Program-made: the position numbers and the translations under genes | From: Candidatus Hermodarchaeota archaeon | GTDB taxonomy: Archaea; Asgardarchaeota; Lokiarchaeia; Sigyniarchaeales; SOKP01 | Assembly: GCA_048885525.1 (NCBI GenBank) | Contig: JBHLLP010000008.1 | Span: forward strand, 47,735-111,734 | Reading direction: 5' to 3' | DNA: 64,000 bases | In this document: positions 1 to 64,000 of the stretch, piece by piece | Layout: each line of letters starts with the position of its first letter | Numbering within the stretch: the stretch's first letter is position 1 | The notes under the pieces: model-generated | The model's database searches: none | What the model saw: only the letters and a program-made list of their open reading frames with translations | Told to the model about the DNA's origin: nothing

Positions 1-562
1 TAAAATCCTCCCATGAAATTTTTGCTTGGTTTAGAACTATTAGGATAATGAATCCCATAATTGAACCTGGTATACAACTTAACGCAAATAACCACCAAAA
101 TGTAAAAAGACTTTCTATAGATAAAATATTTCCAGATATTAAATGTCCAATAGTACCTCCTAGAAATATAGTTCCCAGTGGTTCTGTAAAAGCAGCTAGT
201 TCCACATATTTAGGAAATTTTTTACGCAAGAAATAAGATACAATACCAACAACAATTGCTCCAGTTATACCCCCATGAAAAGCATGGATTGTTCCAATCT
301 GAAACGAAAATCGTAGTATAGCAATACCTAGTGCAGTTATACATGAAAAAATTAAACCAATTAAAACTCCAGTTAAAGCATTAATGAGGTGTGCAAATGG
401 ATTTATTTTTGTACCAAATATGTAGAAATATCCAAAAGGATTAAGATAACTCAAAACTAATCCGACTGCTATAAAAATACCCGAAGCTGCTATTTTTTTA
501 TTTATTGTAGTACGTATTATTGTTTTTTCTTTTTCAGTATTGTATGGTTTTGGTTCACTCAC
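1..562 (-). CDS. thiW: ECF transporter S component, ThiW family (3' end runs off window; absent from ORF track)
   Basis: Manual translation from GTG at 562: KKIAASGIFIAVGLVLSYL...KINPFAHLINALTGVLIG...ILRFSFQIGTIHAFHGGITGA...AAFTEPLGTIFLG; matches ThiW motifs, multi-TM. Confidence 0.8.
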   Translation of the reverse strand, partial: MSEPKPYNTEKEKTIIRTTINKKIAASGIFIAVGLVLSYLNPFGYFYIFGTKINPFAHLINALTGVLIGLIFSCITALGIAILRFSFQIGTIHAFHGGITGAIVVGIVSYFLRKKFPKYVELAAFTEPLGTIFLGGTIGHLISGNILSIESLFTFWWLFALSCIPGSIMGFIILIVLNQAKISWEDF

Positions 563-763
563 ATTTCTCACTAGAATTTATCAATCTTTCTTATATTATT
601 AATTTTTTTTATAATTATTTTTAATTTAAAAGAGTTAACAGTAATATTCTATAAACCTTGATGTAAGATCCAAGAAATTAAAGAGTTTTAATCTATTAAA
701 ATATTTAATTTAAATATCATCAGTAAGAAGTTTTTTACTCTTTCAAAAAATTGTAGAGATATA

Positions 764-1438
764 ATGAAGATTGGGAATAATATAATAAAACCGACAAAGA
801 TTATCTGCATCGGGACTAATTACATGGATCATATTAAAGAAACGGGGTTAAATGTTCCAAAAGAGCCAGTTCTTTTTCCAAAAACATTGAATTGTTTGAT
901 TTCAGATAAAGAACCGATTATCTATCCTAAATTTTTATATAACCAACGTAAATATAATAGAGTGGATTATGAAGTAGAACTGGCGTTTATTATAAAAGAT
1001 AAATGTAAGCATGTTCCAATAGATGATGTATACAACTATATTCTTGGATATACAATATTTAATGATATTACTGCGCGAAAAATGCAAACGAAAGATATAG
1101 TTTCTAAATTACCTTGGTTTCGTTCTAAATCATTTGATACTTTTGGGCCAATTGGTCCAAGAATAGTTGAAACTAATGAAATCAAAGATCCACATAATTT
1201 AAATATCGAATTAAAATTAAATGGAGAGGTTAAACAATCATCTAATACTAAACATTTATTATTTAAAATTCCTGAACTCTTGGAATATATTTCAATATTT
1301 TTTACTCTTGAACCTGGAGATATTATAGCTACAGGTACACCAAGTGGAATTGGTTCTATACAACCGGGTGATATAATTGAAGCGACAATTGAAAAAATAG
1401 GAACTCTTACAAATAGAGTTGTTTTAGAAGGTGGATAA
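764..1438 (+). CDS. Fumarylacetoacetate hydrolase family protein (paralog 1)
   Basis: KIICIGTNYMDH, DYEVEL, NDITAR, KSFDTFGPIGP, TLEPGDIIATGTPSG. Confidence 0.93.
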   Translation: MKIGNNIIKPTKIICIGTNYMDHIKETGLNVPKEPVLFPKTLNCLISDKEPIIYPKFLYNQRKYNRVDYEVELAFIIKDKCKHVPIDDVYNYILGYTIFNDITARKMQTKDIVSKLPWFRSKSFDTFGPIGPRIVETNEIKDPHNLNIELKLNGEVKQSSNTKHLLFKIPELLEYISIFFTLEPGDIIATGTPSGIGSIQPGDIIEATIEKIGTLTNRVVLEGG

Positions 1439-1440
1439 TA

Positions 1441-2118
1441 ATGAATATTAAAATTGGAGATAGATTTATACAACCAACCAAAATTATTTGTTTAGGACGA
1501 AATTATATTGAACACGCTAAGGAGATGAAAGCAGAAGTACCTAAAAATCCAGTATTTTTCGTGAAAACTGTTAACACATTGGTGACTGATGGGAATCCAA
1601 TTATTTATCCTAAAATATTGTATGGTAATCCAGAATATAATCAAGTGGACCATGAAGTTGAATTAGCATTTATCATTTCTCAGACATGCAAGAATGTTCA
1701 AATTGAGAATGCATATGAATATATCGAAGGTTATTCTATTTTTTTAGATATAACCGCTAGAAAAATGCAGATAAGTGATAGAAATGTTAACTTACCTTGG
1801 TATAGAAGTAAAAATTTCGATTCATTTGGACCTATTGGCCCGAGGATCGTTCCTTTTAGTGAAATTGAAAATCCTCATAATTTAAATATTGAATTAAAAG
1901 TTAACGGAGAAGTTCGTCAGCAATCAAATACTAAATATATGATTTTCAAAATTCCCGAAATTCTCTCGTATCTCTCCAAATTTCTTACATTATTCACGGG
2001 AGATATTGTTGCAACTGGTACACCAAGCGGAGTAGGTCCAATTCATCCAGAAGAACTGATTGAAGCATCAATAGAGCAAATTGGTTTAATAACACATAAA
2101 GTAATATTGGAAGAATAG
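1441..2118 (+). CDS. Fumarylacetoacetate hydrolase family protein (paralog 2)
   Basis: KIICLGRNYIEH, DHEVEL, DITAR, GDIVATGTPSGVG; tandem paralog of the previous gene. Confidence 0.93.
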   Translation: MNIKIGDRFIQPTKIICLGRNYIEHAKEMKAEVPKNPVFFVKTVNTLVTDGNPIIYPKILYGNPEYNQVDHEVELAFIISQTCKNVQIENAYEYIEGYSIFLDITARKMQISDRNVNLPWYRSKNFDSFGPIGPRIVPFSEIENPHNLNIELKVNGEVRQQSNTKYMIFKIPEILSYLSKFLTLFTGDIVATGTPSGVGPIHPEELIEASIEQIGLITHKVILEE

Positions 2119-2331
2119 TATTAAATAATTGAATTTCTTATTTTTTTTTCTTTTCGTCATATATAACAACCTAGGATTTTTTAATAGAATGATGGGTGTA
2201 AAATACGGAATACCTAAAATAGCTGTCGAGATAAGTGCAGCAGATTTAATAAGACGAAATTATGAAATTTCATCAGAAATGATCAAATTTAACAGTTAAG
2301 ATTTAATAAGGAAAACTATTATTTTATCATA

Positions 2332-2517
2332 ATGAGCTTAGAAATTAGTGATGAAACCAAGAAACAAATTTTCGAATTAATATCAACTCCAGGAATTGAG
2401 ATTGATGATATTATCAAAAAAGTAAACTTAGATTGCGATACTATATTGAATATTTTATCTGAGGAGTATTTAAAACATGATTTAAATCATGGCCGTAGGC
2501 TATGTTGTAGGTTTTAA
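2332..2517 (+). CDS. Small hypothetical protein, possible winged helix, C-terminal CC
   Basis: 61 aa ORF; HTH-like helical pattern, ends RRLCCRF. Confidence 0.5.
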   Translation: MSLEISDETKKQIFELISTPGIEIDDIIKKVNLDCDTILNILSEEYLKHDLNHGRRLCCRF

Positions 2518-2721
2518 ATTACTTTTAAATTAATAAAACTTTTTAATTTTCTTTAATTTATTAAAACACTAAGTTCAAAAAATATTATCCTAAAAAACTT
2601 AGGACGCTAATTAATGCGGTTTCAATATAGATTATATATTGAAATAGAAATTAAATTTATTGCGTTCTTTGATTTTAGATATTTTTTAACTATAATAGAA
2701 TAAGAAAAACAGTGAGATTGA

Positions 2722-3216
2722 GTGAGTGAAAAAGGAAAAGTTGTTGTAAAAGCGTTGGTAACTGGGGGAAGTGCTAGTGGTGGCCCTCCAATTGGTCCTG
2801 CTGTTGGTCCCACAGGCATAAACATTAAAGACGTAGTAGATGAAATCAACAAGCAGACAATGGTATTTAGGGGACTTACAGTACCTGTTAGAATTGAATG
2901 TAATCCAGAAACTAAGCAATTTGAGATTTTTATTGAAACCCCTTCTACAGCATCATTATTACTAAAGGAAGCTGGTGCTGAAAAAGGGAGTTCTGCTTGT
3001 TCAGAAACAAAAATAGGAAATTTGACACTTGATCAAGTTCAAAACGTAGTAGATGCAAAAAGAGATAAGTTCTTAGATAAGACGTATAAGGCGGCTTTAA
3101 AAACCGTTTTAGGAACTGCTTTATCAACGGGATTAACAGTTGAAGGAGAAGATCCGAGAATAATTCAAAAAAGAATTAGTAATGGAGAATATGATGATAG
3201 AATAAGGGGTGAATAG
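2722..3216 (+). CDS. rpl11: 50S ribosomal protein uL11
   Basis: GGSASGGPPIGPAVGPTG, PSTASLL; first gene of L11-L1-L10-L12 cluster. Confidence 0.97.
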   Translation: MSEKGKVVVKALVTGGSASGGPPIGPAVGPTGINIKDVVDEINKQTMVFRGLTVPVRIECNPETKQFEIFIETPSTASLLLKEAGAEKGSSACSETKIGNLTLDQVQNVVDAKRDKFLDKTYKAALKTVLGTALSTGLTVEGEDPRIIQKRISNGEYDDRIRGE

Positions 3217-3222
3217 TAAAAC

Positions 3223-3951
3223 TTGAAAGTGGATGACAAATTATTAAAAAAGTCTTTAAATGCTGCTATAGATTTTTCTGTAATTAGAAAAAAAGGATTT
3301 AAAGATAAAGTAAGAAAATTTGATGAGTCAATTGATCTTATTATCAACATTAAAGATATTAATCTAAATGATCCTAAAAACAGGATAGATAAGGAAATCA
3401 TTTTATCAAATGAAGTAATTACAACTGATAAACCTAATATTTGTGTAATTGCTTCAGATGAAATTCTACTCGAAGCGCAAAAATTGGGCTTAGAAACTCT
3501 TGATTTAGACGGTTTAATTAATTTAAATAACGAGGAGAAAAAATTTAAGAAAAAATTTGCGAAAAAGTATGACTATTTTGTTGTAGAAGATAAAATGATG
3601 AGGGATGTTGCTCGTTATTTAGCAAGATTTCTTGGACCTGTTGGTAAAATGCCAAAACCTTTCCCTACGGGATATGGAATCATTACTAGTCCTGATGATT
3701 TAAAGGTGGCTTATGACAGATATAAAAGGGTAATTCGAATTCAAATGAAAAAGCACCCAATTATATTCACTAAAATTGGTAAAAAATCTATGGATCAACA
3801 AAAATTATATGAAAACTTGAAAACAGTTATAAATTTTATCGCTGATCAAATGCCACATAAGTTTAACAATTTTAAATCAATGTATCTTAAATCAACAATG
3901 GGAAAACCCATAAAAATAACAGAAGATTTTCTTAAAAGTATTGAGGCGTGA
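3223..3951 (+). CDS. rpl1: 50S ribosomal protein uL1
   Basis: RKFDESIDLIIN, LGPVGKMPKP, YLKSTMGKP; TTG start. Confidence 0.97.
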   Translation: MKVDDKLLKKSLNAAIDFSVIRKKGFKDKVRKFDESIDLIINIKDINLNDPKNRIDKEIILSNEVITTDKPNICVIASDEILLEAQKLGLETLDLDGLINLNNEEKKFKKKFAKKYDYFVVEDKMMRDVARYLARFLGPVGKMPKPFPTGYGIITSPDDLKVAYDRYKRVIRIQMKKHPIIFTKIGKKSMDQQKLYENLKTVINFIADQMPHKFNNFKSMYLKSTMGKPIKITEDFLKSIEA

Positions 3952-3955
3952 AAAA

Positions 3956-4849
3956 ATGATAAAAAACAAACACATTCCAAAATGGAAATCAGATGAGATT
4001 GATCATTTAATGGATTTATTTAAAAATTATAAGAATGTTGCGGTAATAGAAGTTGCTCATATTAATGATACGCAATTTCAAACTATGAGGAAGATTTTAA
4101 GAGGAAAAGCGGTATTTAGAATGTCTAAAAAGTCACTTCAATTACGAGCAATACAACATTTTAAAAAGGAATCTAAGAAGGAAAATCTAGATGAATTTGC
4201 AGAGCATATACCTGGTCAATCAAGTTTAGTTTTTACAAATATAGACTTATTTGAATTAAAAAAGATATTTCTTGAAAATGAGTGGATGGTTCCCGCGAAA
4301 CCAAATGAAATTACTCCCGTAGACATATGGGTACCTGCGGGCGATACAGGGTTACCTACAGGACAAGTTATTAGTGAATTAAATATGACTTTAAGATTAC
4401 CAACGAGAATTATGAATGATACCATACATATTCGTGAAGATACAAGAACGCATAAAGCAGGTGAGTTAGTCACTGTTAAACAAGCAGCAGTTTTGAAAAA
4501 ATTAGGAATTACACCCATAGAATCATTGATTAAAATTCATTTTGCTTGGCGCGATGGTGAAATAATCCCAGTTGAAGTCTTATATATGGATATGCAAAAA
4601 TTTAAACAAGATTTTGCTAGAGCTTATCAAGAAGCACTTGGAGTTTTATTCAAGATGCCCTTTTTCTTAGAAGACATGACTGAAGAATATTTTCGAAAAG
4701 CAACATCTGAAGCCAATTTAATAAATTCGATTATCTTTGGAGAGGATATTCAAGTTTCTGACAAAGTTGAGTCCAAAATTGAAGAGAAAGAAACCGAAGA
4801 GGAAGAAGAAGAGGGAGAATCAGTTGGCATTGGAGGATTATTTGGATGA
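3956..4849 (+). CDS. rpl10: 50S ribosomal protein uL10 (P0)
   Basis: IPKWK, DIWVPAGDTGLPTG, LKKLGITP, acidic tail ending GIGGLFG; ATG at 3956 preferred. Confidence 0.96.
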   Translation: MIKNKHIPKWKSDEIDHLMDLFKNYKNVAVIEVAHINDTQFQTMRKILRGKAVFRMSKKSLQLRAIQHFKKESKKENLDEFAEHIPGQSSLVFTNIDLFELKKIFLENEWMVPAKPNEITPVDIWVPAGDTGLPTGQVISELNMTLRLPTRIMNDTIHIREDTRTHKAGELVTVKQAAVLKKLGITPIESLIKIHFAWRDGEIIPVEVLYMDMQKFKQDFARAYQEALGVLFKMPFFLEDMTEEYFRKATSEANLINSIIFGEDIQVSDKVESKIEEKETEEEEEEGESVGIGGLFG

Positions 4850-4920
4850 TTTAAAATTTTTATAAATTCTAATTAAAAATAGAAAGATAATGTTAAATAA
4901 ATAAAAAGAGGTTAGAAAAT

Positions 4921-5211
4921 ATGGAAAGTATTTACGCTGCCTTATTATTACATAAAGCAGAAAAAAAAATAAACGAAGCAAATTTAGAAAAAGTTTTGAG
5001 CGCAGCAGGGGCGAAGGTTGATAAAAATGAAATAGCCAAGCTTATTGCTGGATTGAAGGAAACAAATATTGAAGAAATAATAAAGTCAGCTGGTGCAGTA
5101 TCAATAGCAGCAGCTCCAACTAGAGATGTTATTAAGGAGACTGAAGATAAAGCGAAGAAAAAAGAAGAGAAAGAAGAAGAAGAACCTACGGGTATTGGTT
5201 CACTCTTTTAA
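4921..5211 (+). CDS. rpl12: 50S ribosomal stalk protein P1 (L12p)
   Basis: MESIYAALLLH...EEEEPTGIGSLF. Confidence 0.96.
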   Translation: MESIYAALLLHKAEKKINEANLEKVLSAAGAKVDKNEIAKLIAGLKETNIEEIIKSAGAVSIAAAPTRDVIKETEDKAKKKEEKEEEEPTGIGSLF

Positions 5212-5487
5212 CCCAGCAACTGAATTAGAACGACGGATTAATTTCAAAAAACTGTTTGTAAATTTGAACCAGATATAATGAATCATTAATTTAAAGATAA
5301 AATTTCAATGTTTATTATTTAATATTTTACTATTGTGCTAAGATGTTGTTAAAAACGTTAAATTTGAATCATAAACTTTTTTTAAAATTCATTTTTTTTT
5401 ATATTACATTTTAAATTAAAGATTTTAATTTAAATAATTTAAAAATTTTTCTCAAAATACGAAAAAAACTCACGCGGTTGATTAGAT

Positions 5488-6966
5488 ATGGCTGGAAAGT
5501 TCCTAAGATTCTTCTCACCATTCGTAAAGGCGATGCCAGAAATCAAACAACCGCAGCGTGAAGTTACATTTAAAGAAAAATTTATTTGGACTGCTCTTGT
5601 TCTCATCATTTACTTGATATTAAGTAATATTCCTTTATATGGAGTAGAACTAGAAGAATCAACTGATTATTTTTATTGGTTACGAGTCATTTTAGCAAGT
5701 CAAAGGGGAACGCTGACAGAATTGGGCATCGGTCCAATAGTCACGTCTGGTCTTATTATGCAATTACTTTTAGGCTCTCGGATAATTAATGTGAATATGT
5801 CTGATCCATATGATAGAGCTATGTTTAGTGGAGCGCAAAAAGTACTTGCAGTGTTTTTAACAATCTTTAACGCTGCAGCATATATCCTGGGAGGTGCATT
5901 TGGGGCATTATCTGAAATTGGTGCTTTTGGAGCAGTTTTTATTTTTATTCAATTACTATTCGCCGGAATAATTATAATATTATTAGATGAATTACTACAA
6001 AAAGGATGGGGTCTTGGGAGTGGAGTCTCCTTATTTATAGCAGCGGGTGTTGCGGGCCAAATTTTTTGGAATGCTTTCAGTTTCGTCCCTGCTCCTGATG
6101 GTGTTTCGAGAGGTATTGTCATAGCTTTCTTTTCTGTGATATTTGATGGAGACGCTAGCACAAATCTAGATATGCTTTTATTACGTGGCGCCTATCCCTC
6201 ATTAATAGGAATAATTACTACAATTGTTATATTTTTGATGGTGATTTGGTTTGAATCTACCCGAGTTGAGATCCCGCTTGCATATCGTGGTTATCGAGGA
6301 TTTAAAGGAAAATATCCTATGAAATTACTCTATGTCTCCAATATTCCGGTAATTTTGGTTAATGCATTATATGCTAATGTTTTATTCTTTGGACAACTTT
6401 TCGCTGGACCTTATTCAGGAGTACGAGCGAGTAATGGAGGACTTATTCAGGATTTTTGGGTCGATTTAATAGGAAGATTTCGTATTGAAGAAGGGACTGG
6501 TCCTGTTGCAGGAAACCAACTCGTACCAACATATGGCTTAATTTATTTACTTACTCCACCGTTGGGAATTGATCAAGTAGCCTCAGATCCGTTCCGAGCA
6601 GTTTTTTATCTGTTAGTATTTGTCTTTCTTTGTATAATGCTCGGTCGTGTTTGGGTTGAAGTTTCAGGTCTCGCTCCACGGGACATTGCGAATCAGATAA
6701 TAGATTCAAAAATGCAAGTTCCTGGATTCAGAAGTTCATCAAAAATTATTGAGAGAATTTTGAAACGATATATACCAACGTTAGTGATATTGAACGGAAT
6801 CATTATAGCACTGCTGAGTTTCACAGCAGATACTCTAAGAGCATTAACTTCAGGTACAGGGCTTCTAATATCAATAGGAATAATTCATAATTATGCCGAG
6901 ACAATATCGAAAGAGCTCGCGGCGAGTCAATATCCTGGCATGAGAGCAATGCTTGGAATGGATTAG
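5488..6966 (+). CDS. secY: Preprotein translocase SecY/Sec61alpha
   Basis: GTLTELGIGPIVTSGLIMQLL, GWGLGSGVSLFI, YPMKLLYVSNIPVIL, QVPGFR. Confidence 0.98.
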   Translation: MAGKFLRFFSPFVKAMPEIKQPQREVTFKEKFIWTALVLIIYLILSNIPLYGVELEESTDYFYWLRVILASQRGTLTELGIGPIVTSGLIMQLLLGSRIINVNMSDPYDRAMFSGAQKVLAVFLTIFNAAAYILGGAFGALSEIGAFGAVFIFIQLLFAGIIIILLDELLQKGWGLGSGVSLFIAAGVAGQIFWNAFSFVPAPDGVSRGIVIAFFSVIFDGDASTNLDMLLLRGAYPSLIGIITTIVIFLMVIWFESTRVEIPLAYRGYRGFKGKYPMKLLYVSNIPVILVNALYANVLFFGQLFAGPYSGVRASNGGLIQDFWVDLIGRFRIEEGTGPVAGNQLVPTYGLIYLLTPPLGIDQVASDPFRAVFYLLVFVFLCIMLGRVWVEVSGLAPRDIANQIIDSKMQVPGFRSSSKIIERILKRYIPTLVILNGIIIALLSFTADTLRALTSGTGLLISIGIIHNYAETISKELAASQYPGMRAMLGMD

Positions 6967-7125
6967 TTAAGATAATTTCTTTTAGAAATGGTAATACTGC
7001 CAATTTTATGAATTTGTGTCAAAAATGTTAATTATTATTGGTATCTTTAAAACTTATAGAAATATTTTATAAAAAAAACCTTATCTGAAAACTTTATTAC
7101 AATTTCACTATAATTAAATATTGAT

Positions 7126-7728
7126 ATGTTCGCTATAATATATCAAAATGCATTTTTGGATTTAATTACTACTCCTCCCGGGTCAATGATATTCGTTTTA
7201 CTGTTATCTTTAACAACAGCATTGATAAGTACTCTATTGACAAAGTGGTTGGTAGACACTGAAGAAATAAACCGTAAACAGACGCAAACCAAAATTCATG
7301 AAGAAGAAAAACAGAAGATCATTGAATTGGCTGAAATTGACCCCGAACGTTATAGAAAAGCTCGAAAAAGATGGGAACGCAAAGATGCTATGATAAAAAA
7401 GTCTCAACAGAGGATGGCACTTCAAAGGATGAAACCAACATGTATAACCTTTATTCCGATGATTATTATTTTTGGTGTTGTAAATACATTGTTTAGAGGG
7501 GCTCCAGTTGCACTCAGTCCTATGCATGCTAATGATATTCCTTTGATAGGTAATTTTATCAGTGCTGGTAATGTTTGGATAAATTTTACAGCATGGTATT
7601 TTTTATGTTCCTTAGGAATTAATACACTCACACAAAGATTGCTGAAACTTCAGTCACAAGCTTCAGGGGGCATGGGAGGAATGTTCGCAGGCCAAAAGGC
7701 AAAAGCTTTAGAGTTTCCAGATGTTTAA
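7126..7728 (+). CDS. EMC3/TMCO1 (DUF106, Oxa1 superfamily) membrane insertase-like protein
   Basis: TM - coiled coil - MKPTCITFIPMIIIF ... WYFLCS architecture; located after secY as in archaeal clusters. Confidence 0.88.
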   Translation: MFAIIYQNAFLDLITTPPGSMIFVLLLSLTTALISTLLTKWLVDTEEINRKQTQTKIHEEEKQKIIELAEIDPERYRKARKRWERKDAMIKKSQQRMALQRMKPTCITFIPMIIIFGVVNTLFRGAPVALSPMHANDIPLIGNFISAGNVWINFTAWYFLCSLGINTLTQRLLKLQSQASGGMGGMFAGQKAKALEFPDV

Positions 7729-7732
7729 AAAG

Positions 7733-7832
7733 CGCAGCTGATGGGATTTGAACCCATGAGTGCATTGCACACTGGCTTTCTGGGATAAATTCCGCTCCAA
7801 GCCAGCGCCGTACCAGGCTAGGCTACAGCTGC
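7733..7832 (-). tRNA. tRNA-Ser(GGA) with 17-nt intron at 37/38 (7778-7794)
   Basis: GCAGCTG/CAGCTGC acceptor stem, CTGGC-TT-GGA-G..A-GCCAG anticodon arm, long variable arm, GGTTCAAATCC T-arm; BHB central helix TTGG/CCAG. Confidence 0.93.
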
Positions 7833-7885
7833 TAAAAAAATTTTTATTTATTTTTGAATTTATTATAACTCACTACTTTTTTAAA

Positions 7886-8158
7886 CTATTTTATTGGGAT
7901 AGAAACAATTTCTTTCATTTTCTTTTCTAATTTTGCTTTTTTAATCGCTGCTTCTATTTCCTCATGCGAAGCTCCTTTTTTAATTTCTACAATTTCCTTG
8001 ATTGGTTCGATGTGTTTATAGTTTACTCTTCTTCTTCGGACTTTTAATCCATCAATAAGAAGGTAATTTTTATCGATAATATCAACAACTACACAGTGAT
8101 ATCCCGCTTCTCTTCCCATAGTCTTTACGCATAATCTTCCAATATCATATACACTCAT
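7886..8158 (-). CDS. rpl14e: 50S ribosomal protein eL14
   Basis: IGRLCVKTMGREAG...VRRRRVNYKHIEP; ATG at 8158 downstream of GGTGA. Confidence 0.95.
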   Translation of the reverse strand: MSVYDIGRLCVKTMGREAGYHCVVVDIIDKNYLLIDGLKVRRRRVNYKHIEPIKEIVEIKKGASHEEIEAAIKKAKLEKKMKEIVSIPIK

Positions 8159-8298
8159 ATAATTTGTCACCAAATTACTTTTAGATACCAATTAATTACT
8201 GGCAATGATAATTATCCAGTAAACATAAATAATTTTTAGTAATTTTAAAAATAATTACAAAAATAAAATTTTTATGTTTTTCAAAACATAAAAGTGAA

Positions 8299-8832
8299 TT
8301 ATAACTTTTCTAAGGTATTAAGAATTTTTTCTGCGATTTCCTCAACTGTAAGGTTTTCTGTATTTATTATAAGGTCATATATAATATTTAAATTCTTTTG
8401 ATCACTCAAATCAAAACCATAAAGATTTTTAAATCGTTCTAATTCTGATTTTTCTCTCAATTTAGTCTCTTTTAACTTTTTTTCATAATTAGTATTATCT
8501 CTTTCAGCCATCCGTTTAACTCTGATTTCGAGAGGGCATAATAATAAGATTTTAAAATTGGCTTTAGATTTTAGAAGATATCCACTTAATTGGCCATCAA
8601 TAATTACATTTCCTCTTTGAGCAATTTCATTTATTTTATCATCTAGTTTTCTATCAATATTTGGATTTTTTTCTACATACTTAGTAAATTCTTCTAAAGT
8701 CATATTCATTTCTTTTGCTAGATCTCTAAAAGCTTGACCCGTACTATAGAATTGGATGCCTAAGTTTTCAGCAATTAATTTTCCTATTGTAGATTTTCCA
8801 GTTCCATGCAGTCCTGAAATGGTTATAATCAT
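8299..8832 (-). CDS. cmk: Cytidylate kinase (archaeal type)
   Basis: IITISGLHGTGKST P-loop, GQAFR, YDLIINT; between eL34 and eL14. Confidence 0.93.
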   Translation of the reverse strand: MIITISGLHGTGKSTIGKLIAENLGIQFYSTGQAFRDLAKEMNMTLEEFTKYVEKNPNIDRKLDDKINEIAQRGNVIIDGQLSGYLLKSKANFKILLLCPLEIRVKRMAERDNTNYEKKLKETKLREKSELERFKNLYGFDLSDQKNLNIIYDLIINTENLTVEEIAEKILNTLEKL

Positions 8833-8935
8833 TTTTTTGGATATTTTAAATTTTAATATTTATTCAACTAAAAAATATAATATTTATGATTTTTACTATT
8901 AAATCAAAATGATTATGAAAAAAATAAGAGTTTTG

Positions 8936-9205
8936 CTATTCTCTCCAAACAGCTTCTTTTATTAAAGTTTGAAGACAATTTGCGCAATATCTTCCACTTT
9001 CCAATCTATTCGCCCTTCTTGAAGTCATTTGCGTTTTAACCATTTTTGAAGGTCGTAATCTAGGAATAGATTGAATTGGTCTTTTACAAATCGCACAATT
9101 TGCTCTTTTGGGTTTTCTTCTCCAATAATGAGTGACATTTCGGTTTCCTGGTGTGTTTAATTTTTTCCTTGCTTGAGCTTTGGATCTTAATCCGGGACGT
9201 GTAAT
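8936..9205 (-). CDS. rpl34e: 50S ribosomal protein eL34, non-canonical (ATT) start; absent from ORF track
   Basis: Manual translation (I)TRPGLRSK...TPGNRNVTHYWRRKPKRANCAICKRPI...RRANRLESGRYCANCL...VWRE*; canonical position upstream of cmk. Confidence 0.93.
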   Translation of the reverse strand: MTRPGLRSKAQARKKLNTPGNRNVTHYWRRKPKRANCAICKRPIQSIPRLRPSKMVKTQMTSRRANRLESGRYCANCLQTLIKEAVWRE

Positions 9206-9293
9206 TGCGATTACCTTTTGTATTTTTCAAATTACTAATTAAATTATATGATGTTAAATAACAGAAAAAATATTAATTTTATCATTTCAATTA

Positions 9294-9914
9294 TTATTTA
9301 AGATTTAACCTATGTTGAAATTCTTTAAATATTTGGTATAAATCATCTATTAATTTTTCTTTTAATTTAGTATTAGATGTAAGTTCATCAATTTGATTTA
9401 TAATATTTTTTTGTATTAACCTAACCTTTTCTAACAAATTATCTAATCCGGGAAATTTACTTAAGTTGTGTATCAATTCATCAAATAAATTAAAAATCAA
9501 GTCTTTTTTTATTAAACCCTCTAAAGTTAATGCGTCCATAATAGTTATAAAAGAGGAGGTTATTTCAGAGGTAATACCCGGTAATTCTAAGAAAGTATGA
9601 TTTTTTTTGGTGATATTTTTATCAGATAAGTTTAATGTAGAAACTCTGTTTATGAGATCTAATGCTGAGTTATATTCTTGTGATAGATTCATTGTTTTTA
9701 AGAGATCGGGTAGAGGAATTTTTTTTTCTTTTAATATAAAATTTAACTTTAAAAGATTGTTCATCGCATTTTTTAAAGCCTTTCTGAAAAAATTATCATT
9801 TACTATCCCTTTTTGATACTTATTATTCAAATTTGTTATTGATTTAACTAAAGCAAATAGTTCAGATTCAATATTGAATTCTATATCTGAGGTGTTATTA
9901 TTATTCTCTACCAT
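9294..9914 (-). CDS. vps28: ESCRT-I subunit Vps28-like protein
   Basis: SELFALVKSITNLNNKYQKGIV, EITSSFITIMDALTLE and DLYQIFKEFQHRL align with Vps28 N- and C-domain motifs; ATG at 9914 preferred. Confidence 0.8.
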   Translation of the reverse strand: MVENNNNTSDIEFNIESELFALVKSITNLNNKYQKGIVNDNFFRKALKNAMNNLLKLNFILKEKKIPLPDLLKTMNLSQEYNSALDLINRVSTLNLSDKNITKKNHTFLELPGITSEITSSFITIMDALTLEGLIKKDLIFNLFDELIHNLSKFPGLDNLLEKVRLIQKNIINQIDELTSNTKLKEKLIDDLYQIFKEFQHRLNLK

Positions 9915-9978
9915 TTTAAATTTAAATATGTAAAAAAATACAATTTTTATATAACATTCGGAGTAAAAATTAATAAAT

Positions 9979-10881
9979 CTAACCAAATAATGATGGGCGT
10001 AAAAAATAGAATATAATCGCAACTATTATTCCAATAATTATTGTAGGGATTAATACTCGTGTGGTAGAAGAATTACTTAATTCTCTTATAGCGAGGGTCA
10101 TCAAAATAGGGACCCATGATGCAATAGCTATTGCATCAATGATATCTAATGCTGCCCAAGTTCTCGCATTGAATAATTGATCAATATTAACAGCATCTAC
10201 AGTTGGAAATCCAACAAGTATAATTAAAATCTTGATAGCATTTAATAATAAGAAAGGTGTGAATGCACATAACATCATTTTAAATTTGTATGAGCCTTCT
10301 AGTTGTAACATCGTGCCACCTTTATAAATACTAAATGGGCTTATTTCTGTTTCTTTAAATTTTTCTTTTTGTTCTTTTACTCCTCCAAAACGTTTTTCTA
10401 GTTTATCTGTGAATCCTACTGCATAATTAGCACCTTTAGTAAATAACCATATTAGAATTCCAAAAAATATAGTTTGAAAACAAAATCCGAATATAAAAAA
10501 TGCTCCAAAAAAACTAAAACCATATAAAAAATGAAGAAGTGATAAGGGTGGAGCACCAGCAAATTCAAAATGAGAAAAGAAGGCTAAACCCATTAGTCCA
10601 TATAATAATGAAGAAAATAATAAAATTAGCCATCCAGGTGCTTTACTTCTTTTATGGTTAATATCAAAAAAAGCCTTCGGAGGGTTCACGAAAAGATAAA
10701 GAATCTTCAAATACAATGGGTATGGAGTTGTCCATTCTGCTTCATATCTCCTAAAAAATCTAATATTTTCAATCTTCTCGGTTTTTAATCTAATACCACA
10801 AAAATTGCATGCAAAACTATCAGCACTATTTTCATTTCCACACCTAGGACAACGTTGAAACGCTGCAACTGTCTGAGACAT
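9979..10881 (-). CDS. Zinc-ribbon + Yip1-domain membrane protein
   Basis: CPRC...CNFC ribbon, LFVNPPKAFFDI Yip1-type motif, about 5 TM helices. Confidence 0.75.
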   Translation of the reverse strand: MSQTVAAFQRCPRCGNENSADSFACNFCGIRLKTEKIENIRFFRRYEAEWTTPYPLYLKILYLFVNPPKAFFDINHKRSKAPGWLILLFSSLLYGLMGLAFFSHFEFAGAPPLSLLHFLYGFSFFGAFFIFGFCFQTIFFGILIWLFTKGANYAVGFTDKLEKRFGGVKEQKEKFKETEISPFSIYKGGTMLQLEGSYKFKMMLCAFTPFLLLNAIKILIILVGFPTVDAVNIDQLFNARTWAALDIIDAIAIASWVPILMTLAIRELSNSSTTRVLIPTIIIGIIVAIIFYFLRPSLFG

Positions 10882-11003
10882 TTTTACAAGTAAGGTTTAT
10901 TAATTTCTATAATAATCATATAATAAAATAATCTTATAAAAATTTCTTCAATTTTTAATCTTCTCGTAGTATTACCTATCTTTAAATATCAGTTTTTATC
11001 TAA

Positions 11004-12065
11004 TTATTGGAATTCTATAATAAAATGGTTATCTTCTTTTATAATTTTATATTTCCTTCTTAAGAAAAATTTAATTAGTTCTAGATTAGTTTGCGTATGA
11101 CTTGTAACTTTGAGTACTTTTATTCTTGAGGCTTCCTTAACAAAACCCATAAAAGCTATTAATTGGTCACTTAGATAATTGTCTATGGGAATTTCTTTTT
11201 TAATGTATTTAATTAGTTCATTCGCAGCGATTCTACCGAGATCTTCCGAAATAATCTTCCGTTCACCGAGAATGGTTCCAGATGAAATTATAGCACCTGT
11301 ATCAGTATTCGCCCAAAGATGAAGACCTACTCCGGGACTTAATGAATCTACATAATTATTATTAATCTTGACATCTATTTTAAGTTCTTTTTTCAATTGT
11401 TGTTGAATAGATTTTTTTATTCTTTCACCAACTTCTTTTTTTTTTAATTGATAAGTAGTAATTATTTCACCTTGAACTAAGTCAATATTTCCTAATTCAG
11501 TTAAATTTATAGGTTTAATATTGTTTTTAGAAGGATAAAGAGTACATTTTACAAGAGCGCCTCCTTTAGGGTAAAAACCATGTTTTTGTATATCAATATC
11601 AATTTTAAAACCATGAGTTCTAAAAATCTTATAAGTTACTTCTTTAAGATAATTAAGGCTCGGAGCATATTTGCCAAAAGTTCCCCCTCCATTTACAAAA
11701 ATCTCAATCTTTTCTGGGTTATTGAATCCTAAACATGCAATTTGAATTGGTTGGAGTAATAATCCTATATTTCCAGCAGTCCCAACCTCAACCGTGATTT
11801 TGCTTTTTATTAATTGATTAGGATATAATGTAATCTCATTAGTTCCAACAATACAATCTGATAATGTACTATTTGTTAATTCTGATAAGGTTTTTAATCC
11901 TAGTAAATGTTGTAACCTTAATCCTGGTTTAGATCTATTAGCCCTTATATTTTTTATTCGAATTGGGCGCTGGAATAATATTGAAAATCCTGCTGCTATT
12001 CGAACAATTGAGCCTCCACCTTCTCCAAAGGAACCATCAATTTCTAAATGTTGATCTAATGGCAT
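11004..12065 (-). CDS. rtcA: RNA 3'-terminal phosphate cyclase
   Basis: IDGSFGEGGGSIVR, NIRANRSKPGLRLQH, GFYPKGG, DQLI, SHTQTN. Confidence 0.95.
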   Translation of the reverse strand: MPLDQHLEIDGSFGEGGGSIVRIAAGFSILFQRPIRIKNIRANRSKPGLRLQHLLGLKTLSELTNSTLSDCIVGTNEITLYPNQLIKSKITVEVGTAGNIGLLLQPIQIACLGFNNPEKIEIFVNGGGTFGKYAPSLNYLKEVTYKIFRTHGFKIDIDIQKHGFYPKGGALVKCTLYPSKNNIKPINLTELGNIDLVQGEIITTYQLKKKEVGERIKKSIQQQLKKELKIDVKINNNYVDSLSPGVGLHLWANTDTGAIISSGTILGERKIISEDLGRIAANELIKYIKKEIPIDNYLSDQLIAFMGFVKEASRIKVLKVTSHTQTNLELIKFFLRRKYKIIKEDNHFIIEFQ

Positions 12066-12071
12066 AGAGTA

Positions 12072-13196
12072 TTAACTTTCTTCGTTTAAAGATTTAATTC
12101 GATTAATTCCATTAAATTCTTCAATTAAATCAACTACTTCTTTTGGTACTAATCTTTTCCATTTCTTGTTATTATTTTTAATTAGATATCTAATATTGTT
12201 ACCGTTGAATTGTTTTTTAAAAATGGCAATCTTTTTTTCGACTCTAATTCCATTATTATAAAACAATTCTCTCACCCAATCACTATTTGAAAAAACTGAA
12301 TTAAATTCACCCACAATAGAGATTACATGATCTACCCATTTTTTCGCGTTAAAAATATCTGGAATATAATATATTTCATATCTCTTTTGGGAGATATTTC
12401 TTTTTTTTAAAGCGGCATTGAGAAATTTTTTTCTTTCTTCGCTACTAAATGGATCATTTACTGTATTAGATAACTGAGAGCTTCCCATACCAATTTTAAC
12501 TTTTTTAAAAGACTTTAAAATTTCTCTAATAACATAAATATGACCATGATGCAAAGGTTGAAATCTTCCAATAAATAAAGCAATACTATATTCATTTTTA
12601 ATAGATGGTTCTATTTTTTTCTCGAAGAGAGAAGAAATATTTGTTTTTAAGAGTTTTTTCCAAATTTTTTTTGAGTAATCTATATATTTCTCAGTTTCTA
12701 ACAATTTTTCAAGTTCATCTTTATTATAGAATCTACTAAATCTAACATCTAATTCTTCAGGATCCGGATTTAAAGGAATATTATTATCGACAATACCCAA
12801 AAAAATGTATGCTACTTCATCACCTTCAGTGTTTAAATCATAGAATTGAACTTTTCGAATATCTTTAGGAGAAATTCCAAATTCTTCCTTAAGTTCTCGT
12901 AATGCATTTTTCTTTATTTTATTTAGATCTAAGTATTTTGTCCAAGATATATGCCCTGAAGATGAGTCGGTAAAATACTCTGGGAATTCTTTTTTATTTT
13001 TTCCACGTTTTTGTATCAAATATGAAATTGCTCCATCTGGGGATATCGATAATATAAAAAATCTTGTAATTAAATGACTTATGTTTTTCTTATGGGCTTC
13101 TGTTCTTTCCATCGGAAAAACATATTTAGAAATCTGGCCAGATTGTAAAAATTTTTTGTTTTCCTTTTCAATACAAGCCAATATTTCATTATTCAT
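12072..13196 (-). CDS. nadM: N-terminal Nudix-like domain fused to NMN adenylyltransferase (NadM)
   Basis: N-terminal QKR..K..FP, ALRELKEEFGI Nudix box; C-terminal FIGRFQPLHHGH, DPFSSEER, WKRLVP. Confidence 0.88.
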   Translation of the reverse strand: MNNEILACIEKENKKFLQSGQISKYVFPMERTEAHKKNISHLITRFFILSISPDGAISYLIQKRGKNKKEFPEYFTDSSSGHISWTKYLDLNKIKKNALRELKEEFGISPKDIRKVQFYDLNTEGDEVAYIFLGIVDNNIPLNPDPEELDVRFSRFYNKDELEKLLETEKYIDYSKKIWKKLLKTNISSLFEKKIEPSIKNEYSIALFIGRFQPLHHGHIYVIREILKSFKKVKIGMGSSQLSNTVNDPFSSEERKKFLNAALKKRNISQKRYEIYYIPDIFNAKKWVDHVISIVGEFNSVFSNSDWVRELFYNNGIRVEKKIAIFKKQFNGNNIRYLIKNNNKKWKRLVPKEVVDLIEEFNGINRIKSLNEES

Positions 13197-13212
13197 AATT
13201 AAACACTTGTCT

Positions 13213-14043
13213 TTATAATTTTAAGACTAAAATATCTCCTATCTCAAACCCTAATTTCTCAGACGCATCCCCTTGATTAATAGAAAGTTCAAGAAAGCCT
13301 GTTGAACCAGGAAGAAATAAAATTGATTCAAGTGGGACTTTTGAAAAGTGTGAAGTGAAGAATCCTTTATGTAATTTTTCTCTTATTTTAACTCTAATCT
13401 CTGAACCTTCATGTAATACAAAATTACTATTTTGAATTCTATTATCTGCTAATTGAATATTGGTTATTCCATTACCAAACGAATCAATATATTGAATCGC
13501 ACATTGAATAACTTTTTTTTTAACATCAATATCATATGTAAGTTTATATTCTTGTAATTTATTAAGATTAAAAATAGGACCAAATTTTTTCAATGGAATA
13601 CCAGAAATTAAATGTGCCGCTATAGGGGCCATAATATCTCTTCCATGAAATGTACTTGAAATTGGTTTTTTAAAAAATTCATCATTTTGGACTTCTATAC
13701 ATTCTGAAATATTATTGATAAAAAAATCAGAGAATATTCCATTATTAGGGCCTATAAAATAGTGGTTTGATTTTGTTTTTATTATTAAAATTTCTCGCGA
13801 ACTTCCAACCCCTGGATCAACTACGATTATAAAAACGGTTCCTTTAGGAAAATACAGATAAGTTGTTTTTAATATATATGAAGCTTCAATTATTGAGTAT
13901 GGAGTAATTTGATGTGAAACGTCTATTATTTTAATATTAGGATTAACATTTAGTATAACAGCTTTCATACTAGCTATATAATGCTCACCTTTTGCACCGA
14001 AATCTGTAATTAAACCTATTATTTTTTGATTGAAATCTACCAT
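13213..14043 (-). CDS. SAM hydroxide adenosyltransferase / chlorinase-fluorinase family (DUF62)
   Basis: LITDFG, VVDPGVGSSR, GPNNG, STFHGRDIMAP, IDSFGNGITN. Confidence 0.93.
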   Translation of the reverse strand: MVDFNQKIIGLITDFGAKGEHYIASMKAVILNVNPNIKIIDVSHQITPYSIIEASYILKTTYLYFPKGTVFIIVVDPGVGSSREILIIKTKSNHYFIGPNNGIFSDFFINNISECIEVQNDEFFKKPISSTFHGRDIMAPIAAHLISGIPLKKFGPIFNLNKLQEYKLTYDIDVKKKVIQCAIQYIDSFGNGITNIQLADNRIQNSNFVLHEGSEIRVKIREKLHKGFFTSHFSKVPLESILFLPGSTGFLELSINQGDASEKLGFEIGDILVLKL

Positions 14044-14104
14044 TTCGAGAAGAAAATAAGGAATTTGATAGGGAAATATTTATGAAAAATAAAGCAACTG
14101 GAAT

Positions 14105-15010
14105 TTATTTATTTTTTCTATATTTCTGATCGATTTTATAAAAATCTTCTAATGCCTTTGATTTTAATCTATATTCCTCTTCTTTATCGAATTGGATTAA
14201 TTTTTTAGAAATAATACCTGCTCTTCTATAATATGTATAGGCTGTATGAAAATCTTCATTTCTAAGAGCATTCCTGGCTTCTTGTATAATTCTTTCCCTT
14301 TCTTTTGATAGGTCAGGAATTCTTTGAGAGAAATCACCTTTTTCTTTAAGTGAACTAGCTATATCCATTATATAGAGACTTTCTGCGATTTCTGCTGCTT
14401 TATTGTAAAATTTGGCTGCTTTTTCATAATCTAAAGCTTTTATTGCTTTTTCAGCCATTTTATAGTTTTCCGAAATTTTGTTATGTTCTTCATTTTCAAT
14501 TTTCTCTAGAAGTTCTTGAGCGATTTTTCTTTCTTTTTTTTCACCGCTAAGCATAAATTTAGTGATGTTAATAATACTATCTTTTAAGGCTTCAGGTTGA
14601 AGAATATCGATTAATGGTTCTAAATGCTCCAAATACACATCCTTCAATATTATTTCAAATTCTTCTCTAGATTTCTTAAGAATATTAAGACTTGGAATTT
14701 CAAAAGATTCTGCTGCTTCTTTAAGAGATGAACGAAATTTCTCTGGTTTATCATTTTCATTTAATAATAACCCTATTATAATTCCAGAGGCTCTCCGGGA
14801 TATTTTTCCTTTGAAATTGTAAAGATATGAAAAAATTTGAAGATCCTTTATTTTTAACAAATTATATTCATTTTTTGAATGGTCAAGATTTAACCTAAGA
14901 AATAAATCATTTGAAATTTCAAAATCGATTTTACCTTCTTTAAAATAATACCCCATTACCTTATAATCAGAATCGGTTGGAAGTAATATTACAAAACAAC
15001 CTGATGGCAT
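14105..15010 (-). CDS. Hypothetical protein: longin/uDENN-like N-domain plus TPR/SNAP-like helical repeats
   Basis: N-terminal beta-beta-alpha-beta3-alpha pattern (MPSGCFVI...IIIGLLLNENDKPEKF); C-terminal helical repeats DYEKAAKFYNKAAEIA / DFHTAYTYYRRAGII. Confidence 0.55.
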   Translation of the reverse strand: MPSGCFVILLPTDSDYKVMGYYFKEGKIDFEISNDLFLRLNLDHSKNEYNLLKIKDLQIFSYLYNFKGKISRRASGIIIGLLLNENDKPEKFRSSLKEAAESFEIPSLNILKKSREEFEIILKDVYLEHLEPLIDILQPEALKDSIINITKFMLSGEKKERKIAQELLEKIENEEHNKISENYKMAEKAIKALDYEKAAKFYNKAAEIAESLYIMDIASSLKEKGDFSQRIPDLSKERERIIQEARNALRNEDFHTAYTYYRRAGIISKKLIQFDKEEEYRLKSKALEDFYKIDQKYRKNK

Positions 15011-15082
15011 TAGAAATTATACACCTTTTTGTTTAATTTTATTGAATTAGCATTAAAATCAAGATAAAAAAATTTAATAATT

Positions 15083-15514
15083 TTAAGATTGACTTGCACT
15101 AATAATTCTATTAGTTTCCTCTCGTATTGAAGAGATTATGTTTAATAGTTGAGCATAATATAAATTGTCTGCTACTGCTTTTGAAGCTTGTCTGATAATC
15201 TCTATAGCTTTCTTTTCTTCTTCAGTTATAACTTCGATAGCTTTTTTATCCCAAAGCTCTTTAATTTTTTGATTAAAATCATCTGAAAGTTCTTGCAAAC
15301 TTTTACCAGATTGAACTCTGAATTGTTTTAAAACTTCTACGATTAATCTTATATTTTCTGTCATTGCAACTGTCTGCTCAGAAAAACTTTGACTCATTTG
15401 GTTAATTGCACCCCTCATTTGGTTAATTTGAGCGATAGTCCCGTCTAATGAAGCCATAATTTGATTTATTTTTTGAATCATTTCTTCAAGTAATTGTTCT
15501 GCCAATTCACTCAC
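15083..15514 (-). CDS. Coiled-coil hypothetical protein
   Basis: 143 aa, all-helical heptad pattern; GTG start. Confidence 0.75.
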   Translation of the reverse strand: MSELAEQLLEEMIQKINQIMASLDGTIAQINQMRGAINQMSQSFSEQTVAMTENIRLIVEVLKQFRVQSGKSLQELSDDFNQKIKELWDKKAIEVITEEEKKAIEIIRQASKAVADNLYYAQLLNIISSIREETNRIISASQS

Positions 15515-15536
15515 CTAATTTTAAGATTAAGATATT

Positions 15537-15950
15537 TCATTCTAACACTTCTTCTTCTTTAATAGATTGTTTAAGGCTCTTAACAGAATCAATCGCTTCT
15601 GATAATAACAAATTTACTGTATCTTGATTAAGAACACTTTCAGATAATTTAGAAAAATCCTCAAGTTTTTTAATAAGATTAGTTAGAGCATCTAATCCTA
15701 AACCTTCTTGAATTACATTTAATTCTTTAGTTGTTCCTTCTCCAATCTCTTTTACTACATCAATGTGTTTAGTTTGAGTAACTTTAATTTCATTAGAAAA
15801 TTCTACCAATTTTCTTGTTAGATTTGCAATTTTGTCTTCTATGTTTTGATTAAGCAAATTAAGAGATTCATTTAGTTGTTGAATTGATTGACCTAATTGA
15901 GCTATTCTCTTATAGATATTTTGAAGCAGATCTGTTAACATTTCAGCCAT
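15537..15950 (-). CDS. Coiled-coil hypothetical protein, possible paralog of the downstream gene
   Basis: 137 aa heptads; N-terminus MAEMLTDLLQNIYKRIAQL resembles MSELAEQLLEEMIQKINQI. Confidence 0.75.
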   Translation of the reverse strand: MAEMLTDLLQNIYKRIAQLGQSIQQLNESLNLLNQNIEDKIANLTRKLVEFSNEIKVTQTKHIDVVKEIGEGTTKELNVIQEGLGLDALTNLIKKLEDFSKLSESVLNQDTVNLLLSEAIDSVKSLKQSIKEEEVLE

Positions 15951-16072
15951 AGCTATTCAGCTTTTTTAAATTTTTTTTACTAATATAAAAATGTCTCTTT
16001 TTATCACTTCAATTATTAATATAACAGATTACACCAATAAAAAAATTTTTATCTTTTTTCTGATTTAATTAG

Positions 16073-16080
16073 TTTATAAT
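16073..16080 (+). promoter_or_regulatory. Probable TATA box of tRNA-Ile gene
   Basis: TTTATAAT 23-30 nt upstream of the tRNA 5' end. Confidence 0.45.
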
Positions 16081-16102
16081 AATTTCATATTTTCATTTAT
16101 TT

Positions 16103-16247
16103 GGGCCATTAGCTCAGCTTGGTTAACAAGTTTTTGTTGCTTGGTCAACAAGCGCAGGTCTTATAAATGACCATCGGACATACATAAAAAACATTTGTCC
16201 GAAAAAGTAAAAACCTGAGATCCGGGGTTCGAATCCCCGATGGCCCA
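16103..16247 (+). tRNA. tRNA-Ile(UAU) with two introns (D-loop about 16127-16148; anticodon loop about 16166-16211)
   Basis: GGGCCAT/ATGGCCC acceptor + A73, TAGCTCAG, CAGGT-CT-TAT-AA-ACCTG anticodon arm after splicing, CGGGG-TTCGAAT-CCCCG T-arm; 77 nt mature. Confidence 0.8.
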
Positions 16248-16405
16248 TTTTATATAAAGTATTTAAGTAATTGTTTCGAGATTTGATATATAATTCGTGA
16301 AACATCTATTTTACGTCTTTTTATATATACTGAGATAATATCTCTTTAAATGATGAGAATGAATTATTTTAAAATAAAGAAGAATATTTCTTGAAGGAAT
16401 ATTTA

Positions 16406-17086
16406 TTATTTATCTAGAAAGGAACTAATTAAGTCAAGAAGCCATTTCTTTATTTGCGTGAGGTTTTTGAGAAGACCGGGGACAAGATTTTGAGGGAAAG
16501 TATGTTCTTGTTCTAACCTTTGAGCAGTTTCCATCCATTTATTTAAAGCTAATTGTACTAGACTAGCACCTTCAGCTTCCATGAATATTGGGACGACAGC
16601 TGCAGATTCTCTAGCATCCCCAATAGCGAAATAAATTCTTCTATTTATCCCTTTGAGCAATACTAAATTTGCACACTCATCAAGTTTTCTCTCAACTAAA
16701 ATACTTTTCAAAATCTGAGTTTTCAATTCTCCATCCTTTGAAGCAAAATTTGCTTTTCTTTTTTTAAGTAATGGTTGAATTTCTGTTATAACTTTATCGC
16801 CAGTAGTTCCTTCGCTAAAATATTTAGTAATTTTTAAAGAATTTTCTAAACCTTCTATTGCTATAAATTTCTTGTCATTTGAATATAAAATAGCTTTTGA
16901 ACCCCCTTGTTCTTCACTTGAAGATTGTTTTATATAGATATTTCTCATAGTCACAGAATTACATGAGTGATAAGCTATTTCAAACAATTCTCGAGGAATT
17001 AAAGGACTATATGGCTCTTCTATTTGTTTGAAAGGCCATTGAGAAATAATAACATTATTAAATTGGTTTAATAGCCGATTTTCCAT
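16406..17086 (-). CDS. Hypothetical protein downstream of SepSecS
   Basis: 226 aa ORF with globular composition; no family recognised. Confidence 0.75.
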   Translation of the reverse strand: MENRLLNQFNNVIISQWPFKQIEEPYSPLIPRELFEIAYHSCNSVTMRNIYIKQSSSEEQGGSKAILYSNDKKFIAIEGLENSLKITKYFSEGTTGDKVITEIQPLLKKRKANFASKDGELKTQILKSILVERKLDECANLVLLKGINRRIYFAIGDARESAAVVPIFMEAEGASLVQLALNKWMETAQRLEQEHTFPQNLVPGLLKNLTQIKKWLLDLISSFLDK

Positions 17087-17209
17087 TATGAATCCCTTTC
17101 TATCGATTTAGTATTGATCGTATAATTTTTATTAAAATATAGAACTTCTAGTTTTTATTTATTTTTATTTCTTTTTAGATAGAATATTAAAAGATATGTA
17201 TTAAATTTA

Positions 17210-18574
17210 TTATTCTACTATTTGTTTATACGCTTTTTCAAATCTCTCGATAGCTAAAATGATATCTTTTTCTGATGCTCCGATTGCAGCATTCATTACA
17301 ATATAAGGGGTAGGATAACTACTACAACATGTTCCAAATGCATTTTCTTTTGGATTGTATACTCTTGGTCCCGTAACTCTTAAGTTATACAATGCTCCAC
17401 CAAGGGCATATAATTGTTTTTGATTCAAATTTTGTAGGGACAGTGCTACAGCAACTGGATTATAAATGTCAAGAATTCTCTCATTTATATCACCAGCGAT
17501 TTTTTTTAGTTGTCTTTCAAGTGTCTTACGATTTTGTTGCTGTTCTTTAAGTAGTTTTTGATAACCCTCTAATCCAATCGATAACATTGATATTAAGAAG
17601 TTTACTATTGGAGTAGCTGAGGCACGTCCAGCATATGATTCGCTGATTTTAATTATATTTTCTTTTGATGGTGATGCAATTACAGCACCACCAACTGGTG
17701 TGAGAAAATTTTTATCGGTTGATTGGATTATAGCATCTACTCGCCCGGCATCAATCGCAGATCTAATCAATTTCATCCATTCTGAACTTTGGACACCATA
17801 TGCATTAATAACGATATGAACAAGATCATTTTTTTGAGCGAATTTACTGATTTCTTTAATATCATCATGTTCTCGAGGAGGAAAAAAGCTGGTAATTGAG
17901 ATGATGGCAAAGCAGTTATCATTAAAATTATTTTTAATATGTTCAATTGGAATCCTGACCGCATCTCCAAAAATCTGTCCAGGTATAATCTTTGATTTAA
18001 GACCGATTAAATCAATCGATTTTAAGAGAGATTTATGATCTATTTGTGGAACTAAGACTGTTTGTTTATGATTTAAATTAGCTTTACTTGGATCTGATTT
18101 TAAAGCACTTAATGTTAATGATAAAGACATTCCGGTACATATTGGAACTACAATTGCATCCTTAATATTTGGTAATCCAGTATTTCTTAAAATATTACAA
18201 GCTAAGTAATTCGAAAGTGTATACATTATTGATGCACCAGGAGCTTTCGGTTGAGGTGCTGTTAGAAATCCGCTTCTTCCCACTCCATGGCAGAATCCTG
18301 ACGATGTTCTTAAATGTAATTTTGAAGCAATTCTTGCTTCTCGTTCCCCTACTCTAGCGGCATTACTATCTTTATCTGTATCCATATGCGAGAGAGTTTG
18401 AAGTAAGAATTCAATTTGTTCATCACTCCAAGGTTTATTAGGTACCGATCTTTGCTCAAATAAAACTTTTATTGGATTTAAAAACTCATTTAAAACAAGC
18501 TGGCCTCGATTAAGCATATTTTCGGGAATATTTGAGCTTTCAAAAAATTTAATAATTTTATTAAAGTCTACCAT
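17210..18574 (-). CDS. spcS: O-phosphoseryl-tRNA(Sec) selenium transferase (SepSecS)
   Basis: VGEREARI, HGVGRSG...QPKAPG, IDHKS, NAYGVQ, QSTDKNF (PLP Lys), YAGRAS; adjacent to tRNA-Sec. Confidence 0.97.
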   Translation of the reverse strand: MVDFNKIIKFFESSNIPENMLNRGQLVLNEFLNPIKVLFEQRSVPNKPWSDEQIEFLLQTLSHMDTDKDSNAARVGEREARIASKLHLRTSSGFCHGVGRSGFLTAPQPKAPGASIMYTLSNYLACNILRNTGLPNIKDAIVVPICTGMSLSLTLSALKSDPSKANLNHKQTVLVPQIDHKSLLKSIDLIGLKSKIIPGQIFGDAVRIPIEHIKNNFNDNCFAIISITSFFPPREHDDIKEISKFAQKNDLVHIVINAYGVQSSEWMKLIRSAIDAGRVDAIIQSTDKNFLTPVGGAVIASPSKENIIKISESYAGRASATPIVNFLISMLSIGLEGYQKLLKEQQQNRKTLERQLKKIAGDINERILDIYNPVAVALSLQNLNQKQLYALGGALYNLRVTGPRVYNPKENAFGTCCSSYPTPYIVMNAAIGASEKDIILAIERFEKAYKQIVE

Positions 18575-18607
18575 TGAAAACGCAACATGATTAGATTTAT
18601 AATAGAT

Positions 18608-18700
18608 TGGCGGCCCTTGAGGGGAATCGAACCCCTATCCCTCCGCAGGATAGCTGGGTTTGAAGCCCAGCGTCAGAGACCACTCCAACCGTCAAGGGCC
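18608..18700 (-). tRNA. selC: tRNA-Sec (UCA)
   Basis: 9-bp acceptor GGCCCTTGA/TCAAGGGCC, 7-bp D-stem with 4-nt loop, GCTGGG-CT-TCA-AA-CCCAGC, long variable arm, 4-bp T-stem, G73, encoded CCA. Confidence 0.97.
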
Positions 18701-18790
18701 ATAATAATAATTCTTTCTAATTCAAAATATATATCTTTTTAAAAGAAGTTTTTGGTTATAACCGATGAAATAAAACAATTTGGAAAATTA

Positions 18791-20005
18791 TTAAAAAAAA
18801 TCTGACACTTTTTTCCCTTCTTCAAAAATAGCATTAGCTTTTTGCATAATATCGGGAATATCTATTTGTTGTGGACACTTCTCAAGACATTCTCCACATT
18901 GAATACATAATGCGGCAGCTCCATCTACTTCGTCTCCGCGAGATAATCCTTCTTCGAAAGCTTCTTTAGTTTTTGCCATCCTATCATAAAAGAATGAAAT
19001 TCTGTCTTTACGTTCCTCTCCCCAATATCCTAAATCATTTAAAAACCTAAACACCCAGGGAATAGAAACACCATTAGGACAGGGTAAGCAATATCTACAA
19101 CTTGTACATGGCACAAGATCATATTTATCATAAGCATTACGCAATTCATCAATGGTATGCAGTTCAACTTTAGTTAAACTATTGCTTGCAGATTTATGTG
19201 CTGATTCGATATTTTCTTTAACTTGTTGCATATTGCTCATACCACTTAACACAACCGATACTTCAGGATGGTTCCAGACGAATTGTAAAGCCCAATCAGC
19301 CATAGTTCTTTTAATATTCGATCTATTTAAAATTCTTTTTATTTCAGGTTTTGTATTTAATTTTTTCTCCGGGATCGCTAACTTACCACCTCTTATTGGC
19401 TCCATAATAATTAAAGCAATACCTCTACTACCAGCAAATTTAACTCCTTTTATGCCTGCTTGATAATTCACATCAAGATAGTTATATTGAATTTGACAAC
19501 AGTCCCAATGATAATAATCGATAATTTCTTTAAATACTTCAAAATTATCATGAAATGAGAATCCAATATATTTAAACAGACCGTTCTCTTTTGCCTGTTC
19601 CATTTTTTCAATTAAATTTAATTCCTTGATTTTATCTAATCGATTTTTATTTAAACCATGGAAGAAATAGATATCTGGATTTGTTTGTAATCTCTGAATT
19701 TGTTCACTAAGAAGTCTATTAAAGTCCTCTCTTTTCTTAACTAACCATAATGGTGATTTTGTCGTAAGATATACTCTCTCTCGATATCCTTCTTGGAGTG
19801 CCTTCCCCACAATTACTTCGCTTTGCCCATTATGATAAGGATATGCTGTGTCTATATAATTTACTCCATTCTCAATAGCATAACGAATCATTTTTATTGC
19901 CTCCTCTTCATTAACCGTGTTTTGATCAATCATAGGTAGTCGCATAGCACCAAATCCCAGAACCGATACTTCCCATTCAAGGGATCCCATTTTTCTGTAT
20001 TTCAT
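18791..20005 (-). CDS. Aldo/keto reductase with C-terminal 4Fe-4S motifs
   Basis: VSVLGFGAMRLP, YIDTAYPYH, IMEPIRGG, CTSCRYCLPCP, CIQCGECLEKCPQ. Confidence 0.93.
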   Translation of the reverse strand: MKYRKMGSLEWEVSVLGFGAMRLPMIDQNTVNEEEAIKMIRYAIENGVNYIDTAYPYHNGQSEVIVGKALQEGYRERVYLTTKSPLWLVKKREDFNRLLSEQIQRLQTNPDIYFFHGLNKNRLDKIKELNLIEKMEQAKENGLFKYIGFSFHDNFEVFKEIIDYYHWDCCQIQYNYLDVNYQAGIKGVKFAGSRGIALIIMEPIRGGKLAIPEKKLNTKPEIKRILNRSNIKRTMADWALQFVWNHPEVSVVLSGMSNMQQVKENIESAHKSASNSLTKVELHTIDELRNAYDKYDLVPCTSCRYCLPCPNGVSIPWVFRFLNDLGYWGEERKDRISFFYDRMAKTKEAFEEGLSRGDEVDGAAALCIQCGECLEKCPQQIDIPDIMQKANAIFEEGKKVSDFF

Positions 20006-20203
20006 AATAGTTTTATTAATTTATTCCGTAATTTCTTATATATTGTATTTCAATTAATTGTGTAGATATTATAAGTTTTAATAAAAGCTCTTTTTTAAAA
20101 TAAGAGTAATTTAATTAACGAATTACTAAAAATTTGGAGAGTTTTTCTTTTTATAAAGAGCAACTGTTACTTTTTTTATTAATAGTATCAAAAGTGAAAA
20201 TTT

Positions 20204-20356
20204 ATGATTAGTGATTCAAATTTAGTATTTGATTTACATATAATCGAATGTCCCTTTTTTCCATCATGTGAACTGCCAAAAATACAGTTCTTATGTAAAA
20301 TTCCAAATTGCAGAAATTGTCCAGACTATATTTCTAAATTAGAAAAAATTAAATAG
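20204..20356 (+). CDS. Small Cys-rich protein (50 aa, below ORF-track cutoff)
   Basis: MISDSNLVFDLHIIECPFFPSCELPKIQFLCKIPNCRNCPDYISKLEKIK; five Cys, fills an intergenic gap. Confidence 0.55.
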   Translation: MISDSNLVFDLHIIECPFFPSCELPKIQFLCKIPNCRNCPDYISKLEKIK

Positions 20357-20372
20357 TAATTCTAATAGATTT

Positions 20373-21083
20373 TTAAAATTTACTATTAATTTGGTCTCTA
20401 TATTTGATATATTCTTTAATTAATTTAATTTTATCAAGTTTAAATCTTTTTAAGTTAAGTTCTGAGAGATTATAACCATAAACTTTCTCAATAAAATTTG
20501 AAATCATATAAGCTGTTGCACCCCATACTGTAAATATTTTTCCGTTTTCTTTTTTTGTATAATTAAAATAAAAGATAGGAAATTTACTCCCAGTGATGTC
20601 AACAGCTTGTTCTCTAAAATTAATCTTATTTGTAAAAAAATCAATTGGGATTCTTACAATTTCTTGAACTTCTCTATCATCTTTTATTAACTTTTGATTT
20701 TTATCAATAATTCCAACAAAGGGAGTGATAATATATCTTGTCATCGTAGGAAAATCATCAAGACATCCAATTATTTTTATATCTTCACGTGATATTCCTA
20801 TTTCTTCTTCTGTTTCTCTTAATGCAGTATCTTTTAAGGAATTATCTAAAAAAGGGTCAAATTTTCCTCCTGGAAATGACATTTCACCTTTATGTCTTGA
20901 GCCCTTATTTGATCTATGAATTAAAACTAATTCATATGGTTGATCTTTGTAGGGTATGATTGAAAAAAGAACAGCTGAACTGGTGAAAAATTTATCTTTA
21001 ATAGAAACTCTTTGAGGTGAATCACATAAATATAAAGATTTTTTGATTAAATTTTCATTGAAAATCAAGCTAGCTCTATTCAT
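20373..21083 (-). CDS. Nudix hydrolase, CoA pyrophosphatase (NudL/PCD1) family
   Basis: SAVL, HKGEMSFPGG, TALRETEEEIG, VWGATA. Confidence 0.9.
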   Translation of the reverse strand: MNRASLIFNENLIKKSLYLCDSPQRVSIKDKFFTSSAVLFSIIPYKDQPYELVLIHRSNKGSRHKGEMSFPGGKFDPFLDNSLKDTALRETEEEIGISREDIKIIGCLDDFPTMTRYIITPFVGIIDKNQKLIKDDREVQEIVRIPIDFFTNKINFREQAVDITGSKFPIFYFNYTKKENGKIFTVWGATAYMISNFIEKVYGYNLSELNLKRFKLDKIKLIKEYIKYRDQINSKF

Positions 21084-21168
21084 TTGTTCTAGCAAAAATT
21101 TTAAGATAGTAATTATTTAAAAAAACATAATATTCTATCATAATAAAGTTTTTAGCAAGTGTTTTAAC

Positions 21169-21468
21169 GTGAAACTCCCGAAAGAGCTTAGAGATAAAGG
21201 AGAATTAAGTGGATCAACTAAAAATAGAAAGTGTTCAATAAAAGATTGTAGTGAATTTGCTATTCGTTCGCTTTCAGAAAGTTCTTGGAAATTATATATT
21301 GAAAAAGCAGGCTTAAAATATAATAAAAATGCACGACATAAGATTTATTTGTGTAAAATCCATTATAATCAATCAAATAAATATAGAAAATCACAAGAAA
21401 AGATATTTCAGAAAAAAGGATTTTTAGATAATTCAATTGCAGTTAAAAAAGGCAAATGGGATTATTAA
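21169..21468 (+). CDS. Small basic putative Zn-binding hypothetical protein
   Basis: CSIKDC...AIRSL...YLCKIHY motif. Confidence 0.7.
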   Translation: MKLPKELRDKGELSGSTKNRKCSIKDCSEFAIRSLSESSWKLYIEKAGLKYNKNARHKIYLCKIHYNQSNKYRKSQEKIFQKKGFLDNSIAVKKGKWDY

Positions 21469-21590
21469 GGAATCATAACCATTTGTTCATAAATTGAATT
21501 TACTAAATAATATTGTCCTTGAATAATTCCAATAGTTAAAAGCGATAATCCAACAAGTAAAATTATAATTGCAACTAATTTATTTCTCAT
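21465..21590 (-). CDS. Small single-TM protein (41 aa, below ORF-track cutoff)
   Basis: MRNKLVAIIILLVGLSLLTIGIIQGQYYLVNSIYEQMVMIP; co-oriented just after 21642-22523. Confidence 0.5.
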   Translation of the reverse strand: MRNKLVAIIILLVGLSLLTIGIIQGQYYLVNSIYEQMVMIP

Positions 21591-21641
21591 ACTTCTCGTA
21601 ACTTTAAATATTTCTTAATAAAAATAGTTTAACAATTAATT

Positions 21642-22523
21642 CTATTTTGTTAATTTTTCCAAAGTACTAATTTTTGTATTAATCTTTTTCAATTTAAGGT
21701 CAAATTCCTTATCTTTTTTATTATAATCATCTTCTGTAATCTCTTTTGCATGATATCTACCTTTATTAAGCTTTCTCTCTCCAGAAATTTCTGCTTTTTC
21801 TAATTTTAAATCTTGAATCCATAATTTCATTCCTTCAATTAGGTCTTCTGTTTCACTTTCTAAATCAATTTTTTCTTGTTTATATTTTTCTCTTAATTTC
21901 TCAAAAGTTTCTTTATCAACTTTATGCAATTTATGCTCTCTTGATAAATTTTCAAGTTGAAAAATTTTAGTGTCAATGTCATCTTGAATTCTTTGAACAA
22001 TGAAAGGTTCTTCTAAGTTCTGCTTAATTACATTCTCTTTCTCTTTCAATTCACTTATTAATGTTTTTACTGCCTCTAATTTTAAATTTATTTCTTTTTT
22101 AAATTCCATATCATAATCATACCGTTCATCTTTTGTTGATTTTGAAATTTCAGTCAATTTTTCAGCAAGGACTTCTTTGTTTAATTGAATATCGTTATAT
22201 TCAATATAATAAACCAATTGTTCTTTTACTTCTTCTGGAAGAGGCTTGATTTCTTTTTTTTCTTTTGCCTTTTTGGCTTTCTTCTTATCTTTTTCTGCTT
22301 CTTCCATATCAAAAATTTGCTGTTTTTGTTCCTCTTCCCTCTGTTGGATTTCTTCTACTTTTTCTTTAACTTCTACTTTTTCTTCTTTTTTTACTTCTTC
22401 TTTTCTATCTAAACTTTTTGCTGATTTAGGGATATCAGTGAGCAAGGGTTTACCACAAATAATACAGAACTTATCTGTTTCTTTTACAGGGTTACCACAA
22501 TAAGGACAAAACTTGGGGCTCAT
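21642..22523 (-). CDS. Zinc-ribbon + coiled-coil protein with CdvA/steadiness-box-like helical hairpins
   Basis: CPYC...CIIC ribbon, charged linker, repeats EHKLHKVDKETFEKLREKY and RYHAKEITEDDYNKKDKEF. Confidence 0.6.
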   Translation of the reverse strand: MSPKFCPYCGNPVKETDKFCIICGKPLLTDIPKSAKSLDRKEEVKKEEKVEVKEKVEEIQQREEEQKQQIFDMEEAEKDKKKAKKAKEKKEIKPLPEEVKEQLVYYIEYNDIQLNKEVLAEKLTEISKSTKDERYDYDMEFKKEINLKLEAVKTLISELKEKENVIKQNLEEPFIVQRIQDDIDTKIFQLENLSREHKLHKVDKETFEKLREKYKQEKIDLESETEDLIEGMKLWIQDLKLEKAEISGERKLNKGRYHAKEITEDDYNKKDKEFDLKLKKINTKISTLEKLTK

Positions 22524-22750
22524 ATCTTCACCATTTTAAAGATGTCTTATTATTCTTTATTTAATTAAAATAAAACTTTAATTATAAGTCTATTAGAGTC
22601 CAATATTTAAAAGAATTATGATGTCAGTATTCATTTCTCTTACTGTTTAATTGTTAAAAATCTGAAAATTATATGAAATTTCTAACATAAAATTAAATTT
22701 TGTAGGTAGACCTAATGATTGGATATATACTTCTTTTGAGAGATTTAACA

Positions 22751-23935
22751 CTAACCTAGAACACGTTTTGCGTAAGGAATTTTTCGAAAGATGAAATGAC
22801 TAAGGAAGAAGCAGAGAGGCACAGCAATTAGAGAAACAATGATAAATTTTACTACAGTTGGGATGGTTATTGACAAAAAGGCTACATTAAGTGCAATAAG
22901 GACTGGTTGGTGTATTATGTAAACGGTAAATACATTTGTAGCTAAATTTTTATATAAACGCCCCTGATGAGTAATTAGTTCCCGAAACATATATATTAGC
23001 CAAATTGGAATCCCTATCAAAAGAATTGATTCCCAGATGGTATATGTTAATGCTTGCCATGTAAATCCTCCTTTAAAGACGTCGTAATTTCCATTTTCCA
23101 ATGCCCCTCCTAACAATAAAATGATCGGGGCAAGAATGATCATAATAAGAGATATGATCCCCCACTTTCGGGCATGTGAATTAGATATCCGGCTAAACCA
23201 ATCCCCCCTATAAGCTAATATACCGCAGTAAAAGGAAAATATATAATGAATAATATGGGCGAATTGAATAAAAAAATACCATGTATCTACCGGGAAAAAT
23301 AGCCGAACCAAAAAGTTTAGAAATGATAGAATCCCAATAGAGAGAATTATTACCCTACTAGGAGGAAATTTATCTCGAAATATATGAATAGATTTTTGTG
23401 GAAAATATCTATCTGTAAACACTCGGAATAGCACATAAACTCCTGCAAAAATCAATAAAACCAATAAAAACCAAAGATGCCCGAAATTGAGATTAAAATT
23501 TGTATATTGGTATTGTAGGACCTCCAGGAAAGACCAACTCTCAGTACTATCTACTGCAAAATTTAGTAAGATGTAAAAGTTAATCGGTCGGATTATAATG
23601 ATTAACAGAACCAAAGGAATCCCTAAACGGATCAACCGATCTTTGAGAAATTTGAGTGACCCTTTTTCTTCATAGGATCGAGGAGTGAAATACCCTGCTA
23701 ATAGAAAGAAGGCAGACATAAAGAATGATTGATTAATAGCATTAAATAAGGTAAAGATGATGGGACTGATGGAATCAGACGCCCCTTCTCTTATTGCCCA
23801 ACCACCACTTCCACCGTATGCGATAGCAGCATGATGAACAATCACTAAAATCGTTAAAAATATACGTAATTTATCCAAGTAAAAGAGTCTTGTTTTTATA
23901 GATGGTATTTGTATTTCTTCTTGTATTTGTTTCAT
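22751..23935 (-). CDS. Acyltransferase-3 family (OpgC/MdoC-like) membrane protein
   Basis: RLFYLDKLR, VHH, FFMSAFFLLAGYF, DRLIRLGIP, HLWFL, VYIIH. Confidence 0.92.
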   Translation of the reverse strand: MKQIQEEIQIPSIKTRLFYLDKLRIFLTILVIVHHAAIAYGGSGGWAIREGASDSISPIIFTLFNAINQSFFMSAFFLLAGYFTPRSYEEKGSLKFLKDRLIRLGIPLVLLIIIIRPINFYILLNFAVDSTESWSFLEVLQYQYTNFNLNFGHLWFLLVLLIFAGVYVLFRVFTDRYFPQKSIHIFRDKFPPSRVIILSIGILSFLNFLVRLFFPVDTWYFFIQFAHIIHYIFSFYCGILAYRGDWFSRISNSHARKWGIISLIMIILAPIILLLGGALENGNYDVFKGGFTWQALTYTIWESILLIGIPIWLIYMFRELITHQGRLYKNLATNVFTVYIIHQPVLIALNVAFLSITIPTVVKFIIVSLIAVPLCFFLSHFIFRKIPYAKRVLG

Positions 23936-24111
23936 GAAAATATCAAAACTTTTAGTTTAGAAAATTATAAAATAACTTACTTGCTATTTTCAATTCAAAT
24001 TATACTTAAGATTAAAGGAGTCCAATTTTTAAAATTCCTTATATTGAATTGTATTTTTAATCAAATTCAATAACAACTTATAAATTTACTTCATATTTAA
24101 TGTAATTAGAG

Positions 24112-25530
24112 ATGGATATTGAAAATAAAATCCCAATACACATTGGATTATTTGGGCATATTGACTCTGGGAAGACAGCAATAGCAAAAGTAATTAGTGA
24201 AATAATTTCTACAGCTGGTATTGATGCACATCCCCAGAGCAAAGAAAGAGGGATAACTATAGATTTAGGTTTTACAAGTTTTTTGCTGGATAAATATCTA
24301 GTTACCTTAGTGGATGGTCCTGGTCATGCAGATTTAATAAGGATTAGTGCTTCTTCAATAGAAATTATCGATTGCGCTTTAATTGTTATAGATATTAATA
24401 AAGGGCCTCAAGTTCAAACGGGAGAACATCTTATTATGATCGAATCGCTTGAAATCGATAAAATCATTGTTATTCTCAATAAAATCGATCTTTTTACTGG
24501 AAACCTTGAGGTAGAAATAAATAAAACAAGGGAATTTTTTAATTCAACATCTTTTGGCTATGATGTTCCAATTTTTGCTATTTCAGCAAAAAAAGAAATA
24601 GGTTTTGAAGAATTAAAGATTGGGATATTAGAAATGATTAATTCATTGAAAATTGATAGAGTTACTGAAGGTGAGGTCATTATTCCCATTGATCATCATT
24701 TTCCAATAAAAGGTATGGGATCAATTTTAACAGGTACAATGTTAAATGGAATCTTAAAAATAAATCAAAAGCTCGAAATATTACCAGTAAAAGTATCCGG
24801 TAGAGTCAAAAACATTCAGATATTTCACCAGAATGTCGATACTGCAAAAGCAGGTGATAGGGTTGGGATTAATATAAAAAGATTGGATTTGAAAAAAATA
24901 TATCGAGGTTGTTATGCAACAAATAATCCTGATGCTTTTGAGTATTGCAATACTATTGAAGTAAAAATAAATAATAATAGGTTATTCAAACCAAAAACTA
25001 GTTCTGGGACTCAAGTTCATATTACAATTGGAATGGTAACTATTACGGGTTATATTTATCCATACTATGAATTGGATGGAAAAAAAATTCAAACTTCAGT
25101 TTCAAATAGAGATCAAGGATTTAAGGCAATAATTTTGTTCAAGGAAAAAGTTTTAATAAGAAAAGCAAGAACAATTATGTTGTTAAGTCGATTAGATTTA
25201 CCTCCAACTACCTTAAGAATATTAGGATCAGCAGTATTATTGAAGATATATAAAGATCCACCTTTACTATATAAACGCAAAACAAAAAAAGGCATAATTA
25301 AAAATCCAGACCACCCTCAAGGAATTGTCTGTGTAGGGTTAGCACAAAGCGTTACTGGTGCCAAAAAAATTGTTGGTAAAAGTTTAGAACATCCTTTTAC
25401 AAAAGTTTTAAACACTTTTGGTAGTAAAGGAGCAGTTATTGTTGGTATTAAAGAAATAGAAAAAAAAGTAAACAAGGGAGATCCCGTGTTTCTGAAAGAA
25501 TTAAGAAGTTTTCAACTAAAAAACATTTAA
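24112..25530 (+). CDS. selB: Selenocysteine-specific elongation factor SelB (archaeal/eEFSec type)
   Basis: GHIDSGKT, ERGITIDLGF, DGPGHADLI, QTGEH, NKID, IDHHFPIKGMGSILTGT, RLDLPPTTLRI. Confidence 0.95.
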   Translation: MDIENKIPIHIGLFGHIDSGKTAIAKVISEIISTAGIDAHPQSKERGITIDLGFTSFLLDKYLVTLVDGPGHADLIRISASSIEIIDCALIVIDINKGPQVQTGEHLIMIESLEIDKIIVILNKIDLFTGNLEVEINKTREFFNSTSFGYDVPIFAISAKKEIGFEELKIGILEMINSLKIDRVTEGEVIIPIDHHFPIKGMGSILTGTMLNGILKINQKLEILPVKVSGRVKNIQIFHQNVDTAKAGDRVGINIKRLDLKKIYRGCYATNNPDAFEYCNTIEVKINNNRLFKPKTSSGTQVHITIGMVTITGYIYPYYELDGKKIQTSVSNRDQGFKAIILFKEKVLIRKARTIMLLSRLDLPPTTLRILGSAVLLKIYKDPPLLYKRKTKKGIIKNPDHPQGIVCVGLAQSVTGAKKIVGKSLEHPFTKVLNTFGSKGAVIVGIKEIEKKVNKGDPVFLKELRSFQLKNI

Positions 25531-25570
25531 ATGCTCAAAAATTAATATTATCTTAACAGAGGTGTTTAAA

Positions 25571-26005
25571 TTGGAAAAAGCTAATGATTCTGAAATTGAC
25601 ATCAATCAAGATATTCTAGATGAATTAATGCGAGCTTTGGAGAGGTTAGAAGCTTCAACCGATTTGGAAGGAACAGCTGTAGTTTCAAAAACTGGATTAA
25701 GAATTGCGAGTTCTGAAACTGCTGATGTTGTTTGGGATATTTATAGTGCTAGTCCAGCTACCCTAATTTCCTTAGGTGAAAAAATTAGCCAAGGTTTACA
25801 ACAAGGCGAATTAAGAGACATTGTCATTAGAGGAACTAAAGGTTATACAATAATATTAGTCGGATCAGCAGAAAATAATTTTATGTTATTTACCAACTGT
25901 AAAAAGGGGTATAAGTTAGGATATTATTTCCATAAGATTAGAAAATCTTTTAGAGAAATGGAACCAGTTTTAAAGAAAATTGAGACAAAAGATATAACTT
26001 ATTAG
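25571..26005 (+). CDS. Roadblock/LC7 domain protein
   Basis: LEGTAVVSKTGLRIAS...LGEKISQGLQQGELRDIVIRGTKGYTII; TTG start 6 nt after GAGGTG. Confidence 0.88.
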   Translation: MEKANDSEIDINQDILDELMRALERLEASTDLEGTAVVSKTGLRIASSETADVVWDIYSASPATLISLGEKISQGLQQGELRDIVIRGTKGYTIILVGSAENNFMLFTNCKKGYKLGYYFHKIRKSFREMEPVLKKIETKDITY

Positions 26006-26072
26006 TAAAAACTTTCTTCTATCTTGTTTCTATACTAAATAGAATAAAAAATAATGGAAAAACCATTTTATT

Positions 26073-27869
26073 TTACCCAAAAATCCATTTGACAACATCA
26101 CTATTCTTTAAATTATATTTATTTGCTGAAACTCCAGGAAATTCATCATTAATAGAATAACGCCAATTCCCACTTCTATAATTAATACTCTCCACGATAA
26201 TTCCCATATCACCGTAATCAGTGATTTCTACCTTACAACATTTTGTTAATGCATCATAAGCAGTAGTATTGTAATCAGTTAACACAATATTTTCCCACGT
26301 ATTAACTGTTCCATTTCCATAATCAACAATTAGGGTTATATCTTGGACTTCTTTTAAAGGTTCATTTACTTCACTAACCTCTATACTTGAGGTAAAAACG
26401 AAAAAGGCCGCAAAACTAGCAATAGCTAAGATGCCAATTATTATATATTTATTAAATTTCATGATTTTAGGTTTAAACCTTGATATAATTAGAGATGCTA
26501 ATATTAATGTTAAACTTATTAAAGCAATACCTATATATGGAAGCAATTTTACGAAAAAGTTATCTGATTGGGTAAATCTATCTTCTGAAGATTCCCATGG
26601 AATATAACCATTAATTACCATCTCAATTAAATAACTTCCTACTGAAGTATTAGCCCAAAGTAAAAGTCCACTCCATTTTTCATAAATCATTTGTGTCTTT
26701 TGTCCTCCACCAATTTGTTCAAATGATATCTTAAGGGTTGATAATGTTTCTTCAAGAGAAACTAATCCATTTACAAATCCTGATCCCTCTTGTAATGCAA
26801 GATTCTTTACTTTTGTTAAATTGTCGATAATTTGTATTAGAAAACCAGATTGGAAGTTATTATATCCAAGTGTGAGAGCCCATCCTAATTCACTATTTGA
26901 TCTATTACTTAGTGTGAAATTTGTTAATAAAATACCAGAAATGTTCTCAGCTATTTCAATATCAAACCAAGGGATAGGATCATCTATAATATTACCCCAA
27001 TCATTTTGATCTTTATTAAAATAGCCTGTAATATTGATAGAAATTTGACCTCCAAGATTAGTTTTCCAATCACCTTCATAGGAGTTACCCGGCCATGCTG
27101 TAAAATTATACCACCCAACAGCTCCTCCAAATTGAAGAACATTATATTCAAAGTTCGAATTATAATCTAAAGTGAAGTTTAATGATTGGATTTCAAGTAA
27201 AAATCCAAATATACTAGTTTTTGCCCAGACTAATAAGCCCGTCCACTTATCATATAAAAATGATGTTTTTTGATCACCATTAATTTGTTCAAATCCAATA
27301 TATAAGAAATTATATGTCTCTTCTATATTAATATCTCCTATAATGTCATATATTCCTCCAGGATTTGCTTGACTTATAGCCAACTTTTTAATATTTGTCA
27401 GATTTTCGTTTGGTATTAAAAATCCTGGTTGAAAATTGTTATATCCAAGTGTTAAGGCTCTCGCAACTTCACTGTTGGATTTATTAGTTAATGTGAAGTT
27501 TGTGCTAAGAATTCCTAGATTATTCACATAAATTCCAACATCGAACCAGGGGATTGGATCTTCGAATACATTTCCCCAATCACCAGGATCTTTATCATAA
27601 AAACCTGTGAAATTTATATTAATTTGACCATCAATGTTAGTTCTCCAATCTCCTTCATAAGAATTAGGCCATGGAGAAAAATTATACCATGAAGCAGAGT
27701 CTCCGAACTGTTTAACTTCATATACATAAGTATCATTGAAATTAAGATTCTGACAATATGAATTAGGAATAGCTTCTACAGCTCTAACAACCGGGATTGA
27801 ACCTGAATAAATTAATTGAATAAAAACTATAAGAAAGATAAGATATGTTGTTTTTTTGGAGTCGGTCAT
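26073..27869 (-). CDS. Membrane-anchored surface protein: signal peptide, two tandem ~190-aa repeats, 2 TM, C-terminal DUF4430 (transcobalamin-like) domain
   Basis: C-terminal TLIVDYGNG, TAYDAL, GIIVESIN, WRYSIN, YNLKNSDVVKW; internal duplication visible. Confidence 0.75.
   Translation of the reverse strand: MTDSKKTTYLIFLIVFIQLIYSGSIPVVRAVEAIPNSYCQNLNFNDTYVYEVKQFGDSASWYNFSPWPNSYEGDWRTNIDGQININFTGFYDKDPGDWGNVFEDPIPWFDVGIYVNNLGILSTNFTLTNKSNSEVARALTLGYNNFQPGFLIPNENLTNIKKLAISQANPGGIYDIIGDINIEETYNFLYIGFEQINGDQKTSFLYDKWTGLLVWAKTSIFGFLLEIQSLNFTLDYNSNFEYNVLQFGGAVGWYNFTAWPGNSYEGDWKTNLGGQISINITGYFNKDQNDWGNIIDDPIPWFDIEIAENISGILLTNFTLSNRSNSELGWALTLGYNNFQSGFLIQIIDNLTKVKNLALQEGSGFVNGLVSLEETLSTLKISFEQIGGGQKTQMIYEKWSGLLLWANTSVGSYLIEMVINGYIPWESSEDRFTQSDNFFVKLLPYIGIALISLTLILASLIISRFKPKIMKFNKYIIIGILAIASFAAFFVFTSSIEVSEVNEPLKEVQDITLIVDYGNGTVNTWENIVLTDYNTTAYDALTKCCKVEITDYGDMGIIVESINYRSGNWRYSINDEFPGVSANKYNLKNSDVVKWIFG
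26610..27730 (-). repeat. Intragenic tandem domain duplication
   Basis: WYNF..WP..SYEGDW.TN, D..DWGN...DPIPWFD, SNSE...ALTLGYNNFQ.GFLI and Y.KW.GLL.WA.TS each occur twice; boundaries approximate. Confidence 0.9.
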
Positions 27870-27914
27870 CACGTTCAATTAATATATTTTATTTTTAATG
27901 AATAGTAATAATTA

Positions 27915-27939
27915 ATAGGTTAAGTTTCCTAGGAAACTT
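27915..27939. promoter_or_regulatory. Putative operator: TAGGAAACTTAACCTAT (minus strand, 27915-27931) overlapping perfect palindrome AAGTTTCCTAGGAAACTT (27922-27939)
   Basis: Identical 17-mer recurs at 29333-29349; both copies lie upstream of, and are oriented with, probable vitamin-uptake genes. Confidence 0.65.
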
Positions 27940-28117
27940 GTACTAGTATTTATAAATATAGGATCTATTTTTAATATTTTGATCTTGCGATAAAATATTT
28001 AAATTCAAATACCAATGATCAATTATCACGAGAAAACAGAGAAAATTGAATTAAGAATGATAAAATCTGAGGAACATCGCCAAAACTTATTAAACCTTGC
28101 AAGAAGGCTCTGTTACT

Positions 28118-28264
28118 ATGAAAGATACAGTTACAATTAATACTAATAGTTGCTTAGGATGCGGTTAATGTGCACTGAAATATCCAAATAGTGCAATAAC
28201 TATGAAATGTCTCGAAAGAGAAGAAGTTCCGCTTAAAAGAGAAGCGATTGAAATTGTGAATTAA
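28118..28264 (+). pseudogene. Remnant of a 4Fe-4S ferredoxin-type gene
   Basis: MKDTVTINTNSCLGCG*CALKYPNSAITMKC...; in-frame TAA at 28166-28168 within CxxCxxC, and the fourth Cys replaced by Tyr. Confidence 0.7.
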
Positions 28265-28286
28265 AAAAATTCTTTTTATTTACTTA

Positions 28287-28751
28287 TTAGGGAAGTTGTT
28301 TATCTGCAATTTTCTTTTTTAAAATCCAAAGTGCTTTAGACCAAGCATTTTGAAAATAATTTCGAGCTTTATTCCATTCAGAACCATTTCTCCAACCAGT
28401 ATGGAATAAATATATAAATGTCTTATTTGAATTAGAATCATTTTGAAAAAGAAACACAATAATATGTGTAAGAGGATCAGCAGAATTCATAAAAGATTCA
28501 AAATCAGTGGGTCCTTTCCAGTTAAATGAAATAAATTTATTTCTATCAATGCCAGTAATTCTGCATCCAATTGTGCTATTACTTTTTCGATCTTCAGGTA
28601 CCCAAAATAGTTCATATTTTCCCCCAACTTCAGGATTCACGTCTGCTTTTACTGTTAACCAATTCTCCAAGTAATTATTATCAATAAACATAGTAAAGGC
28701 AGTTTCTATATCGCAATCTATTTCCTCTTTAATCAATATAATATTTTCCAT
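28287..28751 (-). CDS. SRPBCC/AHSA1 (START-like) domain protein
   Basis: LENWL, PEVGGKYELFW, ISFNWKGP, LFHTGW, YFQNAW. Confidence 0.88.
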   Translation of the reverse strand: MENIILIKEEIDCDIETAFTMFIDNNYLENWLTVKADVNPEVGGKYELFWVPEDRKSNSTIGCRITGIDRNKFISFNWKGPTDFESFMNSADPLTHIIVFLFQNDSNSNKTFIYLFHTGWRNGSEWNKARNYFQNAWSKALWILKKKIADKQLP

Positions 28752-28782
28752 TCTTAGTTAACATCTATATTATTAATTATAA

Positions 28783-28858
28783 TTATAACAAAAAGTTATA
28801 AAGTATTATAAAGTAACAAACATTGAGACTATTTAAACCATATACTAACAAATTGGTA
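28783..28858. promoter_or_regulatory. Inverted repeats between the divergent SRPBCC and HxlR genes (likely HxlR operator)
   Basis: TTATAAC-AAAAA-GTTATAA (28783-28801) and TACTAA-CAAA-TTGGTA (28843-28858). Confidence 0.45.
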
Positions 28859-28863
28859 ATATT

Positions 28864-29280
28864 GTGAGAAAAATGGAAGTTTGGGAGGATTTGAGTAATA
28901 TGAAGAATTGCCCCATAGAAGTAGCTCTTAATTATTTAGGAAAGAAATGGACTATGCAAATAATTAGAGATTTATTTAAAGGTAAGAAAAGATTTTCAGA
29001 ATTTTTAAAGGCAAATCCGCAAATTAGTACAAAAATGCTCTCATTGCGATTATCAGAACTACAGGATTCGGGATTAATTAAGAAGAGCGTTCTTTCAACT
29101 ACCCCTATACGAGTTGAATATTCTTTAACACAAAAAGGGAAAGCTCTCAATAAAGTTCTTTTTCAATTAGCTGAATTTTCTCTAAATAATTACCCAAATG
29201 AAGTATATTATAATAAACCAAAATCAATCGAGGAAGATTTACTGAATCTAAAAGTTTTTTTTAATGGGAATAAATATTAG
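28864..29280 (+). CDS. HxlR-family winged-helix transcriptional regulator
   Basis: CPIEVALNYLGKKWTMQIIRDL, KRFSE, ISTKMLS.RL.EL, VEYSLTQKG. Confidence 0.93.
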   Translation: MRKMEVWEDLSNMKNCPIEVALNYLGKKWTMQIIRDLFKGKKRFSEFLKANPQISTKMLSLRLSELQDSGLIKKSVLSTTPIRVEYSLTQKGKALNKVLFQLAEFSLNNYPNEVYYNKPKSIEEDLLNLKVFFNGNKY

Positions 29281-29332
29281 AAATTCACCATTTTTAATCT
29301 CAATTCTTGAAGAGTAGAAGTCTTAAGATCTA

Positions 29333-29349
29333 TAGGAAACTTAACCTAT
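29333..29349 (+). promoter_or_regulatory. Second copy of putative operator TAGGAAACTTAACCTAT
   Basis: Exact reverse complement of 27915-27931; followed by TTTAAA, 56 nt before the ECF S gene. Confidence 0.65.
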
Positions 29350-29405
29350 AAGTTTAAATTCTTATAATCATTACATATCGAAAAGATAATTAGACTGAGA
29401 CTAAA

Positions 29406-30050
29406 TTGGAATTAAAACCTGAAGCAGATTTAACAAATGAAAACATTGAAATATTAGAAACTGAGCAAGAAAGAGTTAAAGATACAATATGGTTTAACCG
29501 GAGCTCTTTCCGAATTGCCCTAATCAGTACTTTTACAGCATTAACGATAGTTTTAGGGTATTTGCTAATACAATTGCCTAATATAGAGTTATTTACTCTA
29601 ATGATATTCTTATCTGGTTTTATATTAGGGAAAAGAGATGGAATGATAGTTGGACTTTTAAGTTCTTTCATTTTTTGTTATTTTAATCCTTTCGGTTCTT
29701 CTCCTTTACCACTTTTAGCATTCCAATTAATCTATTATTCAATAACAGGATTATTAGGAGCTTTTACAAGTAATCTTTTACAAAATAAAAAATTGTTCAA
29801 ATATGAAGAAGATTTTTATAATTTTCGTGTTATGGTATTATTTGGTACTATTGGTGCTTTGATTACTATAAATTTTCAAATTTTTTCTACAATAATTCAT
29901 GTTTTATCATTTTTAGGAACTTTAAATGAATTTTTACCATATTTTCTCTCAGGATCAGTATTTACAATTGTACATATTATTGGTAATACACTTGGATTTA
30001 TTTTTATTTTACCAGGGTTGATTCAACTAATAAACAAGATGCTTCATTAG
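29406..30050 (+). CDS. ECF transporter S component (CbrT-like, possibly cobalamin)
   Basis: RIALISTFTAL, LPNIEL..LMIFLSGFILG...G..VG, about 6 TM, HIIGNT. Confidence 0.8.
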   Translation: MELKPEADLTNENIEILETEQERVKDTIWFNRSSFRIALISTFTALTIVLGYLLIQLPNIELFTLMIFLSGFILGKRDGMIVGLLSSFIFCYFNPFGSSPLPLLAFQLIYYSITGLLGAFTSNLLQNKKLFKYEEDFYNFRVMVLFGTIGALITINFQIFSTIIHVLSFLGTLNEFLPYFLSGSVFTIVHIIGNTLGFIFILPGLIQLINKMLH

Positions 30051-30064
30051 AAATGGTTAAGAAT

Positions 30065-30202
30065 TTAAAAAATAGCGAGAAATGCAATTGTTGATGGCAA
30101 CATCATTAGAAGAATAATTATTATACAAATTAATAAGCAGGTGTTCCTCTTCCTTTTCTGTTCATTATTATCATCCACTTCATTCAGATGTTCTTTCTCC
30201 AT
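30065..30202 (-). CDS. Small tail-anchored membrane protein (45 aa, below ORF-track cutoff)
   Basis: MEKEHLNEVDDNNEQKRKRNTCLLICIIIILLMMLPSTIAFLAIF; co-oriented after uL15. Confidence 0.55.
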   Translation of the reverse strand: MEKEHLNEVDDNNEQKRKRNTCLLICIIIILLMMLPSTIAFLAIF

Positions 30203-30274
30203 CTTAATATCTTTTAAATAGATGTAATTTCAATATAATTAATAAGAGAGGAATATTGATAACTTATAATTAAT

Positions 30275-30763
30275 CTATTCTGATTGGGTTAATAATGTAA
30301 TCTTTCCACCAGCAGTTTCTACTTTTTCAATAGCTTTTTTTGACGCTTTATTAACAGTTATATTAATTGTCCTATTAATTACGCCACGACCTAGTATCTT
30401 CTGAATATTTATGTCATTTAAATTAATATTGTAAGTATTTCCAGATTTGGAAGCTTTTTTGTTTAAAACAAAATTTTCAATATTTAGGTCTAAATCTTTA
30501 ACGTTAATTGTATTAACTTGATAAATTCTAACAATATCTTGCGGTCTTTTAAAACCTTTTTTTCCAATATCCCAATCTGGGTCTGGAAATCCGAGTTCTT
30601 TTTGTTTTAAATAATAACTTTTTTTGCTTTTTTTCCACTGAGTAGTTTTCCCTCTACCAGCACGCTGTCCTGTTTTTCTATGTTGCCCTACTTTCCCATA
30701 ACCACGAGTCCGTCTTCCTCTCATTTTTTGAACTTTTTTAGGAAATTTTCTAGTAATAATCAT
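30275..30763 (-). CDS. rpl15: 50S ribosomal protein uL15
   Basis: KMRGRRTRGYG, GKKGF, KILGRG, ASKKAIEKVETAGG. Confidence 0.96.
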   Translation of the reverse strand: MIITRKFPKKVQKMRGRRTRGYGKVGQHRKTGQRAGRGKTTQWKKSKKSYYLKQKELGFPDPDWDIGKKGFKRPQDIVRIYQVNTINVKDLDLNIENFVLNKKASKSGNTYNINLNDINIQKILGRGVINRTINITVNKASKKAIEKVETAGGKITLLTQSE

Positions 30764-30774
30764 CCACCTTTTTA

Positions 30775-31299
30775 TTATAACATTTTATGAATTAATTCAT
30801 TAATATATATACCAAGATTACCAAGTGTTCCCCCTTCATTGTAATGTTTTTTAATAGTCCCTCTATGTCCTTTTCTTGGAGGGTGTAATCGGAAAACTGG
30901 TTTAATTTTATATATATCTCTTTCTCGATATTGTATTTCTCCATTTAATAATGCTTTTGCGAATTCTCTAAAATTTTTATATTTAGTTAAATTTCTAATA
31001 TGCTCTTCTGTCAGTGATTTATTACCTTCTATTTTTCCTCTTACTCTTAGCAATCTAATTAATGTTTTTTCATCAACTTCTCCGTATGCAATATAGTCCT
31101 TACATTTAATGAGCATTCCTTCATAAGAGGGATTACCCCATATAAGCACTCCATGATTTACTTTATGCATTCTTAACATCTTTAATGTATCTAATATTTT
31201 ACCCCTCATTCCTGGGGCACCTCTGATACGAACTGCAAAATATAGTTTATGTGTAACTTCTGATTCTTTCATTTTTGATTTCTTTTTTGCCATAGACAT
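30775..31299 (-). CDS. rpl30: 50S ribosomal protein uL30
   Basis: AVRIRG, TLKMLR, FRLHPPRKG, INELI. Confidence 0.96.
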   Translation of the reverse strand: MSMAKKKSKMKESEVTHKLYFAVRIRGAPGMRGKILDTLKMLRMHKVNHGVLIWGNPSYEGMLIKCKDYIAYGEVDEKTLIRLLRVRGKIEGNKSLTEEHIRNLTKYKNFREFAKALLNGEIQYRERDIYKIKPVFRLHPPRKGHRGTIKKHYNEGGTLGNLGIYINELIHKML

Positions 31300-31316
31300 T
31301 TAAGCACCACTCTTTT

Positions 31317-31946
31317 CTATATATTAAAGTTATATTTATGCGCTTGTTTGAGTGCATCAAATGTTGCTTTAACTAAATTTTCACTTGTTCTCGTGTCTCC
31401 AAAAGTCTTGCTCCAAATATCTTCAATCCCACATAATCTTAAAACAGGTTTTACTTTATCTGCACATGCTAATCCAACCCCAACAGGGGCAGGAATGAGT
31501 TGGATTCTGACTGAACCACACTTTCCTTTAATTTTAAAAGGAATACTATGAGTTCCTCCACAACCACACTCTTTACTTCCACAACCTCTTAAAACTGGAA
31601 TCACTGAAAGTTTTGCTTTATCAATAGCTTTTCTTATTGCTGGTCCAACTTCACGGCTTTTAGCTGAGCCAATTCCTACAAATCCATCAGCTCCAACAAG
31701 GACTACGGCTTTAAATTTCGATCGTTGTCCGCTTGCAGTCATTTGTTGCACCATCTTTATATCTGTTACATGTTCAGTTAATTGTGGTAAAAGGATATTT
31801 ATAATCTCTTTTTCCTTAACAACGATATTATTCTGAAATATTTTATCCAAAGTAATTAATCCTTGTTGGACAAGTTCACCCAACTTGGTTTTAGGAATCC
31901 ATTCTTCATCAATATTTCTTAGTCGACTCATTTTTTTTACACTCAC
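31317..31946 (-). CDS. rps5: 30S ribosomal protein uS5
   Basis: WIPKTKLG, RGCGS.ECGCG..HSIPF, LIPAP.GVGL. Confidence 0.97.
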   Translation of the reverse strand: MSVKKMSRLRNIDEEWIPKTKLGELVQQGLITLDKIFQNNIVVKEKEIINILLPQLTEHVTDIKMVQQMTASGQRSKFKAVVLVGADGFVGIGSAKSREVGPAIRKAIDKAKLSVIPVLRGCGSKECGCGGTHSIPFKIKGKCGSVRIQLIPAPVGVGLACADKVKPVLRLCGIEDIWSKTFGDTRTSENLVKATFDALKQAHKYNFNI

Positions 31947-31948
31947 TT

Positions 31949-32539
31949 TTAAGCTTTATTTTCAATCATTTTTAAGGAATTCGCAAATATTTTGCTTAAA
32001 TTTAGTGGATTTAATTTCTTCTTTAAATAACCTGAGAATATTTGTTCATATTGCTCTGGTTCATTTGTTTTTAGATTTTTCGCATAATTTTCAATATGAA
32101 TACCCTTAATTCTTTCATCTATACCTTCTGGAAAAAATTCCTCACGATAAGGAATATTTATTCCTGTGTCTATTATTCCTTTACAAGCAGCAAGGACACG
32201 ATTTCTATGGTAAAAAATACCTAAATCAAATATAGCTTCTTGGATTTTTTTTGCTTTTGCTCTTAATCCTGCTAAATAACCTGTTAAATAAGCTGCAGGA
32301 ATGTTTCCACTATTTGCAGTCCAACCATATTTTGAGGTTAATTCCTTAGAAAATGCAGAAACTAAGATATTGTCTCCACCAAATTTGGACTGAGTAATTT
32401 GAACTTGTATATGATCATTTGATGCTCGAATAACTACCCTTAATTTTCTTGATTTTAACAACTTTAACCTCTTATGATAATCGGTTTTCCCATCATGACG
32501 TCTTCGAAATGATCTTTTATATCTGGGACCTCTCGTCAA
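31949..32539 (-). CDS. rpl18: 50S ribosomal protein uL18
   Basis: GPRY..FRRR.DGKTDY, NIPAAYLTG; TTG start. Confidence 0.97.
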   Translation of the reverse strand: MTRGPRYKRSFRRRHDGKTDYHKRLKLLKSRKLRVVIRASNDHIQVQITQSKFGGDNILVSAFSKELTSKYGWTANSGNIPAAYLTGYLAGLRAKAKKIQEAIFDLGIFYHRNRVLAACKGIIDTGINIPYREEFFPEGIDERIKGIHIENYAKNLKTNEPEQYEQIFSGYLKKKLNPLNLSKIFANSLKMIENKA

Positions 32540-32541
32540 TT

Positions 32542-32997
32542 TTAACGTCCTCTTCTTATTAATTCTTTTTCTTTAATATATCTATTCAACTGAGCAACAC
32601 TATTAAACATTCCACCTTTCGCATTCTTATATAATTTCCGATAATTCGATGTTGTTATTAATTTTCTATCTCTAAGTTTTTTCAGCTCTCGCCTAATTGG
32701 TCTAATACGTTTAATCCAAGCTCTTTTCTTTGGAGTTCTAGCATATTTAGTACCCTTTCTTTTTCCTAAACCCCTAGCTCTTCCTTTTTTCTTCCTCTCA
32801 TGTCTAATGAGTTTTCTATGCTTTGAGATGCCCTTCTTATATTTTTTCTGGATTACTCCTTGTTTTATCAGATTACGAATATCTTCTCGAGTAATTGCTA
32901 GGGAAATATCTTCAATTAAATAAGGATCAAAAAAAACTCTATTTTCTCCGCATTTAAGAATATCAGCGGCCATCCTTCTTTGTGGTTTTAAATTCAC
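32542..32997 (-). CDS. rpl19e: 50S ribosomal protein eL19
   Basis: QRRMAADILKCG.NRV, AITREDIR, GKRKG..AR. Confidence 0.97.
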   Translation of the reverse strand: MNLKPQRRMAADILKCGENRVFFDPYLIEDISLAITREDIRNLIKQGVIQKKYKKGISKHRKLIRHERKKKGRARGLGKRKGTKYARTPKKRAWIKRIRPIRRELKKLRDRKLITTSNYRKLYKNAKGGMFNSVAQLNRYIKEKELIRRGR

Positions 32998-32998
32998 T

Positions 32999-33490
32999 TT
33001 AATCTCCCTCTAAAGAGTCTTCTAAATCATCAATTTCTAAATAATCTTCACTATCAATATCAGAAATTGGAGCTTCAATCATTGCTTCTAAACTTTCAAT
33101 TTCTTTTTGTGATATTCCAAGATTTAAAATTTTAAAACCTCTTTTTTGACAATAATCAATAAGAGCTATGCGCTTTTTAGCTCCCAATTTACCAGAAATT
33201 TTGATCGCATTAAATTTCTTGTTTAAATATTTTAAATCTTGTACTGTAGTAACTCTCACCTCTTTATACCCAGATGGATGTAAATCCCTTACTTTTTTTG
33301 GGTTTCGATATCCTACTGTTGGAGATTTAACCCCAGATTTTTTTTTCTCTCTTGTTTTTGAATCAATACCTCTTGATTTTCTCCAAGAATCTTTTACTCT
33401 TTTATATCTCCACGATTCAACTCGTCTAAATGAAGGTCTACTTTTATTCCGCATTTTTCGAAGTTCCATTAATCTTTTATCCTGTACCAT
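32999..33490 (-). CDS. rpl32e: 50S ribosomal protein eL32 with acidic tail
   Basis: RPSFRR, WRKSRGIDSK, LHPSGY. Confidence 0.96.
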   Translation of the reverse strand: MVQDKRLMELRKMRNKSRPSFRRVESWRYKRVKDSWRKSRGIDSKTREKKKSGVKSPTVGYRNPKKVRDLHPSGYKEVRVTTVQDLKYLNKKFNAIKISGKLGAKKRIALIDYCQKRGFKILNLGISQKEIESLEAMIEAPISDIDSEDYLEIDDLEDSLEGD

Positions 33491-33505
33491 GATAATTACC
33501 TCAAT

Positions 33506-34084
33506 TTAAGTTATTTCCCAGATAATCTCATCTCCAAGCATTTTTTTGTACAGATAGACGCCATCCTGAAAAACCCTCGGATCTTTTTTTCGTATACGGC
33601 AAGCTCTTTTGACATTAGCAGCTGCTTGTCCTAATGCTTCTTTATCTGGTCCTATAAAGAGTAGATCATCTCCTTTTATTTCTACATTTACATTCTCAGG
33701 ATATATTGCCTTTCTAGGAGCTCGTTCTCCCAAGAAATTTACAATCTGAATCTCTCTTTTATCTGAATTCACTTCACAATTACAAGGAAAATGTGAGTAG
33801 CAAATTTTTGATACATATTTATAATTCGTTTGGACACCTACAATTAAATTATTAATGATACTAACAACAGTTTTAATTAAGGCTAAGGTTCCACTTTTTG
33901 GAAAGTTAGTTGAAAAAATAATTTTATTCCCCTCAATTGAGACTTTTATTCCTCTTACATGTGAGAAATCTTTTGTAATATCACCATTTGGTCCTTTTAC
34001 TCGAATATGATGTCCTCCTTCTAGTGTAACTTTGACACCTTCAGGGATTTCCAATTCTTCTTGAAAGAATGCTATTTTTACCAT
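33506..34084 (-). CDS. rpl6: 50S ribosomal protein uL6
   Basis: IPEGV, YSHFP, NFLGER.PR, KDPRVFQDGVY; ATG at 34084. Confidence 0.97.
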   Translation of the reverse strand: MVKIAFFQEELEIPEGVKVTLEGGHHIRVKGPNGDITKDFSHVRGIKVSIEGNKIIFSTNFPKSGTLALIKTVVSIINNLIVGVQTNYKYVSKICYSHFPCNCEVNSDKREIQIVNFLGERAPRKAIYPENVNVEIKGDDLLFIGPDKEALGQAAANVKRACRIRKKDPRVFQDGVYLYKKMLGDEIIWEIT

Positions 34085-34106
34085 TTTATATTCACTCCTT
34101 ATTAAT

Positions 34107-34490
34107 TTAATAGATATAACATAAAGTATGACCACCTATATGCTTCTCTTCTGCTTCACTCATTGTCATTATTCCTTGATTTGTTGTCAAAACTATTATC
34201 CCTAAACCAGGAGCAGGTAATAGGTTTCTCTCTAAGTTCTCAAATTGAGAAACTTTATAATTCAATCTCATTAATCCTGCACACTCATTAATCTTACCTA
34301 ATAAAGCTATTTTGAATTTACCTTGTCTTCCATCATCGTATCTCTCGAATTCTCCTATGTAAGCATGTCTCTGAAATATTCGAAGAATTTGTTGAATAAC
34401 TGTTGAAGCTGGACTGATTATCACTTCTTTTTTCCGTGCTCTTTCTGCATTTTTGAGAGCACAGCAAGCATCTGATACAACATTAACCAT
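34107..34490 (-). CDS. rps8: 30S ribosomal protein uS8
   Basis: LKNAE, YIGEFE..DDGR.GK, LLPA, TTNQGIM, IGG. Confidence 0.97.
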   Translation of the reverse strand: MVNVVSDACCALKNAERARKKEVIISPASTVIQQILRIFQRHAYIGEFERYDDGRQGKFKIALLGKINECAGLMRLNYKVSQFENLERNLLPAPGLGIIVLTTNQGIMTMSEAEEKHIGGHTLCYIY

Positions 34491-34527
34491 AGATTTTCAC
34501 ATCTTTATTTAATTATTTATTAAATTC

Positions 34528-34677
34528 TTACTCAAACCTTTTAAATCCAATTTCTTTTCCTATTTCATAAAAACATCTTCTACAGATATATAATCCATAA
34601 CGCCTTATTATTCCTCTGTGAGTATGACATCTTCTGCACTCTCGCTGACCTTTACCGTAGTGTTTACCTTGTGGTAT
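34528..34677 (-). CDS. rps14: 30S ribosomal protein uS14 (Zn-finger type), non-canonical (ATA) start; absent from ORF track
   Basis: Manual translation (I)[48 protein letters not shown]; canonical position between uL5 and uS8. Confidence 0.95.
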
Positions 34678-34696
34678 CTTTTTTCACCTTAATGTA

Positions 34697-35290
34697 TTAT
34701 ATAAACTCTAAATCCAACTTTTCTACAATTTCAATTCCGAATTTTTGAGTTAAAAAATATTGGGCTTCTTCTCTGGATATATAATGATGTTTTGGAACTT
34801 TAGTGCGAGCTTTTCTTCTAAATTTTACTCTCATCCCAGGTCGTACTATTCTGCCTACACAATCTAAACCCCATATACCAATTGTATTGTCATATTCAAT
34901 ACCAGGAATAGATATATGTTCTGTTATTCCAAAACCAAAATTTCCATAATCATCAAAACTTTTTCTTAAAATTTTATTGTTATTTACAATTATTAATTTT
35001 TTAAGCAATTTTTCCCCATTTTGACCCCTAACAGTTATTTTAGTTCCAATAGGGCGTCCTTTCCTTAAATTAAATTCTTTTACATTTGTTTTTGAAAGAG
35101 TTTTAATTGCTTTTTGACCTGTTATTGTTTCTAGTACAGCAACGGCTCTCTCCAATTCCTGTCCTCCTACCCCAACACCTATATTTAATACCAACTTCTC
35201 TAAATATGGTTTTTTCATAGGATTTTTCCAATTTTCTTCATATTTTTTTGAGAGAGCATCTGGAATTTTCTTTTTTATTTTAGTAGACAT
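34697..35290 (-). CDS. rpl5: 50S ribosomal protein uL5
   Basis: NPM..P.LEKLVLNIGVG, FDDYGNFGFGI.EHI. Confidence 0.97.
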   Translation of the reverse strand: MSTKIKKKIPDALSKKYEENWKNPMKKPYLEKLVLNIGVGVGGQELERAVAVLETITGQKAIKTLSKTNVKEFNLRKGRPIGTKITVRGQNGEKLLKKLIIVNNNKILRKSFDDYGNFGFGITEHISIPGIEYDNTIGIWGLDCVGRIVRPGMRVKFRRKARTKVPKHHYISREEAQYFLTQKFGIEIVEKLDLEFI

Positions 35291-35319
35291 TTATTTTTCA
35301 CTTAACTTTTTTCATTATT

Positions 35320-36078
35320 TTAATTATTTTTTATACTAGGTAAATCAATTTCAGAACTATTTTCTCCAATAATAAAAGTATAATCATATAGAGTTTCTGT
35401 ATGTTCTCCATTATGTTGAATAGAGACTGTACTTGCTTTAGGTCCAAAACGTTTTAATATGTTTATAATTTTTCCAACTTGTCCAATATTTTTACCTGAC
35501 ATAATAATTGCAATATTATTTTCTTTAAATTTCAAAACTTTATTAATTTCTTGTTCAGGAATAGAAATCTTAAGAACATCCATTCGTTTATAAATATCTT
35601 CTTTAGGATTTCTAGGATCTTGAACTTTAATTAAAATATTTCTTCCATCATGTAAGTTTAGTTGAATGTGACCTCCCTTTATTGTAGTTTTATTATTTAT
35701 TCTACATAATTTAAAAATACTTTCTTGTTCAGAAATTTCATGCAAAATTAAGCCATGTTGAGAATCTGGGAGGACCCTATAATGTTTTTGCATTTTTTCA
35801 ATTGATAATACATCCATTAGTCCTACTGGGAATGATATATTCTTCACAATTTTCCCATCGATTTTAAAGTAACCTAACCCAATTAACTTTTTCGCCTCTC
35901 TATAACTATCAACAATTTTGAGAAGATCTCTAACAATATGAAGCAATGTTAGGCAAATCCTACTAGGATGAGGTCCTGGAGATGGTTTAATGAAAAATTT
36001 TCCATGCTTTCTTTTAATTTGCAGAAATGAAGGTGTGTTAAGCCTTTTTAATACTTTTTGATTACCGTGACGAGTCAT
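35320..36078 (-). CDS. rps4e: 30S ribosomal protein eS4
   Basis: LKRLNTP, PSPGPH, FPVGLMDV, QLNLHDGRN. Confidence 0.97.
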   Translation of the reverse strand: MTRHGNQKVLKRLNTPSFLQIKRKHGKFFIKPSPGPHPSRICLTLLHIVRDLLKIVDSYREAKKLIGLGYFKIDGKIVKNISFPVGLMDVLSIEKMQKHYRVLPDSQHGLILHEISEQESIFKLCRINNKTTIKGGHIQLNLHDGRNILIKVQDPRNPKEDIYKRMDVLKISIPEQEINKVLKFKENNIAIIMSGKNIGQVGKIINILKRFGPKASTVSIQHNGEHTETLYDYTFIIGENSSEIDLPSIKNN

Positions 36079-36511
36079 TTTTTTGTTTTTCCTCCTCTTT
36101 ATTTTTTTTTGGAGCTGTCAATCCTTCTTCATAAAATCCATATAAAGCTTTTCTTTCTATCATATTCGCGCGCCATGGGTCCATTTTCTTTTCTTTAGTA
36201 AACTTAGTAATAACTAAGTTTGCTATATGAATTGCAGGATGAAATTGAGTACCATCAGTTTTTTCGAAAGTACATTCTTTTATCTTACATCTTAAATTTC
36301 TTGTAATCTCAAGAACCTCACCTTCAAAATCTTTAAATTCACCTCTACATACTCTAACCTGATCACCAACTCTAAGCGGAAGTCTTTTTATCCCATATTC
36401 ATCACGAAGAAAATCAGCTAATCTAGTGCTAAGCAATTTTGAGCGATGATGGTTATTATGATTATAGAGAGCTTTCCTTTGTTTTCTTGGTTGTTTTGAT
36501 TTAACTTTCAT
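36062..36511 (-). CDS. rpl24: 50S ribosomal protein uL24
   Basis: SKQPRKQRKALY, LRVGDQVRV.RG. Confidence 0.96.
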   Translation of the reverse strand: MKVKSKQPRKQRKALYNHNNHHRSKLLSTRLADFLRDEYGIKRLPLRVGDQVRVCRGEFKDFEGEVLEITRNLRCKIKECTFEKTDGTQFHPAIHIANLVITKFTKEKKMDPWRANMIERKALYGFYEEGLTAPKKNKEEEKQKNDSSR

Positions 36512-36525
36512 TATTAGACCTCATT

Positions 36526-36951
36526 TTATATTATTAATGAAGAGATTGATGCAAGTCTAGGAAACATTTCTGCTGCTTCCCGCGCTATTGGTCCTCGAAT
36601 TTCTGTAGCTTTTGGATCACCTTCTTTTGTTACAATAACCCCAGCATTATCTTCAAAACATAGTCTTGTGCCATCTAGTCTTCTATAAATCATTTTTTGT
36701 CTAACTATTACTGCTTTAACTATATTTCCTCTTAATTCAGGTTTTCCCTTTTTTATTGTAACTGTGCATACACTTCCTACAGAAGCTTTAGGTAATCTTC
36801 TTAATCGTGTCTTGAAACCGTCTACATTAATAATTTGAGCTATCTTAGCACCTGAGTTATCTGCTATAATAATTTTTGATCCATTACATAAACCATAACT
36901 GGTGCGAGACTTAGTATATGTTTTTCTCCCTAATTTTCTTCTCGTTCCCAT
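36526..36951 (-). CDS. rpl14: 50S ribosomal protein uL14
   Basis: ADNSGAK, KKGKPELR, FEDNAGVI, GPIAREAA. Confidence 0.97.
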   Translation of the reverse strand: MGTRRKLGRKTYTKSRTSYGLCNGSKIIIADNSGAKIAQIINVDGFKTRLRRLPKASVGSVCTVTIKKGKPELRGNIVKAVIVRQKMIYRRLDGTRLCFEDNAGVIVTKEGDPKATEIRGPIAREAAEMFPRLASISSLII

Positions 36952-37304
36952 TATTCCGCACCATGTGAAATTTTTTCAAGTACAATAAACGCTTTTGTTT
37001 TAGAAATTTTACGAGATTCTCCAACTCTTACTAAATCTCCAATTTCAATTTCATGAATTAAACAACTTGGTAAATGACAAGCTAACCGCATATTACGGCG
37101 CTCATATCTTTGATACTTTTTAATGAATTGAACATAATCACGTTTAATTATAACAGTATTTCTTGTTTTTTTACTAACTATAATTCCTTGTGTAATTTTT
37201 CCTCTAATTCGTGTGTTTCCGTGATAGGGACAAGCTTGGTCTTTACAATCTTCAGCTTTAATTTTGGGAGGAATAACACCAGGAATACCAATATTTTTAC
37301 TCAT
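36951..37304 (-). CDS. rps17: 30S ribosomal protein uS17
   Basis: C.D..CPYHG, KYQRYERR, GESRKISKTK.F. Confidence 0.97.
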   Translation of the reverse strand: MSKNIGIPGVIPPKIKAEDCKDQACPYHGNTRIRGKITQGIIVSKKTRNTVIIKRDYVQFIKKYQRYERRNMRLACHLPSCLIHEIEIGDLVRVGESRKISKTKAFIVLEKISHGAE

Positions 37305-37612
37305 TTTTTTGACCTTCTCCTCTTTTTTAAACTCCTTAACCTATTTACAGGAAGTCCAACAATCTTATTCCCTTGAACTTCTAAATAATAATCATCTTTT
37401 TCATTATTCTGGTAATTTGAAATTTTAAATCTAAATATATATTCTTTTTTAACATACTTCTTTATCTTATTATCCTTTTCAGTAATTAACAGATTTCTTG
37501 TTTCATCAATTACAACGCCTATGTTTGAGAATTTTTTATCATATGACTTGCGTTTAGCATAGGTATTAAAGCCTATAAGATCATGATATATTAAATACTT
37601 TAAACTAATCAT
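37301..37612 (-). CDS. rnp1: Ribonuclease P protein subunit Rpp29/Pop4
   Basis: HDLIG, GVVIDETRNLL, G..IVG.P..RL; position between uL29 and uS17. Confidence 0.88.
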   Translation of the reverse strand: MISLKYLIYHDLIGFNTYAKRKSYDKKFSNIGVVIDETRNLLITEKDNKIKKYVKKEYIFRFKISNYQNNEKDDYYLEVQGNKIVGLPVNRLRSLKKRRRSKK

Positions 37613-37809
37613 AATTTTTCCTCCTTCATCACTGTTAGAATTCTGGCTATTTGTTTTTTTAATAATTTTGCTTTGGCTGGATTATCAGAAAGCCCTCCAC
37701 CAGTTTGCATTGAATATAACATCATTAACTCCTCTCGTAACTTAATTAGATTTCTCTCTCTTTCTCGTTCATCCATTTCTCGAACTTTTTTTGCTGTTAT
37801 AATATCCAT
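37609..37809 (-). CDS. rpl29: 50S ribosomal protein uL29
   Basis: VREMD, L..LREEL, NPAKAKLLKKQIARILTV; ATG at 37809. Confidence 0.95.
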   Translation of the reverse strand: MDIITAKKVREMDERERERNLIKLREELMMLYSMQTGGGLSDNPAKAKLLKKQIARILTVMKEEKL

Positions 37810-37837
37810 CTCATACCACAATATTGTGTTATTATTT

Positions 37838-38626
37838 TTATTTTTTCTCTGATTCCGCTTGTTCACCTTCAGTATCAGGAATCAACGAAATCTCGGAAAT
37901 TTCTTCCTCATCAACTTCATCAAGTAATTTCTTATCCTCCTCGCTTAAAACGCCTTCTTCTTCTTCGATCACATAATCTGCTCGCGTTTTCTTTAATTTT
38001 ACCTCCATTTCTGTTTGAGCTTTTGTTAAAAGATCATCCTTTATTTTGACATCATCTCCCATTTTAACATTAGCTCGCATTATTTTCACTATTACCCCTA
38101 AAACCCCAGATTTCTGTATACATTGAGCTACACCTTTATCAACTGCTGCTGCAGGTTGTCCCGATTTGGACATTGTTCCTGCTCTGAATATTTGTGTGCG
38201 AGCGCGTTGTGAAGTAACCTTCCCAGAAACGATTATCTCTACACCACGTGCCCCAGCATCCATTACTTTTCTTAATATATAATAACCCGCTCTGCGATAA
38301 TGGCGTCCTCGATCTAATGAATATGCTAATCTTTCTGCCATTATTTGAGCATCTAAATCTGGTTCAGCGACCTCTTCCACTTCAATTTGAGGCATTTCCA
38401 ATCCGAATCGGTCTTGTAGAACATCTGTAATTTCTTGAATTCTCTTTCCCCCTTTGCCAATTACTAATCCTGGACGAGAAGTTTTTAATGTGATTCTTAC
38501 CCCAAGAGGAGTACGTTGTAACTCAACGCCAGCAAATCCTGCACGAACTAACTCTGAACGTAAGTATTCATTAATTTGCATTAATTTAATACCTTGTTCA
38601 ATAAAATTTTTTACTAAAGGACTCAT
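37838..38626 (-). CDS. rps3: 30S ribosomal protein uS3 with acidic tail
   Basis: RPGLVIGKGG, GARGVEIIVSGK, GVLGVIVKIM. Confidence 0.97.
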   Translation of the reverse strand: MSPLVKNFIEQGIKLMQINEYLRSELVRAGFAGVELQRTPLGVRITLKTSRPGLVIGKGGKRIQEITDVLQDRFGLEMPQIEVEEVAEPDLDAQIMAERLAYSLDRGRHYRRAGYYILRKVMDAGARGVEIIVSGKVTSQRARTQIFRAGTMSKSGQPAAAVDKGVAQCIQKSGVLGVIVKIMRANVKMGDDVKIKDDLLTKAQTEMEVKLKKTRADYVIEEEEGVLSEEDKKLLDEVDEEEISEISLIPDTEGEQAESEKK

Positions 38627-38674
38627 TTTTTCTCAATAATCATAAATTTTAGATATCTTTTTTTATTTATTTTG

Positions 38675-39154
38675 CTAACTTGGAAATTCGTAAATTGCAA
38701 TTTCTATATGTGAAAGATGTTTAAATCTTGCTGAGCTTCTGCCGTGTGCGCGTGGGATATATCTCTTAATTATTCTGCCCATATGTGTTGCTGCATGAAT
38801 AATCCTACATAAATCAAGATCTAAACCTTTATATTCTGCATTTGATTCAACTGATGTGAGAATTTCATAAATTCTAGCAGCAGCTTTTCGAGGGTATCTT
38901 CCAGCATACCATTTAAATTGCTTTAAATCATTCTTATGGGCAACTTTTTTTTTATGTCTTCTAAAAGGAATTGATTGTTCCATTCTGATTACTTTTTCTA
39001 AAAACGTTTTTGCTTGATCAATCTTCATTCCTTTAATTACAGCACAAACTTCTCTAGCGTGTTTTGGTTTAATTCTAATATCCCGCCCCGATGCTTTTGC
39101 TAATCTATCTGCATCATATTTCTGTTCTACAAAAGAATAACCCCACGTAGGCAT
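38675..39154 (-). CDS. rpl22: 50S ribosomal protein uL22
   Basis: KHAREVC, GRYPRKAA, NAEYKGLD, PRAHGR, HIEI. Confidence 0.97.
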   Translation of the reverse strand: MPTWGYSFVEQKYDADRLAKASGRDIRIKPKHAREVCAVIKGMKIDQAKTFLEKVIRMEQSIPFRRHKKKVAHKNDLKQFKWYAGRYPRKAAARIYEILTSVESNAEYKGLDLDLCRIIHAATHMGRIIKRYIPRAHGRSSARFKHLSHIEIAIYEFPS

Positions 39155-39180
39155 TTAATCTCAACTCAGTTTATTTATTA

Positions 39181-39756
39181 TTATTTCAATGGAACATATT
39201 TAGAACTTCTTGTAGCTCCGATCCCAGGTGAACCATGTTGGACTCTTTTTCGAGTTAATGAGAATTCACCTAAATAATGACCAATCATTTCAGGTTTTAT
39301 ATCAACTACTTCAAAAATTCTCCCATTATATACTCCAATTTTTAGACCTACCATTTCAGGGAATATAATCATATCTCTTACATGTGTTCGTGTAAGCAAA
39401 TCTTTTCCTCTTTTTTTAGCCCTATAAGCCCTTCTTAATCTTTCAAGTAACTTTTTTTGTCTTGGAGGTAAACCACGTTTTAATGAACGTCGTGCTCTTG
39501 CGGGTAATAGTTGAATAAATTGATCCATGTTCATTTTCTTTAACTCCTCTAATGTATATCCTCTATATTTGAACCTTAACCGATCTAACTCTACTTCGGT
39601 GTCAATATCTCCTTCTTCTTCTAAATCTTCTTCCTTTTCCTTCTCAATATCAGTTTCTATCTCTTTCTCAGAATCTGAACCTTTTTCTAATTCACTATTC
39701 AATTCTTCCTCTAATTTTTCTGATCCTTTTTCATCAGATTGTTCATCCGGAGCCAT
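39181..39756 (-). CDS. rps19: 30S ribosomal protein uS19 with long acidic N-terminal extension
   Basis: [41 protein letters not shown]. Confidence 0.97.
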
Positions 39757-39984
39757 TTTTTAACCAATCTATTTATTCCATTTATATTATTCTTTAATTT
39801 TTTTCTTATCTAAGATATTACGGTAAGGTTTGTAGTGTTGTATTAAATTTTAACTTTTAGGTTAAGTTAGCAAAAATCATAAAACTTATAAGTGTTAGAT
39901 GTAAATTTGAAGGTATTTTCATGTATTTTAGTGTTTTGAATAAAAAAACGATTTTTGTCTACTTCCTTTAAAATTAAAAAGGAG

Positions 39985-40659
39985 TTATTCATATTTATTT
40001 GGATTAAAAACGCGATTTATATCACGCTCATCAAATAATCCATTCCAACTTTCTTTAAGAATCACAAATTTATTTTTTTCTTTATTGGGATTAATAACAG
40101 AATGATAAGTATTTATGGGGTTTTGAAATATTGTCCCAGTTTTAACAAAATAGTACACTCTATCCCTATTAATAATAATAGGTTCACCCTCCAAAATTTT
40201 CCATACTTCATTTCTATATTGATGTAACTGAATTGAAAGCCCATATTCTGGACGTACAAAAATTAGATTATAATTTGGATAAGAAAATTTAAAACTATAC
40301 CATTTTGGTAGGGTATCTATATAGCCTTTGGGAATATTATATCTTTTTTTAAATATTTCTGGACTTAGAGGTATCTTTTGTGAAGATTCATATTTAAATG
40401 GATCATAAATTATTAAATGGTTTGAAATATCTTGGTTATAATAGAGATCAAGTGGACAATTTCCATTATTTATTATCATGTAAAAAGAGCCTGGCTTAAT
40501 TAATAAATCTGAACGCGAAATCCCTTCAGTTTTAAAATTTATACCGTTAATTAAGAAAATATTGTGAAAATTTTCCTTATCAACTTCAATTTTTAAATTT
40601 TTTGGACCATTTTTTCTAAAACCTGTACTTCGTAAGGCACCTATTTTTTCATGAATCAA
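39985..40659 (-). CDS. Cupin-domain protein (type II mannose-6-phosphate isomerase C-terminal-like)
   Basis: LSIQLHQYRNEVWKILEG, NP..TYHSVIN, FDERDI.R. Confidence 0.7.
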   Translation of the reverse strand: MIHEKIGALRSTGFRKNGPKNLKIEVDKENFHNIFLINGINFKTEGISRSDLLIKPGSFYMIINNGNCPLDLYYNQDISNHLIIYDPFKYESSQKIPLSPEIFKKRYNIPKGYIDTLPKWYSFKFSYPNYNLIFVRPEYGLSIQLHQYRNEVWKILEGEPIIINRDRVYYFVKTGTIFQNPINTYHSVINPNKEKNKFVILKESWNGLFDERDINRVFNPNKYE

Positions 40660-40675
40660 ATTTAATACTCCTTCA

Positions 40676-41641
40676 TTACTCCCTTAAATTTAATTCTCTT
40701 ACTCTCATTCGAATTTCATTTAGAAAAGGCATTGAATCTTGGGCCCCTTTTCTCGTGACTGCAATTGAAGCTGCTATATTTGCGTATTTCGAAGCATCTA
40801 AGACTGAATTACCTTTACTTAACATACTTGCCAAAACCCCAACAAAACAATCACCAGCTCCAACTGTATCCACAGCTTTCACTTCAGGTGCTCTTACTTC
40901 GAAAAATTTTTCAGTTTTTTTTTCAAAAATTATACATCCTTTACTTCCTAATGTTGTTATAACATATTTTATTCCTAAGTTTGCAAGTTGTTTTGAAATA
41001 TGAATAATTCTTTGTTTTCCCTTCTCTTTTAAATTCTTGAACCCTAATAAAGAATATAAACGATAGAGTTCACCCTCATTTGGAATAATTATATCAATTT
41101 TTTTTAAAATATCAATTGGAATGTTTTTTAGTGGAGCTGGATTTAGAATTTTAATTACATTACCTTCAGATGCGATTGAAAATATTTCTTTAATAGTGTT
41201 TATTGGGATTTCCATCTGGACAACAACTGAATTTGCATTTTTAATGACGAGGGATCTAGCTATAATTTCTTCAGAATTCAGTTTAAAATTTGCTCCTGGG
41301 GCTACGCTTATCATATTTTCTCCATTTTCGTCAATTAATATAAAAGCCACTCCGCTCGGTTCTTCCGAATCTCTGATAATGTAATCCATATTAATACCTT
41401 CATTTTTTAATCGAGAAACCATCTGATCCCCAAATAGATCGAGACCGATTTTCCCAATATAAAAAGTTGTAGTTCCCGATCTCACAGAAGCAACTGCTTG
41501 ATTTGCTCCTTTTCCACCAAGGGTTTGTTTAAATACTCCTCCTGTAACTGTTTCTCCAGGATTTGGAAGTCTCTTAGAATAAATATTTAAATCCATATTA
41601 CTAGAACCAATTATAAGCACATAATTAGTTTCTTCAGACAT
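40676..41641 (-). CDS. rbsK: Ribokinase (PfkB family)
   Basis: GSSNMDL, GGKGANQAVA, NPAP, PNEGE, DTVGAGDCF. Confidence 0.95.
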   Translation of the reverse strand: MSEETNYVLIIGSSNMDLNIYSKRLPNPGETVTGGVFKQTLGGKGANQAVASVRSGTTTFYIGKIGLDLFGDQMVSRLKNEGINMDYIIRDSEEPSGVAFILIDENGENMISVAPGANFKLNSEEIIARSLVIKNANSVVVQMEIPINTIKEIFSIASEGNVIKILNPAPLKNIPIDILKKIDIIIPNEGELYRLYSLLGFKNLKEKGKQRIIHISKQLANLGIKYVITTLGSKGCIIFEKKTEKFFEVRAPEVKAVDTVGAGDCFVGVLASMLSKGNSVLDASKYANIAASIAVTRKGAQDSMPFLNEIRMRVRELNLRE

Positions 41642-41862
41642 AAGAGGTACCCTTATAATTAGCGATTCTTAAAATTTTTATTATCTCTTTATAATCTATT
41701 TATGGATCATCATAATATTTTATTTACGATCCTCTAGTTTTTGATCGAATGGTTTTAATTGAATAATTTTTTAAAAATAATATTAAGCATAATTCACATG
41801 CTTAACATTATAAAGAATTAATAATGTTAAATAAAATAATAAAAATCTAAAAGGTTATAGCC

Positions 41863-42177
41863 ATGGCTAAGGATAAAGTTATTGGAGCCATAGTAATGAT
41901 TGTTGGCATTCTCATTGCGATCATCTATACCATGGGGTCGATTGTAGATTTATTGTTTGACACAATCTGGAATAACCCAAATTGGGATTCATGGATTAGA
42001 ATCTTTGGAATAGACTGGCTTGACTGGAAACTGTTTGTGGTCGCACCTCTTTGGCTTTTAGTAATACTTATTGCTATCATAGCTATTTGGATTGGTTATA
42101 GTATGTTAACTACCCCTGCGCCCGTTCCACTTGAAGAATTAGAGGAGGAATTAGCTGCAGAAGAAGCCGAGGAATAA
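41863..42177 (+). CDS. Two-TM membrane protein, DPM2-like
   Basis: KDKVIG...IYT...LF and VVAPL...IWIGYSMLTT, then acidic tail; pattern matches DPM2 by eye. Confidence 0.6.
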   Translation: MAKDKVIGAIVMIVGILIAIIYTMGSIVDLLFDTIWNNPNWDSWIRIFGIDWLDWKLFVVAPLWLLVILIAIIAIWIGYSMLTTPAPVPLEELEEELAAEEAEE

Positions 42178-42227
42178 GTTATAATACAAATTTTCTTTTT
42201 TTTATTTTAAATTTTATTTGAATTATA

Positions 42228-43352
42228 TTAATTTAAACTTTCCTTTAATTTAGACATTCTAATTGTTCCATCATCATGGCAACTAAAGATTAATTTCTTT
42301 TCTTTTAGAAATTGAATCATATTTATACAGGAATGATATTTTTTAATACATAATATTTTACCTGTTTTTTCTTCAATAATGAGGAGCTCTCCTCTAGTAG
42401 TGCCAGCAAGAATAAATAAATTATCCTGATTTACTATAATTCTTAAAACCTCAATATTAAATCCTATAGTTTCCCAAATAACCTCTAGAAATTCATTTAA
42501 ACAAATTATATTTGAAGTAAATTCAATTTTTTCAATTGGTACTGCATCATTAAGATAATCAAAAGAATAAGAACTAACGAGAAGTTTATTATAAATCAAG
42601 TATGGATAAGAGATGCATTTCCAAACATAATTATTGAATTCTTTTGTTTTAATTTCATTTTTTGATTTCTTATTTATAATATGTAATTTCTTGTCATCTC
42701 CTCCACAAATTACTAATGTACCTTTAATTGTATTCATATAAGTAATAGATCGTAGTTTATTAGAATATTTTTTGTACCATAAAAGTTTTCCATTGGTTCC
42801 GTTAAAACTTCTGATAGTTCCATCATTTGCGCAGGCAATTATTTCTTTTTTAAGTCCCATTTTATCGTTCATAAAAATAATCATCTCTCCTATTCCCTCT
42901 TCAAAAACTTGACCCCAAATTAAATTACCAGTAAATGGGTCTAAAATCCTTAAAGTTTTATCAAGAGAACACGCAATTACTTCAATTATTTTATCATTAT
43001 TTATATCACCAATAATTATTCCACTAATAGAGGAATCAAATTTATGAGCCCATAAAAGCTCAAAATTATTTTTTGCATTAGGTTTAAAGACTCTTAATAA
43101 GCCATCCATTCCACCAAGAATTATTTCATTTTTTCCATCATTATCAATATCATAGACTTTTAAATGCCAAATCGGTAAATCTTTCGAAATTGTCTTTTCA
43201 TGAAGTAATTTGCCAATAAGGGATATAACCAACATAACTCCATTTCTAGTATAAGCCAAAATCTCAATTTGTCCATTACCATCAATATCAGCTAATTCAA
43301 TTCCTAAAATCGGTAAATTATATTTGAAATTCCAAAGTTCTTTAACTATCAA
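42228..43352 (-). CDS. WD40/FG-GAP beta-propeller protein
   Basis: Repeated DIDxDGxxEI, DGxxRxF, G.L.W blades. Confidence 0.85.
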   Translation of the reverse strand: MIVKELWNFKYNLPILGIELADIDGNGQIEILAYTRNGVMLVISLIGKLLHEKTISKDLPIWHLKVYDIDNDGKNEIILGGMDGLLRVFKPNAKNNFELLWAHKFDSSISGIIIGDINNDKIIEVIACSLDKTLRILDPFTGNLIWGQVFEEGIGEMIIFMNDKMGLKKEIIACANDGTIRSFNGTNGKLLWYKKYSNKLRSITYMNTIKGTLVICGGDDKKLHIINKKSKNEIKTKEFNNYVWKCISYPYLIYNKLLVSSYSFDYLNDAVPIEKIEFTSNIICLNEFLEVIWETIGFNIEVLRIIVNQDNLFILAGTTRGELLIIEEKTGKILCIKKYHSCINMIQFLKEKKLIFSCHDDGTIRMSKLKESLN

Positions 43353-43525
43353 CGTGAATCGATATCATGAAATTAAAAGATCTAATTTAAATTTTTAAAA
43401 TAATAAGTAATTGATAACTTTTCTTAATAAAAACGAAATTTATATTTTTTCTATTATTATCAAAGTTAGGATTATTATAAAATAATCAAATTACAGAAAT
43501 AAGAACTGAAAGGAGTCAAAAAACT

Positions 43526-43723
43526 ATGTCATTCGATATAAAAATCGATATGGATGCCTGTACTGGATGTGGTACATGCTATGAAGTGTGCCCTTCTGAA
43601 TGTTTTGGTGAACCTGAAGGTGGAAAAGTACATGTTCTTGAAGAAAACAGGGAAGATTGTGTTGGTTGTAGAGCTTGTGAAACTCAATGTCCTGAAGAGG
43701 CAATAGAAATTATAGAAAACTAA
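43526..43723 (+). CDS. 2x[4Fe-4S] ferredoxin
   Basis: CTGCGTCYEVCP and CVGCRACETQCP. Confidence 0.95.
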   Translation: MSFDIKIDMDACTGCGTCYEVCPSECFGEPEGGKVHVLEENREDCVGCRACETQCPEEAIEIIEN

Positions 43724-43956
43724 GTTTTTAGAATCAGTAATTATTTTTTATTTTTTTCATTTTTTCCTTCTACTAGTTTTTTTAAAGTTTGTAAATCGTA
43801 AAACAGAAACATGATGCTTACTTTTATAAGAGATGTAATATTCTTTAATCTAATTTAACTTAAACTTACCATCTTACTTTCTCTAGCATTAATAATAGAT
43901 TATTAGAGGAGTAATTATAAATAAAAAGAAATTTATAGTATTTTAAACAAAAAAGA

Positions 43957-45084
43957 TTACCATAGTAATATCCTGCCACACTTTTTGCATATTCCCTCAT
44001 TCACTTGAGTATTAAGGCAATTTTCATGATACGGTGCACTACAAGCTTGACAGCCATATATTTTTCCTGTATATTCAGTAAAATCAAAACCACAATAAAC
44101 ACAGATACTAGTAAATGAGAAATCAGAACTATTAACATTTAATTCAATTATTTGAGAAGTTTCTGTCAAACCACCTCCTCCAATGGCTGGTGCTAAATAA
44201 CCATTTTGTTGAGATGATGATACCCATTGTTCTTCTAAGGGAGGTTGATAATTCTGCTGTTGAGGTTGAGGAGTTTGCCAATTAGAAACATATTGAGATA
44301 ACGACGTTTTTGAAAGACCCATTTTTTGAGATATTTTCTCATCTAAAATATTAGTCAAAATTAATGCAGAAGCATATTTCCCCTTAGCTCCTCCTTTTTG
44401 TAAATGAGTATGACTGATCATATGAATTACTCGTCCACCTCTTTTTCCATAATTAAACTCGACAAGTACAGGAGATTCTCCCCACTTATTTTGAATTTCC
44501 CACGAGTTAATTAACACTCTAACGGCCTCATGATTTATAACTTGTATTGGGAACGAACGCGTTTCTAACCACCACCGAAATTCACTTTTTTTTGTGTTCT
44601 TAACCGTCTGTTTTTGCCACTTACTTTGTTGAATTTCACTTAGGACTCCTTCTAAGAAGGGGTGGTTTGGTTCAATAATTTGACAAGCAACGACAGCATC
44701 AGCAGTTTTTGCGTGATTCCAACGTATATAACCAGGAAAAATATTTTCAACGATACTACGTAGAGCCCAATCAGTAGTTATTAACCATCCCCCATTCATT
44801 ACAAAATCTCTAATTTTTGGATGAGAAGCATATGGGATATCACTTCCTGGACACCCTATAAGTACAACATCATACTCAGACAAGTCTTCTTTTATAATTT
44901 CTTTCTCTTTTACTACTTTCTTTAAGGATGCATACATATGTTCAATGACTTTTTTTGGTTTCTCATATCTTCCGCTAACAGCTAAAACTTTTCCATGTTT
45001 TTCAACAGCTTGGACCACATCTTTTTTATTTAGTGTTTCCATTTTGCGTTTCTTGACTTCCGAATATAAATCTTTCCAGCTCAT
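43957..45084 (-). CDS. Class I glutamine amidotransferase-like domain, Q-rich linker, C-terminal C4HC3 RING-like finger
   Basis: YDVVLIGCPG, FVMNGGWLITTDWA, GRVIH..SH; CxxC-x13-CxxC-x4-HxxC-x9-CxxC. Confidence 0.7.
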   Translation of the reverse strand: MSWKDLYSEVKKRKMETLNKKDVVQAVEKHGKVLAVSGRYEKPKKVIEHMYASLKKVVKEKEIIKEDLSEYDVVLIGCPGSDIPYASHPKIRDFVMNGGWLITTDWALRSIVENIFPGYIRWNHAKTADAVVACQIIEPNHPFLEGVLSEIQQSKWQKQTVKNTKKSEFRWWLETRSFPIQVINHEAVRVLINSWEIQNKWGESPVLVEFNYGKRGGRVIHMISHTHLQKGGAKGKYASALILTNILDEKISQKMGLSKTSLSQYVSNWQTPQPQQQNYQPPLEEQWVSSSQQNGYLAPAIGGGGLTETSQIIELNVNSSDFSFTSICVYCGFDFTEYTGKIYGCQACSAPYHENCLNTQVNEGICKKCGRILLW

Positions 45085-45180
45085 TTGATAAGCCTTTAAA
45101 TAAAGTTATAAGGAATTTAGTGTTATTTTATAATTATTATAAATGAATCAATATATATATTTTGATTAAAAGGGATAGTT

Positions 45181-46677
45181 TTGCTAGATTTAAAAGATTT
45201 AGGGCAACCCAATGAATTTTGGGAATATTTCGAAAAAGTTTCTAAAATTCCTAGATGTTCTGAGCATGAAGAGAAAATTAGGTCTTTTATAAAGGAGGAA
45301 TCAGAGAGTTTGGGTTTTAGAAGTAAGATTGATTCAACTGGTAATTTAGTAATCAATATTCCTTCAAACTTAAAGCAAAAAACAAAATGTGTTTTGCAAT
45401 GCCATATGGATATGGTTTGTGAAAAAAATGAATCTATTGTACATGATTTTTCAAAAGATCCATTGAAATTAAGCATTGAAGAAATAGATAATGAAAAATG
45501 GCTCACAGCTGAAGGAACAACTTTGGGTGCAGATAATGGAGTAGGAATATGTTACATATTAACTCTAATGAAAAAAATTCAAAAAGGAGAATTAAATTTT
45601 AACTCTTTAGGATTGGATTTATTATTTACTATTGATGAAGAACAAGGTCTTAGAGGTGCATTTAAAATTAAAAAAGATTTTTTCGATGGAAATTATCTGA
45701 TCAACCTTGATTCAGAAGAAGATGATGCGGTGACAATAGGATGTGCTGGAGGGCTTGTTCATTTTATCGAAATAACGAAAGATACAATAGATTTAAACCA
45801 AAACATTGAAAAATTCGTACCAATAAATGTTTTTGTTTTTGGTTTATTAGGAGGACATTCAGGAGTGGATATTCATTTAGGGAGAGGAAATGCTTTAAAA
45901 ATAATGGGCCAGCTTCTATGGAAATTAAATCAAGAATTTTTAATTCATCTTTGTTCAATTGATGGAGGAAACCGAACTAATGCTATACCTAGAGAAGTAA
46001 ATGCCATCCTTTATGCTGAAAAAGATAGATATAATGAGATACTATCTTTTATTAATACTACTTTTAATGATATAAAAGTGATTTTCAATGGAGTCGAACC
46101 CAATTTAGAACTTTCAATTGAGCAATTAGATAAGTATAGTAATTTTAAGGTTTTATCAAAAAAAATTCAAAATAAATTATTGGATATTATTTACTTAATA
46201 CCTAATGGTCCTATATCGATGCATCCCCGAATTGAGGGTTTAGTGTTTACATCAAGTAATTTAGCGACGATAAAAACAAGAAAAAATGATATAGAAATCA
46301 AAATAAGTCAAAGAAGTTTAAGTGAATATTTTAAAAATGTAATATGGGAAAAGACAAAAGCATTACTAGATATAAGTGGTTTAAACATTAATATTAAAAA
46401 AGATTCTGATTATCCGGGATGGACACCGAATTTTAAATCCACACTATTATCACATTGTAAAGAAATATATAAAAACTTGTTTCATAAGGATATAAAAATT
46501 AAAGCTATTCACGCTGGTTTAGAGTGTGGAATTTTAAAAAAGAAGTTTCCTCAAATGGAAATGATTTCAATAGGACCGAGAAACGAGGGTGCTCATTCAC
46601 CAGATGAACGATTACTTATTAAATCTGTAGAAAAAGTTTGGAAATTATTAATAAGTTTAATAAAAAAATTAAGTTAA
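45181..46677 (+). CDS. pepD: Aminoacyl-histidine dipeptidase (M20C)
   Basis: LQCHMDMVCEK, GTTLGADNG, DEEQGL, NLDSEE, GGHSG.DIH, IHAGLECG, AHSPDE. Confidence 0.95.
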   Translation: MLDLKDLGQPNEFWEYFEKVSKIPRCSEHEEKIRSFIKEESESLGFRSKIDSTGNLVINIPSNLKQKTKCVLQCHMDMVCEKNESIVHDFSKDPLKLSIEEIDNEKWLTAEGTTLGADNGVGICYILTLMKKIQKGELNFNSLGLDLLFTIDEEQGLRGAFKIKKDFFDGNYLINLDSEEDDAVTIGCAGGLVHFIEITKDTIDLNQNIEKFVPINVFVFGLLGGHSGVDIHLGRGNALKIMGQLLWKLNQEFLIHLCSIDGGNRTNAIPREVNAILYAEKDRYNEILSFINTTFNDIKVIFNGVEPNLELSIEQLDKYSNFKVLSKKIQNKLLDIIYLIPNGPISMHPRIEGLVFTSSNLATIKTRKNDIEIKISQRSLSEYFKNVIWEKTKALLDISGLNINIKKDSDYPGWTPNFKSTLLSHCKEIYKNLFHKDIKIKAIHAGLECGILKKKFPQMEMISIGPRNEGAHSPDERLLIKSVEKVWKLLISLIKKLS

Positions 46678-46746
46678 TATATAAGAATTAGTTAAAAAAC
46701 CTTTGAAAAACTTAATAAATTTGATTTAATAATAATTTCATAGTAT

Positions 46747-47253
46747 ATGCAAAAAGATACAACTAAGAAAGAAGAAATTATCGGGTCAGAAACTGTTTTA
46801 GAAAAAATTAAAAGCAGAACCCCATGGATTTTTGGAAAATCACTTAGGAAACCCAAAATTAGTTTCCCTAAAATGAGGCTTCCACGAATTTCCCTTCCAA
46901 TGCCATCAAGATCTTTAAGTATTGTAATAATCTTTATAATGTTGTTTGTTTTGCAGACAGGAGTCGTTTATATCCTCGTTCGAGACCCTCCTGCCCTAGG
47001 GGCTAATTCTGCTGGAGATCCTGTATTCATCTTTAACAATATTCATGAAAGTTTTATTATCGAAGGAATAATTGCTTCTATATTAATATTTTTTTGCTCA
47101 ATGGGATTTATTTTATTATATCAAGCATCTAAATATGTATATAATAAAAAGATGGCAATTTGGATTTTATTAATTGGTGTTTTGATGATTATTATAACCT
47201 TTATATTGCTACAATATATACTATCCGTGAAAACAGGAACAACTCAAATTTAA
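46747..47253 (+). CDS. Oligosaccharyltransferase accessory subunit, OSTC/DC2 (OST3/OST6 family)-like
   Basis: LPMPS, TGVVYILVRDPPALG, FIIEGIIASILIFFCSMGFILL, 3 TM; parallels OSTC GGIIYDVIVEPPSVG...YIMEGLASS..GFIIL. Confidence 0.8.
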   Translation: MQKDTTKKEEIIGSETVLEKIKSRTPWIFGKSLRKPKISFPKMRLPRISLPMPSRSLSIVIIFIMLFVLQTGVVYILVRDPPALGANSAGDPVFIFNNIHESFIIEGIIASILIFFCSMGFILLYQASKYVYNKKMAIWILLIGVLMIIITFILLQYILSVKTGTTQI

Positions 47254-47274
47254 TTGCAAAGATAAAAAAGAGAT

Positions 47275-48420
47275 TTACTTAAGTTTACAAATTTTTAGTT
47301 CATCATAATCTACAATAATTTTATATAAACCTTTCATTTTTTCATCCAATTCAGGATCTCTAGTATCTATCCGTAATATTTGATTAGCTATAGTTTGTAA
47401 TTTAAATTTAGTTGCAACTATAATTAAATCTTTTAAACTTATTGCCTTCAATACTTTTGGTGAGATTTGTAAGTTTCCCCTTCCAAAAAGAAATCCTTGT
47501 TGACCTATTAAGGATATGATAATTTTTACTTTTCTTTCTTCAAGAATTTTGAGAATTTGTTGTTCATTTAAATCTTGGGCAATAACCTTCTCATTAAGTA
47601 ATAGATCTATTCCCAAAAGCGTTTTTTTCTGATATAATTGGTCGGTAATTGCTTTAACCGTAGTTCCAGGACCTAATAAATAATAGATATCTTTCTCAAG
47701 AATTTCAATAATTCTTTTTGCTATTCTTTCTTGATTATCTAAATCTGAGGTAGGACTACCAATTTTTGAGGTTTGGTAAAATTCTGGAGTATAAGGGATT
47801 AGGAGATATCCATATAATTTTGAAATTAAATTTCCTTTTCTGTATTCATTTTCATTAATATCTAAGACTTCCGATTCTCTTAAGAAAATTTCACCACATA
47901 AAAACTGTATTATGATAGAGCTTGCTGCTTTAGGATTAATAGAAAAGACACTGGAAAAGATTTTAACTCCAGCAGGTATCCCGAGACAAGGTTTTTCATT
48001 ACCAACCACTTTTAAAATATCTCGAGCAGTACCATCACCACCTACAAAGATTATAAGTTTTAATTTTTTTGATTTCTTCATAATTTCCGCTGCTATTTCA
48101 GTATGGCGAGATGTTGTATCTAAAATATTTTTTATCCTTGAAAAAGCGGGATGTTTGACACAAACATATTCAAAATTCATCTCGTTTAAAATATTTTCAC
48201 CCATGCTTCCTGGACATGTGACAAATTTTAAGTTTGTTTTTATTGATTTCAGTTCATTTAATAAAGTTCTCGTACGATTGTTAGCAGTAGGTATTGCTCC
48301 AAGTTCAATAGCTTTCATTAATATTTTTCGTCCATCAGTACCTTTTAAACCAACAGACCCTCCCATTCCTGAGATGGGATTTATTATTAAACCAAAAATA
48401 GATTTATCGAATTCAACCAT
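47275..48420 (-). CDS. ATP-NAD kinase-like family protein
   Basis: INPISGMGGSVGLKGTDG, GGDGTARD, GIPAGVKIFS, GFLFGRGNLQIS. Confidence 0.9.
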   Translation of the reverse strand: MVEFDKSIFGLIINPISGMGGSVGLKGTDGRKILMKAIELGAIPTANNRTRTLLNELKSIKTNLKFVTCPGSMGENILNEMNFEYVCVKHPAFSRIKNILDTTSRHTEIAAEIMKKSKKLKLIIFVGGDGTARDILKVVGNEKPCLGIPAGVKIFSSVFSINPKAASSIIIQFLCGEIFLRESEVLDINENEYRKGNLISKLYGYLLIPYTPEFYQTSKIGSPTSDLDNQERIAKRIIEILEKDIYYLLGPGTTVKAITDQLYQKKTLLGIDLLLNEKVIAQDLNEQQILKILEERKVKIIISLIGQQGFLFGRGNLQISPKVLKAISLKDLIIVATKFKLQTIANQILRIDTRDPELDEKMKGLYKIIVDYDELKICKLK

Positions 48421-48488
48421 ATATTTCCAGAAAATAAAAAAAATAAAAAATAATTTAAAAACCTAGAAAGTAAAGATTTTGTTTTTTA

Positions 48489-48881
48489 TTAACCTACAAA
48501 TGAATTGTAAGCTCCTTCATCTAATAAGTTACCCTTTTCAGCATCCCAATTTGACGGTTCTATTTTGAATAGCCAGGCAGAAAAAGCATCTTCATTAATT
48601 CTTTCTGGTTCATCCATCAAATCTGAATTAACTTCAATAACTTTGCCACTTACAGGCGAATAAATATCACCAACGGCTTTACTTGATTCAACTGTACAAT
48701 CAATCGGATCACTTGAAGGTTCATCTCCATCCATTTTCACTTGTTCAAGTTCAGCACCTTCAAGTCCCTCAACATCAACAAAACTAATCTCTCCAAGCTG
48801 CTCTGCCGCGTATGGTGTAATTCCAACCATTTTTGAAGAATCATCAAACCATTGATGTGTTTTTGTAAACCATTTAGCCAT
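48489..48881 (-). CDS. gcvH: Glycine cleavage system H protein (lipoyl carrier)
   Basis: VGITPYAAEQLG, VESSKAV (lipoyl Lys), YSPVSG.V.EVN, WLFK. Confidence 0.93.
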   Translation of the reverse strand: MAKWFTKTHQWFDDSSKMVGITPYAAEQLGEISFVDVEGLEGAELEQVKMDGDEPSSDPIDCTVESSKAVGDIYSPVSGKVIEVNSDLMDEPERINEDAFSAWLFKIEPSNWDAEKGNLLDEGAYNSFVG

Positions 48882-49010
48882 TTTTAACTTACTCCTTTTT
48901 AATAAATTTATAAATTATAATAATATTGAATTAAATAGTATGTTTTTATTAATTAAGGTAATAATTTAAAATTTTATTATTGATTTTTCCAATAAAATAA
49001 TTTAAAAAAA

Positions 49011-49853
49011 ATGGATTCTAAGTTAAATACTCAAATGAACTTCTATACAGAGTTTAAAGATTGGTATACTCAAATAAAAGAAGATTTTAATTTTGATTAT
49101 CAAAAGGACTGCGAAGCTCGTGATTATCTTTCGCTAATTTTTTTGAAAAAAAATCAGAAATGGAATTTGAATAAAGTTTTAGAATTATTTAGAGATATGA
49201 TTTCAACAAAACCAGCAATTTTATTGTATGGATGTGGTCCTTCATTAGAAATAACTGTTAACATAATTTTGAAAGAAAAAGGGATTGATTTTTTTGAAAA
49301 TTTCATTAATTTAACTGCAGATGGTGCCTCAATCTTATTAAAGGAAAAAGGAATAAAAGTTAACGGAATCTTTACAGATTTAGACGGAATTACCAAGTCT
49401 GAGTTTCATTATGGAAATTTTAACATCGTTCATGCCCATGGTGATAATATCGATATGTTAAAATTCTTTGAAAATGATATCATTACATTCGAAAATGTAA
49501 TAGGAACAACCCAAGTAGAGCCAATTGAAAATTTAGTGAATCCAGGGGGATTTACTGATGGAGACAGAATCCTTTTTTTTTTACGTACTTTATTATCTTC
49601 AAATCACAGTGTATTCCTTATTGGAATGGATTTTGGAAGTATTATTGGAAAATATTCGAAATTAGACATAAAAAAAAGCCAAAAAGCAAATATAATAAAA
49701 CAAAAAAAACTCCTTTATGCCATGAAGTTAATAAAATGGATTAAAACGCAGATCAAAAATTCCATTTATTTCGTTAATTCAGAATTCATAGTTGAAGATT
49801 TTAGAAATCTAACAATTGAAGAATTTTTAAATCATTTCAAAACAAAAAGTTAA
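49011..49853 (+). CDS. mptE: 6-hydroxymethyl-7,8-dihydropterin pyrophosphokinase MptE
   Basis: G.GPSL, ADGA, TDLDG, VHAHGDN, GTTQ, GGFTDGDR, GMDF. Confidence 0.9.
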   Translation: MDSKLNTQMNFYTEFKDWYTQIKEDFNFDYQKDCEARDYLSLIFLKKNQKWNLNKVLELFRDMISTKPAILLYGCGPSLEITVNIILKEKGIDFFENFINLTADGASILLKEKGIKVNGIFTDLDGITKSEFHYGNFNIVHAHGDNIDMLKFFENDIITFENVIGTTQVEPIENLVNPGGFTDGDRILFFLRTLLSSNHSVFLIGMDFGSIIGKYSKLDIKKSQKANIIKQKKLLYAMKLIKWIKTQIKNSIYFVNSEFIVEDFRNLTIEEFLNHFKTKS

Positions 49854-50677
49854 ATTATATAATCTTGCACTCCTAAAGGTGTTATTTTGTACAGTATTCT
49901 TTTTTCAGGAAAATTCATAGAATTAACTAATTGAACATATCTTTTATCATGTTCTTTATAATCCAAAAACACATATTCAGAAAAGAAATGATTTAATAGG
50001 TAATTACCTACTGGGATTACTCTTAATAAGGATTCTTTAAATAAATTTGAAGTTACTTGAGCAGTTGCAATAGTGATTAATCCATATTTTATTGTAAGTT
50101 CACTAATTAAACTTAAAATTTTTAAAAAAATAAGTTTAGTTTTATCGATAGAGATTTCTTTATTTGCCACCTCAGAATTAAAATGGTTATTGATTGTGTC
50201 AATGATTAAAATATTAAAATCCTTTAATTCTAAAAGTCTTTCTAATTCTTTTAATGATAGAAGGAGAGCGGAATTACTCATAATTTTTGATACAAATATA
50301 TTTTTTAGTAAATTATTATATTCAACACCTTGGGTTAATGTTAGTTCTTTTAACCGTTCAGGGCGGAATGTATTTTCAGTATCAAAATAAAATATAAATT
50401 GATTATTCATTGTATTAGATTTCTTTAATAATCTATTTAATTGAATATAAGCTTGAACACATAATTGATGACATATTTGAGTTTTACCTGTTTTATTCGC
50501 TCCAAAAATCAAATACATTCGTCCTTGATAAAAACCACCTCCTAAAGTTTCATCAAAATTTTTAGCTCCTGAATGTAAAACAAATTTTAAATTTTTTAAA
50601 CCTTTATAATCCTTCAGAATTTTTTGTTTTTTAACAATTTGAAGTCTATCGATTTCTAGTAATTCAAAAATACTCAT
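49850..50677 (-). CDS. RadA/Rad51 paralog
   Basis: SGAKNFDETLGGG, GANKTGKTQICHQL, YFDTENTFRPERL, LIIDT. Confidence 0.88.
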   Translation of the reverse strand: MSIFELLEIDRLQIVKKQKILKDYKGLKNLKFVLHSGAKNFDETLGGGFYQGRMYLIFGANKTGKTQICHQLCVQAYIQLNRLLKKSNTMNNQFIFYFDTENTFRPERLKELTLTQGVEYNNLLKNIFVSKIMSNSALLLSLKELERLLELKDFNILIIDTINNHFNSEVANKEISIDKTKLIFLKILSLISELTIKYGLITIATAQVTSNLFKESLLRVIPVGNYLLNHFFSEYVFLDYKEHDKRYVQLVNSMNFPEKRILYKITPLGVQDYII

Positions 50678-50861
50678 AATAATTAATTAATGAACTTTTT
50701 AGTTTAAATACAATTAGAAATTATTAATTTAAAATAAGCTAATATATTATTTTAAATCTGAAGAAAAACAAAAAATTAATTTTAAAATATTCATAATCAT
50801 AATATCATATCGTTTTTAATTTTAAATTTTTTTTTCAAAATTACTAAAATAGACTATTATA

Positions 50862-51473
50862 ATGGCAAAAAAAAAAAAAGAAGTATGTCCTTATTGTGGT
50901 AAAAGTTTTGCTTATCTATCTCGTCATAAGTGTAAGATAAAGGAACGAGTTGAAGGTCCTATAGAAGAAAAATCTGATGTTGAGAGAAGGATTGAAAGGA
51001 TAGAAGAAAAAAGAAAAGAATTCAAACGAACCTTAAGAAAGGATGAAAAAGCAATTCTAAATATCATAAACCGAGAAAGGGATATACTCTTTGATAGACT
51101 TTTGGAGCTTAGTAATAAGGTGAGAAATGAATTAGAAGAAATTTTAGAATTATTGGTACTCCAGTCAAAAATAAAAATGACTCGAGAATTAGTAAATGCC
51201 TCTTGGACTAAACACATCTATGCTCTTGAAGAAATTGATGTGAGAGTAAAAGATCTAAAAATTGATAAAGACAGAAAAGATTTTATTTGGAATATGTTTT
51301 CCAGACAACCATGTTTTATTTGCCCTTTTCGAGATAAGTGTAATGAAACTAATTTAGATCAATTTAACCCACAACATTGCCCTTGGTTAACTGATTGGAT
51401 TGAAGTAGCATCGAAGGGTGAGGAATATGATATTAATTTTGATGAAATAGAGACACGCTTGCAAAACATTTAA
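50862..51473 (+). CDS. RPC34/TFE-beta-like protein (wHTH + Fe-S cluster motif) with extra N-terminal Zn finger
   Basis: C-terminal PCFICP...C...P..CPWLTDW matches the RPC34/TFEbeta Cys motif; N-terminal CPYC...HKC. Confidence 0.75.
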   Translation: MAKKKKEVCPYCGKSFAYLSRHKCKIKERVEGPIEEKSDVERRIERIEEKRKEFKRTLRKDEKAILNIINRERDILFDRLLELSNKVRNELEEILELLVLQSKIKMTRELVNASWTKHIYALEEIDVRVKDLKIDKDRKDFIWNMFSRQPCFICPFRDKCNETNLDQFNPQHCPWLTDWIEVASKGEEYDINFDEIETRLQNI

Positions 51474-52109
51474 TTATTTTTTTTGTAAACCAATTAGATA
51501 AATTTCATTACTTTTTTTTTTAGATGATTTTGGTTTATAGGATTTTAAAAATCTAAATGCTGAATCCATTTCTCTATAAAATTTATTGAAATCAGAACCT
51601 TGGAAAACCTTTATCACTAAATTACCTTTATATTTTATTGTTTTTTTTGCTAAAGCTAATACTTTATAGCATAAATTTAATTGTCTTAATTGATCTGTAA
51701 ATTTATTACCTGTCTTCTTTATAGAGGCATCTGATAAAATTAAATCCAATTCACTCTGAAAGAAAAAATCAATGTATTCTAGCATTTCTGACTTAGTTAT
51801 ATCTGCTTTTATTATATTTATACTTTCAATGGGAGATATTTTCTTGATATCAACACCCATTATTTTATAATGATCTCGATGATAATACTGATCTCTATAT
51901 TTATTTAAGTTTTCTTCAGCATATTGTTTTGCTACTTGTAACCATGAACCAGGAGCGCTTCCTAAATCTAATATAAAAAAAGCCCTTTTAAAAATGTTAA
52001 ATCTCTCTTGGATTTCTAATAACTTATAGGCAGATCGTGCACGGTATCCTTCTTTTTTGGCTTGCTTGTAAAATTTTTCTTTTTTATGAAGCTCTCTGTT
52101 GTTTACCAT
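51474..52109 (-). CDS. rlmE: 23S rRNA 2'-O-methyltransferase RlmE/FtsJ
   Basis: AKKEGYRARSAYKL, DLGSAPGSW, ILSD, KVFQG, KPKSS...S.EIY. Confidence 0.93.
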   Translation of the reverse strand: MVNNRELHKKEKFYKQAKKEGYRARSAYKLLEIQERFNIFKRAFFILDLGSAPGSWLQVAKQYAEENLNKYRDQYYHRDHYKIMGVDIKKISPIESINIIKADITKSEMLEYIDFFFQSELDLILSDASIKKTGNKFTDQLRQLNLCYKVLALAKKTIKYKGNLVIKVFQGSDFNKFYREMDSAFRFLKSYKPKSSKKKSNEIYLIGLQKK

Positions 52110-52124
52110 TATAAATCTAATAAT

Positions 52125-53342
52125 TTACTTTTGTATTTCGATTAGAATTTTTTTCAATGAGAATAAATCCAAATCAGTCTTAATAGACAAAAAGTCAAAA
52201 TGAGTTCTAGAACATTGAAATCTCATTTCTTTAATCACATTAATAATATCTTGAATTTTGGGAACGGATGTAAGTTTTAAATATTGGCAAAGTTTATGAA
52301 TGTTATAATAAGAAATAGGAAGATCAATCTCTTCAACAGCAAAAGTTAAAAGTTTTTCTATCCTTTTTCTTTTTGGAGATTTGGAGTTGTTATTTAAACC
52401 TAACATTTTATTAACAAAATCAATATTATGAATTTTATCCACCCATAAAGGACCTGCATAATCAAGATCTTCTTTTTTATCACATTCGGGACATACTTCT
52501 GGTAAAATTAATATATTGTTTCTAAAAGACGAGCGATAACCACAATTTTTACAATGTATAACATATCCATACTTTTTTGATGAGTTTGATATCCTATTTT
52601 TATTTTTGAATGACAAACAGAAAAGTCTGATAAAATGCCCGGAGTAGAAAGTTAAAAGTGGAATTATTCCTATGTTATTTATATTTGCTATTCGAGAAAC
52701 GAAATATATTAAAATTCTTCCACCAATTTCTTTACAATATTCATTATGAAGTGGTTTTGATAAATATTTCCTAAAACACGCCTTAGGTCGTACTCCAAAC
52801 AAAACAGCGGTGTCTGTGGCAGTGACACACATTAAACCATTTACTTTGTGTATTGCCTTAAACGCAGAGTCTAAGTAAAGATTTGGGGTACCAAAAGGAT
52901 CAATTGAGATTACATTTGGTTTTTTCTGTTTTTTACATGCATTAGAGGCAATTTCTAAAAAAAGCAGATTCGCATCTTTATTAGTTACTTCTATTTGAGG
53001 TGTTTTTTTATCTAATTTATTTAATCTGAGATTTTTTTTAATCAATATAACTGCTTTAGGATTTATATCATTAATAAATATTTTGTTTACTTTTGAACAC
53101 TCTGTTAGCATTCTAATAGAACTTAATCCTGATGCTGCCATAGAATCAACAATTATTAACTGATCTTGCTTAAATAAATCCCTATAAGCATTAATAGCTA
53201 AGGTTGAGATATCACGATTAATCTCCATTCTTTTATTATAAAAAACATTCATTGACTTCGAAGGAACCAAATCTTTATCAACATTATGGATAAAAAATTC
53301 AACTGAGCCTTCTTTAATTAAAGTTAGATCATTTTTTCCCAT
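52125..53342 (-). CDS. trm1: tRNA (guanine26-N2)-dimethyltransferase
   Basis: VFYN.RME.NRD, DPFGTP, VTATDTA, E.GGRIL, GPLW, SRTHF. Confidence 0.94.
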   Translation of the reverse strand: MGKNDLTLIKEGSVEFFIHNVDKDLVPSKSMNVFYNKRMEINRDISTLAINAYRDLFKQDQLIIVDSMAASGLSSIRMLTECSKVNKIFINDINPKAVILIKKNLRLNKLDKKTPQIEVTNKDANLLFLEIASNACKKQKKPNVISIDPFGTPNLYLDSAFKAIHKVNGLMCVTATDTAVLFGVRPKACFRKYLSKPLHNEYCKEIGGRILIYFVSRIANINNIGIIPLLTFYSGHFIRLFCLSFKNKNRISNSSKKYGYVIHCKNCGYRSSFRNNILILPEVCPECDKKEDLDYAGPLWVDKIHNIDFVNKMLGLNNNSKSPKRKRIEKLLTFAVEEIDLPISYYNIHKLCQYLKLTSVPKIQDIINVIKEMRFQCSRTHFDFLSIKTDLDLFSLKKILIEIQK

Positions 53343-53439
53343 TATTCTATATTAAATAAAGCTAAAGATAAGATTAAATTTTGTATAGTTTTTAATATAA
53401 TCAATACCAAATTTAACTCTTTTAATACTATAATGGGAA

Positions 53440-53560
53440 TATTTTTTATATTTTTTCTCGTTTGTGGCATTTATAGCTGTTTGCATCACAGATATTGTTT
53501 ATCTAATATTCAAAATCACCCCAAACTGAAAAAATACCTAAAAAGTCATTAATATATCCC
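53440..53560 (-). pseudogene. Degenerate duplicate of the 5' part of the adjacent radB-like gene
   Basis: Identical blocks ATTTATAGCTGTTTGCA (53469/54158), CAAAATCACCCCAAA (53511/54199) and GAAAAAATACCT; 1-nt offset change and a stop destroy Walker A. Confidence 0.7.
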
Positions 53561-53593
53561 AAAAAACGCAAAATGTGTTAGTTGATTGAAATA

Positions 53594-54283
53594 CTAAATA
53601 AATCCAATTTCTTTTAGATCTGAAATAAATTCAGATTTACAGTTTTTAGAAGTATTAATAAGAATAAATTTCCGTTGGTTTAAATTTTTAGTTCTGATAA
53701 TTTTTATATTATAATTTACCCAAAATTCCATAATTTTATCACCACTTTGAACTTCTATGAGTTGCCCTTTAGATATTTTTCTACTTATTTCATTTACTAT
53801 TATAATTTGAATGTTATAAGTCTCATTCAAATAAGCCAAATTAGCTAGTATTTGATTTAACATATAATTTAGATTATAATTCTTTTCTTTCTTCTCTTGG
53901 TTTAATTCTAAACGGTATAAATCTGTAATTGAATCAATAATTATTAATTTTAATTTATCTTCATTATTGGTTAAGTTATTTAAAATTAAGAATTCTAAAT
54001 TAAAAATAATCTTGTTTAAATTCTCAAAATTCGTTGGTTTTATAATTGTGATACCATCAAGAACATCTTCTGGGTTTTTAGAGAGTTTAATGATTTTTTC
54101 ATAAGGTAAATTGGGTTTAGTATAAATATATATAACTTTTTTGTTATCTTCAGAGGTATTTATAGCTGTTTGCAACGCAAGAGTAGTTTTTCCTACCCCA
54201 AAATCACCCCAAATAGAAAAAATACCTTGTAATAGATCGATTGAATCGAAAAACTGATTTAATTCTAAGATAGGAAATTTCAT
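53594..54283 (-). CDS. radB: RadB-like RecA-family ATPase
   Basis: WGDFGVGKTTLALQ, LIIIDSITDLYR, IIIVNE; lacks the RadA N-terminal domain. Confidence 0.75.
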   Translation of the reverse strand: MKFPILELNQFFDSIDLLQGIFSIWGDFGVGKTTLALQTAINTSEDNKKVIYIYTKPNLPYEKIIKLSKNPEDVLDGITIIKPTNFENLNKIIFNLEFLILNNLTNNEDKLKLIIIDSITDLYRLELNQEKKEKNYNLNYMLNQILANLAYLNETYNIQIIIVNEISRKISKGQLIEVQSGDKIMEFWVNYNIKIIRTKNLNQRKFILINTSKNCKSEFISDLKEIGFI

Positions 54284-54327
54284 TTAATTAAAAATTATTA
54301 ATTTTATCTAATATTTATAATTATAAT

Positions 54328-55170
54328 TTGAGAAATAAAATTTTATATATTAGCACAGAAAATTTAAATTTTTTCTATAGAACAAACAAGGAACTTTCTC
54401 GATTAAATATCAAGTTTGAGATTTTAAATGTAAGAGATAAAGTTCCAAATTTACCTTGTTTAATACTAACAACTTCTGAGGAGATCCATAGATTTGGGAA
54501 TTCTTATAAAAAAGCAAAAATTATCTCGTATTCTTATGAGGAAAATTTTCAACATTATATATTAAAAGTATTAGCCGCATTTAAAATAGGGTACAAAGAT
54601 TTTTATTCAGAATTAATGTTTTCTATAGATCCTGGTTCTAAACAAATTGGAATCGCGATATTTTTAGAGGATTTGTTTTTAATCTCTCATACATTATATG
54701 ATAAAGACAAATTCCTTGAATTTATTAATGATAAAATAAATTGCTTCCAACAAAGCAATCCTAATCTCATAAATCTTATATTTAAATTTGGAAGCGGCGT
54801 TCTAACATTGACAATCGAGCTTTTAAGGAGGATTTTTAATACTTTTGGTGGTCAAAAGAATTTAAAAGTATATTTAATTGATGAATCTAAATCTTCAAAA
54901 ACAAAAATTAAAGATAAAAATAGGAGAATAAGGACCAAGCATGAACTCTCAGCATTGATTTTATCTCTCAGAAAAGGTATTGAAGTAAAAGAAACCAATT
55001 ATTTAAAAATTTTTAAACAATTTAAATTGAAAGATTCGAATTATATTAAGGAGAATAACAGATTTCTAAAAGAATTCAATGATGAGATTTCAAATTTTCA
55101 AGAATTAATAGATAAAATATTAAATAATGAAATTTCTATTAGGAAATCTTATGAAATTCTTCATAAATAA
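54328..55170 (+). CDS. Hypothetical protein with RNase H-like (YqgF/RuvC-type) domain
   Basis: FSIDPGSKQIGIAIF, KFGSG, LIDESKSS, HELSALIL. Confidence 0.65.
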   Translation: MRNKILYISTENLNFFYRTNKELSRLNIKFEILNVRDKVPNLPCLILTTSEEIHRFGNSYKKAKIISYSYEENFQHYILKVLAAFKIGYKDFYSELMFSIDPGSKQIGIAIFLEDLFLISHTLYDKDKFLEFINDKINCFQQSNPNLINLIFKFGSGVLTLTIELLRRIFNTFGGQKNLKVYLIDESKSSKTKIKDKNRRIRTKHELSALILSLRKGIEVKETNYLKIFKQFKLKDSNYIKENNRFLKEFNDEISNFQELIDKILNNEISIRKSYEILHK

Positions 55171-55263
55171 TAAATGTTTAAGTCAAATTACTAATTTTTT
55201 TTAACTTTGTAAATACTTTAAATGATGAATGCAATAATCATTTGAAATAACTTTGGGAAATTA

Positions 55264-56049
55264 ATGAAAGAAAGAATAGATATTTTATTAGTAGAAAAAA
55301 AGTTGGCTCAAAGTAGATCCAAGGCACAATGGCTTATAGAAAAGGGTTATGTATTCGTAGAAGGAAAACAACTAATGAAACCTAGTAAAAAAATTGATTT
55401 TTCTCTTGAAATCCAAGTGTTAAAAGATTTCCCTTACGTTGGGCGTGGTGGATTGAAATTAGAAGCTATTTTAAAAGACTTTTCAATTTCAGTAGAAGGG
55501 AAGATTTGTGCTGATATTGGAGCTTCTATAGGAGGATTTACAGATTGCTTAATAAAAAATGGAGCTTCTAAAGTATATGCAATTGATATTGCTACTGATT
55601 TTCTTCATTCTTCATTAAGAAGTCGAAAGATGATAGAAAAAGTTATTCCTATATTAGGTGTTGATGCTCGTCAAGTAATACCTATTGAAGAGAAAATTGA
55701 TATTTGTACTATTGATATAAATTTTGCTTCGCTAAGAACAATTTTGCCAAATGTAAAAAAAATCGTTAAAAAAAGAGGAGATATAATAGCTTTAGTAAAA
55801 CCTATTTTTGAGACGGAATTTTACGATAAATCAAAGTTCAAAATTATACAAAATCCAAATCGATTATTTGAAATTCTTTCTGATCTAATTAAATGGTGTA
55901 CAGAAAATCAATTTTTTCTACGTAAAATCGATAAATCTCCAATATTAGGCAAGGAAGGTTCTATTGAATTTTTTATTTATTTAAAGTTAGAACCTTTTAA
56001 TTTAGATCGCAATTATATTACAATAATAAAAGATATTTTACAATTATAA
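55264..56049 (+). CDS. tlyA: TlyA family rRNA methyltransferase (S4 + FtsJ)
   Basis: RID.LLV, SRSKA, YVGRGGLKL, DIGAS.GGFTD, LVKP.FE, SPI.G.EG. Confidence 0.93.
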   Translation: MKERIDILLVEKKLAQSRSKAQWLIEKGYVFVEGKQLMKPSKKIDFSLEIQVLKDFPYVGRGGLKLEAILKDFSISVEGKICADIGASIGGFTDCLIKNGASKVYAIDIATDFLHSSLRSRKMIEKVIPILGVDARQVIPIEEKIDICTIDINFASLRTILPNVKKIVKKRGDIIALVKPIFETEFYDKSKFKIIQNPNRLFEILSDLIKWCTENQFFLRKIDKSPILGKEGSIEFFIYLKLEPFNLDRNYITIIKDILQL

Positions 56050-56089
56050 TACTTCATATACTATTCAATTAATTTATAAAGGAAAGGAT

Positions 56090-57265
56090 TTATTTTTTAG
56101 GATAATTTAAAAAAATTTTACCCCATTCTGATTGAAAGAATTTTCTAATTCTTCGTTTTCCAATAGTAGGATACCATAGCATATCATGAAAAATCATTGA
56201 AGCATAAGTAGGACCTAAAAAGAAAAGTTCACTTTTAAACAGAGGGTAAAGAAATTGTAAAGGCCCTTTTCTTACCATTTGATCACCCCAAATGACTAAA
56301 CTTCGTTTAACCTTGAAATTCCAATTTATTTTGAATACATTTTCACCAATAATTTCAATTTGGTTGTAATCTCCACATCCTAAACCTTCTTCATGAGCCA
56401 TTCTTATTGCTGGTAATTCCAAAGGTTCAAATCCCATCATTTTAGCAACAATAGTATCAACAGCAACTTGATCATACCCAGCAAGAATCATATTTTTAAT
56501 CCGAGGTATCATTGTTCTAGGACCTGCTCCATCACCACACACCGTACCATCCACAATTGCTAATATATTTGGATGAATTTGTTTTTGAATAATAAGTAGA
56601 TCTACTAATACTTCCGACATGTATTGATGTGAAAAATGTCTTCTTTTAGTTAAAAGCCCACCAAATGCATTCTTCATAGCACATGTTATACCACCATGTT
56701 TCAATTCTCCGCTTGTTTTTTTCAAAGATCCACCAATAGCTCCGGTATGACCATGAGTTTTCATCGTAGGAAGATGTATTATCGATTTTCCAATATAAAA
56801 CTTTGGAATTAGAAAACCTTCTGGAAATATTTTCGAATCTAATGCATGTAACTTTTTGTTTTTCAGAGTTAGAAATTTTGATCTTAAAGAGTCATATGGT
56901 ATAAATGGTATACGAGTTAGTGGTATGAACCAAGTGCCATATTTTTTAATAATTGGATTCCACTTGTTTCCTTTTAAGCCTTTTTCTATATTAGTAACAA
57001 CAGTTCTATTTTCAGCAGTGAAGATTTTTTTCGGATCATAACCATCATTTATCATCGTTTTTAATACTCCTTCAAGTTGCCATGGAGGACTGGAGCATGC
57101 GGGGAAGAATTTTGACCAACTAAGATTAAGTTTAAGTATTATTTTTTGATTTTTTTTGTAATATTTATCATACTCCGTCATTTTCATTAATTTAGAATAA
57201 TCCTCTAAAACCGTGTTAGGAGTTGTTTTGATAACAAATACTTGAGATTTCTCTGACATAATCAT
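56090..57265 (-). CDS. DUF362 family protein
   Basis: LKLNLSW, PWQLEGV, HLPTMKTH, AMKNAFGGL, DQVAVD. Confidence 0.85.
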   Translation of the reverse strand: MIMSEKSQVFVIKTTPNTVLEDYSKLMKMTEYDKYYKKNQKIILKLNLSWSKFFPACSSPPWQLEGVLKTMINDGYDPKKIFTAENRTVVTNIEKGLKGNKWNPIIKKYGTWFIPLTRIPFIPYDSLRSKFLTLKNKKLHALDSKIFPEGFLIPKFYIGKSIIHLPTMKTHGHTGAIGGSLKKTSGELKHGGITCAMKNAFGGLLTKRRHFSHQYMSEVLVDLLIIQKQIHPNILAIVDGTVCGDGAGPRTMIPRIKNMILAGYDQVAVDTIVAKMMGFEPLELPAIRMAHEEGLGCGDYNQIEIIGENVFKINWNFKVKRSLVIWGDQMVRKGPLQFLYPLFKSELFFLGPTYASMIFHDMLWYPTIGKRRIRKFFQSEWGKIFLNYPKK

Positions 57266-57346
57266 TTATTTCTTGTTTTAAACCTTAGATTTATTTTTTA
57301 AAATTCAATTTATTTTTAAGTTAAATAAATATAACTATTATACTTA

Positions 57347-57670
57347 TTACCATCTCAAAATGACATCTATTACTATATAAATATTATAGAGATAATAAAG
57401 AACTGAGACGACAACCATAACCTTAATATACCACTTGACAGTTTTTTCCTCGGTTAAATCTTTTCTAAAATAATAAAAACTTCGAACCATTGCCGCTAAA
57501 GCTACTGACGTGATAATCAATGCATATAAGAAAAAAATATATTCCCATATTTTAAATAATAATATAAAAGAAATTTCTAAATAAACAAAAAATTTCCATA
57601 TAGATATATATATAATAAATATAGCTGAAAATAAAAATATAAAACCCCATAACAATTCTCTGTTTTTCAT
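57347..57670 (-). CDS. Hypothetical membrane protein (3 TM)
   Basis: Hydrophobic ORF, ATG start, AAGGA upstream. Confidence 0.6.
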   Translation of the reverse strand: MKNRELLWGFIFLFSAIFIIYISIWKFFVYLEISFILLFKIWEYIFFLYALIITSVALAAMVRSFYYFRKDLTEEKTVKWYIKVMVVVSVLYYLYNIYIVIDVILRW

Positions 57671-57863
57671 TTTCCTTAAAAAACATATTTTTTAATTGTA
57701 GCTTTATAAGTAAGTGTTCCATAATTAAAAATGTTTAAGATTTAATATGTAATATTTCAATGTCTTTTGAAATGATGGAATGCGTATTCTTTTCTAATCT
57801 AAAAATTATTTCGAGTAGAAAAAAAAATTTATAAAATAAAATTTTAAAAAATTATTCATTAAA

Positions 57864-59177
57864 TTATGAAGTCCAAGTATCTGATATTTTAGATACTCCC
57901 TCATATGATTTGCTTGCTTTTTTAAATGGAAGGCAATACATGAAATGCTCACCAGTTTCTCCACCAAGTGCAATCTTTCTTGGATTATCAAGCCCACAAC
58001 CAACGTGTTTATCTTTATCAGGGCACCTAGGATGAAATGCACAACCTTTAGGAGGATTTATTGGACTAGGGACGTCCCCTTCTAAGATAATTCTATTTAT
58101 TCTTGAAGTAGGATCGAATGTAGGTCGAGCAGATAATAAAGCTCTAGTATATGGATGTGATGGGTTAGTAAAAACATCTCTAATAGTTCCAACCTCGACA
58201 AATTTACCCAAATACATTACTGCAATTCTATCTGCTATATGTTGTACTACTGTTAAATCGTGGGTAATAAAGATATACGAAAAATTGAACGTATCCTGTA
58301 ATTCCTTCAATAAATTTAATATTTGAGCTTGAACGGATACATCTAAAGCTGAAGTCGGTTCGTCTAAAATAATTATCTCAGGATTGCATGCAAGAGCTCT
58401 AGCAATTACAATTCTTTGTTTTTGTCCGCCTGAGAACTCATGGGGATACCTATCTAAATGTTCCCTTTTCATTGATACAACTTCTAGTAATTCAAGAACT
58501 CGCTTTCGAATCCTTCTTTTTTTCGTTAGTCCCGCAAGGATTTTTAGGGGTTCACCTATAATATCAACTATTTTTCTACGCGGATTTAATGAGGCATCAG
58601 GATCTTGAAATACAATTTGAATTTTTTTGCGAGTCTCTTTACTGAAAGGTTTGAATAAATTTAAATGGTAATTGATTAAGATAGAACATATGTTAATAAG
58701 CGTTTTTTTTACATTATTTGGTAGTGATTTATTCTTTCTTATTATTTTATTGTATATATTTGCTATGTATCGCCTTATACGAACAAGAAAAGTCTTAAAC
58801 AGTTTTGTGGAAAGTAGAATTAAGGGTCCTCCAATAAGGATAATAGATGATTCTTTAATACTCTTTGGCTTTTTTTCTAAGATGCTTTCTTGTTTAGATA
58901 CTCCCTCAACAATTCTTTTTCTATGAAAGTAAATTTCACCTGATGTTGCAGGAACAAAATTTAATATTGTATTCCCAATTGTAGTTTTACCGCATCCACT
59001 TTCTCCAACTAACCCTAATGTTTCACCTTTATAGAGATCAAAAGTTACACCATCTACAGCTAAGACCTCTCCAATTTTTCGCTTAAAAAAACCTCCTAAT
59101 ATAGGGTAATATGTTTTTAGATTTTTTGCTGTGAGAACGACTTCTTTTTGTCCTTTTGATTTCGACATTTTATTCAT
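57864..59177 (-). CDS. dppF: Oligopeptide/dipeptide ABC transporter ATPase (DppF/OppF) with insertion
   Basis: GESGCGKT, FQDP, YPHEFSGGQKQR, LDEPTSALDVSVQAQI, PSPINPPKGCAFHPRC. Confidence 0.9.
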   Translation of the reverse strand: MNKMSKSKGQKEVVLTAKNLKTYYPILGGFFKRKIGEVLAVDGVTFDLYKGETLGLVGESGCGKTTIGNTILNFVPATSGEIYFHRKRIVEGVSKQESILEKKPKSIKESSIILIGGPLILLSTKLFKTFLVRIRRYIANIYNKIIRKNKSLPNNVKKTLINICSILINYHLNLFKPFSKETRKKIQIVFQDPDASLNPRRKIVDIIGEPLKILAGLTKKRRIRKRVLELLEVVSMKREHLDRYPHEFSGGQKQRIVIARALACNPEIIILDEPTSALDVSVQAQILNLLKELQDTFNFSYIFITHDLTVVQHIADRIAVMYLGKFVEVGTIRDVFTNPSHPYTRALLSARPTFDPTSRINRIILEGDVPSPINPPKGCAFHPRCPDKDKHVGCGLDNPRKIALGGETGEHFMYCLPFKKASKSYEGVSKISDTWTS

Positions 59178-59239
59178 ATCAGAATTTTTTATTTTTTACA
59201 CTATTTTCTATATATTTAATTGATTATTTTTGTTATATA

Positions 59240-60511
59240 TTATACTAAAGTAGAAGTTATTTTCTCTTCTTTTTCCCATTGATATTTTGGTGAATCTCGA
59301 TATTTAGGATCAAATAAATGACATGCAATAAAATATTTATCTCTTATTTCAATAAATTTAGGTTTCACTTTATCACAAATTTCTAACCTTTTATCACATC
59401 TAGGGTGAAATCTGCAACCTGATGGAGGATATATCAAATTTGGAACCATACCTCTTATAACATCTAATTTTTTATCTTTCTTTTCCAGACTCGGAATCGC
59501 ACTAATAAGTCCAATTGTATAAGGATGCCGTGGATTTTTAAATAGATCAACCGCGGTTGCATATTCAACGATATTACCACTATACATAACAGCAACTCTA
59601 TCACATAAATCTGCAATAATTCCTAAATCGTGCGTAATCATAAGAATTGATGTTTTGAATCTTTGTTTTAAATCTTTCATCAAATCAAGAATTTGTGCCT
59701 GAATTGTAACATCTAAAGCAGTTGTAGGTTCATCAGCAATTAGCATCAATGGATTACAAGAAAGCGCCATGGCAATCATGACTCTCTGTCTCATACCCCC
59801 ACTGAGCTCATGTGGATACCTCTTTAATATACCTTTAGCATCTGCTATTCCGACTTCTCCAATAATCTTAATAGATTTTTCTTGAATCATATCATTTAAA
59901 TTTGGTATATGCTTAGTACTTAATTTGAGATCCTCAATTTCTTTATTAATAAGTTCGTGATCTTCTTTTGTTAAACGATCATCTTCTTTTAAGTCTTTTT
60001 TAAACTGCTTAATTCTTTCTAAATTTTTCTTCCTACTTAAAATCCGTTCGTCCAAGATTTTTCGAAGTTCTTCCGTTTGGTGTAATGTAAAGACTTCGGC
60101 TAATTGATCTCCAACTGAAATAACTGGATTAAGAGAGTTAAGAGGATCCTGGAATATCATCGTGATACTATTACCTCGGATTCCCCTCATATCTTCTTCT
60201 GTTAATTCAAGCAAATTAGCTCCATTAAATAGAATTGTTCCCTCAAGAATTTTTCCGGGTGATCTTACTAACCGTACAATAGAAAGAGCGGTAACGGATT
60301 TACCACAACCCGTTTCACCAACAAGTCCAAGTACTTCATCTTCATAAATGTTAAATGATACACCATCAACAGCTTTAACAACTCCTTCTTCTGTATAAAA
60401 ATAAGTTTTAAGATCTTTAACTGAAAGTAACATTTTTGATTCTCTACTAATTTCAGAATCTAATTGATGAGCTTGTTCAATATTTCCTTCATTATTTGGT
60501 GTTACAGTCAT
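59240..60511 (-). CDS. dppD: Oligopeptide/dipeptide ABC transporter ATPase (DppD/OppD) with coiled-coil insertion
   Basis: GETGCGKS, FQDP, YPHELSGGMRQR, ADEPTTALDVTIQAQI, GCRFHPRC. Confidence 0.9.
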   Translation of the reverse strand: MTVTPNNEGNIEQAHQLDSEISRESKMLLSVKDLKTYFYTEEGVVKAVDGVSFNIYEDEVLGLVGETGCGKSVTALSIVRLVRSPGKILEGTILFNGANLLELTEEDMRGIRGNSITMIFQDPLNSLNPVISVGDQLAEVFTLHQTEELRKILDERILSRKKNLERIKQFKKDLKEDDRLTKEDHELINKEIEDLKLSTKHIPNLNDMIQEKSIKIIGEVGIADAKGILKRYPHELSGGMRQRVMIAMALSCNPLMLIADEPTTALDVTIQAQILDLMKDLKQRFKTSILMITHDLGIIADLCDRVAVMYSGNIVEYATAVDLFKNPRHPYTIGLISAIPSLEKKDKKLDVIRGMVPNLIYPPSGCRFHPRCDKRLEICDKVKPKFIEIRDKYFIACHLFDPKYRDSPKYQWEKEEKITSTLV

Positions 60512-60563
60512 CTTTAATTTTATCCTAATCTTTGTTAAATGTAAATTGTCTTCTAATATTAAG

Positions 60564-61574
60564 TTATATATTTCGTAATCTTGGATCTAAGGCGTCCCTT
60601 AATCCATCACCAGTTAACATAAATCCTAATACAGTAATCATTATCATAAATCCTGGCCAGAAAACCGCCCACGGAGCTGCAAGTATTTGAGGCCTTGCTT
60701 CAGCAATATAAAAACCCCATTCAACTAACCTAGGATCGTTAAAACCTAAAAAGCTAAGGCCTGCTAGTCCTAATATTACTCCACCAATATCAAACGTAAA
60801 TGAGATTAAGACTGGTTGAATACAATTTGGTAATAAATGCCGAAACATAATTCGAGCATTTCCGGCTCCTGCTGCTCTTGCTGCCTCTACATAGGGTAAT
60901 TCTCGTGCTTGTAATACTGAGCCTCTAATTAAACGTGAATATCCAGAAATCCCTAAAATTCCATAAGCCATAATAAAATATTCTAAACGTTGACCCCACA
61001 TCGCGATAAAAACTAAAACGAGAATCAAACCTGGAAATGCTAGGAACATATCCATAATCCTCATTAATACTGAATCAATCCATCCTCCATAATATGCTGC
61101 GATAGTACCGACAATAATACCAAAAAAGACAGCCATTAATATTGCGGGTAAGGCAATTGTTAAAGAAAATCTTGCTCCCCATATCAAAATAGATACGAGA
61201 TCGCGTCCAAATTTGGTTGTTCCTAAAGGATGTTCTGCAGATGGTGGAGAATATGGCCATTGATTTGGATGGGTCGGATTTGGGTAAAAATCTACGGCTT
61301 CATCTAATGATTGTGGTGCAACCCAAGGACAAAACACAGCAAACGTAACAATTACAAAAATTAGTGATATCCCTATTATAGTTAAGGTGGATTTCAATCT
61401 TCGAATGAATTTTCTTTTACTTATGGTTTTTTCATATTCAAACTCCTTTATTGCTAAATCTTCCATTATATATCCCGGAATAAGAAGAAACTTAATATAT
61501 GTTAAAATATTTTTCTTTGGTTTTTCAAGAACTTCAATTGTTTCTTCTAATTCTTGTTGTTTAATTTGTTCCAT
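60564..61574 (-). CDS. dppC: Peptide ABC transporter permease (DppC/OppC)
   Basis: HPLGT..FGRD, YVEAARAAGA, LSFLG, GDGLRDALDPR. Confidence 0.92.
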   Translation of the reverse strand: MEQIKQQELEETIEVLEKPKKNILTYIKFLLIPGYIMEDLAIKEFEYEKTISKRKFIRRLKSTLTIIGISLIFVIVTFAVFCPWVAPQSLDEAVDFYPNPTHPNQWPYSPPSAEHPLGTTKFGRDLVSILIWGARFSLTIALPAILMAVFFGIIVGTIAAYYGGWIDSVLMRIMDMFLAFPGLILVLVFIAMWGQRLEYFIMAYGILGISGYSRLIRGSVLQARELPYVEAARAAGAGNARIMFRHLLPNCIQPVLISFTFDIGGVILGLAGLSFLGFNDPRLVEWGFYIAEARPQILAAPWAVFWPGFMIMITVLGFMLTGDGLRDALDPRLRNI

Positions 61575-61600
61575 CTATTTTTTCACCATTTTTTATTTTT

Positions 61601-62617
61601 TTAATATCTTATCCTTGGATCTATAATTCCATAGATAAGATCAACTATTAAATTTATAATAACAAACAATAAAGCAGAAAAAAACACAAGTCCATTTATA
61701 AGATAGATATCACGTAAATTAATAGCAGCTACTAATAACTGTCCGACTCCTGCCATGGTGAAGGTTGTTTCAGTTAGAATTGCTCCGCCTAATAAACCAC
61801 CAAAATTTAATCCGATAATTGTTACAGTTGGGATTAATGCATTTTTTAGTGCGTGTGTATGTAAAACCTCCTTCTCTTTACAACCTTTTGCTCGGGCCGT
61901 TCTTATATAATCTTGTTGTAAAACTTCTAACATGCTTGAGCGAGTTTGTCGTGTAATTGAAGCTAGGGTTATGAAAGCTAAACAAAAAACTGGCAAAATT
62001 AAATGAAGTAGATAATCTATTGTAATATAGAATTTACCAGTGATTAGAGAGTCAATTAATCTAAAATTAGTTATTATGGGAGGGTCTCCATATTTCATTG
62101 TTTTAAATCCACCTGAAGGCAACCAATTCAATTGATAAGCAAATACATATTGAAGCATCATTCCTAACCAAAATACTGGGATTGAAACTCCTAAAAGGGC
62201 AATACCTCTAAAAGTGGTATCTTGCCATTTATTTCTGTGTTTTGCTGCAACTACACCAGTTCTAACTCCAATAAAAGCAGCAATTAATATTGAAAATACT
62301 GAAAGTTCAATGGTTCTTGGAAATCTCTCCCAGATCAGGTCCCAAACAGGTACTCCTCTATTAATGGCAAAAGATGCACCCCAATTACCTGTAAATAAAT
62401 CGGCAAGATATCTAAAATACTGCACAATTAATGGTTTATCTAATCCTAGATAACGATACATTGCCCAATATTGGTCCATTGTGTGTTGTATTGGTAATAA
62501 CGCTTGAACTGGATCACCGGGCATTAATTTGGAAAGTATAAATGTTATAGTTAACACTCCAAATAACACAGGGATTAAAGTTAGTAACCTTTTCATAATA
62601 TATGAAAGCATACTCAT
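61601..62617 (-). CDS. dppB: Peptide ABC transporter permease (DppB/OppB)
   Basis: PGDP, GLDKPL..QY, SIPVFW, DYIRTARAKG, HALKNAL, IDPRI. Confidence 0.92.
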   Translation of the reverse strand: MSMLSYIMKRLLTLIPVLFGVLTITFILSKLMPGDPVQALLPIQHTMDQYWAMYRYLGLDKPLIVQYFRYLADLFTGNWGASFAINRGVPVWDLIWERFPRTIELSVFSILIAAFIGVRTGVVAAKHRNKWQDTTFRGIALLGVSIPVFWLGMMLQYVFAYQLNWLPSGGFKTMKYGDPPIITNFRLIDSLITGKFYITIDYLLHLILPVFCLAFITLASITRQTRSSMLEVLQQDYIRTARAKGCKEKEVLHTHALKNALIPTVTIIGLNFGGLLGGAILTETTFTMAGVGQLLVAAINLRDIYLINGLVFFSALLFVIINLIVDLIYGIIDPRIRY

Positions 62618-62675
62618 ATCTCATAACCTCTTTCTTTTTTTTTATTTTTGTTTTTCCCTTTTTTATATTTATTAA

Positions 62676-63143
62676 TTAATAAACTCTGTATTTATCATAT
62701 TGTCTTCTAGAAATTGCAGCCAAAACTGCCGTGAAAGTGTTAATACTTAATAAAGATGCAATTGTAAGATAACCTTCATATCTAGTAAAAAATTGAGCAA
62801 TGATCGTAAGATCAAATCTCTCTACTATAAACCAATACCATATAAATGATAATCCGATTATAATAAAGGTTAGCCAAAAACTATTCCTTATTCCGTATTC
62901 AAAGAATTTTTCTCTAAATGCCATGAAAAATATAATTAATATTAGAATTACTAATGATAAAATCGAATATGGATTAAATAAAGCTTGATAAATGAATACT
63001 ACTTTTTCACCAATTGATTCATTGATGAGTTGATCAGCGGTTTTTGGGTATAGATTGCAAACATACCCAAAAAATACGAAATAAATTAATAATATTGCTA
63101 ATACAAAATTCGTTTGTCTTCCCAAATCAATTTTAATTGTCAT
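62676..63143 (-). CDS. Hypothetical membrane protein (4 TM)
   Basis: Hydrophobic ORF co-oriented upstream of dppB. Confidence 0.7.
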   Translation of the reverse strand: MTIKIDLGRQTNFVLAILLIYFVFFGYVCNLYPKTADQLINESIGEKVVFIYQALFNPYSILSLVILILIIFFMAFREKFFEYGIRNSFWLTFIIIGLSFIWYWFIVERFDLTIIAQFFTRYEGYLTIASLLSINTFTAVLAAISRRQYDKYRVY

Positions 63144-63346
63144 ACTGAATACTCCAAATCAATATTTTCTAATCCATAATTTTTAATTTTATTATTAATA
63201 ATAATTCTCGATCTATTATTAAATCTACTATTCTCAAGCCAGACTTTTAAGTCAATAGCCAATTGTTGCTTACTAATGACAACTTTTTTATTCTCATAAA
63301 ATTCTTTTAATATATCGGCGTAAATTAAAAAAGGGATAAAACTCAT
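63140..63346 (-). CDS. Small hypothetical protein
   Basis: 68 aa ORF overlapping the next start by 4 nt (ATGA coupling). Confidence 0.4.
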   Translation of the reverse strand: MSFIPFLIYADILKEFYENKKVVISKQQLAIDLKVWLENSRFNNRSRIIINNKIKNYGLENIDLEYSV

Positions 63347-64000
63347 CTTTCTAATGTTATTTTTTTTTAGATCTATTACTTCTATTGAAATAATTTCTTA
63401 AAAAAATGTATATTTTTTTCTTTATATTATTGATTAGTTTTATTTAAATTTTTGTTCATAATTTGAATCGTGTTATGTTTTAAGCTTTCTTCAAAATAAT
63501 AAATAATCTTATCATAAAACTGATTTTGCTTTGCTTCATATTTTTCTTACGTTGGATCATGCGTTTTTTTTAATGTTTGAAAATATTATTATAAATTCTA
63601 AAAGTATCAATGTAAAATACTTGATTAAAAGGAGATTTCTTGAAGTAAAAACTTAGAGTTATCTATGTTTCTTTTTAGGAATTTTTCTTTAATATACGAT
63701 AAGGAATTTCTTTATATTTTTTGTATTCAAAATTTATTAATTTTCAAATTTTAGTTAAAAAAAGTAATTCAAAATTAACAAAAAAATTGTTTATTAAAAA
63801 AATAATATAATCATCTATTAAAATCAAAAGAGATAGGATAAGTGACTACTCTATTAGTTATTTATCAATTCTCATTCGGATTAAAATTATTGAAATACAA
63901 AAAATTCGATTGCAGAAATATTAAAATAAAAATCTGTAAGTGCGAGATTGATTTGTATCATAATACAAGAAAAAAAAAAAAAATTAAAATTTAATATTTC

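Follow-up and report, generated by a model that had tools for sequence, protein, structure and literature searches.

The eL34 locus and its gene models

The window analysed here is a stretch of 64,000 nucleotides from a Loki-type Asgard archaeon, whose relatives' proteins are named "Promethearchaeota archaeon" in NCBI. Its minus strand carries the gene for ribosomal protein eL34 in the usual archaeal order eL34-cmk-eL14e, with all three genes on the same strand and the eL14e assignment resting on a Pfam score below the cut-off. The VPS28-like (ESCRT-I) gene adjoins this cluster on the upstream side, and an A/T-rich spacer of 88 nt separates its frame from the ATT discussed below. The features of the locus, all on the minus strand, are as follows.

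9294..10022, minus strand: VPS28-like (ESCRT-I) frame upstream of eL34 (Pfam VPS28, 37.4 bits)
9241..9250, minus strand: A/T block catataattt, aligned with the conserved ATTATATTAG block of relatives
9229-9227, minus strand: TGA, in frame, read directly from the sequence and closing the eL34 frame upstream
9223-9221, minus strand: ATA at which the window's own public model begins (P0001, 95 aa, MQKVIAITRPG), six codons too early
9209..9217, minus strand: Shine-Dalgarno-like (SD) sequence AAGGTAATC of eL34, with one internal A-for-G mismatch to AGGTGATC
9205-9203, minus strand: ATT, the putative initiation codon, placed by alignment with the Met1 of orthologues, by upstream stops and by conservation
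9205-8936, minus strand: coding region of eL34 (rpl34e), 89 codons with the ATT as the first, closed by TAG (8938-8936)
9043-9041, minus strand: ATG (Met55), the first canonical in-frame start of eL34, located after the first CxxC
8299..8832, minus strand: cmk (cytidylate kinase), the next gene 3' of eL34, with an ATG start (Pfam Cytidylate_kin2, 89 bits)
7886..8158, minus strand: eL14e-like open reading frame (weak Pfam L14e match, 20.9 bits, under the cut-off)

The eL34 frame (9226-8936, minus strand) opens with the sequence TGA(9229-9227) AAA ATA CAA AAG GTA ATC GCA ATT(9205-9203) ACA CGT CCC GGA, and inspection of the whole frame confirms the claim of the initial annotation that no ATG, GTG or TTG occurs between the TGA and the conserved N-terminus; none is present before Met55. 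The encoded protein is a regular eL34. It matches the Pfam family Ribosomal_L34e (PF01199) with 65.5 bits (cut-off 27) over profile positions 3-93 of 94, its best PDB matches are archaeal eL34 chains (E = 3e-16), and its zinc ribbon is complete, with C37, C40, C74 and C77 aligned with the cysteines of solved eL34. A hypothetical product begun at Met55 would comprise 35 residues and would lack C37 and C40. In the solved Thermococcus and Pyrococcus chains (PDB 6SKF, 4V6U), residue 2 aligns on residue 3 of the ATT-started protein, so that the N-terminus defined by homology falls within one residue of the ATT. The window's gene therefore resembles an ordinary archaeal rpl34e in family, length, zinc ribbon, neighbourhood and N-terminus, but differs from it in that the start is ATG there and there is no canonical start here.

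One might suppose that such a gene is simply broken, or that the ATT is an error of sequencing or assembly, and that eL34 is not made from this locus. Nothing beyond the missing canonical start speaks for this. The frame is intact and is the sole copy of eL34, with one match in the whole 3.58 Mb, 99.3%-complete genome, and strong purifying selection, accompanied by synonymous variation, is evident directly after the ATT. Since an eL34 gene devoid of a canonical start is shared by 45 independent assemblies from the genus, a sequencing error is excluded, and we regard the probability that the locus is defective as negligible.

It had also been proposed that gene callers would miss the gene. This was correct in part: NCBI records of these metagenome-assembled genomes (MAGs) do annotate an "L34e", but their starts are inconsistent, with at least five different N-termini, and some of the models are shortened. 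Four kinds of model were distinguished.

From the ATT: MPRPG...
From isoleucine codons one to three codons upstream: MIPRP..., MIIPRP..., MTIPRP..., MKVI...
From a TTG leucine codon: models of 84 residues
From ATA 9223-9221 (the window's own model): P0001, as listed above

The ATA of P0001 is probably a misplaced start, given its location 5' of the SD. Another frame, of 62 codons, is opened by an out-of-frame TTG at 9230-9228; relatives do not conserve it, and it was dismissed.

These records raise the alternative that translation starts at another non-canonical codon further upstream, such as ATA 9223-9221 or ATC 9211-9209, giving eL34 a short N-terminal extension. In addition to the public models just described, this reading can draw on the fact that most species possess an in-frame ATT inside a GGTAATT motif. 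However, the ATA is placed 5' of the SD, and the ATC overlaps it, leaving zero spacing. Moreover, the stretch upstream of the ATT is unconserved or broken by stops in other species; read as codons, it shows no conservation of amino acids, and nowhere is the sequence more variable than in the spacer. The comparison described in the next section bears further on this alternative.

The start position across the genus and beyond

The eL34 gene was located in 135 genomes of the family and in 16 of other families, and the 5' ends were read for 89 loci from relatives. The codons found at the start position were the following.

Own genus, 52 species: ATT 42, ATC 3, GTT 1, ATG 6
Sister genus, 13 loci: TTG 12, ATG 1
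Ten further genera of the family and four genera of other families: ATG, with one TTG

The tabulation of the start triplet across relatives, which the initial annotation had put forward as a check, thus shows ATT to be the rule within the genus. In 16 other genera, the orthologous codon aligned with the ATT of the window is ATG or TTG; within the genus, 45 of 52 species are devoid of any in-frame canonical codon at or upstream of the start position. One species (L056) has kept the ATT but has gained an ATG three codons upstream. Six others have an in-frame stop just ahead of the ATT. In L057 the two adjoin (TAA ATT), in L012 and L047 the stop is found two codons upstream of the ATT, and in L017, L039 and L040 the distance is three codons. 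No start is possible further upstream in these species, and in the first three the stops exclude any upstream start at all. Taken with the position of the SD, this makes an N-terminal extension quite improbable as the general explanation.

The pattern of conservation places the beginning of the coding sequence at the same point. Among the 52 species, a block A-A-G-G-T-A-A-T is conserved at 77-92% from -12 to -5 (87-92% from -11 to -5), it is followed by a variable spacer of 4 nt, and a strict three-base periodicity then begins exactly at the ATT, with codon positions 1 and 2 invariant and position 3 variable. To follow the start codon itself, a tree was built from the coding sequence after the start codon together with the downstream flank. 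In this tree the genus forms one clade (SH-aLRT 95) in which all deep branches carry ATT, and independent changes of the start codon have occurred four times to ATG, twice to ATC and once to GTT. By parsimony, positions 1, 2 and 3 of the start codon have changed 1, 0 and 6 times, respectively, on the genus tree; the comparison sites gave 6-19 changes for neighbouring four-fold degenerate positions and 8-16 for the spacer. At the third position 43 species have T, 6 have G and 3 have C, and A was never observed. This pattern is the signature expected of an A-U-N start codon with a weakly constrained third base. Neither an isoleucine sense codon nor non-coding DNA matches this signature, and both were rejected as descriptions of the ATT.

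The same data bear on another possibility, that the AUU is a selected regulatory device specific to eL34, serving either autoregulation by free eL34 or tuning to the initiation factor aIF1, as infC is tuned to IF3. That 42 of the 52 species still carry the ATT with which the genus began might be read in this way, as might the fact that ATA, though common as a start elsewhere in the genome (see below), is never found at this position of eL34. Against this, the third base is about as changeable as a synonymous site, reversion to ATG has occurred four times, and the same protein is started with TTG in the sister genus and with ATG in the rest.

Two side observations concern individual loci. The second codon of the window's gene (9200-9202, minus strand) is ACA (Thr), whereas all 51 of the other species of the genus (51/51) have CCN (Pro). 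In the eL34 gene of genome G022 (L024) the codon at the start position is GTT, two mismatches from AUG, behind AAAGGTGTAATTACT; the start there must be either this GTT or an in-frame ATT two codons upstream.

The Shine-Dalgarno motif and the initiator tRNA

The 3' end of the 16S rRNA of this genome is GGATCACCTCCT, from which it follows that the full SD is GGAGGTGATC; AGGTGATC, with which the eL34 motif was compared above, is the complement of the 16S 3' end. In the eL34 leader, 6 nt separate AAGGTA (9217-9212) from the ATT or, equivalently, the ATT stands 5 nt past GGTAA. This value of 5 may be compared with the ATG genes of the genome, in which 4-9 nt, most often 6, separate the A of GGTGA from the start. 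The initial annotation had noted that the spacing is that of two canonical starts in the window, and reading all three sites bore this out: GAGGTA, 6 nt and ATG for eL32, and GAGGTG, 6 nt and TTG for the roadblock gene. The SD of eL32 (window about 33480-33505, minus strand) is itself imperfect; it reads GAGGTAAT, with A for G of GGTGAT, 6 nt before the ATG. The imperfect GGTAAT variant is therefore recurrent and not peculiar to eL34.

AGGT is kept between -17 and -4 in 45 of 45 eL34 loci without a canonical in-frame start, and within the genus it is absent from five of the seven loci that have one. When the comparison was reduced to independent contrasts between loss of the SD and gain of a canonical start, three were in the expected direction, none was against it and two were neutral. 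The co-variation of SD loss with reversion to ATG, resting on three of five independent events, is thus not significant (sign test, P = 0.25) and was set aside. Three of the five loci without AGGT (L003, L033 and L034, from genomes G005, G098 and G077) form a single clade with ATG, in which the SD motif is missing together with most of the leader that the window has, and a TTAATATT box is found about 24 nt before the ATG. The eL34 mRNA of this clade may be leaderless, and its ATG in the absence of an SD fits the idea that ATT needs one. In the window, the A/T block at 9241..9250 is a possible TATA box, which would give a leader of about 15-20 nt.

The leader was also inspected for signs of a regulatory fold. 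RNAalifold, applied to 25 species over the interval from -55 to +36, predicted 0 pairs, so that an autoregulatory fold of the eL34 leader is unsupported.

A further class of explanations invokes another mode of initiation: a dedicated initiator tRNA with a different anticodon, editing of the RNA from U to G, or reinitiation after translation of a small upstream ORF. The last of these might be suggested by the stops that are often found just upstream of the ATT, as in termination-reinitiation arrangements. However, no conserved upstream ORF or start was found among the relatives in the variable, A/T-rich leader. As for a special initiator, the one initiator-type tRNA gene found has the anticodon CAT, in a partial search that covered the 34 tRNAs of the aragorn set. 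This gene (contig 32, 9579-9689, plus strand) possesses A1:U72 and the GGG/CCC anticodon stem, and it is interrupted by a 32-nt intron adjoining the anticodon. The genome is rich in introns; aragorn reported 13 tRNAs, and 34 when introns were allowed, a total which implies that many tRNA genes must carry unusual introns. Searching the genome with the anticodon-arm pattern GGG-N-T-NNN-CCC returned matches that were mostly T-loops or random sequence. Finally, the exchanges among ATT, ATC, ATG and TTG at the start position are those that near-cognate decoding predicts. We therefore consider these other modes very improbable.

In combination, the alignment with Met1 of the orthologues, the upstream stops, the SD spacing and the periodic conservation support near-cognate initiation at AUU, as had been suggested for this gene. 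Three elements of this picture are what we infer from the sequences, namely the start of translation at AUU, the identity of residue 1 as methionine and the part played by the SD. We assign a probability of roughly 0.85 to the reading in which an SD-led eL34 mRNA would be translated from the AUU at 9205-9203, with Met-tRNAi pairing to it, to yield the normal 89-residue product. The points that weigh against this reading are the internal mismatch in the SD, the GTT of L024, with its two mismatches from AUG, the modest statistics of SD loss given above, and the archaeal literature considered below.

Isoleucine codons as probable starts genome-wide

It was of interest to compare eL34 with the rest of the genome. 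The context of start codons was tested genome-wide (INDEPENDENTLY) in all stop-to-stop frames of at least 100 codons, scoring in-frame codons that follow a perfect 5-mer match to the SD at a distance of 5-7 nt and precede any canonical start, with duplicates removed. The eL34 gene is left out of these counts because its frame is short and its SD imperfect. The SD-anchored codons were distributed as follows.

Canonical codons: ATG 151, TTG 42, GTG 8
Isoleucine codons: ATT 48, ATA 29, ATC 10

Among non-canonical codons, ATT, ATA and ATC make up 26% of those anchored by an SD, compared with 10% of internal codons and 8% in the +1 frame, an enrichment at SD-anchored 5' ends with an odds ratio of 3.15 (Fisher P = 3e-16). 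These values imply about 59 true isoleucine-codon starts, to be set against 201 canonical ones by the strict SD criterion.

Ten candidates (L092-L101), in which the next canonical codon is 48-157 codons downstream, were tested individually; they are located on contigs 2, 15, 17, 19, 22, 24 and 47 of the window's own genome. A Pfam domain was present in seven of the ten, and in all seven (7/7) it begins before the first canonical codon. The domains are those of ATP synthase subunit D, peptidase M28, ThiF, alpha/beta hydrolase, CorA, HIT and rubrerythrin. Because they begin 20-130 codons before the first canonical codon, these seven genes must be started at an ATT or ATA preceded by an SD. The AUU start proposed for eL34 is thus not special to that gene; as judged from these counts and domains, it is one instance of a genome-wide usage of ATT, ATA and ATC.

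Asgard archaea possess eukaryote-like initiation factors, and two aIF1/SUI1 genes were found in this genome, on contig 32 (32305-32520, minus strand) and contig 2 (79646-79861, plus strand; L102 and L103). The 5' end of the contig-32 gene reads TAA GAC AGC ATT AAA GAT, and there is no canonical codon before the C-terminal part, so that ATT is its sole possible start. The contig-2 gene probably starts at ATA, 8 nt behind GGAGGTGA. A duplication of aIF1 as the cause of relaxed stringency was rejected, since only one aIF1 gene is present in most genomes of the genus. In Sulfolobus, aIF1 discriminates against AUU and in vitro prevents the binding of the 30S subunit to an AUU model mRNA (PMC4705826). 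This weighs against AUU initiation in eL34, and at the same time it suggests, given that an aIF1 gene here is itself started at ATT, that genes with AUH starts could respond to the level of aIF1. The ATT of this aIF1 gene and the Sulfolobus discrimination are the remaining points in favour of a device specific to eL34; on the other side, the trait is common to dozens of unrelated genes. Considering this together with the drift of the third base, the outgroup codons and the leader, in which no conserved pairing is predicted, we judge such a device to be unlikely.

The reading that we favour, near-cognate initiation at AUU, may be formulated as follows. On a leadered eL34 mRNA, pairing between the SD and the anti-SD would set the AUU in the P site, where the ordinary initiator Met-tRNA (CAU) would pair with it, tolerating a U-C mismatch at the third position, and the product would be normal eL34 of 89 residues. 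The ATT would go back to a single replacement of an ancestral ATG at the root of the genus, and was probably fixed under strong A+T mutation pressure (the genome has 29% G+C) in a lineage that tolerates such starts. Since then the codon would have drifted between ATT, ATC and ATG about as fast as synonymous sites change. In this lineage, then, a third-position near-cognate behind an SD would suffice for an essential ribosomal protein. A broader proposal, which we advance tentatively and think less likely than not, is that third-position proofreading is relaxed throughout this Lokiarchaeial family, so that behind an SD the codons AUU, AUC, AUA and AUG would be nearly neutral alternatives; the AUH set would include eL34, ATP synthase subunit D, CorA and aIF1.

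Reviews of archaeal initiation name AUG, GUG and UUG alone as start codons (PMC7531240; PMC4705826), and ribosome profiling in Haloferax observed near-cognate sites that were then set aside (PMC7261190). The GUG and UUG starts resemble the one proposed here in that non-AUG initiation would employ the initiator tRNA on SD-led mRNAs, and a TTG is in fact used at eL34 in the sister genus. They differ in that their mismatch is at codon position 1 and is accepted as normal, whereas that of AUU, AUC and AUA is at position 3, and these codons are absent from the archaeal lists (PMC7531240). A search of the literature on AUU starts in Asgard and other archaea found one anecdote, a 2026 paper in which "a rare ATT start codon" was suggested for AtubA, a tubulin gene from a Kariarchaeaceae MAG (PMC13394414). 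That case is also from an Asgard archaeon, the ATT was deduced from a missing N-terminal strand and a plausible distance to the ribosome-binding site, and there too the database model is too short. It concerns a single gene in a single MAG and lacks a comparative tabulation, whereas the ATT of eL34 has been traced through 52 species, through outgroups and into a genome-wide pattern.

In bacteria, the AUU-initiated gene that invites comparison is infC of E. coli, encoding IF3 (Butler 1987, reviewed in PMC4705826). In eL34, as in infC, the place of AUG after a Shine-Dalgarno site is taken by a conserved AUU, a third-position near-cognate for the initiator tRNA that would be sensitive to a fidelity factor. 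Unlike infC, eL34 is an archaeal ribosomal protein gene, the fidelity factor would be aIF1 and not IF3, and autoregulation is putative; furthermore, dozens of genes appear to be involved in this genome, as against one or two in bacteria. Another bacterial gene initiated at AUU is pcnB. The predicted start of eL34 is a well-documented near-cognate AUU start of an already known kind.

The significance of this start is tempered by two considerations: ATT is among the allowed starts of NCBI table 11, and regulation specific to eL34 is unsupported by our analysis. A practical consequence is that gene finders restricted to ATG, GTG and TTG shorten or lose such genes, and sets of marker genes can suffer. 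We know of no cultured member of the genus. The lineage-wide pattern of starts is a more interesting phenomenon than eL34 itself. Within it, an essential single-copy gene in which the ATT has survived while the genus diversified into some 50 species would be a clean natural marker of AUU starts in Asgard archaea, in contrast to the rejection of AUU by the Sulfolobus factor, and the swaps among ATT, ATC, ATG and TTG at one fixed position may offer a comparative handle on how strictly archaea select their start codons.

Follow-up and report, generated by a model that had tools for sequence, protein, structure and literature searches.

A two-intron tRNA-Ile(UAU) gene as the probable AUA reader of a TiaS-less Promethearchaeia archaeon

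In a 64,000-nucleotide stretch of the genome of Candidatus Hermodarchaeota archaeon (GCA_048885525.1 JBHLLP010000008.1:47735-111734; hereafter the window), we identified a 145-nt tRNA gene at 16103-16247 (+) which, on comparative sequence grounds, probably encodes the AUA-reading tRNA-Ile(UAU) in an archaeon of the Promethearchaeia (Loki-type Asgard) devoid of TiaS, its two introns being spliced out and its codon being read through a U34:A pair. We place the probability of this reading at about 0.85. Telling AUA from AUG is a task that bacteria solve with lysidine, most archaea with agmatidine, and eukaryotes with an intron-bearing UAU tRNA. A whole Asgard class appears to have dropped the archaeal enzyme TiaS and to rely on an intron-bearing UAU tRNA, which makes two questions testable in kin of the eukaryotic ancestor: how AUG misreading is avoided without TiaS, and whether the intron helps in anticodon modification.

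The tRNA-Ile(UAU) gene and its two introns

The gene lies in an intergenic region flanked by two minus-strand ORFs without a Pfam match. Its sequence contains the features from which the original prediction started—an Ile-type body (GGGCC acceptor, A73) with a CT-TAT-AA anticodon loop, and a 46-nt anticodon insert bearing the hairpin TCGGACA/TGTCCGA. Exon 1 (16103-16125, +) comprises the 5' acceptor strand GGGCCAT, U8 A9, the D-stem strand GCTC and the D loop AGCTTGGTTA, and is followed by the 24-nt intron 1 (16126-16149, +), which separates position 21 of the D loop from position 22 of the D stem. Exon 2 (16150-16166, +) supplies the 3' D-stem strand AAGC, G26, the 5' anticodon-stem strand CAGGT and the loop CTTATAA, with the anticodon TAT at 16162-16164 (+). 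The 46-nt intron 2 then interrupts the anticodon loop (16167-16212, equally 16166-16211; +), and exon 3 (16213-16247, +) opens with the 3' anticodon-stem strand ACCTG and the variable loop AGATC and closes with the T arm CGGGG-TTCGAAT-CCCCG, the 3' acceptor strand ATGGCCC and A73; the sequence encodes no CCA at the 3' end. About 21-30 nt upstream stands a TATA-like element, TTTATAATAA (16073-16082, +), by its position a putative archaeal promoter, and directly 3' of A73 follows a TTTT run (16248-16251, +) that is likely an archaeal oligo-T terminator.

Removal of the 24-nt and 46-nt introns in silico yields a canonical 75-nt tRNA-Ile(UAU), which ARAGORN calls tRNA-Ile(tat) and whose cloverleaf has a single blemish, C13-A22 in the D stem, a position at which most orthologues have U13-A22. 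Excision of intron 1 alone is enough for ARAGORN to recognize tRNA-Ile(tat), the anticodon loop being split by a 46-nt intron. These results confirm the locus as a genuine tRNA-Ile gene with a UAU anticodon and bear out the two-intron architecture that had been proposed for it. The two introns also hide the gene from standard finders: neither ARAGORN in default mode nor the Rfam tRNA model made a call on the unspliced sequence, and the Asp(gtc) parse returned by ARAGORN in intron mode was rejected as nonsensical, being built on a TTTTT/AAAAA stem. An essential tRNA is thus missed by standard annotation, so that in genome reports for these lineages AUA will look, wrongly, like a codon without a reader.

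Intron 1 forms a strict hBHBh' motif, with the central helix UGGU/GUCA and the 3-nt bulges UAA and ACA. In gene positions, its helices are h 15-17/49-51, H 18-21/42-45 and h' 25-29/37-41 (CAAGU/GCUUG), and the motif predicts cuts after positions 23 and 47. A comparison of 33 distinct orthologues shows pairing in 128 of 132 cells of the central helix, along with conserved bulges. Intron 1 is missing in 4 of 56 distinct orthologues, and the D arm of the naturally intron-less L038 and L067 reads GCTC-AGNTTGGTYA-AAGC, exactly the predicted mature form, with the same 10 nt in the D loop followed by AAGC. It is these natural counterparts that fix the intron boundaries. RNAfold, applied to the isolated D region, favors two small hairpins (-11.9 kcal/mol) over the BHB (-3.8 kcal/mol), so that support for the motif is comparative and not thermodynamic.

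Both splice sites of intron 1 are spanned by a 14-nt direct repeat, GCTTGGT(T/C)AACAAG (window 16117-16130 and 16139-16152), each copy of which forms a near-palindromic hairpin. The repeat could bear on the origin of the intron, for instance by local duplication. The repeat (GCTTGGTYAACAAG) also suggested a 22-nt excision, which we rejected in favor of the 24-nt BHB excision because it would leave a 12-nt D loop, a form that occurs in no intron-less orthologue.

For intron 2, the earlier reading of the sequence had found no strict BHB, and our analysis agrees: the 5' side of the motif is correct and the 3' side is relaxed. On the 5' side, U33-U34-A35-U36 form a helix with GUAA, which lies at the intron's 3' end (gene positions 59-62/105-108). 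All four pairs are standard in 35 of 35 distinct orthologues, the changes within this helix—A/G opposite U33 and G/A opposite U36—being wobble-compatible. The 5' cut falls in the bulge A37-A38-N, the third base of which varies among A, U and G. One to three pairs lie beyond this bulge, U:A in 34 orthologues and G:C in one in which both sides have changed, and the pair that follows is, in most orthologues, G:C or G:U. The 3' side has 2 unpaired nucleotides, with C32 unpaired opposite, and since this is not a strict 3-nt bulge, the motif has to be described as relaxed. The canonical 37/38 BHB register does not pair and was discarded. Helix geometry instead places the intron at 38/39, and the geometrically coupled 3' cut after gene position 110 generates the 7-nt loop CUUAUAA; owing to the flanking run of A, a 37/38 description yields the same product in this gene.

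When the anticodon stem is enforced in RNAfold, the best fold consists of the anticodon-intron helix together with a hairpin (-11.5 kcal/mol). The unconstrained prediction is a competing hairpin, GGUC/GACC, at -15.4 kcal/mol versus -11.5 kcal/mol for the BHB-like fold, and this hairpin displays the anticodon in its loop. The internal hairpin of intron 2 (16174-16180/16196-16202) covaries among the orthologues, its strands appearing as GGACA/TGTCC, GATCA/TGATC, AGTCA/TGACT, GAACA/TGTTC and AGACA/TGTCT. Two further motifs, unrelated to the splice helices, are conserved in the intron: UGACC (16168-16172) and CAUACA (16179-16184) in this gene, corresponding to UGRCY and CAKACA across orthologues. 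CAKACA occupies the 5' side of the hairpin loop and is 94-98% conserved per base, while UGRCY is able to pair with G29-C32, giving rise to the competing hairpin.

Introns of archaeal tRNA genes can carry guide RNAs, as in the Haloferax tRNA-Trp intron, a box C/D guide. Guides of this class combine a box C (RUGAUGA) and a box D (CUGA) that together form a K-turn, and in H/ACA guides a hairpin that holds a pseudouridylation pocket is followed 3' by an ACA box. Neither class describes intron 2. UGACC varies to UGGCC and so loses the GA expected of box C/D, and the conserved ACA sits in the apical loop, on its 5' side, not 3' of the hairpin. Every anticodon base is moreover paired in the BHB-like fold, and with the defining features of a guide absent, an intron-borne guide was rejected. 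A different role seems doubtful to us, though conceivable: the anticodon-pairing intron might be kept beyond the needs of splicing, with UGRCY, CAKACA and the GGUC/GACC hairpin serving an intron-dependent modification of U34 and/or U36. By analogy with eukaryotic tRNA-Ile(UAU), the candidate modification may be pseudouridylation, which would block the reading of AUG. If this were true, the eukaryotic intron-dependent route to an AUA-specific UAU anticodon would already be present in Asgard archaea.

Distribution of the gene, TiaS and the meaning of AUA

Searches of relatives and of 185,579 species genomes recovered 56 distinct full-length orthologues, distributed over several genera of Promethearchaeia (Loki-type). 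The matches among the species genomes were mostly MAGs titled Promethearchaeota or Promethearchaeia, together with some titled only 'uncultured archaeon' and a few titled Hodarchaeota or Thorarchaeota; some bacterial records look like chance matches. The loop CTTATAA, which was part of the search pattern, is invariant in 56 of 56 distinct orthologues, as is A73. The set contains nine acceptor-stem variants, each paired 7/7, along with three T-stem pairings and three anticodon-stem variants, all of them paired, and such fully paired variants point to compensatory substitutions.

The number of introns per orthologous gene ranges from one to four. All 56 genes have the anticodon intron, 44-55 nt long, and 52/56 have the D-loop intron, and additional introns occur as a second, earlier D-loop intron (19/56) and a variable-region intron (11/56). 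Since a gene had to show an intron-sized gap or the opening bases of the intron to be retrieved, sampling accounts in part for the universality of intron 2. When 101 family genomes were searched with a short gap, no intron-less orthologue was detected, the only match being an unrelated compact tRNA(UAU) in one MAG. In f5 and in the sister family, f2, pattern and BLAST searches aimed at a UAU tRNA returned only chance matches, Lys tRNAs and one Ile(GAU).

Compact intron-less tRNAs(UAU) of a different build, bacterial- or virus-like, were seen in two places: one in a single family member (L107; G126:C80:12400-12720), and a second in one TiaS-bearing Asgard genome (L085; G245:C1, around 387289-387344). 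Both may be mobile-element tRNAs that supply AUA decoding.

The Pfam domain TiaS_FLD was not found in this genome (G000), which is 99.3% complete, while the same search matches 4 of 4 control archaea. As a query we took the 439-aa TiaS of another Asgard genome, which has the full set of four TiaS domains; it retrieved nothing from this genome at E<=1. In tblastn, this query and a further Asgard TiaS produced only weak OB-fold/zinc-ribbon matches. The tiaS search named as a check on the original prediction therefore came out negative by Pfam family, by Asgard TiaS protein and by tblastn. The pattern extends well beyond this genome. TiaS was detected in 0 of 41 relatives, in 0 of 91 members of its own family and in 0 of 15 genomes of families f2 and f4-f7, giving 0/106 across the families (f1, f2 and f4-f7) whose genomes are marked as belonging to the same order or the same class. 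Nor was it found in f8 (0/4), f17 (0/14), f18 (0/3), f21 (0/2) or f25 (0/2). Among Asgard genomes overall, 156 of 301 have TiaS, and most other families are nearly always TiaS-bearing, so loss of the enzyme in Asgard looks clade-wise and repeated.

AUA is a common codon in this genome, at 35.9 per 1000 codons (3.6%), which amounts to 34% of Ile codons and exceeds AUG. We examined its meaning in SecY, comparing 23 AUA codons with the aligned residues of five TiaS-bearing Asgard orthologues. Ile is the aligned residue in 43% of cells for AUA, 45% for AUU and 46% for AUC, as against 17% for AUG; Met is aligned in 2% of cells for AUA and 2% for AUU, as against 26% for AUG. AUA positions align with Ile/Val/Leu in the same way as AUU/AUC positions do, and as judged from these alignments AUA is shown to stand for Ile in this genome. 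In two TiaS-bearing Asgard genomes, L077 (G046:C1) and L078 (G077:C1), the SecY match falls into two pieces approximately 110-200 nt apart that share one long open frame, and these lineages may carry an insertion in SecY.

The proposed route to AUA decoding and its alternatives

Because many tRNA genes of this genome have two or more introns, our tRNA inventory is incomplete, with several expected isoacceptors not located. A stringent anticodon-arm scan for CAU tRNAs found only the initiator (C32:9579-9686) and one elongator-type gene (C10:74749-74855); loose whole-genome scans for CAU/UAU arms gave hundreds of chance matches, and only the stringent scan is informative. Given the incomplete inventory, a tRNA-Ile2(CAU) could have escaped if an intron lay within its anticodon or immediately ahead of it, and the search for a separate tRNA-Ile(CAU), likewise named as a check on the prediction, is to that extent only partly answered. 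tRNA-Ile(GAU) is located at C28:42387-42460. No AAU tRNA gene was seen in this genome, and with it the eukaryotic-type partner tRNA-Ile(AAU to IAU) is missing from the set.

Several other features of the tRNA complement emerged from this survey. At least 10 tRNA genes carry an AT-rich insert of approximately 25-35 nt that interrupts the T loop immediately behind TTCRA: C1:36004-36144, C1:48971-49107, C4:53220-53322, C4:52089-52192, C6:74976-75107, C6:23152-23256, C16:28952-29115, C16:58703-58853, C17:26157-26334 and C32:33612-33763. A scan based on the T arm overlooks them, and in the ARAGORN/Rfam lists they are missing or misparsed. Within the window, a tRNA-Ser(GGA) with a 17-nt anticodon-loop intron (7733-7832, -) is matched by Rfam and not by default ARAGORN. 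Just downstream of tRNA-Ile(UAU) lies a selenocysteine cluster consisting of SepSecS (17210-18574, -), tRNA-Sec (18608-18700, -; 63.6 bits in Rfam) and, of the archaeal SelB type, an elongation factor (24112-25530, +).

In the route that we propose, the gene would be transcribed into a primary transcript with two introns, both of which the archaeal splicing endonuclease would excise. Asgard EndA has been described as an (alpha-beta)2-type enzyme with an L1 loop, a feature linked to a broad substrate range (PMC5829648), and the two EndA paralogues encoded in this genome (C2:50632-50856 and C9:105848-106096) are consistent with that broad-specificity type. RtcB, which is also encoded, would join the three exons into the 75-nt tRNA, CCA would then be added, and IleRS would charge the product. 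An unmodified UAU anticodon is expected to misread AUG, and some modification of U34 would presumably limit this. With no TiaS and no detectable tRNA-Ile2(CAU), the single-copy tRNA-Ile(UAU) would have to read AUA by U34:A pairing, and it seems to be the only AUA reader here; tRNA-Ile(GAU) would read AUU/AUC, and the one elongator CAU tRNA would read AUG. The evidence assembled supports decoding of AUA by a UAU anticodon, and not by an agmatidine-modified CAU, as the likely arrangement.

The body of the tRNA offers a clue to its origin. Few CAU tRNAs turned up when five TiaS-bearing genomes were searched by pattern. The best matches of the mature tRNA in five TiaS-bearing Asgard genomes include two CAU tRNAs, with 80% and 76% identity. 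Both have Ile-like acceptors (GGGCCCG... and GGGGCAT...) and A73, and one of them has a 47-nt anticodon-loop intron. Identity to the tRNAs of its own genome is 72% for Ile(GAU), 68% for the elongator CAU and 67% for the initiator. A body closest to CAU tRNAs with Ile-like acceptors makes a C34-to-U origin the likeliest, and the comparison, which has two comparators only, suggests that an ancestral tRNA-Ile2(CAU) underwent this change, with the loss of tiaS following or accompanying it.

Other readings of the same locus have to be weighed against this one. The 46-nt insert contains CAT triplets at gene positions 70-72, 77-79 and 81-83, and the original prediction had accordingly allowed for a splice that uses one of them to yield a mature CAU tRNA (tRNA-Ile2 or tRNA-Met), a possibility to which the unstrict 3' side of intron 2 lends some room. 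The triplets are indeed present, but no CAT position is conserved across orthologues, CCATCGG becoming CCTATGG, CCGTCGG or TCTTTGG, and this makes a CAU-yielding splice very unlikely. In addition, the anticodon stem and CTTATAA form a block within the 5' exon that is identical in every orthologue examined, no BHB can be drawn around a CT|...|CATAA junction, and in the absence of TiaS a CAU tRNA-Ile could not read AUA. We give similarly little credence to a decaying, unspliced tRNA pseudogene. Two introns, the C13-A22 mismatch and the failure of standard finders are what such a relic might display, but 56 distinct orthologues keep A73 and have all stems paired through compensatory changes, the helices of both introns are conserved, a TATA-like element and a T run frame the gene, and the search turned up no other decoder for AUA, which accounts for 3.6% of codons.

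A change in the meaning of the codon is another conceivable departure, given that AUA stands for Met in many mitochondria. Here the UAU tRNA would be charged with a residue other than Ile, and all that speaks for it is that a U34 tRNA could in theory read AUG as well as AUA. Against it stand the SecY positions, at which AUA behaves like AUU/AUC and Met is aligned in 2% of cells as opposed to 26% at AUG, as well as the Ile-like body with A73, and we regard reassignment as vanishingly improbable. Somewhat more room exists for an undetected tRNA-Ile2(CAU) that shares the reading of AUA after modification by an enzyme unrelated to TiaS or TilS, as a CAU gene whose anticodon is split by an intron would go unseen in our scans, and the inventory is incomplete. 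Such a second reader is still improbable: the TiaS domain is found nowhere in the class, and the closest tRNAs in TiaS-bearing Asgard genomes are CAU tRNAs, which fits replacement better than coexistence. TiaS-less archaea with UAU, all known, are moreover without tRNA-Ile(CAU) (PMC3239211). Decoding by the spliced tRNA-Ile(UAU) as the sole AUA reader remains the reading that we prefer.

Relation to known AUA-decoding systems

With the TiaS/tRNA-Ile2(CAU) system of most archaea, the gene described here shares the task of reading AUA and not AUG, and its body resembles Asgard CAU tRNAs with Ile-like acceptors. It differs in having U and not C at position 34, and in that neither the genome nor its class yielded a TiaS domain.

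TiaS-independent decoding by tRNA-Ile(UAU) is already known in other archaea, and our literature search found no paper that links Asgard archaea with TiaS or reports TiaS-independent AUA decoding in them. A 2026 preprint (bioRxiv 10.64898/2026.10.13.758758) describes Asgard tRNA genes that are heavily interrupted, with introns in the D arm that tRNAscan-SE overlooks, and two EndA paralogues in most Asgard genomes. Our gene agrees with that account in its multiple introns, in a D-arm intron that standard finders miss and in the two EndA paralogues; Ile, UAU, AUA and TiaS go unmentioned in the preprint.

Bacterial tRNA-Ile(UAU) is known from Mycoplasma mobile and from a Bacillus subtilis tilS-deletion suppressor (PMC3575796, PMC3919564). 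The likeness lies in the reading of AUA by UAU after loss of the C34-modifying enzyme, and the bacterial genes are intron-less.

Among archaea, Nanoarchaeum equitans and Candidatus Korarchaeum cryptofilum have tRNA-Ile(UAU) and are without TiaS and tRNA-Ile(CAU) (PMC6000648). The same holds for ARMAN, whose pre-tRNA intron is cleaved in vitro by the endonuclease (PMC3239211). These archaea resemble ours in being TiaS-less and in having a tRNA-Ile(UAU), often with an anticodon-loop intron. In contrast, the trait appears here to extend over a whole Asgard class, the anticodon intron measures 44-55 nt and has a relaxed BHB, and the genes have two to four introns including a D-loop intron, or a single one where the D-loop intron is missing. 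The Korarchaeum gene, furthermore, resembles a copy of its own tRNA-Ile(GAU) (PMC6000648), whereas the gene studied here is closer to Asgard CAU tRNAs.

The likeness to the eukaryotic tRNA-Ile(UAU) consists in a UAU anticodon dedicated to AUA and in a gene that always has a loop intron pairing with the anticodon. Work in yeast established that the pseudouridine modification of the eukaryotic tRNA is intron-dependent. The anticodon of the cytosolic tRNA-Ile(UAU) of eukaryotes is Psi-A-Psi (PMC8879553). The suggestion that this lineage may decode AUA in the eukaryotic way stands in one respect, in that UAU would read AUA where TiaS was not found and AUA means Ile, and has to be qualified in another, in that the partner tRNA is the archaeal GAU. 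As the same trait occurs in archaea not close to eukaryotes, the phrase is best taken as naming a resemblance, and not a demonstrated shared mechanism. Collectively, the system described here would join an AUA-dedicated UAU anticodon of the eukaryotic kind to splicing of the archaeal BHB type, with GAU in place of an A34-to-I34 partner.

Follow-up and report, generated by a model that had tools for sequence, protein, structure and literature searches.

Near-cognate AUU, AUA and AUC start codons are known in bacteria, for instance in E. coli infC (which encodes IF3) and pcnB, and ATT, ATC and ATA are listed among the starts of NCBI translation table 11. In eukaryotes, near-cognate initiation is controlled by eIF1, and eIF1 autoregulates its own production via a poor start context.

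For archaea, reviews of translation initiation mention AUG, GUG and UUG alone as start codons, and describe Shine-Dalgarno (SD) motifs as rare in Lokiarchaea (PMC7531240, PMC12993045). In ribosome profiling of Haloferax volcanii, some 30% of the sites proposed as alternative starts were at codons near-cognate to AUG, and the authors set these sites aside as possible false positives (PMC7261190). No description of AUA, AUU or AUC (AUH) starts in Asgard archaea was found in the literature that we searched. We looked at the gene of the ribosomal protein uS14 in a Lokiarchaeial genome, and at the codons from which this gene and others of the same genome appear to be translated.

The uS14 gene and its upstream sequence

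The window, by which we mean the whole stretch of 64,000 nucleotides that was analysed, belongs to a metagenome-assembled draft genome of 87 contigs. In it, uS14 lies between uL5 and uS8 in a spc-type cluster, the position characteristic of this protein family. The features of the locus are the following.

34528..34677, minus strand: uS14 (S14 type Z, zinc-binding) coding sequence, 49 codons and a TAA stop (34530-34528), with Pfam and PDB matches
34675..34677, minus strand: ATA, probable initiation codon of uS14; the homologous codon is always start-type in 101 distinct loci of the family
34684..34690, minus strand: Shine-Dalgarno motif AAGGTGA, complementary to the 3' tail of the source genome's own 16S rRNA, GGATCACCTCCT
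34697..35290, minus strand: uL5 gene, with its TAA stop (34699-34697) 19 nt upstream of the uS14 ATA and in another frame
34107..34490, minus strand: uS8 gene, ATG-led, downstream neighbour of uS14

The uS14 product matched Pfam PF00253 with an E value of 1.8e-5 and 24.8 bits, just below the 27-bit cut-off. A phmmer search of the PDB returned 61 uS14/eS29 chains (best E 3.3e-16), with archaeal S14 type Z aligning to residues 2-49 of the query. The zinc knuckle CxxC...CxxC is present as CRRC, followed 16 residues later by a second CRRC. The genome, which is 99.3% complete, has no second copy of the gene. Two other ribosomal proteins of the window carry acidic segments: uS19 (39181-39759, minus strand) is extended at its N-terminus by about 60 residues of acidic, low-complexity sequence, and uS3 (37838-38632, minus strand) has a long acidic C-terminal tail.

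On the minus strand, AAGGTGA (34690-34684) is followed by the spacer AAAAAG, by ATA (34677-34675) and then by CCA and CAA. The TGA contained in the SD motif (34686-34684) is in frame with ATA, three codons upstream, and closes the frame, while no ATG, GTG or TTG is in frame across the 49 codons from ATA to the TAA stop. The GTG contained in the same motif (34687-34685) lies 10 nt ahead of ATA and is out of the uS14 frame. A preliminary description of the window had proposed ATA as the only possible start of uS14 and had placed this GTG out of frame, and both statements hold on the minus-strand sequence. It had also stated that one extra A in the spacer would bring the GTG in frame; this has to be corrected, as one fewer A (A5) or two more (A8) would be needed.

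Public uS14 records for the genus are inconsistent. The NCBI annotation of one genus member gives a 49-residue protein that begins with M in place of I (M-PQGK), and this sequence (P0003) is the translation of L006/L079 except for the first residue. A second record (P0004) has 59 residues, with a 10-residue upstream extension.

The homologous codon in related archaea

In the genus of the source genome, all 23 genomes with a match, two of which are single-contig assemblies, have ATA, ATT or ATC (hereafter ATH) at the homologous codon behind GGTGA. This arrangement of SD and ATH across the genus is far beyond chance. A scan with one genome per species gave 80 loci, all from Promethearchaeota/Lokiarchaeia MAGs such as Loki_b32, with ATA in 28, ATT in 21, ATC in three, ATG in 24, TTG in three and GTG in one, that is, ATH behind GGTGA in 52/80. 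We then pooled 101 distinct uS14 loci of the family, from 13 genera, and scored the codon that precedes the conserved Pro-Gln. ATH was present in 58 of them (ATA 32, ATT 23, ATC 3) and a canonical start in the others (ATG 33, TTG 6, GTG 4). Since only these six start-type values occur among the 101 relatives, the codon can be read as the initiation codon. The preliminary description had called for such a comparison; it indicates that the uS14 ATA is a real near-cognate start behind a strong SD motif.

To follow the codon through the family, a tree was computed from the flanking uL5, uS14 and uS8 sequence, with the SD and start codon columns left out. On this tree the start codon changed at least 17 times, with at least six changes between ATH and a canonical start. 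No change to TTA, CTN, GTA or GTT was found on the tree, so this codon is unlike an ordinary Ile, Leu or Val position in a genome of 29% GC. The spacer between GTGA and ATH measured 6 nt in 51 of the 58 ATH-led loci and ranged from 5 to 8 nt. No canonical in-frame codon followed the upstream stop in 52 of these 58 loci, and the remaining six had an in-frame GTG or ATG inside the SD motif or 1 nt after it, from which an alternative start in those six genomes is formally conceivable.

ATH-led uS14 genes were found in the window's genus (all loci but one, which has GTG), in four further genera and in part of two others, while the remaining genera of the family have ATG, TTG or GTG. Elsewhere in the order, closed genomes of 4.3-4.4 Mb included, the other families have a longer uS14 N-terminus and an ATG start. 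Outside the family, the uS14 start was canonical in 39 of the 40 genomes sampled from about 22 other Asgard families. In the exception (locus L261 of genome G161, family f17 of the same phylum), an in-frame TGA is followed by ATT ATT as the only candidate start, behind AAGGAGATGA, and a second genome of this family (L262) starts uS14 with ATG. Judged from its sequence, the ATT of L261 may be an ATH start that arose separately from those of the Lokiarchaeial family.

We also compared the predicted strength of the uS14 SD duplex between start types. ATH starts had a mean energy of -8.5 kcal/mol, with values from -7.2 to -10.3, against means of -4.0 kcal/mol for ATG starts and -6.1 kcal/mol for GTG/TTG starts, a comparison that needs care because the relatives are not phylogenetically independent. 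In an independent-pairs test, the tree gave only 4-6 independent contrasts, with the expected direction in about two and the opposite in none. A link between SD strength and start codon type is therefore suggestive but not significant.

Runs such as A6 are prone to sequencing errors, and the genome is a metagenomic draft. We therefore considered a sequencing or assembly error: the A-run might have been miscounted, with the SD-internal GTG as the true start, or an ATG might have been miscalled as ATA. The A-run is broken in most relatives, which have AAAGAAG, AATTAAG, AAATACG or AAGAGGT. Because of this, and because the codon is always start-type in the 101 relatives, a homopolymer error is excluded. 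Moreover, the same arrangement is present in more than 50 independently assembled genomes, single-contig ones among them; most ATH-led relatives offer no canonical codon in frame, and the SD-internal GTG, besides the change in A number that it would need, is without an SD of its own. Comparison with relatives thus seems to have effectively refuted an error, to which we give a negligible probability. The same variation bears on a programmed +1 frameshift, in which ribosomes would start at the SD-internal GTG and slip on the A-run into the uS14 frame. In the source genome, the uS14 frame does follow GTG AAA AAA G at +1, and ribosomes may slip on A-runs. However, because the A-run and the spacing both vary among relatives, no slippery site or fixed frame relation is conserved, and no SD lies upstream of the GTG, so that slippage appears just as far-fetched as an error.

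Termination-reinitiation deserves more attention. Here, ribosomes leaving uL5 would resume on uS14 without a genuine start check, and ATH would be a mere conserved Ile. The short distance from the uL5 stop speaks for it, as does the established knowledge that operon-internal genes of archaea are often translationally coupled (polycistronic mRNAs, PMC7531240). Such a mechanism does not account for a codon that takes start-type values only in 101 loci, with no Leu or Val codon besides TTG and GTG, or for the conservation of a strong SD at a fixed 6-nt spacing; the other ATH-led genes described below show the same pattern of SD and ATH. We consider reinitiation improbable as a replacement for SD-directed initiation at ATA, to which uL5-uS14 coupling may add. 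An alternative code in which ATA stands for Met was also rejected, because ATT and ATC are equally used as starts and ATA encodes conserved Ile positions inside uS14.

Near-cognate starts in the rest of the genome

A second gene of the window was examined in the same way.

8936..9205, minus strand: eL34 gene, with an ATT start (9205-9203) behind AAGGTAAT (9217-9210)

The ATT of eL34 lies 7 nt after AAGGT, and the frame runs on for 54 codons before a canonical start codon is reached, as expected from the preliminary description, which had counted eL34 as a second near-cognate start. Among 30 family genomes the homologous codon was ATT, ATC, ATG or TTG only, with ATT/ATC in nine of the 11 genus genomes and ATG or TTG elsewhere. 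Within the 64-kb window, ATH starts were found only in uS14 and eL34. Two further genes of the uS14 cluster, uL18 and eL19, had looked start-less in a stop-to-stop listing and were rejected, as TTG and GTG starts are present.

The whole genome was then scanned for the codon located 6 nt after GGTGA, with the TGA in frame and at least 60 open codons downstream. Because this TGA is in frame, the scanned codon cannot lie inside a gene of the same frame. Counts made without the ORF filter were dominated by sites inside genes and were uninformative. With the filter, we obtained ATT 15 times, ATA 12, ATC 5, ATG 10 and TTG 7, and every other codon at most four times, including the equally AT-rich AAA, AAT and TTA. 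ATH was the commonest codon class at this position, ahead of ATG. The spacing of ATH was sharp, with 9, 34 and 8 cases at 5, 6 and 7 nt, while that of ATG was broad, from 4 to 9 nt; the 6-nt spacer of uS14 falls on this genome-wide ATH optimum.

The ATH-led ORFs include genuine genes, several of them encoding proteins whose Pfam domain begins at residue 2-6. Use of the next canonical start would cost a DJ-1/PfpI protein part of its domain, a Ras-like GTPase its P-loop, an aldehyde:ferredoxin oxidoreductase (AOR) 25 residues of its N-domain and a rubrerythrin its rubredoxin domain. The ribosomal protein uL16/L10e (contig C37 of the source genome G000, 22697-23329, plus strand; locus L154) has an ATA start behind AGGTGA. 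Its Pfam domain starts with residue 21 and contains the next canonical codon, 39 codons into the gene. Coding scores were computed with a broader SD definition, for 81 ATH sites that precede the first canonical codon by 12 codons or more. Per codon, the stretches from SD+ATH to that codon scored 0.205. The opening 20 codons of 191 SD+ATG genes reached 0.269, and the other open stretches, those with no start, 0.059. Two paralogous coiled-coil proteins, encoded at C36:29049-29759 (plus strand, L157) and C24:27750-28598 (minus strand, L158), both read I-S-I-D-W at an ATT behind GGTGA, so that the near-cognate start is retained in both copies.

Altogether, these counts suggest that ATH starts serve something like a hundred genes of this genome, or about one in three of those that are strongly SD-led (GGTGA-led). 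As far as sequence can tell, AUA, AUU and AUC are a regular start class for SD-led genes in this Lokiarchaeial family, combining a weak codon with a strong, precisely spaced SD. The relaxed start-codon selection suggested in the preliminary description fits, because ATH starts occur genome-wide behind strong SD motifs; both the comparison of relatives and the genome-wide statistics speak for it. Its link between near-cognate starts and zinc-finger ribosomal proteins did not survive: with uL16, the GTPase, DJ-1 and AOR also ATH-led, the list of genes is far wider, and the zinc-finger nature common to uS14 and eL34 is coincidental.

To locate the start-fidelity factor aIF1, we looked at the ribosomal cluster and at the rest of the genome. 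In the window, uL29 (37609-37881) is directly followed by rnp1 (37301-37681), which means that aIF1 is not in the ribosomal cluster and confirms its absence from between these two genes, as previously noted. Two genes with a SUI1 domain are present elsewhere, and both are read as ATH-led.

C32:32281-32595, minus strand (L152/L194): aIF1 copy 1, with a TAA two codons before ATT and without a canonical start
C2:79571-79888, plus strand (L153): aIF1 copy 2, in which the homologous codon is ATA, located 8 nt behind GGAGGTGA

The two paralogs are 63% identical. In copy 2, the in-frame GTGs ahead of ATA occur only inside the SD motif GGAGGTGA, and the ATT of copy 1 is invariant in 28/28 readable genomes of the genus. 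Other families start aIF1 with TTG or ATG, except for ATA in two genera of the neighbouring family and, probably, in one genome of another family. In relatives, the aIF1 start behaves like those of uS14 and eL34. Thus, by their sequence, both genes of the fidelity factor appear to use near-cognate starts.

We also looked for a dedicated initiator tRNA with a GAU or UAU anticodon. In the partial tRNA set recovered by ARAGORN and Rfam, the sole initiator-type tRNA (C32:9579-9689, plus strand) is canonical, with A1:U72, three G:C pairs (GGG/CCC) in the anticodon stem and the anticodon CAU. Its gene contains a 32-nt intron. Within this partial set, there is no sign of a dedicated initiator that would read AUH. 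Contig C56 carries a second 'Ile-GAU' call, probably mispredicted, and a tRNA-SeC (TCA) was predicted. ARAGORN and Rfam recovered only 24-34 tRNAs in a genome that is 99% complete, so that many tRNA genes are probably intron-rich or split.

Proposed initiation and comparison with known systems

We are confident that uS14 is truly initiated at ATA 34677-34675; this codon would be placed by AGGUGA:16S pairing and most likely read by initiator Met-tRNA. In the mechanism that we propose, pairing of AGGUGA with the 3' tail of 16S rRNA would bring AUA, 6 nt after GGUGA, into the P site, where the ordinary initiator Met-tRNA (CAU) would most likely read it with a third-base mismatch, giving a product of 49 residues that begins with Met-Pro-Gln. 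With this mismatch the site would lose strength and rely more on exact spacing and on proofreading by aIF1, and it might tune the output of uS14. According to work cited in PMC6237735, aIF1 of S. solfataricus was reported to discriminate against non-canonical starts. We infer that the initiator tRNA decodes the uS14 AUA as Met and that ATH starts are lower or aIF1-sensitive in efficiency. A bolder proposal, which we put forward only tentatively and consider rather doubtful, is that AUH exactly 6 nt behind GGUGA forms a distinct, regulated start class in the family, with its output set by the level of aIF1; aIF1, through its invariant AUU, might then set its own level together with those of uS14, eL34 and uL16.

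These starts have practical consequences. Gene finders limited to ATG, GTG and TTG miss or truncate uS14, eL34, uL16, aIF1 and something like a hundred other genes per genome in this family, and the loss affects marker-gene counts and the phylogenomics of Asgard archaea, although the NCBI pipeline rescues some of them. The interest of the uS14 case lies in the lineage and in the involvement of aIF1. Asgard archaea serve as the reference for how translation initiation arose in eukaryotes, and a lineage with routine AUH starts on SD-led genes, including that of the proofreading factor's gene, makes the evolution of start-codon stringency directly testable.

Like bacterial infC and pcnB, uS14 combines a third-position mismatch with CAU, an SD-led site and conservation of the weak codon. 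The likeness to infC extends to the fidelity factor, whose own gene, here that of aIF1, appears to be ATH-led. The two situations differ in extent, as near-cognate starts concern a handful of genes in E. coli and a sizeable share of the SD-led genes here, several ribosomal proteins included. They also differ in the factor, which is IF3 in E. coli and the eIF1-like aIF1 here, and autoregulation of aIF1 is a conjecture. Eukaryotic eIF1 is a homologous factor (SUI1 fold), and there too the gene of the fidelity factor is associated with a weak start, a resemblance only: the eukaryotic system relies on scanning and Kozak context, has no SD, and its near-cognate codons are mostly CUG, GUG, UUG and ACG.

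Initiation in P. abyssi and S. solfataricus has in common with the source genome the pairing of the SD with the anti-SD in the 16S tail (GGAUCACCUCCU), an initiator tRNA of this type, and aIF1 (PMC6237735, PMC7531240). The AUA, AUU and AUC starts found here are absent from the accounts of archaeal initiation in PMC7531240 and PMC12993045. As in Haloferax volcanii (PMC7261190), archaeal ribosomes can initiate on near-cognate codons, but the Haloferax sites are alternative or novel ones, whereas uS14 and other core genes described here would have no other start than the conserved near-cognate one.

Follow-up and report, generated by a model that had tools for sequence, protein, structure and literature searches.

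Does a short gene of an Asgard archaeon encode a relative of DPM2, and which enzyme would such a protein assist? The locus that raises this question lies in a window of 64,000 nucleotides from the genome of a Candidatus Hermodarchaeota archaeon. In eukaryotes, DPM2 is the regulatory subunit of the dolichyl-phosphate-mannose (Dol-P-Man) synthase and a component of the GPI-GlcNAc transferase, and it usually figures as a protein of the eukaryotic ER. What precisely it does is still described as unknown (PMC5526996). The initial annotation had drawn attention to an open reading frame (ORF) at 41863-42177; this frame was recovered at exactly these coordinates on the + strand, with a translation that holds both of the stretches quoted there verbatim. 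The gene is followed by a short element just beyond its stop codon:

41863..42177, + strand: coding sequence for a small membrane protein of the DPM2/PIG-P family (104 aa plus stop); an ATG-to-TAA ORF of 104 codons, matched by the family profile A2 at E 2.5e-29.
42191..42208, + strand: T-rich tract just 3′ of the stop codon, read from the sequence; possible archaeal oligo-T terminator.

The gene stands alone, with a divergent PfkB kinase gene on one side and a convergent beta-propeller gene on the other. Its start codon is fixed by the N-terminal MAKDK, which is invariant across the homologues. For the window protein there are 629 close homologues, which come without exception from Asgard-type metagenome genomes and are all annotated as 'hypothetical'. 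Comparison with one relative gave 88% identity at the protein level, with the same codon used at only 46% of the identical residues, a pattern of purifying selection on the protein. The homologues and the codon pattern show that the frame is a real coding gene. The identity to the relative compares with 64-74% for the neighbouring genes and 91% for the ribosomal proteins, and the family is conserved about as strongly as the latter. In the 50 bases downstream of the gene the GC content is 8% (29% for the window), and the T-rich tract may serve as an archaeal oligo-T terminator.

The base composition of the gene itself differs from that of its surroundings. Its GC3 was 0.37, compared with 0.16-0.23 in all neighbours, ribosomal protein genes included, and it was also raised (0.28) in the L006 orthologue. 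A hidden RNA-level constraint behind this value is unlikely and was rejected, since the synonymous codons show no greater conservation than those of the neighbouring genes.

The encoded protein of 104 residues is a two-helix membrane hairpin, with a Trp-rich loop between the helices and an invariant tail, and is made up of the following parts:

41881..41952, + strand: transmembrane (TM) helix 1, residues about 7-30; starts with the conserved K-D-K-x-x-G and contains Y22-T23 (hydropathy maximum 2.63; AlphaFold2 (AF2) helix 3-34; aligns to TM1 of DPM2).
41953..42030, + strand: Trp-rich inter-helix loop, residues 31-56, from the alignments; part of it is without a DPM2 counterpart in hhalign.
42031..42108, + strand: TM helix 2, residues about 57-82; carries the invariant P62 and W-I-G-Y-S-M-L (hydropathy maximum 2.9; AF2 helix 55-83; aligns to TM2 of DPM2).
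42109..42174, + strand: archaea-specific tail, TTPAPVPLEELEEEL and then an acidic end; invariant in the close homologues, with TTPPPxP(I/L)E family-wide.

In the AF2 model (mean pLDDT 77.5), helices were predicted at residues 3-34, 55-83 and 90-103. Among the close homologues the invariant positions are K3-D4-K5, G8, Y22-T23, P62 and the entire stretch WIGYSMLTTPAPVPLEELEEEL. The Trp-rich loop has several residues more than that of mammalian DPM2 and that of the short-loop archaeal members of the family. A Foldseek search of the model against the PDB returned no match, and the PDB, by sequence search, holds no DPM2 chain; PDB sequence searches with the window protein and with both family profiles gave noise only, and no NCBIfam family matched.

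Is the resemblance to DPM2 a true homology? Searched on its own, the window protein had PIG-P (PF08510) as its top Pfam hit (E 2e-4, 21.6 bits), below the cut-off of 39.3, and it did not match the Pfam DPM2 model (PF07297, gathering cut-off 27.3 bits) at E up to 1; the best hit of the DPM2 model in the source genome was a different ORF. At E up to 1, moreover, the PIG-P and DPM2 models also found matches in 9 of 14 control genomes. The unrelated hairpin family Phage_holin_3_6 (PF07332) gave sub-threshold hits in 43 of 61 family members, so that weak hits alone mean little. The control matches and the holin hits would suit a chance hydrophobic resemblance, the gene then encoding an unrelated two-TM protein, for instance a holin-like one. 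For many members the holin hits are of comparable strength (best E among the 61, 3.4e-6; highest score among the 20 members tabulated individually, 27.5 bits), and one unassigned ORF of the genome equals the window protein in its PIG-P score. The latter, a 257-aa multi-TM protein without a Pfam family (G000:C27:44561-44866; L002:1414-2187, - strand), was the second weak PIG-P hit and was rejected as noise; similar ORFs of ~260 aa occur in a related genus.

The wider family was collected by a profile search of 1.8 billion representative proteins, which yielded 96 clusters. These share one plan: K-D-(K/Q)-x-x-G, TM1, a loop whose length varies, TM2 with WIG(W/Y)(T/S)M at its end, and lastly TTPPPxP(I/L)E followed by an acidic tail. 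In a six-frame search with the Pfam DPM2 model, 25 of the 151 Asgard genomes passed the cut-off, and none of the 14 controls gave a match at E up to 0.01. The best Asgard score reached 54.3 bits (E 3.7e-14), over model positions 2-71 of 75, and the loci above the cut-off coincide with those found by the family profile. When diverse Asgard orthologues were scanned as proteins, 7 of 10 passed the DPM2 cut-off as well. The orthologue with the best score shares 37% identity with the window protein (BLASTP 3e-10). At the same Asgard loci the PIG-P model also finds matches, but it never rises above its cut-off in the 151 genomes (best 38.6 vs 39.3). It is the top Pfam hit in 46 of the 61 family members (best E 2.3e-10), and its matches continue past TM2 into the tail, as far as model position ~100 of 121.

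The family was then compared with DPM2 profile to profile by hhalign, the DPM2 side consisting of mammalian sequences only. This set (A5) was fetched with a 77-residue human DPM2 bait and then aligned. The bait retrieved named mammalian DPM2 at 99% identity and the alignment displays the human DPM2 segments given in the initial annotation, so that text was essentially right. The comparisons with mammalian DPM2 gave:

Whole family A2, with the window protein as first row: 97.3%, E 1.7e-11, score 62.1, 75 columns, DPM2 residues 4-78 of 84.
Asgard-only profile: 98.0%, E 2e-13.
Bathyarchaeia-type profile: 96.8%, E or P value 3.1e-10.
Window protein alone: 22%, E or P value 9e-4.
Loki-only profile A1: 9%, E or P value 0.0037.

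The profile-profile check that had been proposed for DPM2 at the outset gave 97-98%, at E 1e-11 to 1e-13, for the family and Asgard-only profiles. Reversed alignments scored only 13.7 and 14.2 against the real 62.1, and 60 shuffles that kept both the TM layout and the composition had a median of 16.8 and a maximum of 26.4. The residues paired between the window protein and DPM2 are D4-x3-G8 with D6-x3-G10, Y22-T23 with Y24-T25, P62 with P54, and Y79-x-M81-L82 with Y71-x-M73-L74. The shared two-TM layout and the D-x-x-x-G, YT, P and Y-x-ML elements noticed by eye in the initial annotation are thus all aligned, and its own worry that hydrophobic sequences might align spuriously is not borne out by the layout-keeping shuffles.

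These data largely refute a chance resemblance, which we now regard as very improbable. The DPM2 model scores 54 bits over its full length on orthologues and separates them from all 14 controls at E up to 0.01; the hhalign score stands far above every shuffle; and the positions that agree include non-hydrophobic ones (D-x3-G, YT, Pro, Y-x-ML). The gene is a core syntenic one, with no phage or lysis context, and the window protein reaches only 18.7 bits with Phage_holin_3_6, for a cut-off of 28.4. We conclude from the profile comparisons that the archaeal family is homologous to DPM2/PIG-P, as had been proposed, and that the window protein is a divergent member. Its sequence alone would be insufficient; the homology follows from the Pfam passes of the wider family and from the hhalign scores with their clean controls. 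By the Pfam thresholds the window protein is closer to DPM2 than to PIG-P. The Loki-type clade has drifted beyond the reach of the Pfam DPM2 model, and we take the loop as the main reason, because part of the Trp-rich loop has no counterpart in DPM2.

How widespread is the family? The profile survey covered Asgard and Thermoproteota samples. The family profile detected it in 140 of the 151 sampled Asgard genomes (75 of the 78 high-quality ones), mostly in one copy, and in 188 of the 201 sampled Thermoproteota genomes, often in two. At least 503 relatives emerged from a motif scan of species genomes; those ranked in the top 80 are mostly from Bathyarchaeia. Several variants were noted on the way. 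Many Thermoproteota genomes (for example G211 and G301) have two or more family copies, compared with mostly one in Asgard. A longer form of 179-208 aa (P0125, P0181, P0185), which may be a paralogue, has the same N-terminal hairpin, no TTPPP tail and a C-terminal domain of about 110 residues that matched nothing in Pfam. In P0203 the family hairpin is fused to DUF4332, which is uninformative on function. An apparent fusion to a family 2 glycosyltransferase (GT2) in P0159, with the family sequence in the first 39 residues and a GT2-like part after it, was set aside as a likely artefact of a 1.4-kb contig on which the frame overlaps an opposite-strand gene.

On which side of the family would the archaeal protein stand? 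It might be a PIG-P-like subunit of a GlcNAc-inositol-lipid transferase, that is, of an archaeal counterpart of the GPI-GlcNAc transferase, and not of a Dol-P-sugar synthase. The top rank of PIG-P for the window protein and for most members (46 of 61), the extension of these matches past TM2 into the tail, and a precomputed PF08510 tag on some family members all favour this, as do four copies of PIG-L-family deacetylases in the source genome. PIG-L, however, is a broad family that is not specific to GPI synthesis. No match to the PIG-A domain was found in this genome, which is 99.3% complete, and the only hit to PIG-C (GPI2), at E 0.1, was rejected because it belongs to a GPH/MFS-type (sugar) transporter. 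Not one of the 151 Asgard genomes passes the PIG-P cut-off, against 25 for DPM2, and the neighbouring genes indicate hexose activation rather than inositol-lipid synthesis. A PIG-P-type role is therefore improbable in our view.

The neighbours in question are found on both sides of the gene:

39985..40659, - strand: MPI-type cupin (mannose-6-phosphate isomerase C-terminal domain); Pfam PF01050, E 1.2e-6, 29.1 bits, cut-off 23.6.
40676..41641, - strand: PfkB-family sugar kinase, divergent from the DPM2-like gene; Pfam PfkB, E 2.1e-64; linkage kept in Loki-type relatives.
46747..47253, + strand: homologue of the OST3/OST6 membrane domain, 168 aa, 4.6 kb downstream; Pfam PF04756, 44.5 bits, cut-off 27.

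The DPM2-like gene is a core syntenic gene beside the ribosomal operon. The MPI-type cupin, the sole one in the genome, lies 1.2 kb away, and its linkage is kept in L006, L007, L008 and L129. The neighbours differ between lineages, yet they repeatedly belong to sugar activation. Across 20 diverse Asgard loci, taken from different families, a nucleotide-sugar gene is found within 5 kb in 12: PGM/PMM in 6, a SIS-domain sugar isomerase in 4, an NDP-sugar epimerase/dehydratase in 2, and a sugar-1-phosphate nucleotidyltransferase (NTP_transferase) and an MPI-type cupin in 1 each. Of 78 Bathyarchaeia loci, 18 have a sugar-1-phosphate nucleotidyltransferase inside 5 kb, and 14 loci have one directly downstream. 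As the genomes are related, these counts are not independent. A GT2 gene is rare at the same distance (0 of 20 Asgard, 3 of 78 Bathyarchaeia and 3 of 20 Thermoproteota loci). Two cases are close: in L146 a GT2 resembling Dol-P-Man synthase (DPMS) lies 64 bp from the DPM2-like gene on the same strand, and in L077 a membrane-less GT2 of 247 aa lies 342 bp away, also on the same strand; both have the P. furiosus DPMS as best match.

Other features of the neighbourhood were recorded. In the Bathyarchaeia loci L011-L090, S-adenosylhomocysteine hydrolase is encoded directly upstream on the same strand in 53 and within 5 kb in 57 of 78, which is probably lineage synteny and not a functional link. The convergent gene at 42228-43352 (- strand) encodes a 374-aa beta-propeller with FG-GAP, BBS2/BBS7-like and WD40-like repeat hits, and it keeps adjoining the DPM2-like gene in the Loki-type relatives L006-L008. 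At 43957-45084 (- strand), a protein of 375 aa has no clear family and a Cys-rich C-terminus weakly resembling PHD/C1-type zinc fingers; its position is conserved in L007 and L008. Ribosomal protein S19 (39181-39756, - strand) bears a highly acidic N-terminal extension of roughly 50-60 residues and measures 191 aa, compared with 135-184 aa in relatives.

OST3/OST6 is a eukaryote-like oligosaccharyltransferase subunit family, and the neighbourhood of its homologue recurs in L007 and L008. The DPM2-family protein could also belong to another part of the glycosylation or lipid-carrier machinery (AglB/OST3-6, a Dol-P-sugar flippase, or dolichol-phosphate recycling) instead of partnering a DPM1-type enzyme. 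This would agree with the linkage to OST3/OST6 at 4.6 kb, with a family that is near-universal while the repertoires of DPMS-like GT2s vary from genome to genome, and with the suggestion in a recent paper that archaeal DPMS may flip Dol-P-Man through its TM domain (PMC12992685). The OST3/6 linkage was, however, seen within Loki-type genomes only, and the known eukaryotic partners of the family are glycosyltransferase complexes. We hold this alternative to be rather unlikely, if more credible than a PIG-P-type role.

Which enzyme could then be the partner in this organism? The source genome has one DPMS-like GT2, on another contig (C9, 25703-26422; L108:1474-2190), a protein of 239 aa with no TM helix. 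Its best solved relative is the P. furiosus DPMS (E 5.2e-10), its homologues are named 'dolichol-phosphate mannosyltransferase' by one source, and it shows an invariant AGNxKD where DxD is expected in GT2 enzymes. An orthologue was found in only 6 of the 151 Asgard genomes (E 1e-40) and in none of the 4 other sampled genomes of the same genus; being so sporadic, it cannot be the general partner of the family and was rejected as such. Among its close homologues (70-89% identity) are proteins of MAGs labelled as bacteria, a sign of either a mobile accessory gene or the mis-binning of contigs. All 5 relatives searched encode short DPMS-like GT2s, often several of them. A DPM3 homologue was not found in the source genome.

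Taking these data together, we favour, at a probability of roughly 55%, a role for this divergent member of the DPM2/PIG-P family as a small accessory subunit, in the membrane, of dolichyl-phosphate sugar synthases. This function is drawn from the gene context and from the eukaryotic family, and is plausible. By analogy with eukaryotic DPM2, both ends of the protein would lie in the cytoplasm. The hairpin would hold or stabilise DPM1/DPMS-type polyprenyl (dolichyl)-phosphate sugar synthases, i.e. the short GT2s, at the membrane, or it would aid the binding of dolichyl phosphate. As DPM2 serves two complexes in eukaryotes, one small subunit may serve several DPMS-like GT2s here; such a shared helper would fit the relatives, because all five have short DPMS-like GT2s and often multiple ones. 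In humans, the C-terminus of DPM3 tethers DPM1. The proline-rich acidic tail of the archaeal protein might, speculatively, be a cytoplasmic docking element of the same kind.

A bolder version of the accessory-subunit reading can be formulated, which we consider doubtful. One gene, near-universal in Asgard and Thermoproteota, would be the direct ancestor of both DPM2 and PIG-P; its product, perhaps as a dimer, would be a module shared by several membrane-less dolichyl-phosphate sugar synthases, and the four-helix TM domain of type-III DPMS would thereby be rebuilt from separate genes. The acidic tail would be the tether that later passed to DPM3, and flipping of Dol-P-sugars might be a further activity. 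If this holds, the split DPM synthase of the human type would be an archaeal inheritance and not a eukaryotic invention.

The link between DPM2 and archaea is in itself no novelty. Kay et al. 2025 (Nature, PMC12872463) dated the duplication 'DPM2 and PIGP', 'of archaeal origin', and their supplement lists a PF07297 tree with Asgard as the sister lineage; Pfam, too, already tags a few Asgard members of the family. The suggestion of the initial annotation that such a subunit may be unrecognised in archaea is for this reason only partly true: some Asgard members carry Pfam tags and PF07297 has been treated as Asgard-derived, while our literature search found no paper that describes or characterises an archaeal DPM2-like protein. 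As the evolutionary link stands in a published table, the gain lies in annotation and testability and not in a new principle. What is new is the transitive proof of homology for a clade missed by the Pfam model, together with the wide distribution of the family, a tail motif specific to archaea, the sugar-activation context that keeps recurring and the exclusion of the obvious GT2 partner. Hundreds of 'hypothetical protein' annotations could receive names, and simpler systems become available for studying the role of the DPM2 family, the Sulfolobales being one if they are carriers as the Thermoproteota sample suggests. That archaea have a near-universal counterpart supports the view that part of the ER glycosylation machinery came from them, and it fits the proposal that the membrane-less type of Dpm1 is ancestral and of 'proteoarchaeal' origin (PMC4973528).

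How does the protein compare with the known systems? With DPM3 (PF08285), the membrane tether of human DPM1, it shares two TM helices followed by a cytoplasmic helix, and weak hits fall on TM2; none of these passes the cut-off, however, their E-values of 0.004 or worse are noise, and homology is unsupported. PIG-P/Gpi19 (PF08510), a subunit of the GPI-GlcNAc transferase, was placed in one gene tree with DPM2 by Kay et al. 2025 (PMC12872463). It is the Pfam family that ranks first for the window protein, with a match that reaches into the C-terminal extension beyond TM2; the differences are that no Asgard genome of the 151 rises above its curated cut-off and that the source genome is without a PIG-A domain or PIG-C. 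In the type-III archaeal DPMS of P. furiosus (5mlz), two pairs of TM helices are fused to a DPM1-like catalytic domain, whereas here the hairpin is a separate gene. Gandini et al. 2017 noted that DPM2 and DPM3 could correspond topologically to these two fused pairs, and they also pointed to sequence similarity of TMH1 and TMH3 to human DPM2 (PMC5526996); in a PDB search with the family profile, the TM domain of 5mlz stayed undetected even with E allowed up to 10.

From DPM2 itself the window protein differs in four respects. It fails the DPM2 HMM that its orthologues pass, its Trp-rich loop is longer by several residues than that of mammalian DPM2, and it ends in the archaeal tail TTP(P/A)PxP(L/I)EE with an acidic end where mammalian DPM2 has a short basic tail. 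Eukaryotic DPM2, furthermore, joins DPM1 and DPM3 and enhances the Dol-P-Man synthase, whereas the source genome has no detectable DPM3 and a DPM1-type partner of the archaeal protein is hypothetical. The likeness extends to the size class (about 80-100 residues for DPM2) and the two-TM hairpin, and within it to the D-x3-G that opens TM1, the YT at the end of TM1, the proline early in TM2 and the Y-x-M-L at its end.
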